A stretch of 64,000 nt of DNA from a virus. Its lineage: Duplodnaviria > Caudoviricetes. The notes beneath the pieces were generated by a model. That model saw nothing but the letters and a program-made list of their open reading frames with translations. It did no database searches and was not told the origin of the DNA. The stretch covers positions 58,560 through 122,559 of IMG/VR virus record IMGVR_UViG_3300031760_000010; one strand, given 5' to 3'. The translations under genes and the position numbers were made by a program. Positions 1 through 64,000 of the stretch are shown here, one piece after another (within the stretch, counting starts at the first letter, position 1; each line of letters starts with the position of its first letter).

Positions 1-2
1 CC

Positions 3-623
3 GAGCATCTGGAAGATATTAAGAAACTGAAGTTCTGTATTGGACTGGATCGTACCAATGCAAAAGACTTGGTATTCTATGATGATGACAATGAAGAGTT
101 TCAGGATTTCTGCGAGAAGGTAACTGGATATAAAACTGCTTGGGGATCATTCAGTGATATCAGTCATATCTGCCCGGATGCAGGAGTATCTGGTGTGAAT
201 ATCTCATGTGGATATTACAGAGCACATACAGTTCAGGAATATGTCATCATGGAGGAGATGATTGAAAGCATCAGTAAGGTAAAGGAGTTAATGCAGGAGG
301 CAAACAAAGAGGAAACTGAACAGTTCGAATTTGTCCAGACGCCGTACAAGGGATACCTTTGGGAACGCTATGATGCGTATGATGATTATTACAATCATAA
401 CTACAGTTATTATGGCAGATATTACGGGAACTATAACAAATCCAAAGCACCTGTGAAAATGAATCCGGGATATGAACTGTATATCCAGTTTGTAGAGGAG
501 GGAGTACACAAAGAAGATTGTATTGACGGAGTAAGTGAAAGCGACTGCTGGCTGACGTTTTTTCTGGATCATGCGTCTGTATGCTTTAATGATGTGTTAG
601 ATTGGGAGGGATACGACATCTAA
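3..623 (+). CDS. Zn-dependent peptidase (M28/M20-like), 5'-truncated by window edge
   Basis: Frame open from position 3; IGLDR, FSDIS and GVNISCGYYxAHT motifs typical of phage M28-like peptidases. Confidence 0.6.
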   Translation, partial: EHLEDIKKLKFCIGLDRTNAKDLVFYDDDNEEFQDFCEKVTGYKTAWGSFSDISHICPDAGVSGVNISCGYYRAHTVQEYVIMEEMIESISKVKELMQEANKEETEQFEFVQTPYKGYLWERYDAYDDYYNHNYSYYGRYYGNYNKSKAPVKMNPGYELYIQFVEEGVHKEDCIDGVSESDCWLTFFLDHASVCFNDVLDWEGYDI

Positions 624-731
624 TATAGATACATAATACAACCGAAATTAAAAATAGAAGTTTACAACAGAAAGCAAAAATAGGATTTGGAGAATTGTTT
701 TAGAATTCATATATAAGAAAGGAGTAACATT

Positions 732-1304
732 ATGGCAACAATGGAAACGACGACAGAGCATATCCGAGACAACATCTATAAAACTCTTATGTCTCCTATC
801 TGGCAGATGGATAAAGTAGATAAATGCCCGCATAGAAAATGGAATGATTTGGTTATCTGCTATAGATATAAGATTGATGATGAACATTGTGCATTAATTA
901 CAAAGGAGATTGCGGACCAGCTTGAGATGACAGAAGAAGATCTGTATCAGGGAAGCAAAACAGACCATGTCATGATACAGGGAATGTTTGATGTACTTAC
1001 TGCTTATGGTTGTGAATACACTGGAGGTGCAAGTGAAAACTTTTTAGTGGTTAACCCTAATACTTTGCATGGTGCATCTAGTATTTTGAATGAAAAAGAA
1101 TTTAAGGAAAAAGTCAAGGCAGATTGTTATCTGATTCCTTCTTCTATTCATGAATGGCTGTTATTAAATCCGGCTGTTATTGATACGGATTCTGTCAAAG
1201 AAATGGTTAAAAGTGTTAATAATTCTGAAGTCGATCCAAAAGACAGACTGAGTTATAACGTATATTGGTACGATGCTGTTAACGGTATGATTACGATTCT
1301 GTAA
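732..1304 (+). CDS. DUF5688-like protein
   Basis: C-terminal GAS..YLIPSSIHEWLL..MVKSVN..V.P.DRLS.NVY.YD pattern; AAGGAG RBS. Confidence 0.7.
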   Translation: MATMETTTEHIRDNIYKTLMSPIWQMDKVDKCPHRKWNDLVICYRYKIDDEHCALITKEIADQLEMTEEDLYQGSKTDHVMIQGMFDVLTAYGCEYTGGASENFLVVNPNTLHGASSILNEKEFKEKVKADCYLIPSSIHEWLLLNPAVIDTDSVKEMVKSVNNSEVDPKDRLSYNVYWYDAVNGMITIL

Positions 1305-1365
1305 GTAATAAAGCAAATAAATAATATCACACACATACATATTTAATTATCAAGGAGGTCATATA

Positions 1366-2319
1366 ATGAAGTTTAGTTTTGGTAAGAATGAGAAGGCTCT
1401 GAAGATTGTTGCTCCCGTTGCTGAGAAGTCCGCAGAAGAGAAAGTCCTGGATCGTCTGTTTGATCTTACGGAAAGTAATAAGCAGGTGATTGGTGGTAAG
1501 GTATACGCCAATATCCCGGTGGAACTGCTAAAGCTGGATGAGCTTTATCAGAGAACCAATACTTACAATCTGGATACGGTAAGACGCCTGACGCTGCAGT
1601 TTGATCTGAAGCAGATGGATACGCTGATGGTATCTGTCCACGAAGAAGAGAAGCGGTATTACATCATGAATGGTATGCACCGTTTCTTGGCGGCAACTGC
1701 GAAGGGAATTGATGCACTGCCTTGTGAGATTCAGTTCATTGATGGTGATGCAGAGACTCGGAGAAAGGCAGAAGCAAAGTATTTCATCTCTCAGCAGATT
1801 CTGGTGGACAAGATGAGTCCGCTTGATCAGCACAAAGCACATGTTGTTCTGGGAGATCAGGAGTATGTTGATCTGGATGACATTGTGAATAACACAGACG
1901 GTATTCAGTTCAAGAAGAATCGCCACAAGGGAAGACAGCCGAAGGGAACTCTGACCGGGTATGCTCAGGCAGTTGCCATTACGAGTAAATACGGAAAGGA
2001 GCATATGCAGAATGTATTTGACATTTTGATTGGTGCTCATTGGAATGAAGTCGGTACTGGTCTAAGCTATTATGCACTGCGCATGGTTTCTGATGTACTT
2101 GCGGCTCATAATACTGCGGAAGTGAAAGCAGAGATCACCAGAGTACTTCGCAAGTGGGATCCGAAGCTGTTCCAGGCAGTTGCTTGGAGTCATTACACTA
2201 CGAGAACCCAGGGCAACGCAAATGCACTGTTCCTTGAAGACTACGTTTGCACGAATCTGAATATTCCTCGTCTGATCGATAAGGAAGTAACGGAAAGATT
2301 CAATCCGAACGTTGCATAA
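1366..2319 (+). CDS. ParB/Srx-like domain protein (DUF6551-like)
   Basis: YQR and YYIMNGMHR (DGxHR-like) motifs; AAGGAGG RBS. Confidence 0.55.
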   Translation: MKFSFGKNEKALKIVAPVAEKSAEEKVLDRLFDLTESNKQVIGGKVYANIPVELLKLDELYQRTNTYNLDTVRRLTLQFDLKQMDTLMVSVHEEEKRYYIMNGMHRFLAATAKGIDALPCEIQFIDGDAETRRKAEAKYFISQQILVDKMSPLDQHKAHVVLGDQEYVDLDDIVNNTDGIQFKKNRHKGRQPKGTLTGYAQAVAITSKYGKEHMQNVFDILIGAHWNEVGTGLSYYALRMVSDVLAAHNTAEVKAEITRVLRKWDPKLFQAVAWSHYTTRTQGNANALFLEDYVCTNLNIPRLIDKEVTERFNPNVA

Positions 2320-2338
2320 TAGGTAAATTAAATAAAAC

Positions 2339-2371
2339 GGGGAGTCTGTATCACACGGGTACAGGCTCCCC
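2339..2371 (+). terminator. GC-rich hairpin after the ParB-like gene (terminator or stabilising stem)
   Basis: ggggagtctgta ... tacaggctcccc; no U-tract. Confidence 0.4.
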
Positions 2372-2459
2372 GCCAATGAGTGGTGTAGTTAAATATTCAT
2401 GACAATGAATGTTTAGTTATGTTACTCATTCACCAAGCATATTAATGGAGGGAAACAAA

Positions 2460-2702
2460 ATGGAATCGAACAACAAGGAAACGGTAGAAATGATGATCAC
2501 TTATTTTTTGAATGAAATTGAATTTCAGAAAGAGCTGATTCGTCATGCGAAACACGATATTGATGACGCAACGGAAGATGGTGATAATTCGAAACTTAGA
2601 ATTCATACCAAGATGCTGCGGAGAAGAGAAGCGAAGATGAATGATCTTCACCGGATGTTGGACTTTGTACAGAGGCTGCATTACGAAATGGAGGTACAGT
2701 AA
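2460..2702 (+). CDS. hypothetical protein
   Basis: GGAGGG RBS before ATG 2460; helical ORF abutting radC. Confidence 0.55.
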   Translation: MESNNKETVEMMITYFLNEIEFQKELIRHAKHDIDDATEDGDNSKLRIHTKMLRRREAKMNDLHRMLDFVQRLHYEMEVQ

Positions 2703-3169
2703 TGAGAGCAATTCAGTATGATACCAGATTGAGCCGGGATCGGTTGCCGATGCTTGTAAAAGAAAGCAGCTTCAATTACAGCGGTAATGTTTACTTGACT
2801 TCTCCTGTTGCGATCTATCAGTTTCTGCGTCAGGCAGATGATGTTGAGACGTTGGACAAAGAAAAAGTGTATTTGTTTTGCTTTAATAACAAAAGCAAAC
2901 TGATTGGTTGGTTCATTGTATCTGAAGGAACGATCAATCTTTCGTTAATGTCCTCAAGGGAAGTGTTTATCAAAGCGCTTGCCGTCGGAGCGGTAAATAT
3001 TATTCTGGTTCACAATCATCCGAGCGGTGATCCCTCACCCAGTACAAACGATGACAAAGTAACAGAAAATGTTAAGCAAGGTGGTAGTATTCTGGGAGTA
3101 CCGTTATTGGATCATGTTATTATCGGTGACAGAACTTATTATTCCTATATGGAGAATGGGAGGTTGTAA
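2702..3169 (+). CDS. radC: RadC-like JAB domain protein
   Basis: HNHPSGDPSPSxxD and LLDHVIIG motifs. Confidence 0.9.
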   Translation: MRAIQYDTRLSRDRLPMLVKESSFNYSGNVYLTSPVAIYQFLRQADDVETLDKEKVYLFCFNNKSKLIGWFIVSEGTINLSLMSSREVFIKALAVGAVNIILVHNHPSGDPSPSTNDDKVTENVKQGGSILGVPLLDHVIIGDRTYYSYMENGRL

Positions 3170-3170
3170 T

Positions 3171-3467
3171 ATGAATAACAATACGGAAATTATTTCCGGG
3201 TTTACATTCTGTATTCGGGGCAGAGATTACTTTGTTCCGTCTCAGTTAGTGAAACGGACAAAAACGTTCTCAAAGAAGATTCTGACCAAGTTAAGTTACC
3301 CGCTGACAGAAGCGAATGTGAATTGGATGTTCGATCACATTCAGAAATGTGATAAGGAACAGACTTCATATGGGCTGAGGATTTGCGGTGACCGCTACGG
3401 AAATAAATTCACGCTCTGCATTCCGTATGGAGAAAGAGAAGATTATATAGAAATGGAGGTAAGCTGA
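3171..3467 (+). CDS. hypothetical protein
   Basis: GGGAGG RBS before ATG 3171. Confidence 0.5.
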   Translation: MNNNTEIISGFTFCIRGRDYFVPSQLVKRTKTFSKKILTKLSYPLTEANVNWMFDHIQKCDKEQTSYGLRICGDRYGNKFTLCIPYGEREDYIEMEVS

Positions 3468-4053
3468 TGCGGTATCCAAAGGAAGTGTTCCATGTCCGTG
3501 AGGATGTAACCAGGGAAAATATGAGAGCTTACGAAGCAAAACGAGATCGGTTCTACAAAAAGTGTGAGGAACTGTTCCCGGATTTCTGGTCACTGCCGTT
3601 TAGAGAAAGAATGGAAATTAAAAAACTGGTAGAGGAGGAAATGTAATGAATCAGATTGTTGTGGAAGAAGATATGTTCGCAAGGGAATTCACGAAAGAAG
3701 AAAGATGGGATCGTGCGGCTAAGTTGGGTCGTCACAATCTTGAGCAGTGGAGAAAATTACATGAACGGTACAATACGTTAGGTAAAGAAAGGGAGAATGC
3801 GTAAAGCAAAATAACAGTCAGTGATAATAATTAATAGTATATATAATATACATAATGAAATAGAAAAAATTCTACATATGTATTTATATAATATTATTGG
3901 GTTTTTGGAGTCAAAAATTAACTTTGTAAAGTAAAAGAGGTGTTTGACTTAATAAAATTAAGTGATAATAAGCGACATTAGGTAAAATTACCCAGTATTA
4001 AGTTCGCCTTGAAACATGTTGGAAACGATGTTGACATTGAAACAGAAAGGGAT

Positions 4054-4341
4054 ATGAATATGTATTATGTAATTATGTCACACAATTTTGATGCAGAGAC
4101 TTGCATCTGGGAATTCGATGAATATCAGGTAGCGGTTGCATTCCTGCATTGGGAATGGGAAAGATATTACAATGAAGAGATCGCTTGCGAAAGCAGACTG
4201 AATGAAAATGAATGCTTCCATGACTGGGATTATGCCAAGGTAGAATGGTCTGATGGTGATTATACGGAATTCACTTTGGTTGAAGGTTTGGATGACGTTC
4301 CATCTGAATTTGAAGAAGAATGGGAACGGTATGCACCGTAA
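4054..4341 (+). CDS. acidic hypothetical protein
   Basis: AAAGGG RBS; very D/E-rich ORF. Confidence 0.5.
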   Translation: MNMYYVIMSHNFDAETCIWEFDEYQVAVAFLHWEWERYYNEEIACESRLNENECFHDWDYAKVEWSDGDYTEFTLVEGLDDVPSEFEEEWERYAP

Positions 4342-4526
4342 AGCAAAGGAGGTATACACATGCGGTATTATTACAGATTCATTATTGTAGACGGTTCCGG
4401 GGCTGAGGTAAGCAGAGATTACGTCACAAGAAAAGACGCTGAGTTCGATCTGCCTGAGTACAAGAAACTGTGTGGTGGTTGTCGCATTAAGAGAAGACGG
4501 TATTACTATCAGTAAAGGAGAATAAC

Positions 4527-4919
4527 ATGAAATATTACATCGTACCGAAGAATGAAATTGCAATGGAAATCAATGCCAATATCATGAAGTGTGAATCCGC
4601 AGCGGACGCCATGTCCTTTTTCGCCATCAATATGGATTCTGATATGAATACATATTTTGAAGCTGTAAGCGAAAATGATTGGGCAATGTATCAGCTTAAG
4701 CGAACTCAGACAGAAGAGAAACGAATATTTCTTGAGTTCGCAGAAGATGTTTTAGAGGAAGACTTCGATGATATTGAAGAAGACGATATTCCTGCTTTGG
4801 CAGAATATGCTTGGGAGCTGTACTGCGGAGAACGCAAAGGAGGTGAGGGACTGACAGAGTATGAGTGCATTGAGAAGGCGGTTGATGATAATTATGAAAC
4901 GATTGAGGAGGAAGAATGA
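4527..4919 (+). CDS. acidic hypothetical protein
   Basis: AAGGAG RBS; D/E-rich. Confidence 0.6.
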   Translation: MKYYIVPKNEIAMEINANIMKCESAADAMSFFAINMDSDMNTYFEAVSENDWAMYQLKRTQTEEKRIFLEFAEDVLEEDFDDIEEDDIPALAEYAWELYCGERKGGEGLTEYECIEKAVDDNYETIEEEE

Positions 4920-5248
4920 TGTCGTGGACTAGCATGAAAAATTCCAGATCTTATCTGAAGGCAGATACGAAGAGAAGAGATTATAATGATCCATATGCAG
5001 AAATAGCTGCAGCTGCTGTTCGTCAGGCTGTGAATGATTGGGTGGAGTTACATAAGAAGAGAGGCAAACCTGAATGGTTACGTGACCCGCCTGGTACGAA
5101 AAAAGAGAATCGGCGCACGAAGGCAGATGAAATTCGTAACATTGAAGAGTTTTTCTTGAGTGAAGACTTTCAGATGTACACGGATATTGATGGGAAAAAG
5201 CTGTTGGAATATCTGAAAGATCTGTATCTGTTGCGGAGAGTTGTATAG
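4916..5248 (+). CDS. hypothetical protein directly upstream of the RT
   Basis: ATGA overlap with previous gene; AAVRQAVNDW...IEEFFLS...DIDG pattern common in Firmicutes phages. Confidence 0.6.
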   Translation: MMSWTSMKNSRSYLKADTKRRDYNDPYAEIAAAAVRQAVNDWVELHKKRGKPEWLRDPPGTKKENRRTKADEIRNIEEFFLSEDFQMYTDIDGKKLLEYLKDLYLLRRVV

Positions 5249-5271
5249 GTTAAATTAAACGGAGGCAAACA

Positions 5272-6525
5272 ATGGATGTATTACTGCAGAAAATGTTTTT
5301 GGAACCAGAGAGATGGACCGAAGCGATTGAAATTGGTGTTGGTAAAAACATCAGCAAAACAGAAATGAGACAGTTATGTGATCCTGAAGTACGGAAAGCA
5401 TTGTTGTACAAGATTGCAACAGATCAGTACAGAATTGCTCCACCGCATACAGCACAGATTCCAAAGGATACACCGGGTGAATTCAGAACGGTTTATATCA
5501 ATGAAAACATTGATCGAATCTTTCTGAGTCTGGTGAACAATCTTCTGTTTGAGATGTTCCCGGAGATGATTCATCCTGCTTGTACGTCTTATCAGAAGGG
5601 CATCGGTTGCGGCAAGGTAGTGCAGAGTATCTCTAAAGAGATACAGAAAGGGAACGGAACAGTCGGATTCAAATCAGATCTGAGTAAATACTTTGATTCA
5701 GTCCCGCTGAAATGGATTGATTATGTCTTCGATCAGATCGAAACGAAAGTCGGGAAGAGCATAATCATTGATATTATCCGTGATTATTATCATACGGACT
5801 GGTGCTTTGACATTGAAGGGAATTTGATTCAGCATTATCAGTCATTGAAACAGGGCTGTGCTGTAGCGAGTTTTCTTGCGGATGCCATGTTATATGACAT
5901 GGATGAGCGGTTAAGTAAACTAAAAGGGAAGTATGTACGATACAGTGATGACTGTTTATATGTTGGATCTGATTATGAAGATGCAATGCGGATAATGAAA
6001 GCAATGTTAGCAGAGAAAGGACTGACATTGAATCCGAAGAAAGTAGAGTACATTGATGGAAATCGTTATGTCAAATTCCTTGGTTTCAGCATTTGCGGAG
6101 GAAATATCAGTCTCAGTAAGAGCCGAGTAAAGACATTCCAGAAAGAAATTGAAAAGCGAACCATCAAAAGCAAACGGTCGTATAAAGCAGCTGTAAATGC
6201 AGTCAATCAGTATCTGTATGGTGGAGAATACAGTTGGGCAACATCTGTATTACCAATCATCAATGTAGAGGAAGACATACAGGAACTGAACAAGTTCGTT
6301 ATGGACGCATTGAGAGCTGTGCAGACAGGGAAAAAGAAGATAGGAGGTCTTGGCTATGTTCCTGATGGTAAAGTAGGCGTGATCAGTCGTGGAACTGGCC
6401 GCAACGTAAAAGCGAATCGTATGAAAACAGCTAAAGAAATTAGTGGGTATCATACGATTAATGAAATGCGGCTGGCTTTAATGACTTCAAGGGAAGTGTT
6501 TGATACTCTGGTAAGAATGATGTAA
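5272..6525 (+). CDS. Reverse transcriptase (stand-alone, unknown-group-like; not group II intron, DGR or classical retron)
   Basis: IPKxxxGEFRTV, FKSDLSKYFDSV, LKQGCAVASFLAD, YVRYSDD and KFLGF motifs; 417 aa; GGAGG RBS. Confidence 0.93.
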   Translation: MDVLLQKMFLEPERWTEAIEIGVGKNISKTEMRQLCDPEVRKALLYKIATDQYRIAPPHTAQIPKDTPGEFRTVYINENIDRIFLSLVNNLLFEMFPEMIHPACTSYQKGIGCGKVVQSISKEIQKGNGTVGFKSDLSKYFDSVPLKWIDYVFDQIETKVGKSIIIDIIRDYYHTDWCFDIEGNLIQHYQSLKQGCAVASFLADAMLYDMDERLSKLKGKYVRYSDDCLYVGSDYEDAMRIMKAMLAEKGLTLNPKKVEYIDGNRYVKFLGFSICGGNISLSKSRVKTFQKEIEKRTIKSKRSYKAAVNAVNQYLYGGEYSWATSVLPIINVEEDIQELNKFVMDALRAVQTGKKKIGGLGYVPDGKVGVISRGTGRNVKANRMKTAKEISGYHTINEMRLALMTSREVFDTLVRMM

Positions 6526-6538
6526 ACAACAAATCATT

Positions 6539-6770
6539 ATGGCAAGAATGTATGCTAGGCAAATGAAATTTAAGTCATACAGCTCCCAGCCACTTAACCT
6601 GGATCCTGCCAGGCTCGAGCTTGGCAAGTTGTCTGACGACAATGCCGGAAGCTCGAACCAGGCAGGATCCAGGTGACCATCCTGAAGTATCCTTCAGGAT
6701 TAGTCGCTGGTAGCTGTATCTCCTATGAAACAAATAAAGGAAGCCATCATGTTTGTAAGGCATACATAAA
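6539..6770 (+). ncRNA. RT-associated structured RNA unit 1 (branched hairpin cargo)
   Basis: acctggatcctgcc/ggcaggatccaggt (6597-6610/6661-6674), atcctgaag/cttcaggat, atacagct..agctgtat; scaffold helices atggc/gccat and atgtatgc/gcatacat. Confidence 0.75.
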
Positions 6771-6775
6771 TAATA

Positions 6776-6945
6776 GTGCAATGGAAATCAATAAGGATCT
6801 TATATTTAGTCCATGCTGGAGGCGGCCACCGGTCGTCGCCCGCAATGGACTCTATCGTTATGCGGGCGACGACCGGTGGCCGCCTCCAGCATAATGACAT
6901 GAGACAAATAGAGAGAAGCACCGCAAGATATGAGTTGGTTTCAAT
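6776..6945 (+). ncRNA. RT-associated structured RNA unit 2
   Basis: Perfect 32-bp inverted repeat 6813-6844/6861-6892; scaffold helices gtgc/gcac and gaaatcaa/ttggtttc. Confidence 0.75.
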
Positions 6946-6948
6946 CCT

Positions 6949-7120
6949 AATGGCAAGGGAAGTATGAGGAGAGGTAAACATTTATGATTACGGATCCCGG
7001 CAGCACCTGCTGCAGGCACACGTTTCATTGACATTCACGGATCCTGCAGCAGGTGCTGCCGGGATCCGTAATTGATGATACTCAGTACAGAGATGCCATT
7101 TTTACCCCGGATCATACATT
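6949..7120 (+). ncRNA. RT-associated structured RNA unit 3
   Basis: Perfect 30-bp inverted repeat 6987-7016/7043-7072; scaffold helices aatggca/tgccatt and gtatga/tcatac. Confidence 0.75.
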
Positions 7121-7143
7121 TAATAGAGTAAGGAGACAGCGAA

Positions 7144-7587
7144 ATGATTTTGTTTGATAAATTGGTCAACGAGATAGGTAAAGGTTCGTCAGTACTCATA
7201 CGACTGAAGGAAAAGGACCTAATCGTGAATGGTCAGTATTGGATTCAGAACGGTAAAGTAAACGAACCGTGTGATACACTGATGAAACACTATGCGAATA
7301 TTATGGAACTGATTGAAGATATGTATATCAGTTACAAGTATTCGTATCCCGATGAAATGGGAACCAAACGAAAGCGAAGTTATTTTAAAGCGCTTACCGC
7401 TGATGAAATGACAGATGCAGAACTGGTGACTGGTGCTAAAAGGAGGACAGCAAGAGTTCTGTTAGAAGCAACTGTATTACTTAGTACATTGAACGGAGAT
7501 CTCAAATGGAGGGATGAATGGGGATCTTGGTTCTATCAGGGAAAGAAAGATAAGGATTTCATTCTGTTAAAGGAATGGGTCGTGTAA
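7144..7587 (+). CDS. hypothetical protein, candidate RT accessory 1
   Basis: AAGGAG RBS; directly follows the RNA units. Confidence 0.7.
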   Translation: MILFDKLVNEIGKGSSVLIRLKEKDLIVNGQYWIQNGKVNEPCDTLMKHYANIMELIEDMYISYKYSYPDEMGTKRKRSYFKALTADEMTDAELVTGAKRRTARVLLEATVLLSTLNGDLKWRDEWGSWFYQGKKDKDFILLKEWVV

Positions 7588-7639
7588 CGTAACTTAGTGG
7601 GTAAGTAAACTACAATATAAAATAATAGGAGAATAAATT

Positions 7640-8566
7640 ATGCAGAACAGAAATAATAGAATGAACACTCTGAACAACGCTGGTATCGATACTTCCAAAT
7701 ATTATAACGTGGCTATTGACAAGGCACTTCCGAAGGGAACTACGCTGACGATCACGATTGGTGAGAATGGTCTGCCTACGGTTACGACAACGGAACTGAA
7801 AGGAATGCTGGACCAGATCGACAATCAAGGATATGTAAAGAACAGCAATCTGTTCAGACGTTGGGTGATGGCTCAGACGTTCCGTATGATGAAACATGAG
7901 GGCGGCTATACCACAGCTCTGAACGAGAAGCCGTATAAGTATCAGTGGACGATGCTTGAGAATGAACTTCATGCTATGAGCAAGATCGAAAAGGAAGATA
8001 AAGAACTGTTCAAGGTACGGAAAGATTTCTTTACCAAGGAAGTGATCATTGCCATGCTTGAGGATTACAAGGCAAAGCTGAATGCCGAGTGTGAGCGCGA
8101 GTTTTGGGCGTGGGCACAGCGTAAGCGTACAGAAGGTATCGCAATTGCGAATATCACAATTGATGCAATCAAGCAGTGTACAAATTATAATGGTTACTAT
8201 CAGATTATCCGAGAGTTTAACAAGGAACTGAAGGGTGGACGAAGAGATGGTTATTATTGCCCGGATCTGACACTGAGCCGTACCACTGCCAAGTGTAAGG
8301 AATGGATCGATGCGTACAAGGGAGCGGGTGCGTATTACAGCCTGCAAAATTATCTGCGGTTCCATGCAAATACTCATGTATATCTGCCGACGAATGAGAG
8401 AGGCCGTGTTCTTTGGGCAACTCGTCTGGAGGCGGAGGGAGAACTGGAAGTCAAGAGAGAAGAATACAAGGGACAGTGGTATAAACTGTTCGGTTACTTC
8501 AAGAGAGTAATTGAACTGAATCAGTTCGATTTCGATAAAGCCATGCGTCAGAAGTATAATCGGTAA
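7640..8566 (+). CDS. hypothetical protein (FRRWVMAQ motif), candidate RT accessory 2
   Basis: AGGAG RBS; 308 aa; lies between RNA units 3 and 4. Confidence 0.75.
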   Translation: MQNRNNRMNTLNNAGIDTSKYYNVAIDKALPKGTTLTITIGENGLPTVTTTELKGMLDQIDNQGYVKNSNLFRRWVMAQTFRMMKHEGGYTTALNEKPYKYQWTMLENELHAMSKIEKEDKELFKVRKDFFTKEVIIAMLEDYKAKLNAECEREFWAWAQRKRTEGIAIANITIDAIKQCTNYNGYYQIIREFNKELKGGRRDGYYCPDLTLSRTTAKCKEWIDAYKGAGAYYSLQNYLRFHANTHVYLPTNERGRVLWATRLEAEGELEVKREEYKGQWYKLFGYFKRVIELNQFDFDKAMRQKYNR

Positions 8567-8579
8567 TAACGGAAAGGGA

Positions 8580-8722
8580 TTGCGACCCGATAATACAATA
8601 CTATAAGTTTAACATTATGATCCTGGAAGGCGGATAGCTGCGGATTATCTTCCGGCTTCCGCCTTCCAGGATCAGATTGATGAATCCATTACAGAAACGC
8701 AAAATGATAGTTGAGTATTGTC
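8580..8722 (+). ncRNA. RT-associated structured RNA unit 4
   Basis: 17-bp perfect stem 8618-8634/8658-8674; scaffold helices ttgcg/cgcaa and acaatact/agtattgt; atgaatccattacagaaacgc motif. Confidence 0.7.
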
Positions 8723-8729
8723 AAAGTCC

Positions 8730-8783
8730 TTGCCAAAGGACAATGAGCATGGTATAGTATGAACAGAAACGAACATATGTTCG
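8730..8783 (+). promoter_or_regulatory. sigma-A promoter with Gram-positive LexA/DinR SOS box
   Basis: ttgcca-N17-tatagt with extended TG; cgaacatatgttcg at 8770-8783. Confidence 0.75.
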
Positions 8784-8800
8784 AAATATTATAAAGGGGG

Positions 8801-9043
8801 ATGACGAATATGTATGTTGTAGTTGTAACCAATAATTATAATGACAAAGGAGAAGCTATCTTATGTAAGACAAAAGATGACGGTATTAAGGAACTGAAGG
8901 AAAAATTCTTGACACTATGTGATGAAGCAATCAATTTAAACAGACACCACACACATGTGTCTGCTGATCTGCTGTATGCGGAAGTATGGGATGGATTATT
9001 GGCAACAGAAATGAGAGTACTACCCGCTGTGGGAACGAACTGA
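8801..9043 (+). CDS. small hypothetical protein, probably SOS-inducible
   Basis: Follows the SOS box; ends before terminator. Confidence 0.55.
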   Translation: MTNMYVVVVTNNYNDKGEAILCKTKDDGIKELKEKFLTLCDEAINLNRHHTHVSADLLYAEVWDGLLATEMRVLPAVGTN

Positions 9044-9063
9044 TTGTAAAATAAGGAGAAGAT

Positions 9064-9095
9064 AAGGAACCAGTAAACACTGGTTCTTTTTCTTT
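9064..9095 (+). terminator. intrinsic terminator
   Basis: aaggaaccagt-aaac-actggttcttttt. Confidence 0.7.
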
Positions 9096-9157
9096 AGATT
9101 AAAGTATACTAATTAACTTAAATATACTAATGATGGTATATCAAAGGAGGTTATATT

Positions 9158-9907
9158 ATGGCAAGAAGAAAGCCGAAACAGTACAAGCTGACAAACGGCG
9201 TGGTTTATGATCTGTATCTGACAGGAGACACGCATGTGCATATCTCTAGCGGTAACGAAAAGATTGGCAAGGGAATTTACAATCTGTCCTTGCTTCCGGG
9301 AGACGAACCGTTGAAACGGAAAGATGGTCTGCAGCTTACGAATATTGCTGGTACTTGCCATGGTTGCTGTGATGGTTGCGGTGATTGTTGCTATGCAAAA
9401 CGTTCTGCAATTCAGCATCACAATGTGAACATCAAAGCATGGGGTGAGAATACTATGCTTGCAAGGGAAGATACGGAAACGTTCTTTGCTGAGGTCCAGA
9501 CCTTTCTTGATCGCAATGTGGTTTCGGTATTCCGAGTTCATGTGGGCGGAGAGTTCTTCTCTTATGCTTACATAAAGAGATGGGTTGAGTTCGCTGCGAA
9601 GAATCCTGATGTGATCTTTTATGTTTACACGAAGCGGTTCGGATGGGTCGAGAAGGTAGACGAAGAGTACAACGGAGTTCTTCCTGATAATTTTAGAGTG
9701 CTGGTTTCGATTTGGCATAAGAATTACAGCAACCCGAGAGGCTTTGCAGAGTTCATTTATGACGACGGAACGGAACCTGAGCTGAAAGATGTTGTCCACT
9801 GCCCGGCAGTAGATAAGAATGGTCATGAGACTGGTGTTACTTGTTCGATGTGCAAGAGATGCATTAAGGCAAAGAAAGGGACCAGAACTGCAGTGTACGC
9901 ACATTAA
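9158..9907 (+). CDS. GP88-family protein (Cys-rich, radical-SAM-like)
   Basis: GNEKIG, TCxxxxxxCxxxCYA, FRVHVGGEF, YVYTK and TCxxCxxC motifs. Confidence 0.75.
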   Translation: MARRKPKQYKLTNGVVYDLYLTGDTHVHISSGNEKIGKGIYNLSLLPGDEPLKRKDGLQLTNIAGTCHGCCDGCGDCCYAKRSAIQHHNVNIKAWGENTMLAREDTETFFAEVQTFLDRNVVSVFRVHVGGEFFSYAYIKRWVEFAAKNPDVIFYVYTKRFGWVEKVDEEYNGVLPDNFRVLVSIWHKNYSNPRGFAEFIYDDGTEPELKDVVHCPAVDKNGHETGVTCSMCKRCIKAKKGTRTAVYAH

Positions 9908-9936
9908 TACATGATAAATTAAAACGCAAATAATTA

Positions 9937-9965
9937 CTTGACAGATAAGGCAAAAGGAGGTATCA
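9937..9965 (+). promoter_or_regulatory. sigma-A promoter
   Basis: ttgaca-N17-tatcat. Confidence 0.6.
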
Positions 9966-9967
9966 TA

Positions 9968-10354
9968 ATGGCAACAGAAAAGAATACAGCAAACAAAGAG
10001 TGGATGACAGCTTACAAACTGATGAGACTAGGGAAAGATGGTAAAGTGTATCCACTCTTTATTAATAGGAAAGAACCGACACGGTTCGGAGCAGTGCTGA
10101 AGGCAGAATGCTTCCCCACGAAAGGGTTCGCCATTCGGACAGGGTGGCACTGTTGTTTCACTCCTTATGCACCACATCTTAAAGAAGAACTCGCAAGTGG
10201 AGAAAGGAGAGTATGGGTTGAAGTCAAAGTAAAGGATTGGGAAAGTTATGATCGCCCGGCTAGCCAGGGGAATGCTTGGATACTGGCACAGAACATGGTC
10301 GCAGTAAGAGTAATGGATGAAAAGGACGTCATTAAGGTTAGGAGGGCTGCATGA
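9968..10354 (+). CDS. conserved phage hypothetical protein
   Basis: AYKL..YPLFI..GFAxRxGWH..SQGxxW pattern; AAGGAGG RBS. Confidence 0.65.
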   Translation: MATEKNTANKEWMTAYKLMRLGKDGKVYPLFINRKEPTRFGAVLKAECFPTKGFAIRTGWHCCFTPYAPHLKEELASGERRVWVEVKVKDWESYDRPASQGNAWILAQNMVAVRVMDEKDVIKVRRAA

Positions 10355-10617
10355 TGAAAAAGTTTTATTGTCCTGTAAATGGTTGGGATTACCCCTATTG
10401 GGAAAGAGACGGTACCTGCTCTATAGTTGATAATGGTGATGACCCTGTAAAGGAATGCGATGATGCAGCTACCTTTTGGGATGAAGATGATGATTATTTT
10501 GTATATGATTATGAGAACGGAAACATTGATTGATAATTGCATGTTGATAAATAGATAAATTAAACAAGAATAAACAAAATAAACAAGATTAGTAATTCAA
10601 GAAAAGGAGATTAAATT

Positions 10618-11553
10618 ATGGCAGCATGTGTAGAGACTATGTTTAGTGTAAGAGAGACACCGTGGCATCATCAGGGGACCGTTGTTCAGGATGCTCCGAC
10701 TTCGAAAGATGCGATCAAGTTGGCGGGTCTGGATTGGAGAGTGATTCAGCATGAAGTAGTAGATAAGGAAACAGGAATTGTGATTCCGGGATTTAAGATC
10801 AACGTAAGGGATATCGATAATAAGCCTTTGGGAATGGTGACTAATCGTTACCGTATCTGCCAGAACGAAGAAGCATTTGATTTCACAGACGCTCTGCTTG
10901 GAGAAGGCGTGACCTATGAAACTGCCGGAAGTCTTTCGTCTGGAAAGCGAGTATGGCTGTTGGCAAGAATGGAAGGCAGACAGATGACGGGAGAGGACTT
11001 CATCCCTTATCTTGTGTTTACGAATAGTCATGATGGCACTGGTGCTATTAAAGTTGCGCTGACAAATGTTCGCGTTGTATGCCAAAATACTTTGAATATG
11101 GCGCTGAATGGCGCTCAGAGAAGTTGGGCATGCGTTCATAAGGGAAATATTCAGGATAAACTTCAGGAAGCTTACAATACACTGTCCAGAGCAGAAAATT
11201 ATCTGGACAAGATGGAAGAAGAGTTCGGGGAATTGAAACTGAAGAAATTGACCGACGATAAGGTAAAAGAGTTTATTGATCTTCTTCTTCCAGTGGACGA
11301 GATGAATGATACGAAAAGAAAGATTCTGAATATTACGGAAAAGAGAGCAGAACTAATGTATCGTTATCAGGAGGCACCTGATCTGAGAGACATCGAAAAG
11401 TCTGGCTATAGATTTTTGAATGCTGTAAGTGATTTTGTTACTCATTCTGAACCACTGCGGCTGACCAAAAGTTACAAAGAAAACTTATTTATGAACGTGG
11501 TGGATGGCCATGCGTTTATGGATAAGGCATATGAGATGATCAAGGCAGCGTAA
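10618..11553 (+). CDS. DUF932 / phage-plasmid LGT family protein
   Basis: TPWH, LAGLDW, NSHDG and RVVCQNTL motifs. Confidence 0.85.
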   Translation: MAACVETMFSVRETPWHHQGTVVQDAPTSKDAIKLAGLDWRVIQHEVVDKETGIVIPGFKINVRDIDNKPLGMVTNRYRICQNEEAFDFTDALLGEGVTYETAGSLSSGKRVWLLARMEGRQMTGEDFIPYLVFTNSHDGTGAIKVALTNVRVVCQNTLNMALNGAQRSWACVHKGNIQDKLQEAYNTLSRAENYLDKMEEEFGELKLKKLTDDKVKEFIDLLLPVDEMNDTKRKILNITEKRAELMYRYQEAPDLRDIEKSGYRFLNAVSDFVTHSEPLRLTKSYKENLFMNVVDGHAFMDKAYEMIKAA

Positions 11554-13324
11554 TAAACACACTAACCTCCGGGGATCTATTCGGTCCCCGGAGGATAATA
11601 AACGCAGAAAGGACAGGGAAATGATTAGAGACGGATGGCACAATATATGTGCAACGGCCTATGTTTTTACCGAATCCGGAATGGTTTTACGAGCAACCAG
11701 ATGCTGGCGGCCAGCTTCGGTTTATAAATGGGATGCGAAGCTAGAATGCTGGACGAATGTTTGCCCGGTAAAATATGAGACGTTTCGTAAGGGATACCGA
11801 GAAGGTAGATATGATATTAAATAAGGAGACGTAATTATGATAGTGCTTAAAACAGTGGAAGCTAAAAACGTACTGACCAATGAAGTGCGAGTAAAGACTT
11901 ATATCAGTTGGGATGAGGTAAAGGAAGATTTAAAAGCGTATGCGAGGGAAACGGAAAGGACGGATTACAGAGCTAACGATATAGAATTCTGGGATCTGAA
12001 GTTACTTGGTGAAATATTAACGATTGGTTAATTACAAGAAGGGGGACAGATATGAATAAGATTACTTTTGAATCTTTATGTTTCGACTTTACAGTGGATG
12101 AAGCTATGGAAAGAGCAAGAGAAGACAGTACGTCAGATCGTTTTAAAACTACATATTCTGTTTGGCAGAACAGGAAGACAAAAAAAAGTAGAGTGAGCTG
12201 CTATGAGTTCGCATTGAGTTTTAAGAAAGAATGGAGAGTAATTGCCCAGTTTAAAAATGGAGAACAGATGATGTGAGTGATGTAAGGAGAATAAATATGG
12301 AAGCAAAAAGAGAATTAGCTGTAAACTGTATGCTTTATATGGATATGAAAGACGGTGAAACAAAAGATGAAGCGCTTACACGAATGCTAAATATTTTAGA
12401 TAAAGCTAAACTCGAATGGGGCATTTATGAATGTGAAGAAAGGGAGAAATAATATGAAGTACATAGTATCAGTCAAGATTGACGGCAGACTTGATGTTGA
12501 AGTTGAAGCTGATTCGTTTGAAGAGGCTCGAAGGGAAGCTGAGTTTGAAGCAGGCAACTGTGATTGGAATCGAGTTGAGTGTGTGGATATTGAAGCTGTA
12601 AATGCTGAAGATGAAACAGGGAAATTTATTGATTATTAAGGAGGGAAAATGAGTAGAAGTAGTGTTGCATGGCTTAGTAGTTTACTTATTTTATTCGGTA
12701 TAGTTCTTGCTATGGTTGGGAGTCCTGGAGCGTTAGTTATAAGCGGCTTATTGATAGGACTGTGGGCGTGGTTACTATGGGCGGCTTATGCAACAGATGA
12801 AAAAGAAAAGGAACATATTAATAGTTTAAGAGATGTTATTGAACAGTTGCGAGAGCAGAAGAAAGGATGATAGCATGACAAGAAAAATTATGTCGTTGGC
12901 AATTGGTGGTGTTCGAATTGAGTGTATTAAAGAAGAGGGAAAAGTCAATCCCTATGTGGTCCGTCTCGTATGGTGGGATGACGGTTGGCATCGTAAGAAG
13001 ATGGTTGCATATGCTGATTTTACTTCAGTTTTGTATTATTTGTTGGATTATCAGCATGCACATCTTGATAACGCGAGTATTGAAGTGAAATTAAACTGGA
13101 TTAAAAATTATAAGTGATAGGAGGGAAGAGAATGTATCAGATAGTTGTATGTTCTTTATTTGTATGGATGGAATTAGTAGTGACCGCCTGGGCTGCCGCT
13201 AAAAAAGATATATGGCTCACGGCATTAAACGGTTTTTGCGCAACAGGTTGGATTATTATATTGGTTTATCGTATAGTACAATTTGTAAAATAATAGACAG
13301 GGAAATCAAAAGGAGGTATGTTAT

Positions 13325-13528
13325 ATGCAGCGTAGAAATAATATTTACAGAGGGTCGCGATTTGTCGGGGATTGTGGTATAATTATACCACTTCCGAGAA
13401 TGTCAAGGCAGAGAGAAAAAGGACATATCAAGGATCTGTGGTGTCCTAAGTGTGGGAAAGTGCATGGGTTCAAGGAAGTGAAGAGCAATGAGTTTATTAT
13501 GACGATGAGCGGAGAAAGGATATGGTAA
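13325..13528 (+). CDS. small zinc-ribbon protein, ribosomal protein L33-like
   Basis: H(I)KDLWCPKC..HGFKEV resembles the L33 C-terminal half; AGGAGG RBS. Confidence 0.45.
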   Translation: MQRRNNIYRGSRFVGDCGIIIPLPRMSRQREKGHIKDLWCPKCGKVHGFKEVKSNEFIMTMSGERIW

Positions 13529-13536
13529 AATAATAA

Positions 13537-14145
13537 ATGATTGGGTTATTATTTCCATGGTTAATTATTGCTGCGGTTTTGGCAGAAAAAACAAAAGAAA
13601 AACATTATAATAGTATACAAAAAACAAATATTGCTGATTATAGAAGCATTATATATTATGATTATACTGGGTCTCCCAGGTATGCAGTAACAGACGAAAA
13701 GGTGCTTATTCATTCCATTAATAATATTAGAATGTATTATTCTTTGAAAACAGGGAAATTATTATATGATGAGGGAGATGAAATACTTCATTGTTATAAT
13801 CAATTTTGTCGAGATAAAGGAATGAGAGGACATTATGGTTTTATCGATGAGTATATGCAAGGAGTCAGGCATCCTGTTAGTCGCAAATTATTTTATTTTG
13901 ATGACATGAATAGACCATATATTTTATTCATGATTCGACCAGAATATACAACAGAAAAAATAAATACAAATTATTGTTGCTATCTATGTCATTTTAAAGG
14001 AGACTTGGTTCCTTTTGAATTGCAACGTAGTGATAATAATCGTTATGTATTAGAAGACTATATTGATAGATATAATATAGATGCAAACAGTATGATAATA
14101 ATACCAACAAATGAAATTCATTTTTATGATTTGGATAAAGCATAA
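13537..14145 (+). CDS. hypothetical protein with N-terminal hydrophobic segment
   Basis: AT-rich 202-aa ORF. Confidence 0.55.
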   Translation: MIGLLFPWLIIAAVLAEKTKEKHYNSIQKTNIADYRSIIYYDYTGSPRYAVTDEKVLIHSINNIRMYYSLKTGKLLYDEGDEILHCYNQFCRDKGMRGHYGFIDEYMQGVRHPVSRKLFYFDDMNRPYILFMIRPEYTTEKINTNYCCYLCHFKGDLVPFELQRSDNNRYVLEDYIDRYNIDANSMIIIPTNEIHFYDLDKA

Positions 14146-14173
14146 TATTTAAATATGACATGAGGAGGTCACT

Positions 14174-15160
14174 ATGAATGGTAGGGAAGAATATAATTAT
14201 CGGTTGAAAATTAAAAATGACAAATATATCCATGATCACCCAGAATTGAGGGGGTTTAAAAACTATTTAAGTGATTATAGTCAAACGACGGTTTATAATT
14301 ACTTGTTAATTATTACCAGGTTTAATGAATATGTTAAAAAGCCAGAACAAAGATTAACTATTGATGATTTTAGTGGCTATTTAAATATTATGAAATTTAA
14401 AGAAAATGGCGAACTACGTAACAATAGTAACATGATTACTATTTATCATGCATTGAAAAACTATGCTAGTTATTTAGAAGCTAAAGGGGTTTTAAAAAAT
14501 AATCCTATGGAAAAAGTTAGGCGGCCAAAGTTTTCTGAAAGTCAAATTACGATTCAAAAAAGGGAAAATGCTTTTTTGACGTCACAAGAAATTACAGAAC
14601 TGTTAAATAACATAAAACAGGGGGTAGGATCTTCAAAAGCAAAATCTTTTCAAGAACATTTAAAAGAAAGAGATATTGCTATTGTTCTAGTCTTTCTGAG
14701 CACTGGTATCCGTTGTTCTGCATTGTGTAATTTAGATGTAGATAGCTATGATGCTACCAACCATAGATTAATTGTAACTGATAAGGGAGATAAAACACAA
14801 TTTTTTTCGTTAAATAGTATAACTTGTGATGCGATTAATACTTGGTTACATATTAGGTCTCGTATGATAGCTGATACTGATAATTGTAATGCTTTATTTA
14901 TTTCTCAAAAACGGAAAAGAATGGATCAATCAACAATTAGTTACAATTTGAAAAAATATACTATTACCATTCAAGGCAAACATATCACTCCTCATAAACT
15001 TCGGGCTACTTATGGTACTCAGCTTTATGAAGCGACAAAAGATATTTATTTTGTCCAAAAAGCTATGGGACATAATTCTCCGACGACTACAGAGAGATAT
15101 GTAAGAGGCCAGGATGAGGTGACAAAGGAAGCTTCTGATATTATGGGAAGACTGTTTTAA
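14174..15160 (+). CDS. XerC/D-like tyrosine recombinase (SPbeta YopP-like)
   Basis: TGIR, KGDK, HKLR, MGHNS and TTERY catalytic residues. Confidence 0.9.
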   Translation: MNGREEYNYRLKIKNDKYIHDHPELRGFKNYLSDYSQTTVYNYLLIITRFNEYVKKPEQRLTIDDFSGYLNIMKFKENGELRNNSNMITIYHALKNYASYLEAKGVLKNNPMEKVRRPKFSESQITIQKRENAFLTSQEITELLNNIKQGVGSSKAKSFQEHLKERDIAIVLVFLSTGIRCSALCNLDVDSYDATNHRLIVTDKGDKTQFFSLNSITCDAINTWLHIRSRMIADTDNCNALFISQKRKRMDQSTISYNLKKYTITIQGKHITPHKLRATYGTQLYEATKDIYFVQKAMGHNSPTTTERYVRGQDEVTKEASDIMGRLF

Positions 15161-15663
15161 AAAGGAGGTAAATAAATTGTATAATTACATTAGACTGCTT
15201 CATGGATTCGCCTATGTAGATAAAAAGTCTACTCTTAAACATGGAGATCTGATCGGTGGCATTGATCAGGATCCAAAAGAAATTAAAAGGTGGCCGATTG
15301 ACAGATTGGAAGAAGCAAAACAGGAATTAGAGTTGCTTCGGTGTACATATACAAAACATTTTGATATAGAACGGTGGGAAGAGTATGCACTGGAATACAT
15401 TCAGGTAGACGATGATGGTGATATTGTAGCTTACGGTGATTATATTTATGCAGAGGAAGATTAAATAAGAAATGGCAATTTACATTCCGAATTATGATCC
15501 GCTTTCTTCATGTGACCTTTGTTTTATGGCAGACTATTCTCCTTTTGAAAATTATATACAGTGTTGTATAACTAAAGAAATTATTTCTGGAAATCCAGGG
15601 CTTGTCGTGCAGAAACCTGATACATGTCCCCTTATTAAGGTAGACGAAAGGTATATGGATTGA

Positions 15664-15921
15664 TTGGCAGAGGGAGGGGTGAATAGGGTGGAAGAATTAA
15701 AAAGGTGCCCGTTTTGTGGAGAACAGCCAGTATCTGGAGTTGAATTTTCTGGAAGCGATGGTGTAACAATAAAATTAAAAGCGGTTGTTCGTTGCCCAAG
15801 ATGCGACGTTTCAAGAGGGTTTGTTTTTAAAGCAACGGATATTAATCCAGTACCGTTTTTTACTTATGAAGTGGCTTTTGATAAAGCTAAAACGCAATGG
15901 AATCAAAGGAGTGACGTATGA
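15664..15921 (+). CDS. Lar-family restriction alleviation-like zinc finger
   Basis: ELKRCPFCG..CxxC..WNQR. Confidence 0.65.
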   Translation: MAEGGVNRVEELKRCPFCGEQPVSGVEFSGSDGVTIKLKAVVRCPRCDVSRGFVFKATDINPVPFFTYEVAFDKAKTQWNQRSDV

Positions 15922-16062
15922 CTTTTCTTGTGAGTATGATTGTTGGGTGTCTTTTGTGTATAGCGCTTAGTTTAAGCAGTATAGTTGCTGAATTAAAAGG
16001 GATAGAAAAAGAGTTGAAGTTGATGCGAAAACATAGGACCGATTGTTAAGGAGGGAAAATGA

Positions 16063-16488
16063 ATGTGGGTGGCTGTCGTGCTTGACTGCTTGCTTATTGT
16101 ATTTGTAGGAATAGCTTTGGTATACGTCGTCATGACTATCTGTAATTATATTAGTAATGACAGTGAATTTTGGTTTTGTCCCGCGCCAAAAGACAAAAGT
16201 AACTTGTATATTTCATTCGATAGATTCTATACATTGTATTCTATTGCACCAGATAAGTGGCGCTTGTACAGGGTGCCTCGTGGCGTGGAATATTATGATA
16301 AAATACTATATCATGATGAAATACTATATATGGAATCATTGATTGATAGAATACGATTCTACATGTTTTACAAGCACAAAGAAGATTTAAAGATCAAAGA
16401 GTGGACTGATAAGAGAGTAAAGGATTTGATAAAGAGCTGGCAGAACGATATTGATAATTTTAAGAGGGAAACCAATAAAAGAAAATGA
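16063..16488 (+). CDS. membrane-anchored hypothetical protein
   Basis: N-terminal TM segment; AAGGAGG RBS. Confidence 0.55.
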   Translation: MWVAVVLDCLLIVFVGIALVYVVMTICNYISNDSEFWFCPAPKDKSNLYISFDRFYTLYSIAPDKWRLYRVPRGVEYYDKILYHDEILYMESLIDRIRFYMFYKHKEDLKIKEWTDKRVKDLIKSWQNDIDNFKRETNKRK

Positions 16489-17252
16489 GAAAGATTTTTA
16501 TTATTGGCTGGTGTTTTATGGCGGCAAGGTTTGTGACTGGGATATTGATTGGGAGAAAACAAAGGAAGACGAGGTGAAGAATGATGAAAAATTTGATTAA
16601 CCGTCAAGAAGCAATTGATGAAATAAGAATATGGAAAACTAAAACGACTGTAGAGGGTTTAGTAAATCGTATTAAGGCTTTACCGGCTAGACGACCGAAA
16701 ATCGGGTGATGAGTACCAGGCGGTTATGATCTGTATTACATTGTATGTTCATGCTGCGGTTATCAGAGATATGATTATTATGAAACTCCGAAAGCAAAAT
16801 ATTGTGAGAACTGTGGAATGAAAATGGATCTTACATAAGATTAACATGTTAAAAATAATAATTAATCGAATAAAAGCAATGTTGAATGATTTACATTATG
16901 AAGTATGGAACGATTGGATAATGTCCGATGCTCTTGAATTTGGATTGGAGCCTGAATTTGTAGAAATGATGCTAGAATCCAATTATATAAATCATTATGG
17001 TAAAACATTGACTAAAATTGATGAGGAAAGCAAATGAATCAAATTATGTCTGCTTGTGGGTTAGAAAGTAGACCAAGATGGCTTGATTTTGGTCCATCTA
17101 AAGAACATAGATATCATTATCAGTGTTCATATTGTGGGGAAATAATTCATAAAAGAATTCTCCCCAAAATTTGTCCAAATTGCAAATCTAAAATGAAATT
17201 GATTTGAGGGTGATGTTGGTGAAAATTCAATGCCGCATAGAGGTATGGAAAG

Positions 17253-17558
17253 ATGACAATTAGTGAAAAGCAAATGAATATTGTAATAGATAATTACTTT
17301 AAAACAGAATGTGATGTAAATACATCTATACGCAAAGCATTTGAAAAAGGATTCCGAATAGGAGTACAAAAGGGTACTGCTCTTAAGCCAGAACAACAGA
17401 TCGGCCAGTGGATTACAGAAACGATGCGTTTTGACGAAAAGTATCATACTAATGTAATACATTGCTCTAAATGTGGTGTACTGAAAAAAATTGGTTGGAG
17501 AACTGAAGACATGCATTATTGTCCAAACTGTGGTGTAAAAATGGAGGGAAAAGAATGA
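17253..17558 (+). CDS. zinc-ribbon hypothetical protein
   Basis: GQWI..CSKCG..YCPNCG.KM. Confidence 0.6.
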   Translation: MTISEKQMNIVIDNYFKTECDVNTSIRKAFEKGFRIGVQKGTALKPEQQIGQWITETMRFDEKYHTNVIHCSKCGVLKKIGWRTEDMHYCPNCGVKMEGKE

Positions 17559-17872
17559 GTGATCCGATTGATAGGCAGCGGGCGATTGAATCTTTTTATG
17601 ATTCTATAGGCGGTGTGCCTGTAGAAGCGGTCCAGTATGTAAAAGAATATGCTGATAAAATGATGAAGAGAATTAAATGCTTACCGTCTATACAGCCAGC
17701 GAAGGCAAAGTGGATATGGAAAACAGGAAGCCGCTACGAGTGCTCTGAATGCGGGACGCAAACGGAAGTTGATGAAGTTATGCAAGAGCCTGTTTATAGG
17801 GCGTGTCCATATTGTGGAGCGGATATGTGTGATAATGATGGAAATGTTAAATGGAAAAGGTATTTAAGATGA
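17555..17872 (+). CDS. DxIxRQ-module zinc-ribbon protein
   Basis: MSDPIDRQ..LPS.QP..KW..CSECG..CPYCGADM. Confidence 0.6.
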   Translation: MSDPIDRQRAIESFYDSIGGVPVEAVQYVKEYADKMMKRIKCLPSIQPAKAKWIWKTGSRYECSECGTQTEVDEVMQEPVYRACPYCGADMCDNDGNVKWKRYLR

Positions 17873-17995
17873 ATGACTTGATCAGCAGACAGGCAGCGAA
17901 TAATCCGCTGGAGAAATGTTATACATGTAAGCATGTGTATCAGAGAATATCCGATGATGACACGTTGTATTGTAGATGTAGAAAGGGATGTAGGT

Positions 17996-18499
17996 ATGAA
18001 GAATTTAAGTCCAAAAGAAGCAATAACGATTCTGGAAGACATGAGGATTAATACTTCATTACCAAAAGCGGCGGTAATGCAAAAAAAACGAAATGCGGCG
18101 ATAGACATGGCAATTGACACTTTAAAGTATTCGGAAATGCCGAACAGTTCCGACTCAATTAGCAGGCAGGCGGCGCTTGGGGTAATAAAGCGCAAATTGG
18201 CAGAGCCAGCTTATCAACATGCAGGCGAAGATTGGTATGTTGATATGAATGACGCAGAATCTGAGTTACTTGAGTTGCCCTCCGCACAGCCAGAACAGCG
18301 GTGGATACCGTGCAGTGAGAGGTTGCCAGAAGAGAGTGGGCGATATCTTATTTCCGCTCTTGATGGAATAGGGAGAAGAACAACTGTTGCACCGTATCAG
18401 CCGAGATATAAAGCATGGACGATGACAGGAAGAATGGCATACTGGAAGGTTATCGCATGGCAACCACTTCCTGAACCGTATGGAGGAGACAATGAATGA
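17996..18499 (+). CDS. DUF551-domain protein
   Basis: WIPCSERLPE...VIAWQPLPEPY. Confidence 0.7.
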   Translation: MKNLSPKEAITILEDMRINTSLPKAAVMQKKRNAAIDMAIDTLKYSEMPNSSDSISRQAALGVIKRKLAEPAYQHAGEDWYVDMNDAESELLELPSAQPEQRWIPCSERLPEESGRYLISALDGIGRRTTVAPYQPRYKAWTMTGRMAYWKVIAWQPLPEPYGGDNE

Positions 18500-18846
18500 A
18501 GATAGGTGATAGATGTTTTGTTCACGGATACATAGACGAAATCCGCAAAGATACGGTAATTATCCGAAACACTGGTGGGTACTTCGGCACAGACCCGGGA
18601 GAGGTTATCACGGTAAATGATACTGCACATCCGAATTGGATTTCTCTGGAAGACAGATTTCCAGACAATAATATGGATGTTCTGTTGCAATTTGCAAGCA
18701 ATATGGGAGTTGGGTTTTTCGAAGACGGTGACTGGGCAATAAATACTGGTGATGGGATATACAGTGTTATTGGCTATGGGGAAGAAAAACCTATCGCATG
18801 GATGCCACTTCCTGAACCGTATAAGGGAGGTGAACAGGATGAATGA
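18496..18846 (+). CDS. DUF551-domain protein
   Basis: WISLEDRFP...IAWMPLPEPY. Confidence 0.7.
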   Translation: MKIGDRCFVHGYIDEIRKDTVIIRNTGGYFGTDPGEVITVNDTAHPNWISLEDRFPDNNMDVLLQFASNMGVGFFEDGDWAINTGDGIYSVIGYGEEKPIAWMPLPEPYKGGEQDE

Positions 18847-19150
18847 CTTAATCAGCAGACAGGCGGCGATTGATGCACTCCATATGCACTTAATGTACCG
18901 CATGGGAACGGATAGCAATAAAAAACGGCTTGATGATTGGATTAACAGTTTGCCATCCGCACAGCCAGAACGCACTTGTGTTAATTGTGGCAGGACAGTA
19001 AACAACGGTGGATGGTATGCCGATGGGAGAACCAGATGCCCGATAGAAGAACATTATGCGTTGCCGAAAGATGGGTTCTGTCATTTGTGGGAGAAAAGGA
19101 ACGTTACTGATGACGATTATCCAGAAAGGAGAACCGATGGCAGAGATTAA
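18839..19150 (+). CDS. MNDLISRQ-module protein
   Basis: N-terminal 41 aa nearly identical to those of the 19384 gene. Confidence 0.65.
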   Translation: MNDLISRQAAIDALHMHLMYRMGTDSNKKRLDDWINSLPSAQPERTCVNCGRTVNNGGWYADGRTRCPIEEHYALPKDGFCHLWEKRNVTDDDYPERRTDGRD

Positions 19151-19391
19151 AGTCCCGATACAAGTCAATCTGCCGGATGACTGGGTTGAGCAGATTGTGG
19201 ATCGCTTGCGAAATGATCCTGATGCAGAGTGGGTTGAGATCATACGGTGTAAGGATTGCAAGTGGTATGGGAGAGTAGACAAACGAAGATTCTATAGGGG
19301 CATGGATTGTTTGCAGAAACACATTGATACGATTGTTCCAGATAGAGACTTTTGCAGTAAGGCAGAAAGGAGAGGTGAACAGGATGAATGA
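19137..19391 (+). CDS. hypothetical protein (IRCKDCK motif)
   Basis: AAGGAG RBS; CxxC..FCSxAERR. Confidence 0.6.
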   Translation: MAEIKVPIQVNLPDDWVEQIVDRLRNDPDAEWVEIIRCKDCKWYGRVDKRRFYRGMDCLQKHIDTIVPDRDFCSKAERRGEQDE

Positions 19392-19656
19392 TTTAATCAG
19401 CAGACAGGCAGCGATAGATGCGTTGCATATGCACCTTATGTATCGTATGGGTACAGATAGCAATAAAAAACGGCTTGATGAATGGATCAATAATCTGCCG
19501 TCCGCACGGCCAGAAGTAAAGGAAATAGGATATGCAGAATGTGCAAATGCGATGCTGAAAATGTGGATAGACAACGTACTGACAGATGGTGAATACAATC
19601 GCATTATGGATAAGCTAAATGCCCATCATAATGCAGAGAGGAGACAGGATGGATGA
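19384..19656 (+). CDS. MNDLISRQ-module protein
   Basis: Shares its N-terminal module with the 18839 gene. Confidence 0.65.
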   Translation: MNDLISRQAAIDALHMHLMYRMGTDSNKKRLDEWINNLPSARPEVKEIGYAECANAMLKMWIDNVLTDGEYNRIMDKLNAHHNAERRQDG

Positions 19657-19954
19657 TTTAATCAGCAGACAGGATGCGATTGAATATCTCATGACCAATA
19701 TGAACTGGTATGACGAAGATGGATATGAATCTGACGATGATTATAAGCGTGAGTGCATAACCGAATTAATTAACGGCGTGCCGTCCGCACGGCCAGAACG
19801 GAAGAAGGGGAAGTGGATAGAGGTTGATGACCACTATAACCGTATCAGCGGAAGATGTTCTGCTTGCGGTTGGGAAGCGTTATTGTACGAAACCGATGTT
19901 GTGGGTATGGACTTCTGCCCGAACTGCGGCGCGAAAATGAATGAAATTACTTGA
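19649..19954 (+). CDS. MDDLISRQ-module zinc-ribbon protein
   Basis: GKW..CSACG..FCPNCGAKM. Confidence 0.65.
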   Translation: MDDLISRQDAIEYLMTNMNWYDEDGYESDDDYKRECITELINGVPSARPERKKGKWIEVDDHYNRISGRCSACGWEALLYETDVVGMDFCPNCGAKMNEIT

Positions 19955-19979
19955 CAAATTATTTATTTAAATGTAATAT
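19951..19979 (+). promoter_or_regulatory. sigma-A promoter
   Basis: ttgaca-N17-taatat ahead of GAGGAGG RBS and ATG 19999. Confidence 0.65.
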
Positions 19980-19998
19980 AAAAGAGAGGAGGTGCCCC

Positions 19999-21246
19999 AT
20001 GAGAACAACACGAGAAGAATTAGTACAACATTTACGGAAACCATTGTTACAACTTAGTATCGATGTACAGAAACGAAATAAGATAGTATCTTATTTGACA
20101 GAACAGTATAATGTACCAGAATCAGTTGTTTCAGACTATATACTTGGCCAGAAGAGTATTGATTCAGCTGATAATCAAATGTTGTTCTTTTTATGCGATG
20201 GATTAGATAAAGTACAAAAGAAATCTAATTGGGTGGATAACTATTTTACTGATCCAGAGAAGCGGTTGTGGGGTACTTCTAAAATAGAAGAGAAGACGAT
20301 TGAATGGCCGTTACGGTTTGCTATGCTGCAAGTCAGCGATGATTCCTGGATCGGACCAGTAACTGTTCGGCAGTTAACAGAATTGTATTCTAGCCAGCTT
20401 ATTAATTACAATACCAATACGCAAAGGGCTTTAAAACAGTATTATGTAAAAAGCGAATATGTGTATAGGATTGCGATTAATAAAAACGCCGTGGCAGAAA
20501 TCAAGAATCTTTTCCATGAAGGTAAATACATTTCTAATACTATCACTTTAAATATTCCAGCTGATAGCAACGCAGATTTCTATTATGACAATAAAAGTCA
20601 TGAGTTAGTAGTTAAGCATATTGATATGTTTGATATTCTAGATGGTTATCATAGATTGTTAGCTATGATTCAAGAATATCATGATAATGAGTTTGACTAT
20701 CCTATGGAGCTGCGTATTACTAATTATGATGATTTGAAGGCAAAACAATTTATTTATCAGGAAGATCAGAAAACGAAGATGCGGAAAGCTGAGTCTGATA
20801 CTTATAATGTTTATTCGCCTGAGAATAAAGTCATTTCCAGATTAAACATGGACCCTGGCAGTGAGATACAGGGTATGATTGGTATGGGAGACGCAAAAAT
20901 TTCTCAGACATGGCTGTCATCTATAATTAGTATTTGGTTTAGAGGGAAGACCATAGAAGCTAGTAAAAAAATAATTCCAGAAGTGACAACTGCGCTAATG
21001 GAAGCCTTTAACAGTTTAATTGCTCATGACCGTATTTATGAGTATAAGATTTATACTTATAAAGAGATTGCCGCGGTTGGGTATTATGCTTATAAGATAA
21101 CCGAGGGAAATCATTATAATAATGTTGGCGATGCGATTGCCAAGTTGATTGCTTTAATAGCTGAAGATAATAATGCTAGATTGTCTGCGAATCGTAATTT
21201 TACAAAAACTGTAATTGCTTATCTCGATAGAATCGTAAAGGGGTGA
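19999..21246 (+). CDS. DndB/DGQHR-like protein (SPbeta YopQ-like)
   Basis: TQR and ILDGYHR motifs; adjacent to an MrpR-like gene. Confidence 0.65.
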   Translation: MRTTREELVQHLRKPLLQLSIDVQKRNKIVSYLTEQYNVPESVVSDYILGQKSIDSADNQMLFFLCDGLDKVQKKSNWVDNYFTDPEKRLWGTSKIEEKTIEWPLRFAMLQVSDDSWIGPVTVRQLTELYSSQLINYNTNTQRALKQYYVKSEYVYRIAINKNAVAEIKNLFHEGKYISNTITLNIPADSNADFYYDNKSHELVVKHIDMFDILDGYHRLLAMIQEYHDNEFDYPMELRITNYDDLKAKQFIYQEDQKTKMRKAESDTYNVYSPENKVISRLNMDPGSEIQGMIGMGDAKISQTWLSSIISIWFRGKTIEASKKIIPEVTTALMEAFNSLIAHDRIYEYKIYTYKEIAAVGYYAYKITEGNHYNNVGDAIAKLIALIAEDNNARLSANRNFTKTVIAYLDRIVKG

Positions 21247-22160
21247 CGACAGTTATGATGTATAATGCGGAGCGGAAAGAACGGTATATTGAAGCAAAAG
21301 AAGCCATTACTGAATTGCCCAATAATTTTTTGCCAAGATTGTTTAAACAGCTAAGCGATTATGAAGAAAAGTTAAGTAAAGACGCATGTGATTTTACAGA
21401 AACTGAAATTTGTTCTTATTATAAATTGAGAGGAAGTCGTTCTGTAAATAATTTAAGGAATCTTAACAGCCAATTGTCATTATACACAGATTGGTGCTTG
21501 GGCCAGGGGTTTGTTATTGATGGACAGAACCACTACAGGGTGCTGAACCAAGAAGACTTTGAGGGTTGTATTAATTTGGCTGCCATTCAGATATTGTCAA
21601 TTGGAAGGGAAGATCTAATTCGTCAACTTCGTACATTGCCAAACGCAAGAGAGCGATTCGTAATTCTATATCTATTTGAGGTTGGATCCAAAGACTTAGT
21701 CAGTATTTTTAAGCAGATGACGCTTGATTGGTTTGACGGAGAGATTTTGCATTTGCCTGGCCGAGACGTAGCCATTTCTGATGAGTTATTACAATTTGCT
21801 GAGGAAGCTGCTGCAGAAAGAGAATTAGTTTCTTATAATGCAACGCAAAAAACTTTTCCGCTTGTTCCAGATGGGAAGGTAGTGCAATGGAGAAATAATC
21901 AAAGGGCAGAAATTGTACGAATGTCTCAATATTCTTTGATATGTAAAAGAGCGATGGATTGGTTAGGATATGGATCATTGCGGCCTAAAGAAATCGAACT
22001 TATGGGAATGAAATATATGTTCGAACAATTGGGTAAAGAATATGGATTAAGTATAACGGACGCTATCTTTAATAAAGAACTATTCCAACGGGTTATGAAC
22101 CAATACGGGGTATCATTCCCGCAAAGAGCATTTTATAATAAAATAAAAGGGTATCTGTGA
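21243..22160 (+). CDS. MrpR/YopR-like lytic-cycle repressor (recombinase fold)
   Basis: MYNAERKERYI N-terminus, KDACDF, YTDWC and L.NARERF..L.LFE; no catalytic HxxR/Y. Confidence 0.6.
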   Translation: MTTVMMYNAERKERYIEAKEAITELPNNFLPRLFKQLSDYEEKLSKDACDFTETEICSYYKLRGSRSVNNLRNLNSQLSLYTDWCLGQGFVIDGQNHYRVLNQEDFEGCINLAAIQILSIGREDLIRQLRTLPNARERFVILYLFEVGSKDLVSIFKQMTLDWFDGEILHLPGRDVAISDELLQFAEEAAAERELVSYNATQKTFPLVPDGKVVQWRNNQRAEIVRMSQYSLICKRAMDWLGYGSLRPKEIELMGMKYMFEQLGKEYGLSITDAIFNKELFQRVMNQYGVSFPQRAFYNKIKGYL

Positions 22161-22184
22161 TGCCCTTTTATGTCGGAGAGACAC

Positions 22185-22212
22185 TTGACAAATTAAAATA
22201 AAGGTGTATAAT
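22185..22212 (+). promoter_or_regulatory. sigma-A promoter
   Basis: ttgaca-N16-tataat. Confidence 0.65.
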
Positions 22213-22242
22213 ATAGGATAGAACGAAGGGAGACTAGTTTTT

Positions 22243-22527
22243 ATGGGATACTGTAACTTAGCAACACTGAAGGATATCGTAGAGAATCAGTATGATGAAT
22301 TTATTATTGATTACCATAACGGCAGTATAGATCTGACATATAGTGTAGTCAATACGCAAATTGATATTGATGCAGAAAAAGGGGTTATGACAGTTGATTC
22401 GAATGAGCTGGATGAATTGTGTTTCACTGTCGGATCCGTTTGGAAGGTTGAAGAAGAGCCGGTAACAAATTCTGATAGTTATTTTTGTGGAGCAATTGTA
22501 TTGACGCATCTAAAGAGTATGGAATAA
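22243..22527 (+). CDS. hypothetical protein
   Basis: AAGGGAG RBS. Confidence 0.55.
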   Translation: MGYCNLATLKDIVENQYDEFIIDYHNGSIDLTYSVVNTQIDIDAEKGVMTVDSNELDELCFTVGSVWKVEEEPVTNSDSYFCGAIVLTHLKSME

Positions 22528-22560
22528 GCAGTAATATAGAAATTAATTAGCAAGACATGG

Positions 22561-22600
22561 TTGACACGGTTGTCTGGTTGTGGTAAGATAATCGTGTCAA
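22561..22600 (+). promoter_or_regulatory. tRNA-cluster promoter overlapped by an inverted repeat
   Basis: ttgaca-N17-taagat with TG; ttgacacg...cgtgtcaa. Confidence 0.65.
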
Positions 22601-22606
22601 CAGTGA

Positions 22607-22682
22607 TGGGGTGTCGCCAAGGTTGGCCAAAGGCATAGCACTTTGAATGCTACATTCGTTGGTTCAAATCCAACCACCCCAG
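22607..22682 (+). tRNA. tRNA-Gln(TTG)
   Basis: tagca-ctTTGaa-tgcta; GGTTCAAATCC. Confidence 0.85.
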
Positions 22683-22778
22683 CTCAGTCATAAGCAATCT
22701 GTTCCTCCAGTATATACAAAATAACAGAAAGGAAAGAGTTTCCCACATTTTTCCATTCCTTCAATGCTTATGACATTC

Positions 22779-22866
22779 GCCGGTATACTCAAGAGGTTGA
22801 AGAGGGATGACTTGAAATCATCGAGGTCACGAAAGTGGCGCGGGGGTTCGAATCCTCCTATCGGCG
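22779..22866 (+). tRNA. tRNA-Ser(TGA)
   Basis: gatga-ctTGAaa-tcatc; long variable arm. Confidence 0.9.
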
Positions 22867-22940
22867 TTGTATTGACTACATATTGTGCCATTAAGGCAAC
22901 CTCCTTTCGCAACCGAGCTGAGCGGTATATCTCAGCATAT

Positions 22941-23022
<82 letters not shown>

Positions 23023-23026
23023 GTTT

Positions 23027-23114
23027 TGGGGATTAGCTCAGTTGGTGAGAGCCAAGATCTTATAAATCGGAGGCCCTAACAAGGAAATCGTGGGTTCGAA
23101 TCCCGCATCCCCGA
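23027..23114 (+). tRNA. atypical tRNA-Ile(TAT) with long variable region
   Basis: gat-ctTATaa-atc; intact D and T arms; weak upper anticodon stem. Confidence 0.55.
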
Positions 23115-23138
23115 TGTCCAAGGTCTAAAAATCGTTTT

Positions 23139-23227
23139 ACTCCGGTGGCGGAATAGGTAGACGCATTATAGAAAGCCCGGATAGGCAGGTGTATATCCAT
23201 GCAAGGTGCAAATCCTTACCCGGAGAA
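23139..23227 (+). ncRNA. tRNA-like element lacking a canonical anticodon arm
   Basis: ctccgg/ccggag acceptor, Leu-type D arm, GGTGCAAATCC T loop. Confidence 0.55.
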
Positions 23228-23430
23228 GTGGAGTATGACTCATACAGAAGTTATTATTGCTGTCGAAATTAATTTATCAAATAGCTTTTGATATTCAGCT
23301 GCTGTTTTTTTCATAACAAACCTAGCCTCCTTAAGATTTCATCAGTTTTTCACTTTTATTAAGGATGGGGTCTGTATGAGTCATTCACTCCAAATCATGT
23401 ATGTAATATTATGTTATTTAAATAATAATA

Positions 23431-23503
23431 CGCCTTGTAGTTTAAAAAACGGATAAAATACTTTGATCTTGAAGTGACCAGGGTTCAAATCCCTGTAAGG
23501 CAT
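23431..23503 (+). ncRNA. tRNA-like element with aberrant anticodon loop
   Basis: gccttg/taaggc acceptor; cagggttcaaatccctg T arm. Confidence 0.5.
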
Positions 23504-23545
23504 TATGCGAAATGATTGCAACATTATCGCAGAGCTTGCAAAGGA

Positions 23546-23613
23546 ACCCATTTACGTTAGTGGTAGACGACCCATAATTATGGACAGCAGAGGTTCGATT
23601 CCTCTAATGGGAA
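23546..23613 (+). ncRNA. tRNA-like element with truncated anticodon arm
   Basis: cccatt/aatggg acceptor; agaggttcgattcctct T arm; ccataattatgg in place of the anticodon arm. Confidence 0.55.
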
Positions 23614-23679
23614 TGGTTGGCAGCCATAATTGCTATAGTATCTATTGATACAGTATAAATTAAATATGGAGAAAACAAG

Positions 23680-24318
23680 ATGGAAAAAGTTAGAATGACA
23701 GTACATGAAGCGTTGTGTGAAATCAAGGTTGCGGATAATAAGATTGAGAAGGCAATTGATAATGCTGTTTTTTGTGTAGTCAATAAGGCGAGTAATACCA
23801 AAATTAACGGCGCAGATATCAAGGACTTTAATGAGAACGCAAAAGCATCGTTCCAGAAAGTAACGGATCTAATTCGTCGGACCGAAGCAATTAAAGCTGC
23901 TCTTAGCCTAAGTAATGCGGCAACGAGGATTACCGTAGGTGATAAGGAAATGTCTGTAGCTGAGGGTATCTATGCAATGCAGCATGGAATGGAGAGCAAG
24001 CGAGAGTTGCTGTATGCAATGAATAACCAGTATGCCCAGGCTTTACAGACTGTACAGTCCAATAACAAAATTGTTGAGGGAGAGCGTTTGGATAAATTTA
24101 TTGCCAGTACTTTTGGCAATAAGGAAAAAGCAAGCCCTGAAGATATCCGGGTTGCAACCGAGACGTTTTTGAAACAGCAGAGATATGAGATTGTAGATCC
24201 TTTGGATATTAAGAAAAGGATTGATGAACTGCAGGATGAGATTGATGAGTTCACTTCTAAGATTGATTCTGCGATTCAGATTAGTAATGCAACCACTTAT
24301 ATCGAGTTTAGTTATTAA
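23680..24318 (+). CDS. conserved coiled-coil phage protein within the tRNA cluster
   Basis: MTVHEAL.E.K...SNA.T.I...DP...ID.A.Q.SNATT.IE pattern. Confidence 0.75.
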   Translation: MEKVRMTVHEALCEIKVADNKIEKAIDNAVFCVVNKASNTKINGADIKDFNENAKASFQKVTDLIRRTEAIKAALSLSNAATRITVGDKEMSVAEGIYAMQHGMESKRELLYAMNNQYAQALQTVQSNNKIVEGERLDKFIASTFGNKEKASPEDIRVATETFLKQQRYEIVDPLDIKKRIDELQDEIDEFTSKIDSAIQISNATTYIEFSY

Positions 24319-24343
24319 AACTAATAATATTTATCATACTATA

Positions 24344-24670
24344 CCCTTGTATAGCGAAAACCACAAACCATACTTCACTGCACATTTTGGGCATTTTAGG
24401 TAGTGTAACAAAACAAAATATAAATGCTCTCCAAGAAAAAACATCCTCATGATTAGGATTCTTATTGTTCTATGTACATGCTACGTACATAATTGTGAAT
24501 ATTAAGTATCTTGTATTGAGTAGGAAGTAATGCCTATTTATTAATGAGTAACAGTTTTTATTGGATATTTATTAGATGACTAATGGATATTTATTCTGAA
24601 ATCCATGAGTGATGGTTTTGGGCGTAAGTATAGTTGGCCTGTGGTAACCCACATGGCTGCTATGCAAGGG
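24344..24670 (+). ncRNA. candidate ~330-nt structured RNA
   Basis: Closing stem cccttgtatagc/gctatgcaaggg; no ORF; internal complementarities. Confidence 0.5.
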
Positions 24671-24675
24671 AGCAT

Positions 24676-24749
24676 GGTCCCATAGGCAAGTTGGTAAAGC
24701 CACAGCCCTTTCAAGGCTGAGACGCTGGGTTCGAATCCCGCTGGGACTA
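24676..24749 (+). tRNA. tRNA-Glu(TTC)
   Basis: cagcc-ctTTCaa-ggctg. Confidence 0.9.
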
Positions 24750-24752
24750 TTT

Positions 24753-24837
24753 GCGGTTTTACTCAAGTGGTTAAGAGAGCAGTTTGCTAAACTGCCAGGC
24801 CAGAAATGGTGCAAAGGTTCGAATCCTTTAAACCGCG
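24753..24837 (+). tRNA. tRNA-Ser(GCT)
   Basis: gcagt-ttGCTaa-actgc; long variable arm. Confidence 0.9.
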
Positions 24838-24976
24838 TAGTCGCAATGGTGGCCCGCTACGATTTTCGGATCGGTATGACACTGGCAGATACGTCTGCAA
24901 AGACTGGCTTATACAGGTTGGTATAAGTCGTGAAAGCTCGCTGTTTTCGGACAGAATGAGAAAGGCGAGGGTGTTC

Positions 24977-25049
24977 GCGCCATTAGCTCAGTCGGTAGAG
25001 CACATGACTTTTAATCATGGTGTCATGGGTTCAATTCCCATATGGCGTA
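24977..25049 (+). tRNA. tRNA-Lys(TTT)
   Basis: catga-ctTTTaa-tcatg. Confidence 0.92.
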
Positions 25050-25067
25050 GTTAAGGAGGATTAAGGA

Positions 25068-25283
25068 ATGAAAGTGTTGAATAAAAAGAAGATGTCAGAA
25101 AATAGCGTGGCCATGATTGTTTGTAACGAAAAAGAAGCTAATAATTTTCTTCGTGCAGACCCTTTGCTGAAGAATTCGTTAGTAATTATGGACCAATTGG
25201 AAGATGGTGCGGTTTGTGTAATTGAAAAACAAAAATTCATTGATTTCTTATCCGAGTATGGAGAGATTTGGGCGAAAGAATAA
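25068..25283 (+). CDS. hypothetical protein
   Basis: AAGGAGG RBS. Confidence 0.5.
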   Translation: MKVLNKKKMSENSVAMIVCNEKEANNFLRADPLLKNSLVIMDQLEDGAVCVIEKQKFIDFLSEYGEIWAKE

Positions 25284-25286
25284 AAT

Positions 25287-25357
25287 GGGTTGGTAGTTTA
25301 ATGGTAGAACAATGGTCTCCAAAACCATAGATCTGGGTTCGATTCCTAGCCTTCCTG
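25287..25357 (+). tRNA. tRNA-Trp(CCA), two acceptor-stem mismatches
   Basis: atggt-ctCCAaa-accat. Confidence 0.75.
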
Positions 25358-25380
25358 CTTGTTTGAGATAATATATATGC

Positions 25381-25689
25381 GCTCCAGTGGCGGAACGGGA
25401 ATACGCTGCGGACTTTTCACTTGGCGAACAATAAAGAAAGAGCCTTACATGGGAAACGATGTAAGTGGAGATGGCTAATTCGGCGAACAGCCAAGAGAAC
25501 GCCGAGCTAAGTTAAGCAAAAAACTTGCTTATAAATGTGTAGAGACTATAGACCATCCACCTAAGTCAATATTGATATGGTAAAGACATAGTCCAGACTA
25601 CAACGCAAATTATTGCGGCCATGGTGACATGGAGTAGTAAGAAAATCCGTTGACTTTAAGTCATGTGGGTTCGAATCCCACCTGGAGTA
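25381..25689 (+). tRNA. tRNA-Leu(TAA) split by a group I intron (exons 25381-25415, 25642-25689)
   Basis: Joining the exons gives gcgga-ctTAAaa-tccgt; acceptor gctccag/ctggagt. Confidence 0.88.
25416..25641 (+). mobile_element. group I intron (no ORF) in the tRNA-Leu anticodon
   Basis: Exon ends in U and intron in G; P4 aattcggcgaa/aacgccgagc; P7 agagacta/gacatagtcc. Confidence 0.88.
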
Positions 25690-25720
25690 TTCATATTAAA
25701 CACAAAGGAGAACAACAGTT

Positions 25721-26260
25721 ATGACTGATGTAAGACTTAAGATGTCCCCACCTTGGGTGGTATATGTCAATAAAGTTGAAGCATTGTTTGACGGCGATCC
25801 TCAAATCGCATGTAATGTTTATTTGGATGGATCAAAACCTTCTATTGTTTTGGCTTGCAATAATGGTGATAAGGTAACCGCTCTACAGCGACTTCTACCA
25901 GCCGAAGTAGAATTTGGTAATGTTACGCTTACGATTGAAATTGATGGAGTACCTTCCAATCGTGCTTTCAAAAACAAGAAAGAACTTTTTGATGTAGCGT
26001 TTGAAAAGAATCCGGCATATGCATATGCTGTGTCTCCGGCAAATGAAGGATATGCATGGTTCGATATTGTTTATGCCGTCTTTAAGAATGTGGTTGTGCA
26101 GATGTTCGCGGATAATTTGAACGATTGTCATGGAATTATTAGCACTCTTTATGAAGATATTGCTAGAGAAATCCTGACTGGCGAGGACGCTCAGGGTGTA
26201 TATTTCAATACAGATATTGAAGTTGGCAAGCTTGGTAAATCTTTGGACGAATGGCCGTAA
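25721..26260 (+). CDS. hypothetical protein
   Basis: AAGGAG RBS; 179 aa. Confidence 0.7.
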   Translation: MTDVRLKMSPPWVVYVNKVEALFDGDPQIACNVYLDGSKPSIVLACNNGDKVTALQRLLPAEVEFGNVTLTIEIDGVPSNRAFKNKKELFDVAFEKNPAYAYAVSPANEGYAWFDIVYAVFKNVVVQMFADNLNDCHGIISTLYEDIAREILTGEDAQGVYFNTDIEVGKLGKSLDEWP

Positions 26261-26338
26261 GGTTTGAATACTCGTTTTATTTGAATATTCAGGGCGAACT
26301 GTTCAGCCGTCCCTGATAAAACATAACGGCAGAACTTT

Positions 26339-26412
26339 CGGGATGTAGCGAAGCTTGGAATCGCGCCTGATTTGGGATCAGGAGATCGCAGGTTCAAATC
26401 CTGTCATTCCGA
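26339..26412 (+). tRNA. tRNA-Pro(TGG)
   Basis: cctga-ttTGGga-tcagg. Confidence 0.9.
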
Positions 26413-26571
26413 TGAAAGGGTTAAGAGCAAAAATATCACGTAACCCAGTGACGACCAAAGTTACGGGAATAAGGTTCGATGCGGTGTGTACAGCCAAAAC
26501 GGAATCCTCAGACGAGTAGAAGTCAGGCCAAAATAGTGAGATGTGCGGTTGCGATGACCTTAAGTCGCCCA

Positions 26572-26644
26572 GACCTTATAGCTCAATTGGCAGAGCACTT
26601 GGCCGTTAACCAAGGTGTTGTAGGTTCAAGTCCTACTAGGGTCG
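26572..26644 (+). tRNA. tRNA-Asn(GTT)
   Basis: cttgg-ccGTTaa-ccaag. Confidence 0.9.
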
Positions 26645-26648
26645 TTAA

Positions 26649-26732
26649 GCCGATGTGGTGGAACTGGCAGACGCTGCAGACTCAAAATCTGTTGCCAGAA
26701 ATGGCGTGTGGGTTCAAATCCCACCATCGGCA
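26649..26732 (+). tRNA. tRNA-Leu(CAA)
   Basis: gcaga-ctCAAaa-tctgt. Confidence 0.9.
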
Positions 26733-26860
26733 CTGAGGTCATAACTGCAGAATATGGCATCATGGTTCTTTAGAGGATAGCATTGAGGAGTTGTTACAAA
26801 AGTGCTGAGGGTGGGACGGATTGATCACCGTGAACAAATGTGAAGGTATAAAGAACCATC

Positions 26861-26925
26861 AGGACTATGGTGTAACGGGAGCATAGGTTGATCGCCAGGT
26901 ATTGGTTCAAGTCCAATTGGTCCAA
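26861..26925 (+). ncRNA. tRNA-like element with a 2-bp anticodon stem
   Basis: ggacta/tggtcc acceptor; attggttcaagtccaat T arm; gg-ttgatcg-cc. Confidence 0.55.
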
Positions 26926-26969
26926 TTATAAGGTCATGATAAGTTGTAGAAAGGAGATTGTAATGAAGA

Positions 26970-27170
26970 ATGCAAGAAGAACATAATATTTATTGCATAA
27001 AGTGCCGTACAAAACATGCTATAAAACCAGAACAAACATTTTGGGACGAGCACGGGTATGGTTATTCTACTAAATTATGTAAATGCCCAACTTGCAATAA
27101 TATTATTATTTTAGAATATTACGAGGACCATGGCCTCGATATAAATAAAGACACTCGTTGGTATAACTAA
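26970..27170 (+). CDS. small zinc-finger protein
   Basis: CxxC..CPTC; AAGGAG RBS. Confidence 0.55.
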   Translation: MQEEHNIYCIKCRTKHAIKPEQTFWDEHGYGYSTKLCKCPTCNNIIILEYYEDHGLDINKDTRWYN

Positions 27171-27196
27171 TAAATTAAAAAGAGGTATAATTAAAA

Positions 27197-28090
27197 ATGG
27201 AAACGAATTTGAGACAGGCTGAAGCAAAAGTAAATATTGAAGGACTGGTGTCTGAAGTAAGTCTTACTGAAGAGATGAACAAAGAGTTGGGATGTAATCA
27301 GATTTCTGGTTATCTGACAGTTAAAACTGACGATACTAATTTCGTGCGTTTTAATGTAAGAGTGAATGAGAAAACAAAAGCAGGAACCGACAACAAAGCG
27401 TACCCTGGTATTGTAACGGTTATGAACGAATATCAGAGCATTGCTGCTGTAGGTGAAGAAGCCGCTGATAAAGTAAGGATTACTGGTGATCTTAATCTTT
27501 ATCATTCTGATCAGAATAACCAGGATATGGTTGGATATAAGAGTAATTTCTTTAACCGGGTGACTGGTGAATATAATCCGCATGCTGAATTCGATGTAGA
27601 GATGTTTATTTCTGGTATGACTCCAGAAGTAAATACGGATGGAGAAGAGACTGGCAGAATTCTTGTAAAGGGTTGGGTACCACAGTATGAGAACGGTATT
27701 GAGCCGCTTACACTGGTAGCGCCTGTAGACGTCGCAGATGCGGTTGAGAGTACATTTGAGCCAGGTCAGACGGTGAGATTTTTTGGCGAAGTGATTAATG
27801 ATCGAGTAGTTATTAAGAGAGAGATCCCTGTAGCGATTGGCAAGCCTAAGATTGAAACGCATATTAGTTCGAAGAATGAGCTGAGAATTACTGGTGCATC
27901 AGAAGCATATGAGGAGGGTGTCAGCCCCGTAGCGCCTTATGATGCGGATACTATTAAAGCAGCAATTCAGGCAAGAAAAGATCGTATTGAAAGCCGTAAG
28001 GCTCAGGCCGCAGCTAGAACTGCTGGTGGAAGAACTAATACGAAACCAAGTGGTGCCTCCAGAGGTAGAAGCCTCGATCTGGGATTTTAA
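27197..28090 (+). CDS. putative ssDNA-binding (OB-fold) protein
   Basis: First gene of an SPbeta-like replication block; beta-rich with flexible C-tail ending in F. Confidence 0.55.
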   Translation: METNLRQAEAKVNIEGLVSEVSLTEEMNKELGCNQISGYLTVKTDDTNFVRFNVRVNEKTKAGTDNKAYPGIVTVMNEYQSIAAVGEEAADKVRITGDLNLYHSDQNNQDMVGYKSNFFNRVTGEYNPHAEFDVEMFISGMTPEVNTDGEETGRILVKGWVPQYENGIEPLTLVAPVDVADAVESTFEPGQTVRFFGEVINDRVVIKREIPVAIGKPKIETHISSKNELRITGASEAYEEGVSPVAPYDADTIKAAIQARKDRIESRKAQAAARTAGGRTNTKPSGASRGRSLDLGF

Positions 28091-28106
28091 TTGGAGGTAA
28101 GGGATT

Positions 28107-29168
28107 ATGGCAAAAGTAAAAGAAAATCAAGAGGTCGCTCTAGAAGAAGTAATTGAAGAAGCAAAGAAAAAACCAGTAGCCTTTTCATTGGATGACTTGT
28201 TGAATGCGAACGTATCTAGAGTTACTCGCTCTTTGGATAACTTTATTGCTTGTTGGTATGGACTTGGTGGGCTTGGAAAAACTCCTGTGGCTGTTGATAT
28301 GCCAGATTCCTTTTACCTGGCATTTGGTAAATCTGGACTGAGTGGATTAAATAATGTGCCATTCGTGTCTATTAAATCTTGGTCAGAGTTCTTAAAATTT
28401 GTGAAAACAGCATCGGATCCTAAGAATTATGAAGCACTGCATTCAAAATATAAAGGTTTCATCCTTGATGAAGTAGAAGTTCTTTATTCTTATTGTGAAA
28501 AATATGTAGCAAATAGTGAGGGTGTAAATAAAATCAAGGAAGGAAATGGCGGTTTCGGTCTATGGGGTGATTTAAAGGCAGAATGGGAATCTGCTATGCT
28601 AAAGTTGATTGGTAGCGGGTTTTATGTAATTTTTATTCTACATGCCATAGCTGACGAGGATGGAAGATTCTTCCCTGTTGGAGATAGGAAGCGTATGCTT
28701 CCCATTATTCTGAATCATAGTGATGTAATTGGATATGTCAAAGGGAACGGTGTAGATCCTGATACAGGACGTCCGATTCATTCTTCACTAATGTTGGCGG
28801 GGACGGACGAATACTTTGCCAGGACTCGAAATGAATATTTTGATCCTGTTATTGAAGATTTTACCGCTGAAAATTTGATTCAGGCTTATTATACAGCAAT
28901 CGATCGGCAGGAACAGGCCGACGGTGTGAAAGCGGTTTCTAAAGAAGAACGAGATGCAATGTTTGAAACTGAAAAACGGGACTTTGATGATTTAATGAGC
29001 GAAGTACAAGAAGTTGGTATGAAAATTGTCCAGAAATATGGGTCGAAAGAAAAGCTGACTGAAGTTGTTGAATCTGTACTAGGTAAGGGCGCGTTGGTAT
29101 CTACGTGTACTCCTAAGCAGCAGGAAGCTGTTGAAGTGATTCTTAATGAACTTAAAGGGTTGTTATAA
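28107..29168 (+). CDS. AAA_24/Sak4-like ATPase
   Basis: YGLGGLGKT Walker A; ILDE Walker B. Confidence 0.75.
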   Translation: MAKVKENQEVALEEVIEEAKKKPVAFSLDDLLNANVSRVTRSLDNFIACWYGLGGLGKTPVAVDMPDSFYLAFGKSGLSGLNNVPFVSIKSWSEFLKFVKTASDPKNYEALHSKYKGFILDEVEVLYSYCEKYVANSEGVNKIKEGNGGFGLWGDLKAEWESAMLKLIGSGFYVIFILHAIADEDGRFFPVGDRKRMLPIILNHSDVIGYVKGNGVDPDTGRPIHSSLMLAGTDEYFARTRNEYFDPVIEDFTAENLIQAYYTAIDRQEQADGVKAVSKEERDAMFETEKRDFDDLMSEVQEVGMKIVQKYGSKEKLTEVVESVLGKGALVSTCTPKQQEAVEVILNELKGLL

Positions 29169-29170
29169 AA

Positions 29171-29779
29171 ATGTCTAGACCTAAGAAATGTGTGCTCTGT
29201 GGGGAGGTTATACTTCCCACAGAGTCTTGCGTACCATATAAGCATAGATATGCTCATTCAAAATGTTTTAATGATGCGATGCGGACACTCTCAAATGGTA
29301 AGAAAAAGCAGTTGCAGACTGCTGCTGAGAGCAAAAAGAAAAAAATGAATAAACCGCAAGCGCAATTAAAAGAGGGAATGAGCGAGGAAGAATATGCTAA
29401 AAAGAAAAAATATTATAATTATTTACAGTCTTTAGTTGAAGATGGAGATTTAACGGCAAAGCAGTTTGCTGTATCTGAAAAATATATTGAACGGTATAAT
29501 TTTAATTTTGAGGGAATGTACAACACGTTAGTATATCTGAACGAAATCCTGGAAAAGGATTTAACAGGAGATGTGGTTGGTATAATTCCCTATTATTATA
29601 ATGAGGCGAATCAGTTTTATGAAGAATTAACTGCTATTGAAGTTAATAATACAAATATTAATCTGCAAACTTTATATCCAACGAAACACGTATATATTAA
29701 GCCTATTAAGAAAAGATTCAAAGAGTTGGATATAGAAGAGATAGGAGTAAATAATGATACCATATATGAGAATAATTGA
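29171..29779 (+). CDS. zinc-finger replication protein (YorH-like)
   Basis: CxxC..HxxC; GIIPYYY.EA motif. Confidence 0.55.
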   Translation: MSRPKKCVLCGEVILPTESCVPYKHRYAHSKCFNDAMRTLSNGKKKQLQTAAESKKKKMNKPQAQLKEGMSEEEYAKKKKYYNYLQSLVEDGDLTAKQFAVSEKYIERYNFNFEGMYNTLVYLNEILEKDLTGDVVGIIPYYYNEANQFYEELTAIEVNNTNINLQTLYPTKHVYIKPIKKRFKELDIEEIGVNNDTIYENN

Positions 29780-30130
29780 TTTTGAAATCTATGTAGCAGA
29801 CTTTATTGAAGATTTGTCTCCAAAGACAATAGAGGAAATTGAAGATATAGCTGAAAGTTTGCACAACTCCTTGGAAGTAGGAATTAAAGATTACATCGAT
29901 GGTGAAGATCGTTTCGATTATGATTATTATGAACCATTGTTTTAATTGAGGTCATTTGATGTATACAATATGTACAGAATGTATTCATAATAGAGTATGT
30001 AAAATGAAAAATGATGTAGATAGAGCGCTGATTCAAATCCAGAATAATAATTCTGTATCTATATTAGGTATTACAGACTCAGGTATACAAATTAGTGTAA
30101 ATTGCAGCGAACGAGAGTTGAGGAAAACAA

Positions 30131-31816
30131 ATGGTAGTAAATGAGGGACTGGTAGATAAAAGGGCATATCTCAACGTCATAGGATGCCTTATGCGAGACT
30201 CCTCATTGATTGATGATATGGACCACCCTTTGTCAAGGTCTGATTTTAAAACAGAAGATTTTTACGAATTGCTATTTGTAGCGATTTACAATTTGTATAT
30301 ACAAGGATGTAGTACAATAGATGAATTTGCTATAGATAGTTATTTAAGTACTTATAAAAAACAGTATCAAATCTTTCAAGATAATCATGGGTTAGATTAT
30401 TTAGTGAATGCCAGAGAGATGTCTTCTCTTGATAATTATGATTATTTTTATCATAGAATGAGAAAATTCTCTTTGCTGCGATACTATGAAAATAAAGGTG
30501 TAGACACTAAGAAGCTGATTTGTGATTGGTCTATTACGGAAGAAAAACAGGCAGAAATTGAGAAACGGAAATTCGAAGAGTATACAGAATTAGACATAGT
30601 TAGCATTATTGAGAATGAGTTGGTGATCACCCCTAAGATGGATTATTGTTCAGATTTGTTGTCTGAGAGTATCCAAGCTGGGGATGGTATGCAAGCACTG
30701 ATTGATGAGTTTTTGGAGACACCTGATTTTGGGTATAATTTTACCAGTCCTATGTTTAATGCACTATGTAGAGGTGCTAGACGAGGAAAATTTTATTTGC
30801 GTTCAGCATCGACAGGAACCGGTAAAAGCCGTAATTTTCTGATGGATGCTTGTAATTTTGCTGTGCCATATAAGTGGGATCATAAAAAGAAAGAATTTGT
30901 TTTTTCAGGGAGCAATACACCGACTTTATATATAGGTACTGAGGGAAGTTTGTGTGAATTTCAGACAATTGTATTATCTGCTGTGTCTGGAGTTAATGAA
31001 ACCCATATTCTTGAGGGAGAATATGATAAAGGTGAATTAGAACGAGTCAAACAGGCAGCACAATATATTTCTGAAAGCCCATTGTACTTAGTTTATTGCG
31101 ATGATTTTAGCATTACCGACATTGAAAATATTGCCAAACGTTATGTGTTAACATACCAAGTTGATATTTTTATTTTTGACTATCTGCAAAATTCGTTGCG
31201 ATTGTCTAATGAAATCAATTCAAAATCCAGTATGAGGATGCAGGAGTGGCAGATTTTATTAATCTTTTCTGCTCGTATGAAGGCATTGGCAGAAAGATTG
31301 AACATCGCAATTATTTCTGGTACGCAGCTGTCAGCAGAAGTGGTAGAAGCCAGATATAAAGATCATACATTACTGCAAGGCAGTAAAGCGGTTGCGAATA
31401 AAATCGATGTCGGTTTAATTCTTACTCGACCAAATAAAGCTGAACAGAAAAAGATCGAGCAACTGACTAAAACTATAATAGGTTGTCCTGAAATCAATTT
31501 GTTACAGTGGTGTTATAAAATCCGTCAGGGGAAGTTATCTCGCATCATTATTTTAAGTAATATTGATTTAGGAACTATGCAGATCAGAGATGTTCTTGTT
31601 ACTGATTTTGACTTTTCTCAATCAATTCCGATTGATGTAACACGTTCGGAAACGGTTGAAGCAGCCGTAAAAGCTAATAGTATTGGAATTAATACAGTAG
31701 ATGACCAAAACCCGCAAACAAATGAACAGGTAATTAGTGATACAGAGGATAAGAATACAGAATTGCCTTGGAATAATGATGAAAAGCCTGTAGAAAAAGC
31801 AAAGTTGGTATTTTAG
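30131..31816 (+). CDS. dnaB: DnaB-like replicative helicase
   Basis: SASTGTGKSR, FDYLQ, GTQL and GSKAVANKID motifs. Confidence 0.85.
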   Translation: MVVNEGLVDKRAYLNVIGCLMRDSSLIDDMDHPLSRSDFKTEDFYELLFVAIYNLYIQGCSTIDEFAIDSYLSTYKKQYQIFQDNHGLDYLVNAREMSSLDNYDYFYHRMRKFSLLRYYENKGVDTKKLICDWSITEEKQAEIEKRKFEEYTELDIVSIIENELVITPKMDYCSDLLSESIQAGDGMQALIDEFLETPDFGYNFTSPMFNALCRGARRGKFYLRSASTGTGKSRNFLMDACNFAVPYKWDHKKKEFVFSGSNTPTLYIGTEGSLCEFQTIVLSAVSGVNETHILEGEYDKGELERVKQAAQYISESPLYLVYCDDFSITDIENIAKRYVLTYQVDIFIFDYLQNSLRLSNEINSKSSMRMQEWQILLIFSARMKALAERLNIAIISGTQLSAEVVEARYKDHTLLQGSKAVANKIDVGLILTRPNKAEQKKIEQLTKTIIGCPEINLLQWCYKIRQGKLSRIIILSNIDLGTMQIRDVLVTDFDFSQSIPIDVTRSETVEAAVKANSIGINTVDDQNPQTNEQVISDTEDKNTELPWNNDEKPVEKAKLVF

Positions 31817-31826
31817 AGGTGAGAGC

Positions 31827-32984
31827 ATGCAATATTTGAATAAGGATTATATATTGGATTCTCTTACTGTAGATGACGTGATCTCAATTTGTGATAAATT
31901 GGGTAGCCCGTCTTATAAACTAGATAACCAGGGTAACCCTTGCTTTAGTACTTGTTTATGCCATGGTGGAGATTCGCCATATAAACTGATATATTATCAC
32001 AAGCCTGGAGAAGAATATGTTGGGCGGCGACATGGGCTATTTAAATGTTATACCTGTGGAGACGCATACGACATTGTAGAATTAGTTATTAGAGCATTTC
32101 GTCAACAGGGAAAAACTTATACTTGGTATAAAGCATTAAGATGGATCGCTCAAGTTACTGGGAAAATAGACGCTGCGTCAAGTGACAAGCCTCTTGAAGA
32201 ACGACATATTGAAGACTTCTCATGGATCGAGCGGCTAAAAAATGCTCAAAAAAAGAAGAGGGCTATTCCAAACTTATCAGAGATAAATGAGAATATACTT
32301 GAGATCTTTTGCTATTTACCACACGAAGATTGGCTGAGAGATCATATCACTACGGAAGCTCTGGGACGTTTTGGGATAGGATATTATGGTTTAACCAATC
32401 AAATTATTATACCACATTATGATATTAATGAACGATTGATTGGGATCCGGGGCCGGTATTTAGATCAGTATGATGTGGAGACGTTGGGGAAATATGTACC
32501 TTTACAGATCGAGGGACGTTTTCTATCTCATCAGCTGGGTAGTAATTTATACGGCATTCATGTTTGTAAGGACGCAATTATGCGAAAAAAGAAGTTGATG
32601 CTGGTAGAGGCGGAAAAAAGCGTTCTTCAAAGTTATAGTTATTTTGGTGAAGATAGTTTTACCGTTGCGGCTTGTGGATCGTCTATTACGCAGACTCAGG
32701 TTAAGATTATTCTAGAACAACTTCAGGTCAGCGAAGTGTTGTATGCACCAGATCGTGATTATCACTCTAGTGATAGCTTTGAAGCGGAAGTATGGTGGCA
32801 AAAACAATTGAAAAAGGTTGCTCCATTAGTACCGTATGTTAAGGTTTGTATAGTAGCAGATCGAAAAGATCGATTGAATTTCAAGGATAGCCCGACAGAT
32901 CATGGTAAAGAGGTTCTATTGGAATTGTTGGATGAAAAAATTCCAATTACGATGGAAGATATGAATGAGTTGAAAAGGAAGTAA
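31827..32984 (+). CDS. dnaG: DNA primase
   Basis: CH..CYTC zinc finger; IIIPH..GIRGR; TOPRIM EAEKS and DRD. Confidence 0.8.
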   Translation: MQYLNKDYILDSLTVDDVISICDKLGSPSYKLDNQGNPCFSTCLCHGGDSPYKLIYYHKPGEEYVGRRHGLFKCYTCGDAYDIVELVIRAFRQQGKTYTWYKALRWIAQVTGKIDAASSDKPLEERHIEDFSWIERLKNAQKKKRAIPNLSEINENILEIFCYLPHEDWLRDHITTEALGRFGIGYYGLTNQIIIPHYDINERLIGIRGRYLDQYDVETLGKYVPLQIEGRFLSHQLGSNLYGIHVCKDAIMRKKKLMLVEAEKSVLQSYSYFGEDSFTVAACGSSITQTQVKIILEQLQVSEVLYAPDRDYHSSDSFEAEVWWQKQLKKVAPLVPYVKVCIVADRKDRLNFKDSPTDHGKEVLLELLDEKIPITMEDMNELKRK

Positions 32985-32989
32985 GTTAT

Positions 32990-33973
32990 ATGAATGAGGA
33001 ACTATTAAGACCGTACATCCGGGCAGTTACGGCTGAGGACCGAAAAATACTGCCAAGATTTTCTTATAGTAAGATTGAACAATTTTTGAATTGTCCAATG
33101 GCATATGATTTTAAATATAATCAAAAGATGTATGGCAGCGATACCAGCATTGCTCTGGAGTTGGGATCACTTTTACATGCGGTATTAGAACGAAAAGGTC
33201 ATATGCTCCAAGATGGCAATATTGATTATGAGTTACTTGACAAATTAATCAATGATGGTATAATAGAGACATCAGAAAAGACCCGTGATCAAATTCCAGG
33301 TGTGAACACATTAAGATCTAAATATTGGGAGATATGGTTTAATCCTGATACTGAGGGCAGGACGTATGAAGAAAAATTAATGTTGTTTAAGGAAGTTCTT
33401 CATAGTGAAATGCAGGATGATGAAAACTGGAAGCCGTATGCCTTTGAAATGCCTTTTGAGTTTGTTTGGGATAATAAAGTAATATTGAACGGTTTTATTG
33501 ATCGGGTTGATATATCTACTGATGGGGAGTTTCGTGTTATTGATTATAAAACCAGTAAGAAAGTATTCTCAAAAGAGAAGCTTCCAACTTCTTTACAGTT
33601 TGGTATTTACAATTTAGCATTACTTGCCAACGAACAAATTAACCAGTTAGCGGTTGATAACATTTACCGTTTTATTCTTTTGAACGATTACCAGAAAGCA
33701 TTGACTAAAGGGTGGGAGAAGCGGCTGGCCAAAAAGCTGACGCAAGTGTTTACAAGTATTGCCGATAAAGAGGTGTCTAATAGATGGGATCCGAAACCGA
33801 CTCCACTGTGTCATTGGTGCTTTGCATCGGAAACTAATCCAGATGCGAAAGAATATAAAGGTGTTTGTGAATATTATTCTTTATGGACCCCAGAGAATAA
33901 AACCTTTGAGAAAAAGAAAGAATGGAATGCACTAGAGAATAAAGAAGAAACTAAAAGAAAACTAATTTTTTAA
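32990..33973 (+). CDS. PD-(D/E)XK nuclease (RecB/Cas4-like)
   Basis: FSYS..CP, GFIDRVD..IDYKT and CHWC. Confidence 0.85.
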   Translation: MNEELLRPYIRAVTAEDRKILPRFSYSKIEQFLNCPMAYDFKYNQKMYGSDTSIALELGSLLHAVLERKGHMLQDGNIDYELLDKLINDGIIETSEKTRDQIPGVNTLRSKYWEIWFNPDTEGRTYEEKLMLFKEVLHSEMQDDENWKPYAFEMPFEFVWDNKVILNGFIDRVDISTDGEFRVIDYKTSKKVFSKEKLPTSLQFGIYNLALLANEQINQLAVDNIYRFILLNDYQKALTKGWEKRLAKKLTQVFTSIADKEVSNRWDPKPTPLCHWCFASETNPDAKEYKGVCEYYSLWTPENKTFEKKKEWNALENKEETKRKLIF

Positions 33974-34156
33974 AGGAGTAAAAACATGTCTAAGAAATAT
34001 CCAGGCAGAGATACTGATTATGCGAAGTGGACATCTACTATGGCCAAACTCGATTACTTTTTGAAAGCAGAGCATGACCGTTTGAAGAAACAAACTAAAG
34101 AAGGTGACATTCGTAAATCCAAAAAGCGTATCAGAGAAGAAGAGGAGACTGTATAA

Positions 34157-35257
34157 ATGTATTGGGATTATGCAGCGACAACACCTGTAAAGCCAGAGGT
34201 CGTAGAAGCAATGATGCCTTATTTGAAAGAAAATTGGTACAACCCCTCTGCAGCTTACGAACCGGCAATGCAGGTCAGACGTGATGTTGAAGCAGCTAGG
34301 GCACGAATTGCTCAAGAAATCAATGCTGATCCTGATGAGATATATTTTACTTCTTCAGGGTCCGAAGCAAATAGTTGGGTATTACAAAGTTTTGGATCAC
34401 GAAATATTGTTATTACATCTACAATTGAACATCATTCAATTGAGCAATATAAGAATCAGAAATATTTAACTAAGGTTCCAGTGGATGACTGCGGTTTACT
34501 TGATTTGGATTTGTTACATCAATCCGTTCAGCAACCGTTAGGTGTGGGCATCTTAGCATCAGTACAGATGGCTAATAACGAAATTGGTGCGATACAAAAT
34601 TACGAAACCATTGCCAGTATTGTGCATATTAATAACGGTTTTTTCCATACAGATGCGGTACAGGCATTCGGGAAGATTCCGGTTGATGTAAAAAAAATGG
34701 GTATTGATATGTTATCTGCGTCTGGGCATAAGATTGGAGCACCAAAAGGTATTGGATTCTTGTATGTCCGACGCGGCATTCCTTTTTCTCCTATGATTTT
34801 AGGTTCTCAAGAGTTGGGAATGAGGGGAGGCACTGAGAACGTGCCATATATTATTGGGATGGCCAAAGCAGTAGATCTGATCGACTATACCGTTCAAGAA
34901 CGGTTAAAAGAAAAATATGAGTATATGGTCGGAAAAGCTTTAAAATTTGCGACTATGAATAAGGCACCAGCAGGTCATCAACTATATAATATTCTTAGCA
35001 TGACTATTGACGCAGAAGTTGATGGGAATATGCTTCTTGGTATGCTCCATGACAGAGGTCAGTTTGTTTCTGCAGGTTCGGCCTGTATGGCTCATAATCC
35101 AGAACCGAGTCATGTATTAAAAGCTATTGGATTAACAGACGAAGAGGCTTCAAGGACACTGAGAATTAGTTTATCAGATAATGTTACTTATGAAGATATT
35201 GATAAATTATTAGCGGATATTCAAGACTGCATTGAGTTTTTGAAAGGATGGACATAA
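34157..35257 (+). CDS. iscS: cysteine desulfurase
   Basis: DYAATTP, HTDAVQ, SGHKIGAPKG and SAGSAC. Confidence 0.92.
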   Translation: MYWDYAATTPVKPEVVEAMMPYLKENWYNPSAAYEPAMQVRRDVEAARARIAQEINADPDEIYFTSSGSEANSWVLQSFGSRNIVITSTIEHHSIEQYKNQKYLTKVPVDDCGLLDLDLLHQSVQQPLGVGILASVQMANNEIGAIQNYETIASIVHINNGFFHTDAVQAFGKIPVDVKKMGIDMLSASGHKIGAPKGIGFLYVRRGIPFSPMILGSQELGMRGGTENVPYIIGMAKAVDLIDYTVQERLKEKYEYMVGKALKFATMNKAPAGHQLYNILSMTIDAEVDGNMLLGMLHDRGQFVSAGSACMAHNPEPSHVLKAIGLTDEEASRTLRISLSDNVTYEDIDKLLADIQDCIEFLKGWT

Positions 35258-35652
35258 TGTTACTGTTTATTATATGCGTGTTAGCTGGAATTGTAGGATT
35301 ATATCTAGCACATAAATGGGAATTTACTGGTGCGGGCGATACAGCTTGTGTCATAGGGATTTGTTCGTTGATTGTTGTATTTTTTATGAGTATATGGATA
35401 ATTATGTCCTTTGCAACGCGTCAAGATCAAATTATTGAGCTAGATGAAATGAGGGATGCCATCATCCATGAAATCAATAGTGATTTAGATGATGACGATC
35501 CTATTGCAATTACGCATGATATTCGTGAGTATAATACAAAAGTGACTAACGGGCAGTATTGGTCACATAACTTTTGGGTGGGAATGTTTACGCCTAATAT
35601 TTATGATGATTACGAATTATTTAGCTATGAATTAGATATGCAGGAGGATTAA
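35248..35652 (+). CDS. membrane protein
   Basis: Two TM segments. Confidence 0.6.
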   Translation: MDIMLLFIICVLAGIVGLYLAHKWEFTGAGDTACVIGICSLIVVFFMSIWIIMSFATRQDQIIELDEMRDAIIHEINSDLDDDDPIAITHDIREYNTKVTNGQYWSHNFWVGMFTPNIYDDYELFSYELDMQED

Positions 35653-35654
35653 AA

Positions 35655-35852
35655 ATGAGAGATCCAAATAGGTTAGATAACTTTTATGGAGAAATGACTA
35701 AGTTACATAAAAAGCATTTCCCTGATTGGCGTTGGGGCCAGATGGTTCACAATTTTTTGGGTTGGTTGATGGAGACATACAAAGTAGACGGTTTTTATGC
35801 CGAAGAAGATAAGATGTTACAGTGGTTTAAAGAATTTTGTGAGGAGAAATGA
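35655..35852 (+). CDS. conserved small phage protein (MRDPNR..PDWR.GQ)
   Basis: Motif pattern; AGGAGG RBS. Confidence 0.65.
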   Translation: MRDPNRLDNFYGEMTKLHKKHFPDWRWGQMVHNFLGWLMETYKVDGFYAEEDKMLQWFKEFCEEK

Positions 35853-35853
35853 T

Positions 35854-36552
35854 ATGGGAGAGAATTTAACGACGGGCAGTTTGTTTTATGTTTCAAATAA
35901 TGATGATACATGGGTAAAACTTGTAGACGTTTCAAACGCCATATTTGGAAGTAACGATATAACGACATCTGATTCTAATATAATGATAAATACAGAGCCT
36001 CCAGTCTCAGCGAAGACAGTATCCGTTACGTCAGATGCAACACCAGTTTATAATTTGGTTGAAGAGATGAAAAAAGGGAGCGAAGAAATAGTTTTGACGT
36101 TTTCATTAGTGTTGATTACCAACATCAATGTTTTGGTTCCCAATAAAGTAATGGAAGTAACGTTGGCCCCGGAGTATTCTCCTTTAGTTACGCCTGGGAC
36201 ATATAAAACGGTTGTTCGAGAGCCAGATGAATTTAATATGGAGTTTGGCTGTGCTTTGGCAATTGCCAAAAGTATTTATGGGCAGTATTATACGCACGAA
36301 TTTGTTGAGCGGGCTGCACGAGAAATTATTCTATATAATAAATTTTTCCTGAAAGAAATTCGGTCAGCAATTAAAAGATATAATCGAGGTCAGAAGCAGC
36401 AGATGGAGGCATTGAGGGCTGAGCAGGAGCGTCAGGAAATCATTGAGCGTCGCAGAGCTAAGAATAAGAAGCGTCGTGAAAAAATGCTTGCTCGTAAAAA
36501 AGAAAACGAGATTAATACAATTGCTGAAGCAATTAAGAGGAGTCGAGAATGA
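35854..36552 (+). CDS. hypothetical protein with basic coiled-coil C-terminus
   Basis: GAGGAG RBS; D.FNxExGxxxAIAK motif. Confidence 0.6.
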   Translation: MGENLTTGSLFYVSNNDDTWVKLVDVSNAIFGSNDITTSDSNIMINTEPPVSAKTVSVTSDATPVYNLVEEMKKGSEEIVLTFSLVLITNINVLVPNKVMEVTLAPEYSPLVTPGTYKTVVREPDEFNMEFGCALAIAKSIYGQYYTHEFVERAAREIILYNKFFLKEIRSAIKRYNRGQKQQMEALRAEQERQEIIERRRAKNKKRREKMLARKKENEINTIAEAIKRSRE

Positions 36553-37037
36553 GTAAGACGACAATTAGAGAAGGAGTTTGGGAAACCAACTCCTCCTCTG
36601 TTCATTCGATGGTAGTTAGTAAAAAAGGTTTGAGGAAGTGTAAACTCAAACCACATAAAGATGGTTATATACATGTAAGATTAAGATACTGGGGTACAGA
36701 TCTAGAATATTTCCCGAATCAAAAAGATAAACTTTCTTATTTACTTACTTGTGCCGCTTATTGCTGTGGCTGTGGGTACGGAAGTGACGATTATGATCGA
36801 TTGTATGAAGATTACCGTTTCCAATATATCGAAGAAGCAGTAAAGCACTATTATGAAGAAACCACTGGGAAGCATGATTGCTTGGGAGTGCGAGTGGATA
36901 ATTTAGAGGATGCAGAAATAGATCATCAATCTATTCCTGAATATGGAGAAATACCTTTTGTCAGCGTTTGGGACGAACAGAGTATACAGAATTTTATTTT
37001 TAACAGTTATATTTCTTTGAAAACAGATCGTGATTGA
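36549..37037 (+). CDS. ETNSSS-motif protein 1
   Basis: IREGVWETNSSSVHS...IDHQS. Confidence 0.7.
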   Translation: MSKTTIREGVWETNSSSVHSMVVSKKGLRKCKLKPHKDGYIHVRLRYWGTDLEYFPNQKDKLSYLLTCAAYCCGCGYGSDDYDRLYEDYRFQYIEEAVKHYYEETTGKHDCLGVRVDNLEDAEIDHQSIPEYGEIPFVSVWDEQSIQNFIFNSYISLKTDRD

Positions 37038-37046
37038 GGTAGCAAT

Positions 37047-37817
37047 ATGAAGTTTACAGTTCGAAATGGTGTATGGGAAACAAATTCATCTTCAATGCAT
37101 TCAATTGTAGTAACAAAAACAGATGAAAAGTACACTCAAGAAGAAATGCTAAGTGACCTTTGGGTAGATGAAAATGGAACGTGGAATCTAAAATACCGCT
37201 CAGAGGATTTAAATTTCGGACGGTTCCCTTTTCAGGTCTTAACTACTTTCGCTGAAAAAGTCAAATATGTTATAGCTAGTAAGGGCTATTATTGGCATGG
37301 GACATATCAAAAAGTATCTCACGAAATGGAGATTCTGTTAGAGTTTATTACTGAAATTTGCCCAGCCATTAAGAACATTAGATGGCCTACGCAGTACGAA
37401 ACAGCATACCGAGATCAAGAAGGAAATGAACTTGATTATGATGATTTGCATTATGAATATGGTGATGGTTTAGGGTATCATTATATTAAAGACGGGAAAA
37501 AATATCCCGCTGTAAAAGATGACGATTATGAAGTTGAGTTGAATTATTATGGAGATATAGATCATCAGAGCAGTGGATTGCTTGAGGGATTTCTTAAGAA
37601 GGAAGGAATTACTTTAAAAGATTTCTTATCTAAAAAGAAATACATCGTTATTATTGATGGTGATGAGTATTGTTCCTGGGATACTTATAAGGCGGCCAAA
37701 ATAATTAATATGGATTATATCGACCATGAATTCCCGCCCGTAGTTAATGGTTATCATACGTCTTATGATAGTTATGAATACTTTAAGAACAAGGAAGATC
37801 GTGCCGAATGCGAATGA
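37047..37817 (+). CDS. ETNSSS-motif protein 2
   Basis: VRNGVWETNSSSMHS...IDHQS. Confidence 0.7.
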   Translation: MKFTVRNGVWETNSSSMHSIVVTKTDEKYTQEEMLSDLWVDENGTWNLKYRSEDLNFGRFPFQVLTTFAEKVKYVIASKGYYWHGTYQKVSHEMEILLEFITEICPAIKNIRWPTQYETAYRDQEGNELDYDDLHYEYGDGLGYHYIKDGKKYPAVKDDDYEVELNYYGDIDHQSSGLLEGFLKKEGITLKDFLSKKKYIVIIDGDEYCSWDTYKAAKIINMDYIDHEFPPVVNGYHTSYDSYEYFKNKEDRAECE

Positions 37818-38779
37818 AGATAGCTGAATATGACAACGGTAATGTACATGTGACACGTTTTGATGACGGTACTGTAATTCGATGCTCTGTTGATGATGAA
37901 TTTGATTTCGCTTTTCCAGAAAATATGGATATTAAATTAACTAATTGTTGTACAGGCACCAACTGTGCCTGGTGTCATGAGGGATCTGGGCCTAATGGGC
38001 AGCATGGCGATATTATGACGGCAGAATGGGTAGACAGTTTGCATTCATTCACGGAATGCGCACTAGGCGGCGGTAATGTATTGGAGCATCCTGATTTAAT
38101 CCCTTTTCTGTATAAATTAAAAAAACATCAAGTGTTTGCGAACATTACGGTCAATCAGATTCATTTTATGCAAAACCTGGCATTGCTTCGTGAACTAAGT
38201 GAGAAACAGTTAATTAGAGGAGTTGGTGTCTCGTTCCATCATTATGATAATGAGTTTTTAACGACAGTTGAACAATTTCCTAATGCAGTACTGCATGTGA
38301 TTGCGGGTGTGTTATCCGATGTAGATTTATGTCGTATTATGACGCATCATGATTTAAAGATACTAATCTTAGGCTACAAACGACTTCGAAGAGGCGAAGT
38401 ATATTATCAAAAAGATATTGATGAATTGCTTGTAAATCATGGATTAAGTCAGACAATCGACTGGCGTACTTCAATGATTGAAAGAATGTTACCATTGATG
38501 CTTGAAGCATTTAAAGTAGTGTCTTTTGATTGTTTGGCAATCGAACAGCTTCATATACAGAAGCATCTTCCGACGCAAGTTTGGAATACTTTTTATCAGG
38601 GCGATGATGGCACTATGACTTTTTATATTGACATGGTGAATAAACAGTTTGCTGCAAGCAGTACTGCTCCATTGGAACAACGTATGGATATAGGTTCCTT
38701 AACTGTTGATCAAATGTTTCAAACGATTCGTAACAACAAAAGTAATAGTGGTAAACAATTGGAGGAGACTAATGTTTGA
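37808..38779 (+). CDS. radical SAM protein
   Basis: PENMDIKLTNCCTGTNCAWCHE (Cx4Cx2C variant); ALGGG; NITVN. Confidence 0.8.
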   Translation: MRMKIAEYDNGNVHVTRFDDGTVIRCSVDDEFDFAFPENMDIKLTNCCTGTNCAWCHEGSGPNGQHGDIMTAEWVDSLHSFTECALGGGNVLEHPDLIPFLYKLKKHQVFANITVNQIHFMQNLALLRELSEKQLIRGVGVSFHHYDNEFLTTVEQFPNAVLHVIAGVLSDVDLCRIMTHHDLKILILGYKRLRRGEVYYQKDIDELLVNHGLSQTIDWRTSMIERMLPLMLEAFKVVSFDCLAIEQLHIQKHLPTQVWNTFYQGDDGTMTFYIDMVNKQFAASSTAPLEQRMDIGSLTVDQMFQTIRNNKSNSGKQLEETNV

Positions 38780-39134
38780 TTCAAAGGTTACTACAAATAA
38801 ACATGGAGTGAATGTCAAAATTCACTCCAATATTTTATCTGACGATGAGATGTCGGCTGCCGGTTTCCATCATCATTCCAATGATGCCTGGTATTTCAGT
38901 AAAATGATTGGACCGAATCTTACTTTTAATGTCACAATCAAAGATGATAATTCAGATTTTATGATTGACGTTTTGGATGATGATTATTTAGAGATTTATG
39001 ATTATCAAGAAATGCTACGTTATAATCCGAATCATAAAACCGCTAATAAGGTACTGAAAGCCGTTGAAAAATGGATGGCTTATTTGCAGGACGCGGGTAT
39101 TTTAAGTGGTCATAATGTTGGAGAGTATATTTAA
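38772..39134 (+). CDS. hypothetical protein
   Basis: GGAGGAG RBS before ATG 38772. Confidence 0.55.
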   Translation: MFDSKVTTNKHGVNVKIHSNILSDDEMSAAGFHHHSNDAWYFSKMIGPNLTFNVTIKDDNSDFMIDVLDDDYLEIYDYQEMLRYNPNHKTANKVLKAVEKWMAYLQDAGILSGHNVGEYI

Positions 39135-39143
39135 GAGGTACAA

Positions 39144-41640
39144 ATGAGTTATTTTGGAATCCACAATCATACAGATGTTGGTAGTAACTCACGTTTAAGA
39201 GATTCTACAAACAAAGTCAATGATTTGATCCAATATGTCCATGATATTGGAATGAAAGGGTTGGCTATAACTGATCATGAGTCTATTGCCGCTCATCTAA
39301 AAGCGCTAAGTTATTATGAGTGTCATAAGGATGAGGATGATTGGAAAGATTTTAAATTGGCATTGGGTAATGAGATTTATTTGTGTCCTGGTAGTGTGAC
39401 ATCCGAAAACATTGCTAGTAATGTTTATCCGCATTTTATTCTGATTGCTTTAGACGCGATTGGACATAAAGGACTGCGAGAACTAAGCACTAAGGCGTGG
39501 GTTAATAATTCATTTATGTCTGTAATGTATAGAGTACCAACCTATTACTCTGACTTACAAGATATGATAGCCCAATATAAAGGACATATTATTGGCTCTT
39601 CTGCCTGCCTGGGCGGTAGTTTACCGCGACGGTTGCTACAGTTCAGAGATAATGCATTTGATTTAAGCATCTGGGAGTCATGCCTACAATGGGCCGAAAG
39701 TATGGATGAATTATTTGGTCATGGTTTTTTCTTCTTAGAGATGCAACCGTCTGAATCAGAGGACCAAATATTTGTAAACAAGCAGCTATTAAGGATATTT
39801 CAAATTACCAAGATCCCATATGTTATCAGTACTGATGCTCATTATCTTCGTAAAGAAGATCGAGAAGTACATAAAGCTTTTCTTAATTCTCAAGAGGGAG
39901 ACCGTGAGGTAGATGAGTTTTATGCCAGTACTTATGTCATGACGCCTGAAGAGATACATTGTTATATGGATCGTTACTTGGGCGAGGAAGCGGTGCGACA
40001 GGGATTAGATAATACTAATTTAATTTATGAGAAGATTGAATATTATCCGTTGACTAAAGAACTTGAAATCCCTTATTTGCCATTAGATTTAACCGAACCG
40101 TCAGAGCTTTTGTACGCGAAATATAGTAACCATATTCCATTGTTTCGAGATTTATGGGAGTCAGATTTTGATGGTGATCGTCATATGTTGCGAGAACTTT
40201 TGATAGCCATTGACAATCATCCAAATTATCAAACAGAGTTAGGGTATAGTAAAGTTAATGAATGCATAGATTATTTGCTTAAATCTTCGGAAGTCAATCA
40301 TGTACACTGGTCTTCTTATTTAATGCAGATGAAAGATTATATTGGTATAGCATGGGAAACAAACAGTTTGGTTGGTCCAGGCAGAGGATCTGGAGTCGGC
40401 TTCTGTCTACTATATCTGTTAGGAATTACTCAGATAGATCCATTAAGAGAAGAAACTCAGACATTTCCATGGCGCTTTCTCAACCCTTACCGTCAAAGCG
40501 TCCTTGATATTGACACGGATGTAGAGGGTTGCAAACGTGATGCAATTATTCAGGCATTAAAAGATACTTATGGGGCAGATCGTGTATCTAAAGTACTAAC
40601 TCTTCAAACTGAACAAAGCCGTAGTGCTATTCTGACCGCTGCCAGGGGGCTTGGTATTGATAATGATACGGCTTCTTATATTGCTTCATTAGTAGTGTTC
40701 GATAGAGGAATTGCAAGGTCATTATCTACTATGTACTATGGCAACGATGAAATAAAGCCGTCTGCAGAATTCGTTAGAGAGATGAATGCTCATTCACAGT
40801 TATGGGAGACGGCACAAAAAATCGAGGGCCTGGTTTGTGGCTGTGGGCAACATGCAGGCGGTGTTATCATTTGTGATAAGCCACTGACTGAGTCCACAGC
40901 ATTGATGCGAACTAAATCTGGGGATGTAGTTACACAGTTTGATCTCCACCAATTGGAGGCTGTGTCGCTCATTAAGATAGATCTCCTAGCTATTGATGCT
41001 CTGGAAAAAATGCATGCAGAGTTAGATCTTCTTCTCAAATATAATGAGATCGAATGGCAAGGCTCTTTACGAGACACCTATGAAAAATATATTGGTGTGT
41101 ACACTTTGGAACGTCATGCAGAGGATATGTGGAAAATGCTATGGGATCATAAAGTGCTCTCATTCTTTCAGATGGAAAAAGAATCTGGAAAGAAAGCCAT
41201 TGCTTTAGCTAAGCCACATTCTGTAGATGATCTTGCTACTCTCAACTCTGTTATCAGACTCATGGCCCAGGAAAAAGGTGCAGAGCAGCCTCTGCAAAAG
41301 TTCGCTCGTTTTAAGAATAATATTACTGAATGGTATAAAGAGATGGATGAATATGGGCTGACACAGGAAGAGCAAGATATTTTGAAAGGCATTCTTGGCA
41401 CTTCTTATGGGATTTGCGAGGCCCAGGAATATCTTGTACTATTGACAGGCCACCCGAAAATTGGTGGTTTTGATTTGATGTGGTCGGATAAATTGAGGAA
41501 AGCGGTAGCAAAGAAACAGGCTAGAGATTTTGACACATTGGAGAGAGAGTTCTTCCAGAACGCGGAAGGAAAGCATTTAAGTAAGAATCTGACTAATTAC
41601 GTATGGAATGTGTTGATAATGACACAAAGGGGTTATGGAT
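39144..41640 (+). CDS. dnaE: DNA polymerase III alpha, exon 1
   Basis: PHP HNHT/TDHE; GRGS; LDIDTD; ends ..RGYG-T at the splice site. Confidence 0.92.
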
Positions 41641-42886
41641 CAATAATTTAGGTCCCTTTATATAGTGATATATATCGAAAACGGGGTTAACTGCTGGAAA
41701 CCTAAGTTATGAAAAATAATATGGCAATCAGCAACCAAGCTCTTTCACCAAGAGAAGGCTCAACGACTATTCAGAATGAAGTAGGCTTTTTTAAAGTCGA
41801 AATGCCCCGCATCACTAATCTGCAAATAAAAGACATAAGGCGATGATGTAATATGAGACAACAGAAACATAAAAATTTTTCTGATGAAAACATTGAAAAA
41901 ATAAAACAATTATACATCGATGGGTATAGTATCCAATATATTGCGAAGCATTGCTTTCATTGTCGTTCATCAAATATATCGAGTATAATCAAAGATAATA
42001 ATTTAGATAAACTATATCCGCATATTGGGAAAGCTAGAAAGTTAAATTTAGAAGAGCAAAAGCTTTTGTGTGAAATGTATCAAACAGAATTATATACGCA
42101 ACAATTTTTGGCACAGTATTTTAATTGTTGCAGCCAGGTAGTTTCTCAGACATTACGAGAATACAATATACCAACAATTCAACATAGAAACCATGTTACT
42201 GACAAACAATTAGATGAAAATTATTTTTCGGTAATTGATACAGAAGCAAAAAGCTACTTTTTAGGGTTCATTATGGCAGATGGCAATGTTTATAAGAACC
42301 AATTAAGTATTGAAATTCATTTAAAAGATTATAATCTGTTAGATGCTTTAAAAAAAGAATTAAATACTTCTAATGCAATTACATATAGAAAAAGAAAGAA
42401 CACCGAAGTTGTTTGTTTGAGAATCATATCTAAGAAAATTATAGAAGATTTAGCTAAATATGGAATAGTTGAAGATAAAACACATAATCAAAAGCATCTT
42501 TGCCCCGTTCCAGATCATTTATTAAGACACTTTTTAAGAGGCTTATTAGATGGAGATGGATGGATCACACAAGATAAAAGCGGATATTATCATTTGGGAT
42601 TCGTAAATCATAATAAAGTGATATGTGAAGAATTTAAAGAAAAATGCAATTCTTTAATTGAGGACCAGAACTATAGCAAGGTGACTCATAAAGATAATAA
42701 ATCAAATTGTTATGTCGTACAATTTCAAAATCAAACACAAGTAAAGCAATTGGTGACTGCTTTATATAAGGATAGCAACTACTATCTTACTCGAAAATAT
42801 ATCATTGCAGAGGGTATATTTGAGTTAAAAAGTGATGAAGATATAGTCTAATACAGTATCCAGTATAGAAATATACACCTGTATTG
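41641..42886 (+). mobile_element. group I intron in dnaE
   Basis: P1 ggat/ggtcc with U.G; aactgctggaaac/aatcagcaac; caacgacta/gatatagtc; terminal G; splicing restores YGFNKSH. Confidence 0.92.
41853..42851 (+). CDS. intron-encoded LAGLIDADG homing endonuclease
   Basis: YFLGFIMADG and FLRGLLDGDG motifs; N-terminal HTH repeats. Confidence 0.88.
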   Translation: MRQQKHKNFSDENIEKIKQLYIDGYSIQYIAKHCFHCRSSNISSIIKDNNLDKLYPHIGKARKLNLEEQKLLCEMYQTELYTQQFLAQYFNCCSQVVSQTLREYNIPTIQHRNHVTDKQLDENYFSVIDTEAKSYFLGFIMADGNVYKNQLSIEIHLKDYNLLDALKKELNTSNAITYRKRKNTEVVCLRIISKKIIEDLAKYGIVEDKTHNQKHLCPVPDHLLRHFLRGLLDGDGWITQDKSGYYHLGFVNHNKVICEEFKEKCNSLIEDQNYSKVTHKDNKSNCYVVQFQNQTQVKQLVTALYKDSNYYLTRKYIIAEGIFELKSDEDIV

Positions 42887-44304
42887 TTAATAAATCCCAT
42901 ACACTTGCCTACTCAATAGTAGGTTTACAAGAACTTAATCTGGCTTATAAGTATAATATCCTATATTGGAATACAGCTAATCTTATTGTTGATTCTGGGT
43001 CTTATGATACTGAATCTAATGACTCTACCAATTATGGTAAAATGGGATCAGCAATTGCCAATATAAAGAAAGAGGGAGTTAATATTGCATTTCCTCTTAT
43101 TGAATCAGCTGGATTTGGATTTGAACCAGATTTAAGTAATAATCAAATTGTATTTGGCCTTAAAGGCATCAATGGTATCAATACCGATTTGGCCCAGATT
43201 ATCATTAATAACCGTCCGTATACAGATATAAACGATTTTGCTGTTAAGTTATTGGATACCAAAATTGTTAAAAAAACGCAGATGGTAAAATTAATTAAAG
43301 CGGGTTGCTTTACTCAGTTGCATTCTCGTGATCGTAACCAAACAATGAAATGGTTTTTGGATCATTATGTGATTGAATATGTTGATAAGCTAACCTTAGC
43401 TCAATTAAACAGGATGAAGGAGTGGAAGATCATCCCCGATAATTATCGCAAATCGGTACAGATGATTTCATTAAAATCATATATTTTGTCGGATGAGGGC
43501 TTATATAAAATATATAACGACCCGAATAAAAAGCCTCTAAAACGTGGATATCATGATCGTTATTATATTCTGGATGATGCGTCACAAAAATATTTTTATG
43601 ATTTCTTTTCGGACGACTGTGTAGTTGAAGTTGTTAATAGTCACTATGTTGTTTCTGAAAAGAAAATCGTTAAAGAAGCGGAATCATATTTACAGCCGTT
43701 ACGTGAATGGTTCACAAGTAAAGAAGCAATTGACAAATATAATTGGGCGTTAGAATTAGACGCATGGGAGAAATATGCATTAGGAAACACCGCTAAATGG
43801 TCTATGGAAGCGTTATGCTATTATGACCAAGTACATGAATTAGAGTATGTTGATGAGATGCAATATGGCATTGTTAATTTTTTCCAACAGCCAGAAACGC
43901 CAGCGGTTTATGATTGGTATTCGCGAAAAGTGGGCGGTGAGTGGAAACAAATGCCAAAGTATAAAATTGTACGTATTGCGGGAACAGTTTTACATGCTGA
44001 TAATAATCATCATACGGTCACACTGCTTACAAAATATGGTCCAGTATTGGTTAAGATGAATAAAGGGCATTATGCTTTTTATAGCAAGCGTATTTCACAG
44101 GTTATGGATAGTGGGAAGAAAGAAAAAATTGAAGATTCATGGCTTACTCGTGGTAACTTGTTACTAATTTCTGGTATCCGCAGAGAAGACCAATTTTGGC
44201 CTATGGTGTATAATGATACCATTTATAAACATACAGTAAATTTAATTACAAATGTTTATAACGATGGGACGCTGCAATTACAAACAGAGCGCATTCGTGT
44301 ATAA
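42887..44304 (+). CDS. dnaE: DNA polymerase III alpha, exon 2
   Basis: FNKSHTLAYS..; FGLKGINGI; in frame with ORF 43042-44304. Confidence 0.9.
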
Positions 44305-44316
44305 ATAGAGGAGAAC

Positions 44317-46578
44317 ATGGATAAGATAGAAATTTTATGTGCAATTGAGAATATCCGTTATTATAAGGACGGATGGGGGATTATTGAGGTATCCGTAGAA
44401 AGTACTATTAGTGGTTCTCCAATTGTTGATCGTTATGGGAGTTTAATATTAAAAGGTAATATGCCTAAAATTGAAAAAGGGTCTGAATCTATTTATCATG
44501 TTGTCGCGACATATGTTCATGATCCCAAATGGGGAGATCAATATGAAATACAGCGAATGTATTCAGAAGTAGTATTCGATGATGACGACGTGGGAGCGCA
44601 GAAACGGTTTTTAGCTGCTCTTTTCACGCCCCGACAGATAAATCTGTTATACGAAAACCTACAAGACCCTTATCATACAATTAAAGAAGCCGATGCGGCT
44701 GCCCTAGTGCAGATCAAAGGCATTGGAATGTACACTGCGATGGAGATGATTAATAAGTTTAAGGTTAATATCTCTTTGGGTCGTATTTTTACAGAACTGT
44801 CAGAATACAATTTAACCAACCGTATGGTAGAACGACTGATGTCCAGATACGGCTCTCCAGACATAATCATTGAAAAAGTAAAAGAAGATCCTTATGTATT
44901 GGCAGATGAAGTAGATGGAGTAGGTTGGGTTACGGCAGATAAGATTGCACAAGATGGTGGAATTACTGAATATGATCCACGTCGTATAGCCGCGTACATT
45001 CGTAAGTATCTGCATGACGTTGCTGAAAGCGGGCAGTCCTGGGTTACTACAGACGAGCTACTTGGGGCTATATTGGATGCTCTGGGAGATGATACACCAG
45101 ACCAAAATATAACTGAAGCCATACAAAGAATAAAAGATTATTTGTGGTATAATGACGATCATAGTAGAATTGGTCTGAAATATTATAGACAGATAGAGGA
45201 AAAAATTGGAGAAGAATTATTAAGACTTAGAGACGCTCAGTCTGTTATTAATGAATCTGAATGGGAGAATTGGCAATCCGATCTGCGAGAGTTAGAAACC
45301 AAACAAGGCTGGGAGTTCACACAAGAACAACGTAACGGTATTTATTTGGCATTAAGTCAAAATGTAGTTGTTATTACTGGTATGGCCGGTACTGGTAAAT
45401 CTTCACTAGTTACAGGAATTCTTGCCGTATTAAAGGATTACGATTATGTCCAGTGTGCCCTGTCAGGAAGAGCTGCGTCTCGTTTGTCTGAAATTACTGG
45501 ACGAGAGGGATATACCATTCATCGGTTGCTAGGATATCCTAGTTTTAGTTCATTGGCTAAACAGGGCTTTACGTATCATGATGATAATCCATTAACCAGT
45601 GATATATATATCTTAGATGAGATTTCTATGGTAAACTCTTCGTTATTTTATTATCTGCTTCGAGCGATTCCCAGTGGTTCAAAGTTGATTTGTCTTGGTG
45701 ATCACGGACAATTGGAATCTATTGGTGCGGGTAATATCGCTCATGATATGATTGAAAGTGATGAAATTGCTACAGTAAAGCTAACTCAAATTCATAGACA
45801 AGCTGCGGAATCGGGTATTATTTCTGAGGCTTTTCGAGTACGGCAAGGTTACCAAATTGTGGAAAAAGAGTGGGCTGGTAAAGAAGTACGCGGAGCACTA
45901 AAAGATTTGACCATTACTGGCTTTTCAGATGCAAGTAATACATTTTATAATATTATGGCAGCTTATTCTGCCGCAATGTCAAAAGATAATTTTAGTATTA
46001 TGGATACTCAAATATTAGTGCCAGTTAAAAACAGAGGGGCTGCTTGTACATATGAGATCAATAATGCTATACAGGAATTAGTTAATCCAGCCGATCGCAG
46101 AAAGAACGAGGTCACGGTATTTTCTAGTGGTAAAACTTATATCCTACGTGAGGGGGATAAAATAATCAACACTTTTAATAATTACAAACTGTCTCCTGTT
46201 ATTTATAATGGTAATATAGGACAAATTCGGTCTATTAGTGAAGTGGATGAAGAAATCGTTGCTGATTTCATTGGCATTGGAGAGGTTACTATTCCTAAAG
46301 AATTTTGGCATGGACTTGAATTAGGCTATTGTAGTACTATTCATAAATTTCAGGGATCTGAAACAGATCATGTAATTATCGGTATTGATTTTACAGGCTA
46401 TTCGTTATTGACCCGTGAACTAGTATATACCGCCTTGACTCGTGCCAAAAAGACATGCGAATTGATTGTACAGACTGGTGCATTACGATATGCTACCGCT
46501 AATGAAGGCGTTAGTAAGAAACAAACTCATCTAAAAGAGGTACTGTATGATCTCGCTCATCCGAAACTGATATTTTAA
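44317..46578 (+). CDS. recD2: RecD2-like SF1B helicase
   Basis: GMAGTGKS, DEISMV, GDHGQL, TIHKFQGSE and YTALTRA. Confidence 0.9.
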   Translation: MDKIEILCAIENIRYYKDGWGIIEVSVESTISGSPIVDRYGSLILKGNMPKIEKGSESIYHVVATYVHDPKWGDQYEIQRMYSEVVFDDDDVGAQKRFLAALFTPRQINLLYENLQDPYHTIKEADAAALVQIKGIGMYTAMEMINKFKVNISLGRIFTELSEYNLTNRMVERLMSRYGSPDIIIEKVKEDPYVLADEVDGVGWVTADKIAQDGGITEYDPRRIAAYIRKYLHDVAESGQSWVTTDELLGAILDALGDDTPDQNITEAIQRIKDYLWYNDDHSRIGLKYYRQIEEKIGEELLRLRDAQSVINESEWENWQSDLRELETKQGWEFTQEQRNGIYLALSQNVVVITGMAGTGKSSLVTGILAVLKDYDYVQCALSGRAASRLSEITGREGYTIHRLLGYPSFSSLAKQGFTYHDDNPLTSDIYILDEISMVNSSLFYYLLRAIPSGSKLICLGDHGQLESIGAGNIAHDMIESDEIATVKLTQIHRQAAESGIISEAFRVRQGYQIVEKEWAGKEVRGALKDLTITGFSDASNTFYNIMAAYSAAMSKDNFSIMDTQILVPVKNRGAACTYEINNAIQELVNPADRRKNEVTVFSSGKTYILREGDKIINTFNNYKLSPVIYNGNIGQIRSISEVDEEIVADFIGIGEVTIPKEFWHGLELGYCSTIHKFQGSETDHVIIGIDFTGYSLLTRELVYTALTRAKKTCELIVQTGALRYATANEGVSKKQTHLKEVLYDLAHPKLIF

Positions 46579-46600
46579 TACATAATAAATTAACAGACGG

Positions 46601-46629
46601 TTGACAAACAACACAATATATGGTATCTT
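46601..46629 (+). promoter_or_regulatory. sigma-A promoter
   Basis: ttgaca-N17-tatctt with TG. Confidence 0.55.
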
Positions 46630-46646
46630 ATAGGAAGGAAGAACAC

Positions 46647-47183
46647 ATGAAGAAAATATGCTTAATGTTGATCATTTTCTGTATGCCTTGGATCGTTAAA
46701 GCTGATACACTTTATACTACTGCGAATGTAAATTTACGATCTGCTCCGATTATGGCTGATAACATTATTGAAGTCATTGATGTTAATACAGAGGTTAGCG
46801 CCAATACTGAACAAATTAATAACGGATTCTATTATGTTGAGATCAATGATCAGCATGGTTACATGAGCATAGATTATTTAGTTGCGGATCCTGTATATGA
46901 ATATTTGGGTACATATAAAGTAACTGGCTATAAGATGTTTGATCCGTCTGAGAATGGTGGGAGGTCTGACGGCTTGACTGCTAGTAGCGTTATTGGAGAG
47001 CCTGGACATACTGTGGCAATGAAAGATATTGATTTTGGTACTGAAATATATATTAAAGGGTTAGGTACTTATGTAGTAGAAGATCGTGGAGTTGGTCCTG
47101 GCGTGGTTGATGTTGCGTGTTGGACCAGAGATGAGTGTTATGCTCTGACTGGAGAATATGAAGTATATATTAAAAAGGAGTAG
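46647..47183 (+). CDS. secreted SH3b + 3D-domain cell-wall protein
   Basis: Signal peptide; VNLRSAP SH3b; TAS..VEDRG..VDV 3D motif. Confidence 0.75.
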   Translation: MKKICLMLIIFCMPWIVKADTLYTTANVNLRSAPIMADNIIEVIDVNTEVSANTEQINNGFYYVEINDQHGYMSIDYLVADPVYEYLGTYKVTGYKMFDPSENGGRSDGLTASSVIGEPGHTVAMKDIDFGTEIYIKGLGTYVVEDRGVGPGVVDVACWTRDECYALTGEYEVYIKKE

Positions 47184-47185
47184 TT

Positions 47186-47470
47186 ATGTTAACATTTGAT
47201 GGAGAGTACTCTGTAATAGTACATTTTGAGTTAACTGAAGAGCAAGCTCTTGATGCGGGTGGCGTTGATTGGAGTAGGGCAAAAAATAGTATTAAAGAAT
47301 TACCTGACTGGTTACTTCAGGGTATTACAGATACCATTGATTTGAGAGACAATGATACGGTTACGGTAATCCCGGTAGAGGGGGTTGTTAAACAGGACGG
47401 TAAAGAAGTAGATATGGATGTCGTTCCTGATTACACACCAGCAGAGAATGAAGAAGATGAGGTTAATTAA
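47186..47470 (+). CDS. acidic hypothetical protein
   Basis: AAGGAG RBS. Confidence 0.55.
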   Translation: MLTFDGEYSVIVHFELTEEQALDAGGVDWSRAKNSIKELPDWLLQGITDTIDLRDNDTVTVIPVEGVVKQDGKEVDMDVVPDYTPAENEEDEVN

Positions 47471-48121
47471 ATGATTAAAGTAGAGAATATTGATGTATTC
47501 AATTTTGAAGGCGCTATCAGAGGGATGCGAAATCCTTTGAATTCGTGGGATAAGAGTGATAGTAGGCATGCAAATAGGTTAGACGTTCAAACTATACAAG
47601 ACATGAAAGAAGGAACATTCATTCTTGGAGAAAAAGATTTAGACCTTATGAGAAAACTTTATAAAGCCGGAAGTGAACACAGGAAGTATCTCCGGCAGAT
47701 CTTTGTCTCTATGGATATTACTGCACCGCTTTACTGGTGGAAGGAAATGGACCAATATCGCATCAATGTGACTACAAACTCATGTAGCACAATGCATAAG
47801 ATCGCAGCCAAGGAATTTACTTTGGATGATTTTAGCCATGAACATCTAATCAAAATCTGGAGAGAGACGCTTAAAGATTTTGTAATTCCGTCATTGAATA
47901 TGGCGAGAGAAGAGTATCTGGCTACAAAAAATAAAGAGATTTGGTGGCAGATGATCCAGCTACTTCCGTCTTCTTATAATCAGAGAAGAACCATTACTAT
48001 GAACTATGAAAATGTAATAAATATGATTAAACAGAGAACCGGGCATAAGTTAGATGAATGGAATAATTTTGTAAATATTTTGAAAACTCTACCCTATATT
48101 ACAGAAATTACAGGAGAATAA
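47471..48121 (+). CDS. ThyX-like (flavin-dependent thymidylate synthase fold) protein
   Basis: GMRNP..SD, EHRKYLR, NSCSTMH, LLPSSY and R..HKL.EW motifs. Confidence 0.6.
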   Translation: MIKVENIDVFNFEGAIRGMRNPLNSWDKSDSRHANRLDVQTIQDMKEGTFILGEKDLDLMRKLYKAGSEHRKYLRQIFVSMDITAPLYWWKEMDQYRINVTTNSCSTMHKIAAKEFTLDDFSHEHLIKIWRETLKDFVIPSLNMAREEYLATKNKEIWWQMIQLLPSSYNQRRTITMNYENVINMIKQRTGHKLDEWNNFVNILKTLPYITEITGE

Positions 48122-48206
48122 ATATGGAGACAGTAATATATATGATGTTATGTATTATATTTGGTCTATGCGGTTTTACTGTGGGGTATGTAGCGGGACA
48201 AGATGA

Positions 48207-48536
48207 TTGGAGGTTGAAGCCGTGAATAAAGATTTGCTTTTAAATAAAGTAGAACGTCACGAACAACTGTGTACTATGCTTCATGAAATATACGCAAAAA
48301 AGAATCACGATTATGGTGACTCTTTTGGCCAATCGTATAAAGAATGGGGCATCACCGCAGCCATGACTCGTATGAGTGATAAATGGAATCGGCTAAAAAC
48401 ATTATCTAAACTGCCTGAAGAGGAGCGTCAAGTAGCCGATGAAAAGATTACGGATTCTTTAATTGATTTAGCTAATTACGCGCTCATGACATACATGGAA
48501 GTGGTTGATGAAGAGAGGGAGAGAGCCAGTCAATAA
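48207..48536 (+). CDS. nucleotide-modification-associated domain (DUF1599-like)
   Basis: KNHDYGDSF..DKWNR..DSLIDLANY. Confidence 0.8.
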   Translation: MEVEAVNKDLLLNKVERHEQLCTMLHEIYAKKNHDYGDSFGQSYKEWGITAAMTRMSDKWNRLKTLSKLPEEERQVADEKITDSLIDLANYALMTYMEVVDEERERASQ

Positions 48537-48800
48537 CCCATGACTGAAGTCACAGGCTTGTAAAATAAGTCTGTTGTTGATTAGCCTTAGTGTCGTATGA
48601 CACTACGTTACTTGCAAATATATAGGTACCAGTGGATTTTATGCCTGGTCTGCTGCTCTACGGTATGTGATTAAAAGTTCTGATGGGTAGGAACGGTGTT
48701 GCGTACAGTTAAACTGCAGGATAACATTGGCGAAGGCGTCATGTACAGTTGGTGTTGGACTGGCTTATAGCAAAAACCAACACAAATATATGTAAAGAAG
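48529..48800 (+). ncRNA. omegaRNA (HEARO-like) scaffold
   Basis: Typical blocks gttgattagcct, ctacgtt, gctctacg, attaaaagttctga and aacattggcgaagg upstream of iscB. Confidence 0.82.
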
Positions 48801-48813
48801 GATGTCGTTTCGG

Positions 48814-50073
48814 ATGGTATATGTGATTGATAAATCTGGAAATCCTTTGATGCCGATGGAACGGCATGGTAAAGTGAGACAATTGCTTCGTGATGGTAAA
48901 GCGGTTGTATATAAGCGCTGTCCTTTCACGATAAAACTTTTATATGACACTGGCAACGAAGTCCAGCAGTTGGTTCTCGGTGTTGATGTGGGTAATAAAC
49001 ATGTCGGTTTGTCTGTTACGTCAGAGGACCGAGAATACTATGCCGAAGAGTGTACGCTGAGAAGTGATATTACGGAGTTAATATCGACTCGTCGGGAGAT
49101 GAGGCGTGCAAGAAGGAGCCGAAAGACAAGATATAGGAAACCAAGATTTGATAATCGAAGGAGACCTGAAGGATGGTTAGCACCTTCGGTAGAACAGAAA
49201 ATCGGATGTCATATTAGACTTGTAGAGCGTATATGTAAGATACTTCCGATTTCTGAAATTGTTGTTGAAACGGCATCATTTGATATTCAAAAGATTAAAA
49301 ATTCAAGTATTGAGGGTGAAGAATACCAACAAGGTGATCAGCTTGGGTTTTGGAATGTTCGAGAATATGTGTTATTTCGAGATGGACATGAATGTCAGTG
49401 TTGTCATGGTAAATCGAAAGATAAAGTTTTGAATGTACATCATATTGAAAGTAGAAAAACAGGTGGTAATTCACCTGGAAATCTGATTACTTTATGTGAA
49501 ACCTGTCATGAGAAATATCATAAAGGTTTTATTCAGTTACCTAAAAATATAAAACGAGGTATGAGTTTTCGAGACGCCGCTTTCATGGGTATTATGAGAT
49601 GGACATTTTATAATAGATTGAAAGACCAATGTGAAAAGATTGGTATTCCAGTGAGAATGACATTTGGTTATATTACTAAGAATATCAGGATTGAACATGA
49701 TTTGTTGAAATCGCATATTGTAGATGTCAGATGTATATCAGGTCATCCTGTTGCAAAGGCGTCTGAAGATGTATTTTATTCAAGAAAAGTAAGATGTCAT
49801 AACAGGCAGATTCACAAAATGAAGATAAGTAAGAATGGAATTCGTAAAAAGAATCAAGCACCGTATCTTGTAAAAGGTTTCAGACTTTTTGATAAGGTCA
49901 AATATAAAGGTTTAGAGTGTTTTATATTCGGAAGACGTTCAAGTGGATATTTTGACTTACGAATGCTTGATGGAAAACGAATTTCAGCAAGTGCTAATGT
50001 GAGAGATATGTGTCTGATTGATTTATGTCAATCATATTTAATTGAAAGGAGGAAAGCTGTTTTCCTCTCATGA
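48814..50073 (+). CDS. iscB: RNA-guided endonuclease IscB
   Basis: PLMP; RuvC-I GVDVG; R-rich bridge helix; RuvC-II VVE; HNH; RuvC-III SHIVD. Confidence 0.93.
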   Translation: MVYVIDKSGNPLMPMERHGKVRQLLRDGKAVVYKRCPFTIKLLYDTGNEVQQLVLGVDVGNKHVGLSVTSEDREYYAEECTLRSDITELISTRREMRRARRSRKTRYRKPRFDNRRRPEGWLAPSVEQKIGCHIRLVERICKILPISEIVVETASFDIQKIKNSSIEGEEYQQGDQLGFWNVREYVLFRDGHECQCCHGKSKDKVLNVHHIESRKTGGNSPGNLITLCETCHEKYHKGFIQLPKNIKRGMSFRDAAFMGIMRWTFYNRLKDQCEKIGIPVRMTFGYITKNIRIEHDLLKSHIVDVRCISGHPVAKASEDVFYSRKVRCHNRQIHKMKISKNGIRKKNQAPYLVKGFRLFDKVKYKGLECFIFGRRSSGYFDLRMLDGKRISASANVRDMCLIDLCQSYLIERRKAVFLS

Positions 50074-50109
50074 CTAAAGTCACGAGTTTCCAAACAGCAA
50101 AATTATTTT

Positions 50110-50526
50110 ATGAACACAAATAAAACATTGGTCTATCTTGCTGGTGCAAGTAAGCATGAAGCTGATGAAGGAATGGGATGGCGACAAACCATTGAACGAG
50201 ATTGGGGCTTTAAAGAATCTGATTTATGGATAGTGAATCCATTAAATTATTTTCGCTATTCTGAAAATTGGCATCAGAGCGATAAACAGGTTAAGCAATA
50301 TTACTTATCTAGAATCAAACATTGTGATGTTGTTTTAGTTAATCTGAATAATAGCGATTCTTCTTGTGGCACCTGCCAGGAAATCCAATATGCAGTTGAC
50401 CATGATGTGCCGGTGATCGGATTTGGTACAGAGCATGTATATAATTGGTTGCTTGTAGACTGTCAATGCGTATTTGATACGGCAGAGGAAGCAATTGAAT
50501 ATATAACTGAGTATTATACAATTTGA
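50110..50526 (+). CDS. nucleoside 2-deoxyribosyltransferase-like
   Basis: VYLAG..WR..NP..CD..S.GT..EI.YA. Confidence 0.75.
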   Translation: MNTNKTLVYLAGASKHEADEGMGWRQTIERDWGFKESDLWIVNPLNYFRYSENWHQSDKQVKQYYLSRIKHCDVVLVNLNNSDSSCGTCQEIQYAVDHDVPVIGFGTEHVYNWLLVDCQCVFDTAEEAIEYITEYYTI

Positions 50527-50539
50527 AAGGTGTTGTAAA

Positions 50540-52516
50540 ATGATTGATCGAATGAAAGAGTTGATTGATGAAATTAATCATCATAAAGATCTATATTACA
50601 ATAAAAATCAGCCTATTATTTCAGATCTGGAATTTGATAAGCTGGTAGATGAACTGGAACAATTAGAAAAAGATACTGGAATCGTTTTAAGTAATTCACC
50701 AACACAGACGGTTGGTTATAAGGTCCAAAGTGCTTTGCAAAAGGTTAAGCATTCCCACCCTATGTTGAGCCTGGCCAAAACTAAAAACCTATTTGAGTTT
50801 GCGAGTTATTGTGGTAACAAACCTAGTATGATTAGTTTGAAAATGGATGGGCTAACTGTACTGTTGACTTATGAAAATGGTGAACTTATGCAAGCAGAGA
50901 CGCGGGGGAACGGTGAGATTGGTGAACTGATTACTGCGAATGCTAAAGTATTTGATAATGTTCCTTTAAAGATTCCATACAAAGAACATTTTAAAATTGA
51001 GGGCGAAGCCATTATTACTTATGGTGATTTTAAGAAGATTAATGAAAAACTGCCTGTAGCAGAGCAGTATTCAAACCCACGTAATCTGGCCAGCGGCTCT
51101 GTTCGTCAATTGGATCCTAGTGTAACTGCAAAACGTCATGTGAAGTTTATTGCTTGGAAAGTACCGTATCTAATTGATGAGTCCGTTGGCCTAAATCCTA
51201 ATAATTTTGCGGATAAATTAAAATTTGCATCTGGTTTAGGTTTTACGATTGTACCATATTTTCGATTGGCTAATAATTCAGCGGTTGAAGTCAAACATAC
51301 AATTAGTGACCTTAAGGACTGGGCTGCAAGTTATGAATATCCTTATGATGGTTTTGTTCAGACGTTTCTTGATGTGAAGTATGGTGAATCTCTTGGTTAT
51401 ACCGGGCATCATCCTAAACACAGTTTTGTTCTTAAGGAACAGGATGAAGAATATGAAACTACGTTACTTGATATTGAGTGGGGGATGGGTAAGACCGGGC
51501 AGCTGACGCCAGTTGCGGTATTTGAAGATGTCGATTTAGATGGAGCAATTACTAACCGGGCAAGTGTCCATAATGTAAGTATTTTAAATCAGTTGGATTT
51601 ACACCCCGGCGATAAGATTACGGTGTATCGAGCTAATCAAGTTATTCCTCAAATTAAGAGGAACATAACTGCGGAGAGTAGAAGTGGTAAATATATTCAG
51701 ATCCCAGCTAAGTGCCCTGTGTGCGGTGGCGTTACAAAGGTTCAGCGGGTAAATGATTCTGATGTTTTGATTTGCACTAATCCTAATTGCAAGGGCAAAC
51801 TACTTGGTAAATTAAAACATTTCTGTTCTAAAGACGCGATGGATATTCAAGGGCTGTCGGAACAGACATTACAGAAATTCATCAATCTGAATTATATTAA
51901 TTCGATTCCAGATTTGTATGATATATCAATGTTCCAGGAAGAATTGAGAATGCTGGATGGGTTTGGTGCGCAATCGGTAAAGAATTTACTGGATGCATTA
52001 GAGAATAGTAAACATACTACACTAGATCGTTTTATTAACGCATTGTCCATTCCAAATATTGGTAAAGAAACCGCCAAAGTTATTGCTAAAGCTATGGATT
52101 ACAATTGGATTAAATTTGGTATTGCATGTAATACCAGATATAACTGGCAGAAATTGCCTGACTTTGGGACTATTATGGAGCGCAGCCTGATTCAGTTCTG
52201 GGGCGAAAACAGAGAGTGGGTTGAATCTTTAGGATCAATGATGGATTTTTATAATCCAAATGAGGGCAAAGTACGAAATGATGCACTTTATGGTAAGAAT
52301 ATTGTGATTACTGGAAAGCTACATCATTTTAAAAACCGTGATGAATTAGTCAAGAAGATTGAGGAGTACGGTGGTAAAGTTTCTGGCAGTGTTAGTAAAA
52401 ATACGGATTATCTAATCAATAATGATATTACTTCTAATTCAGGTAAGAATAAAAAAGCTAAGGAATTGGGAGTCAAGATTATTACTGAAGAACAATTTTT
52501 AGGAGAATTTGAGTGA
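50540..52516 (+). CDS. ligA: NAD-dependent DNA ligase
   Basis: KMDG, TRGNG, NPRN, zinc finger, HhH and BRCT. Confidence 0.95.
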   Translation: MIDRMKELIDEINHHKDLYYNKNQPIISDLEFDKLVDELEQLEKDTGIVLSNSPTQTVGYKVQSALQKVKHSHPMLSLAKTKNLFEFASYCGNKPSMISLKMDGLTVLLTYENGELMQAETRGNGEIGELITANAKVFDNVPLKIPYKEHFKIEGEAIITYGDFKKINEKLPVAEQYSNPRNLASGSVRQLDPSVTAKRHVKFIAWKVPYLIDESVGLNPNNFADKLKFASGLGFTIVPYFRLANNSAVEVKHTISDLKDWAASYEYPYDGFVQTFLDVKYGESLGYTGHHPKHSFVLKEQDEEYETTLLDIEWGMGKTGQLTPVAVFEDVDLDGAITNRASVHNVSILNQLDLHPGDKITVYRANQVIPQIKRNITAESRSGKYIQIPAKCPVCGGVTKVQRVNDSDVLICTNPNCKGKLLGKLKHFCSKDAMDIQGLSEQTLQKFINLNYINSIPDLYDISMFQEELRMLDGFGAQSVKNLLDALENSKHTTLDRFINALSIPNIGKETAKVIAKAMDYNWIKFGIACNTRYNWQKLPDFGTIMERSLIQFWGENREWVESLGSMMDFYNPNEGKVRNDALYGKNIVITGKLHHFKNRDELVKKIEEYGGKVSGSVSKNTDYLINNDITSNSGKNKKAKELGVKIITEEQFLGEFE

Positions 52517-53402
52517 TGAAAGTAATTAAAAGAGATGGACGAGTCGTTGCCTTTGATAAAGATAAGATTCGTTTAGCTGTAGAAAAAGCTTTTGTAGATG
52601 TTGATCAAGAGTTAGATGAATTCGGTCTGAATAAGGCGAAAGAAATTGCTAAATATGTTGAAGAACTGAATCAAGATTTGAGCGTAGAAGAAATTCAAGA
52701 TATTGTAGAAAATAAATTGATGTCGAGTTCACGGAAAGATGTCGCTAGAGCATACATTATTTATCGAAATGATAGAAATCGAGTGCGTGAAAGAAACAGT
52801 AAATTAATGAAGAACGTCGCTGAAAAACTTACTGCATCGAATGTGCAAAACCAGAATGCGAATGTAGATGAATATAGTTTTGGTGGACGAAAAGGTGAAG
52901 TTGATGCAGCTGTTATGAGACAATATGCACTAGATAATTGCATGTCAGAAATGTCTAGAAATAACCATTTGAATAATGAAATTTATATTCATGATTTAGA
53001 TAGTTATGCCGTGGGGATGCATAATTGTTTGACAATTCCTTTTGATAAACTGCTTGCACAGGGCTTTAATACTAGACAAACAGATGTGCGTCCCGCTAAT
53101 TCTGTGAATACAGCATTCCAGCTGGTTGCGGTATTATTTCAGCTTCAGAGTTTGCAGCAATTCGGCGGAGTTTCTGCAAGTCACTTAGATTGGACTATGG
53201 TCCCTTATGTGAGAAAAAGTTTTTGGAAACATTATAAAGATGGATTAAAATATATCGCTCACGAAAAAGAAGATAAAGATTGGAGTTATGATCATTCAAT
53301 TGAAGATGAAAGATATAAACAATTTCCAGAAGTTTATCAATACGCAATAGACATGACAGTGCGAGAAACCGAACAAGCCGCTGAGGGAATGTACCATAAC
53401 CT
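52513..53402 (+). CDS. nrdD: anaerobic ribonucleotide reductase, exon 1
   Basis: ATP cone; IYIHDLD..HNC; QFGG. Confidence 0.92.
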
Positions 53403-54369
53403 TAATAATTAGGGCGACTTAACAGCAATGTTAAGAACATAGCTGCCTAAACGGGGGAACTCTTAATAAGACAATCCCGTGCTAAATTATATTATCGTTA
53501 ATAAATAAAGGAAGGAGTGATTGTTATAAATGAATATACGGTATATAGACATGTAAACAAAATTAATCACAAACAATATATTGGAATAACAAAACAAAAT
53601 CCACCATCTAATAGATGGGGAAGTAATGGATTTAATTACAAAGAAAATCCTCATTTTTGGTCATCTATTCAAAAATATGGATGGGATAATTTTGAACATG
53701 AAATATTATATACAGGATTGTCAAAAGATGAAGCTTGCTCGATTGAAATTGAGTTAATAAAAAAATATAAAACTCAAAACAAGCAATATGGATACAATGT
53801 ATATAGTGGTGGAAATTGTCCAGAAATACCAAACGAAATACGAGTAAAGATGTCACAATCTATGATTGGAAACAAAAATGCTTTAGGCAAGCCTTGTTCT
53901 GAAGAGAAGAAAGAAAAAATTAGATCCGCCCAAATAGGAAAGGCACTTTCCCAAGAGCATAAAGAAGCTATTTCTAAAGCTAAAAAAGGAAAGACGCACA
54001 AATCATTAAGTGCCGAATCTCGTAAAAAAATATCAGATTCTCATGTTAAAACTCCAGTATATTGTAAAGAAACAGATACCGTTTACGAATCTATACAAGA
54101 ATGCGCAAGACAACTCCACTTGTGGGCCACATTAGTGTGTAAGGTTTGTAAAGGGAAATTAAAAACAACAGGTGGTTATCATCTGTCTTACTATAACGAT
54201 AATATATAAACGCCTAACGACTATCCACATAAAACGTGGAGTAGACTCAAGCGAGTCGAAATGGCAGCCCCCTCATTTGAGGGTGAAGATATAGTCTAAT
54301 CTTTATGGTGACATAAAGAAGTTCATAAGAGAACTGCGCAAGAGTAGCGAACTTGCGTGAATATCCATG
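53403..54369 (+). mobile_element. group I intron in nrdD
   Basis: P1 cct-taa/ttaggg with U.G; aaacgggggaac/aatcccgtgc; aacgacta/gatatagtc; splicing restores HNLNTLQSR. Confidence 0.92.
53517..54209 (+). CDS. intron-encoded GIY-YIG homing endonuclease with NUMOD3 repeats
   Basis: VYRH..YIGIT..RW..E..GYN; (H/C)SEE.K.KI repeats. Confidence 0.88.
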   Translation: MIVINEYTVYRHVNKINHKQYIGITKQNPPSNRWGSNGFNYKENPHFWSSIQKYGWDNFEHEILYTGLSKDEACSIEIELIKKYKTQNKQYGYNVYSGGNCPEIPNEIRVKMSQSMIGNKNALGKPCSEEKKEKIRSAQIGKALSQEHKEAISKAKKGKTHKSLSAESRKKISDSHVKTPVYCKETDTVYESIQECARQLHLWATLVCKVCKGKLKTTGGYHLSYYNDNI

Positions 54370-55669
54370 TAATACATTACAATCAAGAAGCGGGAATCAG
54401 CTTCCTTTTACTTCAATTAATTACGGCACATGTGCATTGCCAGAAGGACGTATGGTTACTAAAGCTTTACTAGACATGTCAATTAAAGGTGTTGGGAAAC
54501 TTCATAAAACGCCAATCTTTCCTTGTGGTATCTTTCAGTGTATGAAAGGTGTTAACCGTCAGCCAGGTGACCCGAATTATGATTTATTCCAGTTGGCTTT
54601 AAAGTCTACCGCAACAAGATTATACCCCAATTATGCAAATGTTGATTGGTCTGGTAATGTAGGGTATGACAAAAATGATCCTAAAACATATTTTAGTACG
54701 ATGGGCTGCAGAACTGCGAACGGCTTTGATATTAACGGTTTTGGGCAACTTAAGGATGGTAGAGGGAATATTTGCCCAGTGACGATTATTATGCCAGAAT
54801 TGGCTATGCAGTGTAAAGATGCTTTAACGGGCCATTCTAAAAATGACATTGTAGAAGATTTTATGGGGCTATTAAATGAAAAGATTCACGAAGCAAAAGA
54901 TATGCTTATTGAAAGATTCGAATATATTTGCTCTCAGTCTCCTGAATCAGCTAAATTTATGTATGAAAATGGAACTATGGAGGGCTACATACCTGAAGAA
55001 GGAATCAGGTCCGCTTTAAAACATGGGACCATTGTTATTGGCCAGCTTGGATTAGCTGAAACTTTACAAATTCTTATTGGATGTGATCATACCAAAAAAG
55101 AAGGCATGGAATTGGCAAAACGAATTGAACAATTATTCAAAACTCGTTGCGCTGAGTTTAAAGAAAAATATAAATTAAATTTTGGCGTTTATTATACTCC
55201 CGCTGAGAATTTGTGTTATACCGCTATGAAGAAATTTAAAGATAAATGGGGAGTAATCCCTAATGTATCAGACAGAGATTTCTTTACTAATTCAATGCAT
55301 GTTCCTGTTTGGAGAGAAATTTCACCATTTGATAAAATCGATATTGAATCTCAGCTTACAGGTTATAGTTCAGCGGGATGTATTACTTATGTAGAGTTAG
55401 ATGGCGGAGTAAAAAATAATACAGAAGCTCTTGAAACTATTGTGAACTATGCTATGGATCATGATATTCCATACTTTGCAGTTAACGTTCCTAATGATAC
55501 ATGCTTAGAATGTGGATTTACAGGGGAATTCAATGATATTTGCCCTATGTGTGGAAGTAAAAATATTCAGCAGTTGCGCCGTGTGACAGGGTATCTTACT
55601 GGAAATTATAAAACTGCTTTTAACAAGGGCAAACAGCAAGAGGTAGAAATGAGGGTAAAGCACAGATAA
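54370..55669 (+). CDS. nrdD: anaerobic ribonucleotide reductase, exon 2
   Basis: MGCR, TPAEN, CxxC..CxxC and RRVTGYL glycyl-radical loop. Confidence 0.92.
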
Positions 55670-56223
55670 TGAAATACGCAGGAATTATTAACAATGATGT
55701 TGTTAATGGACAAGATGTGTGTGTAAGCTATTGGTGTCAGGGGTGCCGTTTTCGGTGCCCTGGCTGCCAGAATCCACAAACATGGGACTTTAATGGTGGG
55801 ATCGAAGACAAAGAAGATAATATAATTAAAAACGTTGTTGAAGCAATCTCAAAAAATGAGATACAACGAAATTTGTCTATCCTTGGCGGAGAACCGCTAT
55901 GTGATGAAAACCTTTATTTTACATATCGCTTAATAAATAAGGTGACAGATACTTATCCGAATATTAAGGTTTTTGTTTGGACGGGATATAAATGGGAAGA
56001 TCTAATTAAATATAGTGATCAAAATTATATGACGGTCATTAAGAAAAACGCAGAACGTCTAAAAACTATTTTATCGAAAACAGAATTATTGATAGATGGA
56101 CAATTTGATTTGTCACATAGAGATATAACCCTTCCTTTCAGAGGCTCTTCGAATCAGCGTATTATTGATGTTCAGGCATCATTAAAGAAAGGAGAAATCG
56201 TTCTATGGACACCAAAGCATTGA
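55669..56223 (+). CDS. nrdG: NrdD activating enzyme
   Basis: GCRFRCPGCQN, GGEP and RGSSNQR. Confidence 0.92.
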   Translation: MKYAGIINNDVVNGQDVCVSYWCQGCRFRCPGCQNPQTWDFNGGIEDKEDNIIKNVVEAISKNEIQRNLSILGGEPLCDENLYFTYRLINKVTDTYPNIKVFVWTGYKWEDLIKYSDQNYMTVIKKNAERLKTILSKTELLIDGQFDLSHRDITLPFRGSSNQRIIDVQASLKKGEIVLWTPKH

Positions 56224-56828
56224 TTCAATGTATTAAATCATCTTCGGCAGCCGGTATTGCAATTTCAATTGGATGCATTGCATATTTAACCACCGGTAAT
56301 GCCTGGCTGTTCCCGATTGGTTTATTCATCGTTTGCTTTTATAAGCTACGATTATTTACAGGGCGTATTTGCTGGGGGACGGCAAAAGATTGGCCAGATC
56401 TTACCATCATCTATATATGCAATACATGCGCGGCTTATATAATGGGCATTATTATATCATATGCCAAACCAGGGTTGGTAGAGCAAGCCCAAACTATGGT
56501 AACTAATAAATTAAATGAGGGATTTGCAATAATCCCTCTCGCAATGTTATGTAATGCAATGATTTTTGTCGCAGTGAGTTGTTGGACAGTGTCTGCGTCT
56601 CCAGCCGTGCGAGTTTTTGGATTAGTATTCGCTACCATGGTATTTGTTTATTGTGGATTTGAGCATTGTATTGCAAATGCATTTTATTTTGGACTAGGAC
56701 GTAATGCTTGTTCCCTATTATCTGCAATACTTTTCTTGTTGGCAAATGCAATGTGGAACGGTGTGGGTGGCATTATAGCAAGACGGATATTAGAAGAAAG
56801 TGCAACATATGATTATAAATCCGAATAA
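56205..56828 (+). CDS. formate/nitrite transporter (FNT) family protein
   Basis: LFPIGL, LFTG, LCN, F..CGFEHCIAN and N.VGG. Confidence 0.8.
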   Translation: MDTKALIQCIKSSSAAGIAISIGCIAYLTTGNAWLFPIGLFIVCFYKLRLFTGRICWGTAKDWPDLTIIYICNTCAAYIMGIIISYAKPGLVEQAQTMVTNKLNEGFAIIPLAMLCNAMIFVAVSCWTVSASPAVRVFGLVFATMVFVYCGFEHCIANAFYFGLGRNACSLLSAILFLLANAMWNGVGGIIARRILEESATYDYKSE

Positions 56829-57189
56829 GTATGAACTGAGTAAAAAAGTTAATGCAGATACTTTATTAAAACATGGTTTTGTAAAACGTGGTGGAACATA
56901 TCATGCTAAAATTAAACTTTATAGTCTTATCTATTTAGAAATTGAAATAGACTTAGTTGAAAGATGGATGACATATTTTGTGAAATCCACAAACTATGAT
57001 AGCTATTATACACCGTTTTATTTGCCTGATACCAGAATTCAATATGAAGGTTACAACAAAGTGGCGAAAAGATTTAATGATTATATGGATCATTTATGCA
57101 GAGTCCATATAATGTGGAGACCAGATTTTTTAAGGCCGAATAAAAAAATCCTTCAGAGTAAGAGGAGAAAAAGATGTTTATCAAAATAA
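56809..57189 (+). CDS. hypothetical protein
   Basis: ORF in the operon. Confidence 0.5.
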   Translation: MIINPNKYELSKKVNADTLLKHGFVKRGGTYHAKIKLYSLIYLEIEIDLVERWMTYFVKSTNYDSYYTPFYLPDTRIQYEGYNKVAKRFNDYMDHLCRVHIMWRPDFLRPNKKILQSKRRKRCLSK

Positions 57190-57678
57190 TTCTGATAATT
57201 ATATTTGTATTTCTATTTGCTCTGTGCTTCTGTATAGGCATTTCAAAACAGAAGTCAATTTATGACAGAATGTTAGAAGATCGAGAGCAAGTAGAATATC
57301 TATTGAAGTTTAAAAAGGAGAAAGAAGATGACGGTAAAAGAGTTGATTAGTGAGCTGCAATTATGGCCACAAGATTATGAAGTACTGATGTACGAAGACG
57401 CTGAAGATGATGATAAATATATTGGCACTGCAATTGTTAGTGTAGAACCAATAGAATTTTTGGATGAGCCGCTAGATGGAATCATTCTTACACCATGGAG
57501 CTAAGATGAGAAGAAGAGGAATAGTAAATAATAGTGCTAAGTGTGAAGGGTGTGCTGCCTGTACAATTGATAAAGTTAATGGACTTGAAACTGTCCATTG
57601 TGCTGATCGAGATAGAAGTTGGATTTTTGGGCAGTATATTGAACCTTGTGAAGAGTTTAGAAAAGAGAGGACAAAGTA

Positions 57679-58113
57679 ATGCAGATTGTCAAAGTAATGT
57701 ATCATGATGAGGAACTGGAGAAGATCCAGAAGATTAGCAAAGGTGACTGGCTGGATCTAAGAGCTGCGGAAGATGTAACAATGAAAGCTGGTGAGCATAA
57801 GCTGATTGATCTTGGGGTTAGTATGGAATTGCCTGAAGGATATGAAGCTATCCTGGCTGCAAGGAGTAGCCTATTTAAGAACACTGGGTTGCTGGTCACG
57901 AATTCAATCGGCGTAATTGATCACAGCTTCTGCTCATCACAAGATAGATGGATGCTATCTGTGTATGCCACTCGTGATACCGCAGTTCATAAGAATGATC
58001 GTATTGCTCAGTTCCGTATTCAGCGAGTACAGCCAGAAGTTTTTATGAAAACTGTTGATAATCTGGATGGGAATGAAGTCAGAGGCGGATTTGGAAGCAC
58101 TGGAGTGCAGTAA
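57679..58113 (+). CDS. dut: trimeric dUTPase
   Basis: DLRA, RSS, GVID, RIAQ and RGGFGSTG. Confidence 0.92.
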   Translation: MQIVKVMYHDEELEKIQKISKGDWLDLRAAEDVTMKAGEHKLIDLGVSMELPEGYEAILAARSSLFKNTGLLVTNSIGVIDHSFCSSQDRWMLSVYATRDTAVHKNDRIAQFRIQRVQPEVFMKTVDNLDGNEVRGGFGSTGVQ

Positions 58114-58397
58114 TTAAGTTAACAAAAGAGACGATAATAAAACCGTCTCTTAAGGGATAGAAAGGATGATCAACCACTTAATGCAATGCGATATAATATG
58201 CAGTCATGACCACAAATATTATTTGCGTGGGAATCTCCACGCGAGGATGCTAATCATTAGTTGAGAAATCCCAATAATGATAGCGATTGCTTGCATAAGC
58301 ATAGTTGGTCACTCCTTCCTGGGGTACTCACCTCACCTCTTCATCAGGTGAGGTGAGATTCCTACTCCAGGATTATTATAATAGGCAGGAACCAAAT

Positions 58398-58709
58398 ATG
58401 TCAATACCTACAAATGAACAAGAAACAGTAATTAATTATAGTAGATTAGATGAAGCTGCAGTTGTATATACATCAGATGCTACTGTAATGACGAAACTGG
58501 ATAAGAAAGTTAAGAACTATCCAAACACTTGGTCTGTGATAGAAGAAATTAAAGATATGAATCATCAATTGGTTGCTAAAAAATATAAAGTCAATAAAAA
58601 GATGATCAGTTTTAGAAATGAAAAAACAACTCGCCCCTCCAATCCTAATGCTGGTGAAGCTTTAAAAAGATGGCGAGAAGAAAAGAAAAAACAAGGAGAG
58701 GGCCTGTAA
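58398..58709 (+). CDS. small basic protein upstream of the integrase (possible directionality factor)
   Basis: EQETVIN..A.VYTSD pattern; position. Confidence 0.5.
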   Translation: MSIPTNEQETVINYSRLDEAAVVYTSDATVMTKLDKKVKNYPNTWSVIEEIKDMNHQLVAKKYKVNKKMISFRNEKTTRPSNPNAGEALKRWREEKKKQGEGL

Positions 58710-58731
58710 TATACAGGCCCTGTTTAATTAT

Positions 58732-59973
58732 ATGGATCAAATGAATTATGATATAAACTCTCCAGAGTTGTTGCAATACATTCCAGACTCTGTTAAAATG
58801 CAATTAGCAGATGTATGGCGAAATTGCGAAATGGCAAAAAAAGAAGAAGTGCTAAAAAGGAATAACGTCACAATTTCACCTACAAAAGATGGACAATACA
58901 CTACGCATTTTTATGTTATGGGGAGTGATGGTAAAAAGAGCAGAAAACAAATCAAGCGGAAGTCCCGTGAGGCACTGGTAGACTATGTATTTGAGTTTTA
59001 TAAAGAAGTAGAAGATAATCCAACAATCAATGATATATTTTATCAGACTCAAACAGATCGTGAAAAATACGATCATAAAGAGCCTAGTACAATATCCAGG
59101 GATGCTCGTGCATATAGAAGATATTTCACGTCATTTGGAGAAAAACATATTAAAGATGTTACTGCAATTGATATTGAACATTTTCTACGTGATACGAGAC
59201 GCCAGCTGGATTTAAACACAAGAGGCATGGATTATCTGCTACAAATCACCCGCCGTATATTAGAAGAAGCATCAGTGAACCACTATATTTCATATGATTA
59301 CGAAGTTCCGTTGAGAAATGCTAAAACATCTGCCAGACGGTCCGTTAAGCGGATTCGTAAAACAGATGAAGAAGAAGTATACTCCAGAGAAGAGATGGCA
59401 AGATTAGAAGAATATTTGAGAACCGATCCGTCCATACACGCTTTAGGAATCCGACTGATGATGCAGACCGGCATGAGGGTAGGAGAGGTAGCTGCGCTCA
59501 AGTGGGAAGATTATGATGAAATCAATCGATCTATCCATATTCAACGCACTGAAACTTTCTTCACCGACGAGCATGGTAAATACCATGTGGCAGTTTCAGA
59601 CCATCCTAAAACAGATGCTGGTAATCGTTATATACCAGTCACGGATGCAGTTCGAGAAATATTACAAGCTGTCAGAGTAAAAAATAAAACTCAAAGTGAA
59701 TATATGTTCTGCTATAAAGCTCAACGAATCAAATCAGAGAAGATTAGAAAAAAGCTGATGAGAGTTTGTCAATATGCGGGAATACCGTACAGATCTCCTC
59801 ACAAGTTTCGCAAGACATTTGCGACTATGCTTTATGTTAAAGGCACCCCGCCACAGATTATCAAAGAGATCATGGGGCATACTCGTTTTGATATTACAGA
59901 AAATGTGTATATCAAACCGTATGGGGAACTAGGGGAAAAGGCTGATGCGATGAGTCAGGCTTTGGTCTGGTAG
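58732..59973 (+). CDS. int: phage tyrosine integrase
   Basis: TGMRVGE, PKT, HKFR, MGH and VY. Confidence 0.92.
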   Translation: MDQMNYDINSPELLQYIPDSVKMQLADVWRNCEMAKKEEVLKRNNVTISPTKDGQYTTHFYVMGSDGKKSRKQIKRKSREALVDYVFEFYKEVEDNPTINDIFYQTQTDREKYDHKEPSTISRDARAYRRYFTSFGEKHIKDVTAIDIEHFLRDTRRQLDLNTRGMDYLLQITRRILEEASVNHYISYDYEVPLRNAKTSARRSVKRIRKTDEEEVYSREEMARLEEYLRTDPSIHALGIRLMMQTGMRVGEVAALKWEDYDEINRSIHIQRTETFFTDEHGKYHVAVSDHPKTDAGNRYIPVTDAVREILQAVRVKNKTQSEYMFCYKAQRIKSEKIRKKLMRVCQYAGIPYRSPHKFRKTFATMLYVKGTPPQIIKEIMGHTRFDITENVYIKPYGELGEKADAMSQALVW

Positions 59974-60170
59974 GTACCAAAAGTGGTACTTTTCTGGTAC
60001 TTTTGGTACTTGAGGATCAAAAAAACCACGTAAATACGTGGTTTTTCAAGTATGCCCGGGGGGATTCGAACCCTAGCAAAACTCCCACTTTTGCTTGATT
60101 CTACCTAATCAAAACACACTTTGATAGCTGGTACTTATGGTACTGATTTGGTATCAATTTGGTACTTTTT
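59972..60170. other. putative attP: tRNA 3' fragment core with TGGTACT arm repeats
   Basis: Minus strand gggttcgaatccccccgggcatac (60050-60073); two clusters of four (T)GGTA(C) repeats either side. Confidence 0.75.
60021..60046. terminator. bidirectional terminator
   Basis: aaaaaccacgta-aa-tacgtggttttt. Confidence 0.7.
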
Positions 60171-60320
60171 GGAAGGAGGAAGCTGTACATCTGCTATTTT
60201 TAAATATAGAAATGGACATATTGTTCATCAGACAATGTGTATATTTTTATGTTTAAAAACAATTGCATTTTCTTTCAGATCGCTTTATAATAAATCTATC
60301 AATTATAAGGAGGTGCCATT

Positions 60321-60593
60321 ATGGCAGATGCGAAAGAAAGAAAACCTCGTCGTCCTAAAGAGGAAATACTGAAAGTAAAGATTGCTACCGCCACCGAAAA
60401 ACTTGAAAAGGCTAAAGCTAATGTCGAAAGATTTGAGGCACTGAAGGCTAAGTTGGAGAATGATTTAGCCAATCTGGAGCATGCTGCAGAGAATAAAGTA
60501 AGAGCTGCTGAAGATCGCAAAAAGATCAATGCTCTTATTAAAGAAAAAGGTTTAACCTTTGACCAGCTTGAAGCATTACTCGACAATAAATAA
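60321..60593 (+). CDS. small basic coiled-coil protein
   Basis: AAGGAGG RBS; upstream ttgcat..tataat promoter. Confidence 0.65.
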   Translation: MADAKERKPRRPKEEILKVKIATATEKLEKAKANVERFEALKAKLENDLANLEHAAENKVRAAEDRKKINALIKEKGLTFDQLEALLDNK

Positions 60594-60597
60594 GATC

Positions 60598-60641
60598 AAA
60601 AAAAGGGGTTACATTCACTTTAACAGTAAATGTAACCCCTT
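60598..60641. terminator. terminator between convergent genes
   Basis: aaggggttacatt...aatgtaacccctt with A-run. Confidence 0.7.
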
Positions 60642-60646
60642 GATAA

Positions 60647-61567
60647 TTAGAATTTAATATACTTTAAACTTACCCAGCCACCTGAAATAACATCTTTACC
60701 CCAAGTACCATCTGCATTCATACTGTTGATAGTTACTTTAGTGCCTTTATCCAAAACACTAATGACATCTGAAGATGTACCAGCAGCTCTTCTTACGTTG
60801 AGCTTGTCGGCAGTTACTTTACCAGCCAGATTCTTACCTAAATTCTGTACATACTTTAAGCTTACCCAGCCTTTGTTATTTGCATAACCCCATTTGCCGT
60901 TTTCTTCTTTAGTGATCCAAACGTATTCTCCTTCTTTAAAAGTACCAACTACTTTTGCATCGGTAGAAGCGCTCTTACGAATGTTCAAAGAAGAGGCAGT
61001 AATCTTACCAATATAACCAACAAAGGCCGTATTGGGGATAGTGGTAGCGGGCACTTTAGCACCGTTACCGACTACAATAACTGTGTGGCCTTTAGTCTTG
61101 GTTACCAGAATATCTCCATCTAACAGATAATCTGAAGACTTACAATATTTATCAGAGGTAAGGATCTCCACTTCACCAGTAGCCTTAAATACACTAACCT
61201 CGTTACCAGTATAAAAATCACCGACCATTATCCCAGCATAAGCACAACATACTCGTACCAGGCCAGAGCAATCCGTCTCAACTTTCTTTGTTGTCTTACT
61301 AGGATCAAATCCATAAGGTTTGACATTATTATATAGTGTCAATCGTTGATACTGATCATACCCGATAGACTTATTTGCATAAGCTTTTTTAGCACCCTCA
61401 GATACTTTGGCTCTCTTTTTTGGATCCTTAATACGAATAACTACCCAGCCTTTTTTGTGCACATAATAGTTTTGCCGATCAATCTCATGGCCAGTTTGAT
61501 TCCCGGCAGAACCACCATGCAAATTACCATCTTCGTCATGTCTTGCAGATATTAATTTAACACCCAT
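60647..61567 (-). CDS. endolysin: NlpC/P60-CHAP-like catalytic domain plus two SH3b
   Basis: IGYDQ..ETDCSGLV..GHT; LNIRK/LNVRR..GWVSLKY. Confidence 0.8.
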   Translation of the reverse strand: MGVKLISARHDEDGNLHGGSAGNQTGHEIDRQNYYVHKKGWVVIRIKDPKKRAKVSEGAKKAYANKSIGYDQYQRLTLYNNVKPYGFDPSKTTKKVETDCSGLVRVCCAYAGIMVGDFYTGNEVSVFKATGEVEILTSDKYCKSSDYLLDGDILVTKTKGHTVIVVGNGAKVPATTIPNTAFVGYIGKITASSLNIRKSASTDAKVVGTFKEGEYVWITKEENGKWGYANNKGWVSLKYVQNLGKNLAGKVTADKLNVRRAAGTSSDVISVLDKGTKVTINSMNADGTWGKDVISGGWVSLKYIKF

Positions 61568-61570
61568 GTC

Positions 61571-61909
61571 TTATTCACCCGCCTTTTTATTAAAACCATG
61601 TTCTTCCTCACAACTGCGGAATCCTTTTACTAAATTTTCTTCCAACTCCAATGCTATATCTAGATCTAAAATAGTGTCTGCAATAATTATATGTTGGATA
61701 TCATTTCTTTCATTAGTAATTTTAAAAAATTCTTGGCGGTTAACATAATTACCAACGAAAGGATCATAACTATACCTTTTATTCCCGAATTCTTCCCATT
61801 CTGTCCATAAACTTACAGAGACATAAAAACGATTATGCCGTTTATTGTTTATATCTGGTACAATATCTACAGCGATTTCATACCATTGAATATTATCCTT
61901 GTATTCCAT
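61571..61909 (-). CDS. hypothetical protein (degenerate GIY-YIG-like)
   Basis: FYVS..W..HII..A.ELE..I...GFN pattern; GGAG RBS. Confidence 0.4.
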   Translation of the reverse strand: MEYKDNIQWYEIAVDIVPDINNKRHNRFYVSVSLWTEWEEFGNKRYSYDPFVGNYVNRQEFFKITNERNDIQHIIIADTILDLDIALELEENLVKGFRSCEEEHGFNKKAGE

Positions 61910-61918
61910 ATTATCTCC

Positions 61919-62293
61919 TTATTCTACAGTTTCTCCCTCGTGAGATTCCAAAACATTAAAAGCTCCATAAGTTTCCTGTACAATCATATCTAATTCGTGG
62001 CATACGCTTTCAATTAAAGTTTCGATTTCAGGCGTTACAGCAATGCCTTTTTCAGTCAAGTATCTGACAACATAAGCTTTCTTATCTTTCTTATCTATCT
62101 GATGAGAACTTGCTAGTTTTTCTGCTGCCTGAACTCCGACAGCAACTATATTATATAGACGCTTTTCTACCAGGAACGGTACCAGGGTTTCTTTCAACCA
62201 AGGAATAATTACAGTAGCAACAATAATTGAAATCACACTAGCCACGATTTCAAAACAATTAGTAACGACTACGTTGATGATTGCTTCTTTCAT
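61919..62293 (-). CDS. holin (LL-H-like)
   Basis: N-terminal TM; V.AAEKL..KK.YV..IES.C. Confidence 0.7.
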   Translation of the reverse strand: MKEAIINVVVTNCFEIVASVISIIVATVIIPWLKETLVPFLVEKRLYNIVAVGVQAAEKLASSHQIDKKDKKAYVVRYLTEKGIAVTPEIETLIESVCHELDMIVQETYGAFNVLESHEGETVE

Positions 62294-62312
62294 AACTTTA
62301 TCCTCCTAAAAC

Positions 62313-62813
62313 TTATAGCTGATCGCTTTTAATGGGAAGTTTCAATATCTCTGGATATACCTTTTCATCTACAATCCCATTTCCACCAGCCTCTTTATAT
62401 TGTTTAACCAAATCAATAAACCTATCTAATTCGGTCTGATTAATATATCCTTGTTTCATCACATCATGATAGATCCGAAAGATTGTTCCACGATAAGTAT
62501 CGACTATTGTTCTCGATTGTGTATCTTGCACTTTCTGTATCATGGATATTACTTCACTCATTCTTTCACATAATTCGTTTAATTTCTTGTATTGCCATGA
62601 ATCATGTTGCTCTAAAGTTTTTATTCTTTTTTCTGTTTCTTCTTCTTTATTCTCTTGAGTATCTTTGATTCCGTGATATTCATCCAATCTGTCTTTAATC
62701 CATTTACATGCATCATATATTGCTTTGAAAAACAGATATGTCAGCACTATTGACAACATGATAACTACTATTGGTGATTCAGTATTCACTATCTGTGATA
62801 TAATTTTGTCCAT
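62313..62813 (-). CDS. membrane-anchored lysis-module protein
   Basis: Single TM, coiled coil and Y..AGGNG motif. Confidence 0.6.
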   Translation of the reverse strand: MDKIISQIVNTESPIVVIMLSIVLTYLFFKAIYDACKWIKDRLDEYHGIKDTQENKEEETEKRIKTLEQHDSWQYKKLNELCERMSEVISMIQKVQDTQSRTIVDTYRGTIFRIYHDVMKQGYINQTELDRFIDLVKQYKEAGGNGIVDEKVYPEILKLPIKSDQL

Positions 62814-62833
62814 TGGATCGTCCCCCCTATATA

Positions 62834-63778
62834 TTACTTTTTGAATGATTTAGCCGCTTTTAAAGTTGCTTTATCAAATTTGCCAGTTACGTTAACGCCA
62901 AGAATTTTTTGTACCGTTATCACCTTTTTCTCCGTTTTCTGACCAAATTGACCATCAACTAATAAATCAGCAGTCGTATTATCAATCCAATTTAGTAATT
63001 GTTGGAGTCTTTTTAGTTGGGTGGGATAATCTTTTAATGTATTGATTCCATCCTCTTTTGCATAATAACCTCTTGATGGCAATACAGGGTAAGTGCCATT
63101 ATAGGTTTTCTTTGAAGTGTTTGTTTTTACTTCATTGACTTTATCTTTTATGGTAGTTATTATTGTGGATAATCCTTTGTTAGACATTGGTGTGGTAAAC
63201 CATTCTAATGATTTGTCACCACTAATACGATTCAAATCCACCATAGTTTTAATGCCGGGAATTGAACCGTTTTCTGTAAATTGATGCAAATCTACTCCCG
63301 CATGGGGCGGATAACTTGCATTATAATAATGCGTATTTTTGCCATATCTTGCTTCCCACCAGGCACAGTTAATGCCTCTGCTATCGATTACTGTTTTATA
63401 TCTGCTAAGCTGAGAATACTGTGTATATAGCATTGTTTTATGGCCCTGTTTGTTTAGCCATAACAGGGCCTCTTTAACATCTTTTGCATCATTGTATCGT
63501 TCTACATCAAGAATATATCCGACAAAATATTTTCCAATTTTGGTTTTGCATTGGTCAACCATAAATTTAGTTTGTTGCAGTTCATTCCCTTTCTTTAAAA
63601 AAGTATAAAGCCAATAAGGAATCTTATTGGCTTCACACTTTTTGATAAAATCATATAAAGTTGGATCTACAAACGATGTACCTTCAGTAGCTTTTGTAAT
63701 GAGGAATGAACAATTATGTTTGATTAAAGGCCATGATGTAATCGGGTCATGATGACTAATATCAGGTATGTAAGCCAT
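62834..63778 (-). CDS. GH25 endolysin with peptidoglycan-binding domain
   Basis: DISHH, KATEG, LDVE, HQFT and VDLN; VDG.FG..T. Confidence 0.88.
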   Translation of the reverse strand: MAYIPDISHHDPITSWPLIKHNCSFLITKATEGTSFVDPTLYDFIKKCEANKIPYWLYTFLKKGNELQQTKFMVDQCKTKIGKYFVGYILDVERYNDAKDVKEALLWLNKQGHKTMLYTQYSQLSRYKTVIDSRGINCAWWEARYGKNTHYYNASYPPHAGVDLHQFTENGSIPGIKTMVDLNRISGDKSLEWFTTPMSNKGLSTIITTIKDKVNEVKTNTSKKTYNGTYPVLPSRGYYAKEDGINTLKDYPTQLKRLQQLLNWIDNTTADLLVDGQFGQKTEKKVITVQKILGVNVTGKFDKATLKAAKSFKK

Positions 63779-63891
63779 AAGATTCCTCCTTTATTTATGC
63801 TATTGTTTATATGTTACTCATAAGAAGCGATAATTGTTCTTTTAATTTTTTGTTTTCACGTTCTAGTTGTGTAATGCGATCTCGATATTCT

Positions 63892-64000
63892 TCATGCTCT
63901 TACTCCTTTGAGTCTGTTCACTTCCTGAGACAGTTCCTGAATGGCTTTCACCAGATAGCCCATCATGTAGAAGGTGTCGATGCTCTTGATGTTCATTGCG
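63892..64000 (-). CDS. C-terminus of a tail-fibre protein (S74 chaperone-like), truncated by window edge
   Basis: ..YMMGYLVKAIQELSQEVNRLK.. Confidence 0.6.
   Translation of the reverse strand, partial: AMNIKSIDTFYMMGYLVKAIQELSQEVNRLKGVRA

Follow-up and report, generated by a model that had tools for sequence, protein, structure and literature searches.

The window, that is, the whole 64,000-nucleotide stretch of phage DNA that was analysed, carries on its plus strand a reverse transcriptase (RT) gene at 5272-6525. The 417-residue product matches the PADLOC profile RT_UG27 over residues 4-417 (E=4.1e-198) as well as Pfam RVT_1 (E=6.6e-23), and its active site is intact, with YSDD read in the translation. 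Three non-coding units on the same strand occupy the interval 6526-7143. Directly downstream of the RT gene and this array lie two plus-strand accessory genes, a small one ('sORF', cluster 346, 147 aa) at 7144-7587 that is recognised by PADLOC RTas346 (E=7.1e-40) and a large one ('bORF', cluster 337, 308 aa) at 7640-8566 that is recognised by PADLOC RTas337 (E=6e-63). A fourth unit, detached from the array, is found 3' of the large accessory gene at 8576-8722. UG27 enzymes have been described as class 2 UG RTs of gut phages that occur together with clusters 346 and 337 and with a presumed non-coding RNA (ncRNA) that has three long stem-loops (Mestre et al., 2022; PMC9226505). Judged by its sequence, the locus is a UG27 reverse-transcriptase system of a bovine-gut phage, and the four units are its predicted template RNAs. 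Bovine-gut metagenome runs cover the DNA of the window almost completely; no RNA run containing the locus is among the sequencing runs listed.

The surroundings of the locus include a phage replication module (28107-59973) with a Sak4-like annealing protein, a DnaB-like helicase, a primase, a DNA polymerase, an exonuclease V/Dda-like helicase, an NAD ligase and NrdD; an integrase lies within the same region at 58732-59973. The RT gene has a counterpart in Bacteroides phage BS-TP1, where the stretch 79505-80447 of PQ571274.1 is 63.6% identical at the DNA level and is labelled 'tail protein', which is probably a misannotation. Bovine-gut contigs from two related runs show, at 8517-8557, a joint that goes back 41 nt with CA inserted, which means that in those strains about 43 nt close to the 3' end of the large accessory gene are duplicated in tandem.

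All four units share one layout, which is read from the sequence, from minimum free energy (MFE) folds and from matches to the covariance model R2 described below. A small 5' hairpin, P0 (stem of 2-4 bp, loop of 6-8 nt), encloses element A; it is followed by the 5' strands of stems B and C, the tetranucleotide UUUA, a variable cargo hairpin, the motif AUG-N7(8)-UANAG and the 3' strands A', C' and B'. UUUA and AUG-N7(8)-UANAG are present in every unit of the window. The start AUG (at 6725, 6899, 7075 and 8680) lies 0-6 nt 3' of the cargo hairpin and 18-20 nt 5' of A', and A' begins 4 nt 3' of UANAG.

Unit 1 (6535-6767; R2 match 6537-6770) consists of the P0 stem 6535-6538/6547-6550, A at 6539-6543, B at 6548-6555, C at 6559-6564, UUUA at 6569-6572, the cargo at 6577-6719, AUG-N7-UAAAG at 6725-6739, A' at 6743-6747, C' at 6751-6756 and B' at 6760-6767. 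Its P0 3' strand and stem B share 3 nt (6548-6550), so that P0 and B cannot both form at full length. Unit 2 (6773-6942; R2 match 6773-6945) has its P0 stem at 6773-6774/6781-6782, A at 6776-6779, B at 6784-6791, C at 6797-6801, UUUA at 6805-6808, a cargo hairpin of 31 bp at 6814-6891, AUG-N7-UAGAG at 6899-6913, A' at 6918-6921, C' at 6925-6929 and B' at 6935-6942; the B/B' helix (gaaatcaa 6784/ttggtttc 6935) includes one G-U pair. In Unit 3 (6946-7117; R2 match 6948-7123) the P0 stem 6946-6948/6956-6958 closes a 7-nt loop, AAUGGCA (6949-6955), that constitutes A. B at 6962-6967, C at 6973-6978 and UUUA at 6981-6984 precede its cargo hairpin at 6985-7074, and AUG-N8-UACAG at 7075-7090, A' at 7094-7100, C' at 7101-7106 and B' at 7112-7117 follow. 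The detached Unit 4 (8576-8722; R2 match 8577-8726) comprises the P0 stem 8576-8578/8586-8588 with the loop AUUGCGA, A at 8580-8584, B at 8589-8596, C at 8600-8604, UUUA at 8608-8611, a cargo hairpin at 8616-8676, AUG-N7-UACAG at 8680-8694, A' at 8698-8702, C' at 8707-8711 and B' at 8715-8722. Two registers of stem B are possible in this unit because of an AAUAC repeat: 8589-8596/8715-8722 fits the family, and 8595-8602/8714-8721, the register of the original prediction, is an alternative.

The cargo is a variable part of the units. In Unit 1 it is branched, with an outer stem (6577-6590/6706-6719) around a long hairpin (6597-6675) and a side hairpin (about 6680-6701). The cargo stems of Unit 2 (6814-6891) and Unit 3 (6985-7074) are near-perfect helices of 31-32 bp with a GC content of 0.56-0.68, compared with about 40% GC for the phage; those of relatives mostly consist of runs of 8-13 pairs, which makes the stems of the window unusually long and perfect. 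Contigs from four related bovine-gut runs leave 6786-7060 uncovered and end in or near the long hairpins of Units 2 and 3. A comparison with Rfam returned no RNA family beyond chance miRNA-like matches, which were sub-threshold and fell on the long hairpins on both strands. The cargo arms (6597-7018, 8619-8640) contain GGATCC (twice), CTCGAG, ACCGGT and CTGCAG. A role of the cargo as a restriction-site decoy was considered and rejected: the 5' arms in the window hold five 6-bp palindromes against 2.2 expected (P=0.066), and 134 family units show no enrichment (60 vs 59.5; P=0.49). A lone ATGAGCATGGTATAG motif at 8743, preceded by a 6-bp hairpin at 8724-8739, was tried as a fifth unit (region 8724-8760) and gave no R2 match; perhaps it is what is left of a unit that has decayed, or it matches by chance.

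The original prediction had proposed that two crossing helices, A/A' and B/B', recur in the order A-B-hairpin-A'-B' in each unit. Checked against the letters of the window, all sixteen helix coordinates and sequences are correct, the order is right and A/A' crosses B/B' in all four units. The MFE folds recover B/B' in each unit and reveal two elements that the prediction lacked. One is a third helix, C/C', which is nested and present in all four units. The other is P0, a hairpin that abuts stem B and whose apical loop is element A (the folds of Units 3 and 4 display it). With A in the P0 loop, the contact is a pseudoknot of the kissing type, in which a hairpin loop pairs with one strand, the 3' one, of an asymmetric internal loop.

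Helix A measures only 4-7 bp, and it had been conceded from the outset that such pairing could arise by chance. The window alone justifies this caution. When the 20 nt upstream of stem B were shuffled and scored against the 12 nt after UANAG, the probability of a Watson-Crick run at least as long as the observed one was 0.062, 0.081, 0.008 and 0.011 for Units 1 to 4, respectively. Pairing is indeed kept in all four units, as claimed, while the further claim that their sequences differ holds only in part: Units 1 and 3 both carry ATGGCA/GCCAT, cross-pair with each other and are thus not independent. Covariation within this one genome is suggestive, not decisive, and it took a family alignment to confirm it.

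Related loci were retrieved with the RT (80 from IMG/VR and 29 from GTDB genomes; protein identity 57-64%). They are mostly Bacteroidota, with a few Bacillota, and the motif AT[GC]N7TANAG occurs across these 109 loci 924 times on the RT strand compared to 106 times on the opposite strand. Several routes to a unit alignment were abandoned: MFE folding of motif matches in 300-nt context paired them with neighbouring units, a simple stem finder with a best-helix search was too noisy and placed false units inside the RT gene, and MAFFT alignments were structurally inconsistent and were discarded. Because MAFFT failed to align the units structurally, a covariance model (R1) was built from Unit 2 with its nested helices only. 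Run with filters off, R1 recovered Units 3 and 4 of the window, where default filters gave Unit 2 only, and in ten loci it yielded 7 full-length units that seeded a second model, R2. A search of the window and 42 loci with R2 gave 169 matches, none of which lies on the strand opposite the RT and only one of which falls short of full length; 150 of them form the alignment A5, and 134 distinct units were used for covariation. R2, whose seeds are units of other phages, was also run on the window with filters off and matched Units 2 (116.9 bits), 4 (53.0 bits), 3 (44.8 bits) and 1 (38.8 bits) at full length; a fifth unit was not detected.

The pseudoknot corresponds to five column pairs of A5 (4-363, 5-361, 6-360, 7-359 and 9-358, with UANAG in columns 349-353), of which Units 3 and 4 pair all five and Units 1 and 2 four. 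A/A' is absent from the structure of the model, and its pairing counts are thus not fitted to it. Across the 134 units, 80.8% of the cells in these columns are paired compared to 66.1 +/- 1.1% after shuffling (0/500 shuffles), a prevalence that is likely overestimated, as the model was seeded on pseudoknot-bearing units. The covariation score is 0.507 against 0.255 in shuffles (0/500), and both sides have changed in 144 cells, compared with 49.8 +/- 13.3 in shuffles (0/500). Such two-sided changes occur in each of the five pairs; column pair 6-360, for example, is A-U in 56 units, G-C in 39 and G-U in 20. The register is narrow: sliding one partner by 1-3 columns reduces pairing to 10-46%, and sliding by a single column to 10-17%. 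In an unbiased mutual information scan of all well-occupied columns, 5-361 was the top pair outside the helices of the model, and 4-363 and 6-360 were also listed.

Alignment-free comparisons point in the same direction. The 5-mer at +4 after UANAG finds an exact complement in the 5' region of its own unit in 64% of units and in that of a non-cognate one in 19%; the nested stems show up as additional maxima, C' at +11 to +15 and B' at +20 to +23. The leader of the unit itself forms a run of 5 bp or more with the 12 nt after UANAG in 88% of units, compared with 47% for non-cognate leaders. Complete formation of the five A/A' pairs is seen in 53% of cognate and in 17-19% of non-cognate combinations. 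The specificity of the pairing is real but moderate. Partial conservation of A and A' (RCAC and GUGY, respectively) accounts for the high level in shuffles. At the GC of A' that had been called invariant, the first base is G in 129 of 150 units (86%), opposite C in 135 of 150, and the second position holds T (90 units) or C (58 units) in nearly all of them; the dinucleotide is invariant within the window and not in the family. Full non-cognate pairing is as frequent within arrays (19%) as between loci (17%), which gives no support to orthogonal codes within arrays. Contigs from the four related bovine-gut runs show no difference in A/A', B/B' or C/C' among the differences listed.

The remaining elements were examined in the same alignment. 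Stems B and C, to which the alignment was fitted, are paired in 90% of cases compared to 42% after shuffling. The internal loop between them is conserved in sequence, with CAAG opposite UGAG (A5 columns 34-37 and 375-379; for instance 6792-6796/6930-6934), and its closing pair, 34-379, is paired in 95%; a protein may bind at this loop, or the loop may form a tandem G-A or kink-type motif. The P0 columns 1-12 and 2-10 are paired in 67.3% of cases against 39.5% in shuffles (0/500), with all pair types occurring, and once the upstream bases are included, stem layers 1-4 reach 57-73% pairing across units compared to 19-50% when shifted. Taken as a whole, the covariation in the 134 distinct units that 42 related loci supplied, matched by none of 500 shuffles, bears out the conserved pseudoknot scaffold of the original prediction, which had named a lack of covariation in a larger alignment as grounds to reject it. 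On this comparative evidence, A/A' pairing is a real and selected feature of the RNA that is conserved in related phages.

An account of UG27 arrays appeared as the 'Minerva' preprint (bioRxiv 10.64898/2026.09.22.753630, 24 Sep 2026), and the unit architecture, including a pseudoknot, is already known from it. The preprint describes arrays of units of about 150-167 nt that carry a basal hairpin and a pseudoknot, together with a minority of units of about 135 nt without pseudoknot. Five loci expressed in Escherichia coli produced single-stranded DNA (ssDNA) of 50-100 nt, for which RT activity was needed in all five; deletion of either accessory ORF, performed in two systems, abolished the ssDNA, and Ec86 msDNA was recovered as a control. 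The cDNA starts at the AUC of AUC-N7-UANAG and stops after UUYA, with the cargo hairpin as template. The spacing of A' and AUG observed here relative to this cDNA start is consistent with the published data. The text of the preprint gives no account of priming chemistry or of what the pseudoknot does. Its 'additional hairpin at the base' is probably P0, and from the wording we infer that the published pseudoknot is exactly A/A', which fits the present findings. A literature search found no further paper on the topic beyond this preprint and Mestre et al. (2022).

The locus has its three proteins in common with the published systems, and likewise the tandem arrangement of units (about 150-170 nt each) on the strand of the RT gene, the gut-phage setting, UUYA and a start triplet-N7-UANAG around a variable central hairpin, the basal hairpin with the pseudoknot, and an extra unit set apart from the others in an intergenic region nearby. 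It differs in several respects. This bovine-gut locus lies outside the five tested systems. Its four units all have AUG, not AUC; AUG is the minority form, since of 134 family units 104 have C and 28 (21%) have G as the third base of the triplet. The closest relatives, L001 and L002, likewise have AUG. The cargo stems of 31-32 bp are another peculiarity, as is the branched cargo of Unit 1, whose 143 nt would give a predicted cDNA of about 150 nt compared with the published 50-100 nt. The window thus holds an ordinary member of the UG27 family with a few local peculiarities.

Retrons make a short hairpin ssDNA from a structured non-coding RNA that serves their RT as template, and the template unit is closed by inverted repeats. 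The UG27 units resemble this arrangement in both respects, yet the identification of the locus as a retron can be rejected. Retron RT profiles match weakly (St85, E=3.7e-12 and 46 bits, where the cutoff is 235; Ec107-like, E=4.9e-9) compared with E=4e-198 for UG27, a class 2 UG RT. The units are located downstream of the RT gene, whereas a retron msr-msd lies upstream with a branching G at a1/a2. UG27 units further differ in forming arrays after the RT gene, in requiring two accessory proteins and in containing a pseudoknot; to our knowledge, branching-G priming is not known for UG27. Telomerase RNA contains an internal template bounded by a helix, and a nearby pseudoknot is needed for RT activity. 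The likeness in template, boundary helix and pseudoknot is a functional analogy only, as there is no homology, the pseudoknot topology is another one, and telomeric repeats are made instead of hairpin cDNA. DRT2 (UG2), as described in the preprint, is likewise a class 2 UG RT; it has a structured ncRNA of its own as template, and this ncRNA includes a pseudoknot. According to the same text, other class 2 UG RTs including DRT2 produce long concatemeric cDNA, in the case of DRT2 from one ncRNA and encoding a hidden ORF, whereas UG27 makes short hairpin cDNAs from many units.

The explanation that best accounts for all observations, to which we assign a probability of roughly 0.8, is that the four units are UG27 template RNAs folded around a kissing-type pseudoknot that crosses stems B and C and covaries in relatives, with a putative role as a clamp. 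In the proposed fold, the closing stems B/B' and C/C' would stack with the CAAG/UGAG-type internal loop between them. Beyond them would open a large asymmetric loop, with UUUA on its 5' side and AUG-N7-UANAG on its 3' side, and beyond this the variable GC-rich cargo hairpin. A, as the loop of P0, forms 4-7 bp with A', which belongs to the 3' strand of this asymmetric loop. Pseudoknot and B/C stack may together clamp this strand and present the start triplet, AUG in this phage, to the RT complex in a fixed geometry, with the closing stems as the presumed template boundary. The pseudoknot may be dispensable for templating, because the preprint describes units of about 135 nt that lack it. A more far-reaching version makes the kissing contact an obligatory licence: the complex of RT, sORF and bORF would accept only units whose own loop is docked beside UANAG, and start nucleotide and template boundary alike would be fixed by this docking. 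This version is conceivable and, on balance, doubtful.

The main rival to the clamp model holds that A/A' and P0/B/C are alternative states of the RNA, the pseudoknot gating initiation by forming, for instance, only before or after the RT complex binds. Covariation backs each helix separately and would look the same for a simultaneous pseudoknot and for alternating conformers; P0 and B of Unit 1 compete for 6548-6550, and for pairing, the P0 loop at the base of B has to reach the top of C, past about 13 bp and an internal loop. In Units 2 to 4, however, P0, A/A', B and C occupy non-overlapping nucleotides, and linkers that measure about 5-7 nt and 4-5 nt (A5 columns) might be able to span the stack, especially if CAAG/UGAG kinks the helix. 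A switch of this kind is considered unlikely. Far less credible is the notion that A and A' do not pair at all and are separately conserved protein-binding motifs, RCAC and GUGY, whose complementarity is incidental or due to chance. The short helix, the per-unit chance of 0.01-0.08 in the window and the 66% pairing of shuffled units would all be in keeping with it; the excess of two-sided changes over shuffles (144 vs 49.8 +/- 13.3; 0/500), the drop to 10-17% pairing on a single-column slide and the full formation of A/A' three times more often in cognate than in non-cognate pairs argue for base pairing. Least probable of all is a feature of the DNA, in which the short inverted repeats act in unit duplication and loss or pair within the cDNA: arrays do gain and lose units (bioRxiv 10.64898/2026.09.22.753630) and G-U outnumbers A-C by little in the cells of the pseudoknot (57 vs 36, a small excess that makes the strand test weakly informative), but both A and A' fall outside the cDNA by its ends as given there (AUC to UUYA), A' keeps a fixed offset from a motif specific to the RNA strand, and A sits in the loop of a covarying RNA hairpin.

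The published pseudoknot thus receives independent confirmation from different loci and with conventional covariation statistics, and the pairing is pinned to five column pairs that join the A loop with positions +4 to +9 after UANAG. UG27 systems are widespread in gut phages and produce families of short hairpin cDNAs. The RNA contacts that define a unit are needed to understand how these cDNAs are primed and bounded and to design synthetic templates. If docking of the loop should indeed license each unit, its 5-nt code would provide a handle by which single units of an array might be reprogrammed or silenced.

Follow-up and report, generated by a model that had tools for sequence, protein, structure and literature searches.

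The reverse transcriptases (RTs) of the UG27 class are found in gut phages, accompanied by proteins of clusters 346 and 337 and by a presumed non-coding RNA (ncRNA) (Mestre et al. 2022, PMC9226505). The same authors speculated that UG27 has an addiction or anti-defence role, and found no association of it with defence islands (PMC9226505). A September 2026 preprint (10.64898/2026.09.22.753630) describes the UG27 intergenic region as a variable array of pseudoknotted units of about 150 nt, which in the five systems tested give rise by reverse transcription to abundant single-stranded DNA (ssDNA) hairpins of 50-100 nt. According to this work cDNA synthesis requires the RT and both accessory proteins, sORF and bORF, starts at the AUC of an AUC-N7-UANAG motif and ends after UUYA; its authors state that the biological role of the cDNA is unknown, and report that neither phage nor host genomes showed obvious complementarity (10.64898/2026.09.22.753630). 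UG27 is a widespread gut-phage system whose product is known: short hairpins of cDNA, made as an array. Our search of the literature returned no paper proposing or testing UG27 cDNA as restriction decoys.

Other RT systems resemble UG27 in part. In retrons, too, an RT uses as template the part of a neighbouring ncRNA that folds into a hairpin, and the product is an abundant ssDNA hairpin of short length; retrons differ in acting in host defence, in having a single template, upstream of the RT, in priming at a 2'-5' branch from a conserved G, and in employing an effector toxin. The DRT2/UG2, DRT9/UG28 and DRT3 systems have RTs of a related clade (Drt9 matches the RT described below at E 2e-26) and likewise make cDNA from a dedicated ncRNA, but this cDNA is long, concatemeric or homopolymeric, and made in host defence, whereas UG27 products are short discrete hairpins and the system is phage-borne.

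A first-pass annotation of the phage DNA analysed here had described GC-rich cargo hairpins, packed with restriction-type sites, whose cDNA copies might titrate host restriction enzymes. Our reading, to which we assign a probability of about 0.85, is that these are the central template ("cargo") hairpins of a four-unit ncRNA array, part of a phage-borne UG27 RT system (class 2 UG/Abi) that is complete, and that the sites are a by-product of composition.

A UG27 operon with four ncRNA units

The stretch of DNA analysed, termed the window, comprises 64 kb of a 122.5-kb IMG/VR virus record. The elements of the operon are as follows, with positions numbered from the start of the window.

5272..6525, + strand: UG27-class reverse transcriptase, 417 aa, YSDD active site (PADLOC RT_UG27 E 4.1e-198; Pfam RVT_1 E 6.6e-23)
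6529..6767, + strand: ncRNA unit 1; TTTA 6569-6572, branched cargo hairpin 6577-6720, ATG-N7-TAAAG 6725-6739 (folds and motifs)
6765..6948, + strand: ncRNA unit 2; TTTA 6805-6808, cargo hairpin 6813-6892 with 32-bp perfect stem and 16-nt loop, ATG-N7-TAGAG 6899-6913
6949..7117, + strand: ncRNA unit 3; TTTA 6981-6984, cargo hairpin 6987-7072 with 30-bp perfect stem and 26-nt loop, ATG-N8-TACAG 7075-7090
7144..7587, + strand: sORF, small accessory protein (cluster 346), 147 aa (PADLOC RTas346 E 7.1e-40, covering 3-146 of 147 aa)
7640..8566, + strand: bORF, large accessory protein (cluster 337), 308 aa (PADLOC RTas337 E 6e-63)
8580..8721, + strand: ncRNA unit 4, detached, downstream of bORF; TTTA 8608-8611, cargo hairpin 8618-8674, ATG-N7-TACAG 8680-8694

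The RT matches the RT_UG27 profile over its full length (residues 4-417 on positions 5-420 of 420). Its YSDD codons lie at about 5941-5952, and Y224, D226 and D227 are invariant in the alignment. With the profile match, this makes it an RT of the UG27 clade with an intact YxDD. The possibility that it is a retron RT was examined and rejected: the best retron RT model (Ec107-like) matches at E 4.9e-9, as against 4e-198 for UG27, the scaffold is different, and Rfam yields no retron match. The general arrangement also sets the locus apart from retrons: its templates number four and lie both downstream of the genes and around them, a pair of accessory proteins is encoded, the carrier is a phage, and no effector is recognised.

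One pattern is common to all four units: TTTA, a gap of 4-9 nt, the hairpin, then ATG-N7 (N8 in unit 3)-TA[A/G/C]AG. The flanks of the hairpins form crossing scaffold helices, which include 6548-6555 with 6760-6767 in unit 1, 6949-6955 with 7094-7100 in unit 3, and 8580-8584 with 8698-8702 and 8595-8602 with 8714-8721 in unit 4. Compared with shuffled flanks, the crossing pairs are significant in three units (1, 3 and 4, each with P 0.02-0.03) and not in unit 2 (P 0.6); the sequences of the scaffold helices, upstream and downstream, vary from unit to unit. When 4500-9000 was searched against Rfam, the hairpins matched look-alikes of microRNA precursors alone, all below threshold, and neither a retron nor any other family was hit. 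Models of the accessory proteins are confident (pLDDT 92.8 for sORF, modelled with AlphaFold2, and 86.8 for bORF), and neither disclosed an informative structural relative: a Foldseek search of the PDB returned zero matches at E<=0.001 for both, and VIA-align gave a best Z of 3.8 for sORF and, for bORF, generic four-helix-bundle rows alone, with Z up to 8.7.

The locus thus has the features of the published UG27 systems—RT_UG27 with clusters 346 and 337 in a phage; tandem units of ~150-230 nt with UUYA, a variable hairpin, N7-UANAG and, in units 1, 3 and 4, a probable pseudoknot in the scaffold; and extra units in a neighbouring intergenic region—and its identity as a UG27 template array is secure. 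It departs from them in several details: its 3' motif has AUG where the published one has AUC, the spacer of unit 3 is 8 nt, there are four units only, one cargo is branched and ~144 nt long, two stems are perfect over 30-32 bp, and the source is bovine gut. Among 682 unique hairpins of the UG27 family these perfect runs of 32 and 30 bp are the longest (median 8 bp, 99th percentile 19), and the array is therefore atypical. It is a new, somewhat atypical member of a system already published. In taking the hairpins for variable cargo of repeated RNA units beside an RT the first-pass annotation was correct, and the copying into cDNA that it proposed is what homology with the tested UG27 systems would lead one to expect.

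On the model of those five systems, each unit would consist of a pseudoknotted scaffold in which a 5' UUUA and a 3' AUG-N7/8-UANAG flank the sequence-variable hairpin. The RT, presumably acting together with the small and large accessory proteins, would begin copying with the initial triplet of the 3' motif and would stop just past UUUA. The ssDNA products predicted in this way are of ~159, 97, 97 and 75 nt and should fold on themselves into DNA hairpins; the computed DNA folds of these sequences are indeed strong (z -8.7 to -14). We infer by the same analogy that cDNA is produced in this phage.

The carrier record is 80% complete and encodes its own polymerase, primase, helicase, ligase and NrdD. 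Several studies of the bovine gut have metagenomes that contain the phage, no RNA run being among the sequencing runs listed as containing it, and its host is probably of Lachnospiraceae type. The nearest RTs, at 62-64% identity, are in Faecalimonas and Ruminococcus assemblies. Among GenBank phages the sole match was to Bacteroides phage BS-TP1, inside the RT gene (27% coverage, 63.6% identity), and five single-protein locus scans with distant RT representatives returned either no match or the query alone. Ten small ORFs of the neighbourhood matched no Pfam family, and the methyltransferase families PF02086, PF00145 and PF01555 are absent from the 122.5-kb record, itself 80% complete.

Structure and composition of the cargo hairpins

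The two long stems, 6813-6844/6861-6892 (32 bp) and 6987-7016/7043-7072 (30 bp), are perfect Watson-Crick duplexes with no G-U pair and no mismatch; the first-pass annotation had reported them as such, and inspection pair by pair bore it out. Folding also reproduced the branched stem it had noted in unit 1: an outer stem closes 6577-6720, and within it lie a main arm, 6597-6674, whose base is perfectly paired over 14 bp, and at 6675-6705 a side hairpin. The hairpin of unit 4, 8618-8674, has a perfect core of 17 bp. That the stems are GC-rich was likewise right: the G+C content of the four 5' arms is 64%, against 37.7% in the window and likewise in the whole 122.5-kb record. Logan contigs of four bovine-gut sequencing runs end at, or leave uncovered, the perfect inverted repeats at ~6785-7086.

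Such folds could in principle matter as RNA alone, by terminating or stabilising the operon transcript or marking where it is processed, with cDNA playing no part. The RNA fold of 6520-7145 is indeed much stronger than that of shuffled sequences (z = -19.3), and stems of the family contain 120 G-U pairs as against 24 A-C 1x1 mismatches, about five to one; the fold is therefore constrained at the RNA level also. Yet the stems are not followed by U-tracts, the three proteins are all present, as are the motifs that delimit cDNA in the tested homologs, and G-U makes up merely 3.4% of the 3,571 pairs in family stems and none of those in the window's two long ones. We regard an exclusively RNA-level role as hardly credible.

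Restriction-type sites in the stems

The proposal to be weighed is that the cDNA hairpins have been selected to carry many type II sites, so that these duplexes, unmethylated and present in many copies, titrate the restriction endonucleases of the host. It has points in its favour. GATC, CCWGG, GCNGC, CCGG, GGCC and BamHI-type sites do exist in the stems, and every site listed by the first-pass annotation is where it should be; cDNA hairpins are abundant in the tested homologs; and the neighbouring genes it cited, of anti-restriction type, are present—RadC at 2702-3169, DUF932 at 10618-11553 and a Lar-like ORF at 15664-15921. These neighbours fit an early counter-defence region and do not bear on the claim about sites.

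For the window, sites were counted on one 5' arm per stem (124 nt in total), which avoids double counting, and compared with mono- and dinucleotide-preserving shuffles. Palindromic 4-mers numbered 10 with 8.7 expected (P 0.35-0.37), interrupted 5-mers 13 with 8.4-8.9 expected (P 0.08-0.09) and palindromic 6-mers 5 with 2.3 expected (P 0.06-0.08), so that the stems cannot be called packed with restriction-type sites: their density is not above composition-matched chance. The annotation's own list does score highly, at 20 sites against 5-7 expected, but the score is circular because the sites were picked after the sequence had been seen. The 122.5-kb genome under-represents all 16 palindromic 4-mers, an avoidance that suggests restriction pressure and favours the decoy proposal; the 6-mers present in window stems have the same observed/expected ratio (O/E) as other 6-mers in the phage genome (P 0.7).

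The family sample comprised 240 related loci, 160 from IMG/VR and 80 from named genomes. Units were called by the two motifs and a closing fold; most loci gave 4-7 units, and in a control the procedure made 18 calls on the reverse strand and 167 on the forward. De-replication of the 5' arms left 125 discovery arms (4,735 nt) and, pooled, 212 arms (7,979 nt). In the discovery arms 6-mer palindromes fell short of expectation (61 vs 69), while palindromic 4-mers (314 vs 283, z 2.1) and interrupted 5-mers (320 vs 273, z 3.0) exceeded it. CCGG, GCNGC and CCWGG stood at about twice their frequency in shuffles when stems were moderately de-replicated, as the decoy proposal would have it. Taken as a class, however, palindromes show no enrichment, be it in the window, across the family or in any single array. 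Non-palindromic words (CTGG, CCAG, CCTG, AACC) are enriched in the discovery arms as much as any palindrome, CCGG and GCNGC included, and palindromes did not differ there from other 4-mers (Mann-Whitney P 0.14; 2N2 words, P 0.047). Strict clustering on shared 9-mers (30 clusters) abolished the palindrome excess; single-linkage clustering on shared 7-mers was set aside, since it joined every stem in a single cluster. In the pooled set 6-mer palindromes again fell short (97 vs 112). Taken array by array, P<0.05 was reached by 2 of the 35 non-redundant arrays for 4-mers and by none of the 35 for 6-mers, as chance would have it.

Individual words tell the same way against selection for type II sites. 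Under maximal-order Markov models the O/E in arms is 0.68 for CCWGG, below expectation, 1.13 for GGATCC, 0.98 for ACCGGT and 0.41 for CTGCAG, and GGCC, GCGC, CATG and CTAG are depleted in stems. Biases of stems tend to track those of their flanks rather than oppose them (Spearman +0.48). The words that each phage avoids in its own flanks, the ones a decoy might be expected to display, are not enriched in its own stems relative to those of other phages: 377 occurrences against 372.5 expected (P 0.35, permutation over 147 loci), and 168 against 178 when GATC is omitted (P 0.82, same loci). Two general considerations also count against it. A restriction enzyme turns over on decoys that it can cleave, and a decoy that must await transcription, translation and reverse transcription arrives late for an incoming genome.

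The comparison of homolog stems with matched shuffles, which the first-pass annotation had itself put forward as the check, thus disclosed no site enrichment in 212 non-redundant stems or in 35 arrays: density is no higher than that of GC-matched random stems in these as in the window, the outcome that the annotation had named as refuting its idea. With own-avoided sites not over-represented, its inference that stems were selected for type II sites has little in its support, and we judge such selection, and with it the titration of type II enzymes, unlikely. The absence of palindrome enrichment across the family removes the simplest version of a restriction decoy and saves work at the bench. 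The arms are enriched in CAG/CTG (1.65-fold) and ATC/GAT (1.52-fold) trinucleotides, and the sites would be a by-product of this G+C-rich, CAG/CTG- and GAT/ATC-rich composition rather than objects of selection.

GATC and the possible reading of duplex words

GATC behaves differently. Pooled flanks avoid it (Markov O/E 0.31; mononucleotide O/E <0.5 in 96 of 116 loci). So do the scaffolds of the arrays, with 39 occurrences against 213 expected in the discovery set and 26 against 77 in the replication set; scaffolds thus avoid the word as coding flanks do, and the contrast with stems is therefore more than one of coding versus non-coding sequence. In stems GATC has the highest stem-to-flank O/E ratio of the 136 four-mer classes (1.82 vs 0.37 in the discovery set), a result replicated (1.72 vs 0.33) in 87 arms that share no 10-mer with that set. 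It is carried by 30 of the 125 discovery stems, 20 of the 87 replication stems and three of the four window hairpins. Within stems it occurs 51 times against 56 expected from a second-order Markov model (O/E 0.91): since this is the expectation, avoidance has been lifted and the word is not enriched. Calling the sites a compositional by-product leaves this lifted avoidance not fully explained.

One interpretation is that about a quarter of hairpins are kept as GATC duplex baits, for DpnII/MboI-type endonucleases, Dam-type methyltransferases or other readers of GATC, the rest being bait for readers of other duplex words. The top rank of GATC in both discovery and replication sets, the purge of the word from scaffolds but not from stems, and the proportion of stems that bear it all favour this, as does the cost to the phage, whose double-stranded DNA gains two sites with every GATC in a stem. 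If true, it would explain why the word has been purged about three-fold from genomes and scaffolds but not from the reverse-transcribed stems. On the other side, stem GATC is at expectation; its positions are scattered and its contexts diverse; and it is not conserved above other 4-mers in orthologous stems, in a comparison that was underpowered (7 clusters, 4 up and 3 down). A design of one GATC hairpin per array was considered and rejected, in that arrays without one (3 of 30, 4.8 expected) are not rarer than chance; the GATC load of stems does not correlate with avoidance by the phage (rho 0.1); and the phage of the window hardly avoids GATC at all (O/E 0.87). A neutral cause of the contrast is possible, too: a stem can lose a palindrome only through two changes that compensate each other, and cargo is replaced rapidly. 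Maintenance of hairpins as GATC baits is accordingly something of a long shot.

Stems also share other words. Certain short duplex words turn up repeatedly, whichever their orientation and wherever in the arm, ATCCWG for example in 34 of the 212 arms, and CCAGCT and similar words likewise recur in both orientations; such recurrence hints at sequence-specific reading by protein. The hairpins might serve the phage's own biology rather than counter-defence, as primers or structural DNA for replication or packaging, or by sequestering DNA-binding regulators of phage or host and so governing the lysis-lysogeny or early-to-late switch. The operon is surrounded by early and replication-module genes and recombinases, UG27 has no association with defence islands (Mestre et al., PMC9226505), and the reuse of duplex words in both orientations is as protein-binding sites would show; all this suits such a role. 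Against it, the longest matches between hairpin arms and the rest of the 122.5-kb genome are of 10-13 nt, no more than shuffles give, and operator-like inverted repeats are not enriched (half-sites of 3-5 nt, spacers of 0-10 nt; every class within z +/-2.5 in the 212 arms). Cargo is, moreover, highly diverse among related phages, which fits an arms race better than housekeeping. We place a role in the phage's own biology on the unlikely side.

Our leading guess, unproven and somewhat short of an even chance, is a more general one: that the cDNA hairpins are ligands or decoys for DNA-binding proteins, of host or phage, that read short duplex words or the shape of the hairpin. The lifted avoidance of GATC and the duplex words in either orientation both point to protein partners that read sequence; a decoy role towards host DNA-binding factors other than restriction enzymes is neither supported nor excluded. 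By way of functional analogy, the DNA-mimic anti-restriction proteins Ocr and ArdA saturate DNA-binding defence enzymes with a DNA-like ligand. They are uncleavable proteins directed against type I systems, whereas the UG27 ligand would be real, cleavable DNA and, should hairpins prove to be GATC baits, UG27 would be the first system to manufacture real-DNA decoys.

Stems of the UG27 hairpins

The perfect stems of units 2 and 3 (32 bp, 6813-6892, and 30 bp, 6987-7072) exceed in length every other perfect run in the 682 unique hairpins of 240 UG27 loci, in which the median run is 8 bp and the 99th percentile 19. In public metagenome contigs of relatives these inverted repeats coincide with break points or are uncovered. 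Such stems could possibly have originated by recent inverted duplication; alternatively, they might reflect unusually strong selection for full duplex.

The branched unit 1 stem varies at position 6657, which is A in the window but G in contigs of four bovine-gut runs. The G replaces a C-A mismatch with 6614 by a C-G pair, and the 3' arm thereby gains a CTCGAG of its own, the second in this stem; the window variant would be a G-T wobble at the cDNA level.

Short duplex words recur in the 5' arms of the related loci (L001-L244) and the window: ATCCWG is present in 34 of 212 non-redundant arms, with CCAGCT, TCCTGA and AACCAG as further examples, all in either orientation and at no fixed stem position. 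Over the same arms the trinucleotides CAG/CTG and GAT/ATC are enriched 1.5- to 1.65-fold, and GATCC is found in window units 1, 3 and 4.

Palindrome avoidance in UG27-carrying phages

Gut phages that carry UG27 show roughly three-fold avoidance of GATC in the flanks of L001-L244 (Markov O/E 0.31), and they also avoid GGCC (0.43) and CTAG (0.47); avoidance of GATC is equally strong in the non-coding array scaffolds and in genes. Over the whole 122.5-kb record containing the window, each of the 16 palindromic 4-mers occurs less often than expected (O/E 0.65-0.98). Ten palindromic 6-mers are missing from the record except in the arrays; one of these is CTCGAG, and the unit 1 stem holds its single copy. 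Searches of this record for three common DNA methyltransferase families gave no match.

Accessory protein and operon neighbourhood

The small accessory protein (7144-7587) gave a very confident AlphaFold2 model (pLDDT 92.8, pTM 0.87). Because no solved structure resembled this model (best VIA-align Z 3.8), the protein may represent a new fold.

The genes around the operon give the impression of a counter-defence-type early region:

732-1304, DUF5688 protein
2702-3169, RadC-like JAB protein
9158-9907, GP88-family protein
10618-11553, DUF932 protein
15664-15921, Lar-like ORF of the restriction-alleviation type, scoring at the Pfam cut-off (27-30 bits)

The 64-kb window also carries three genes of the tyrosine-recombinase/integrase family:

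14174-15160, tyrosine-recombinase/integrase-family gene
21243-22160, tyrosine-recombinase/integrase-family gene
58732-59973, tyrosine-recombinase/integrase-family gene
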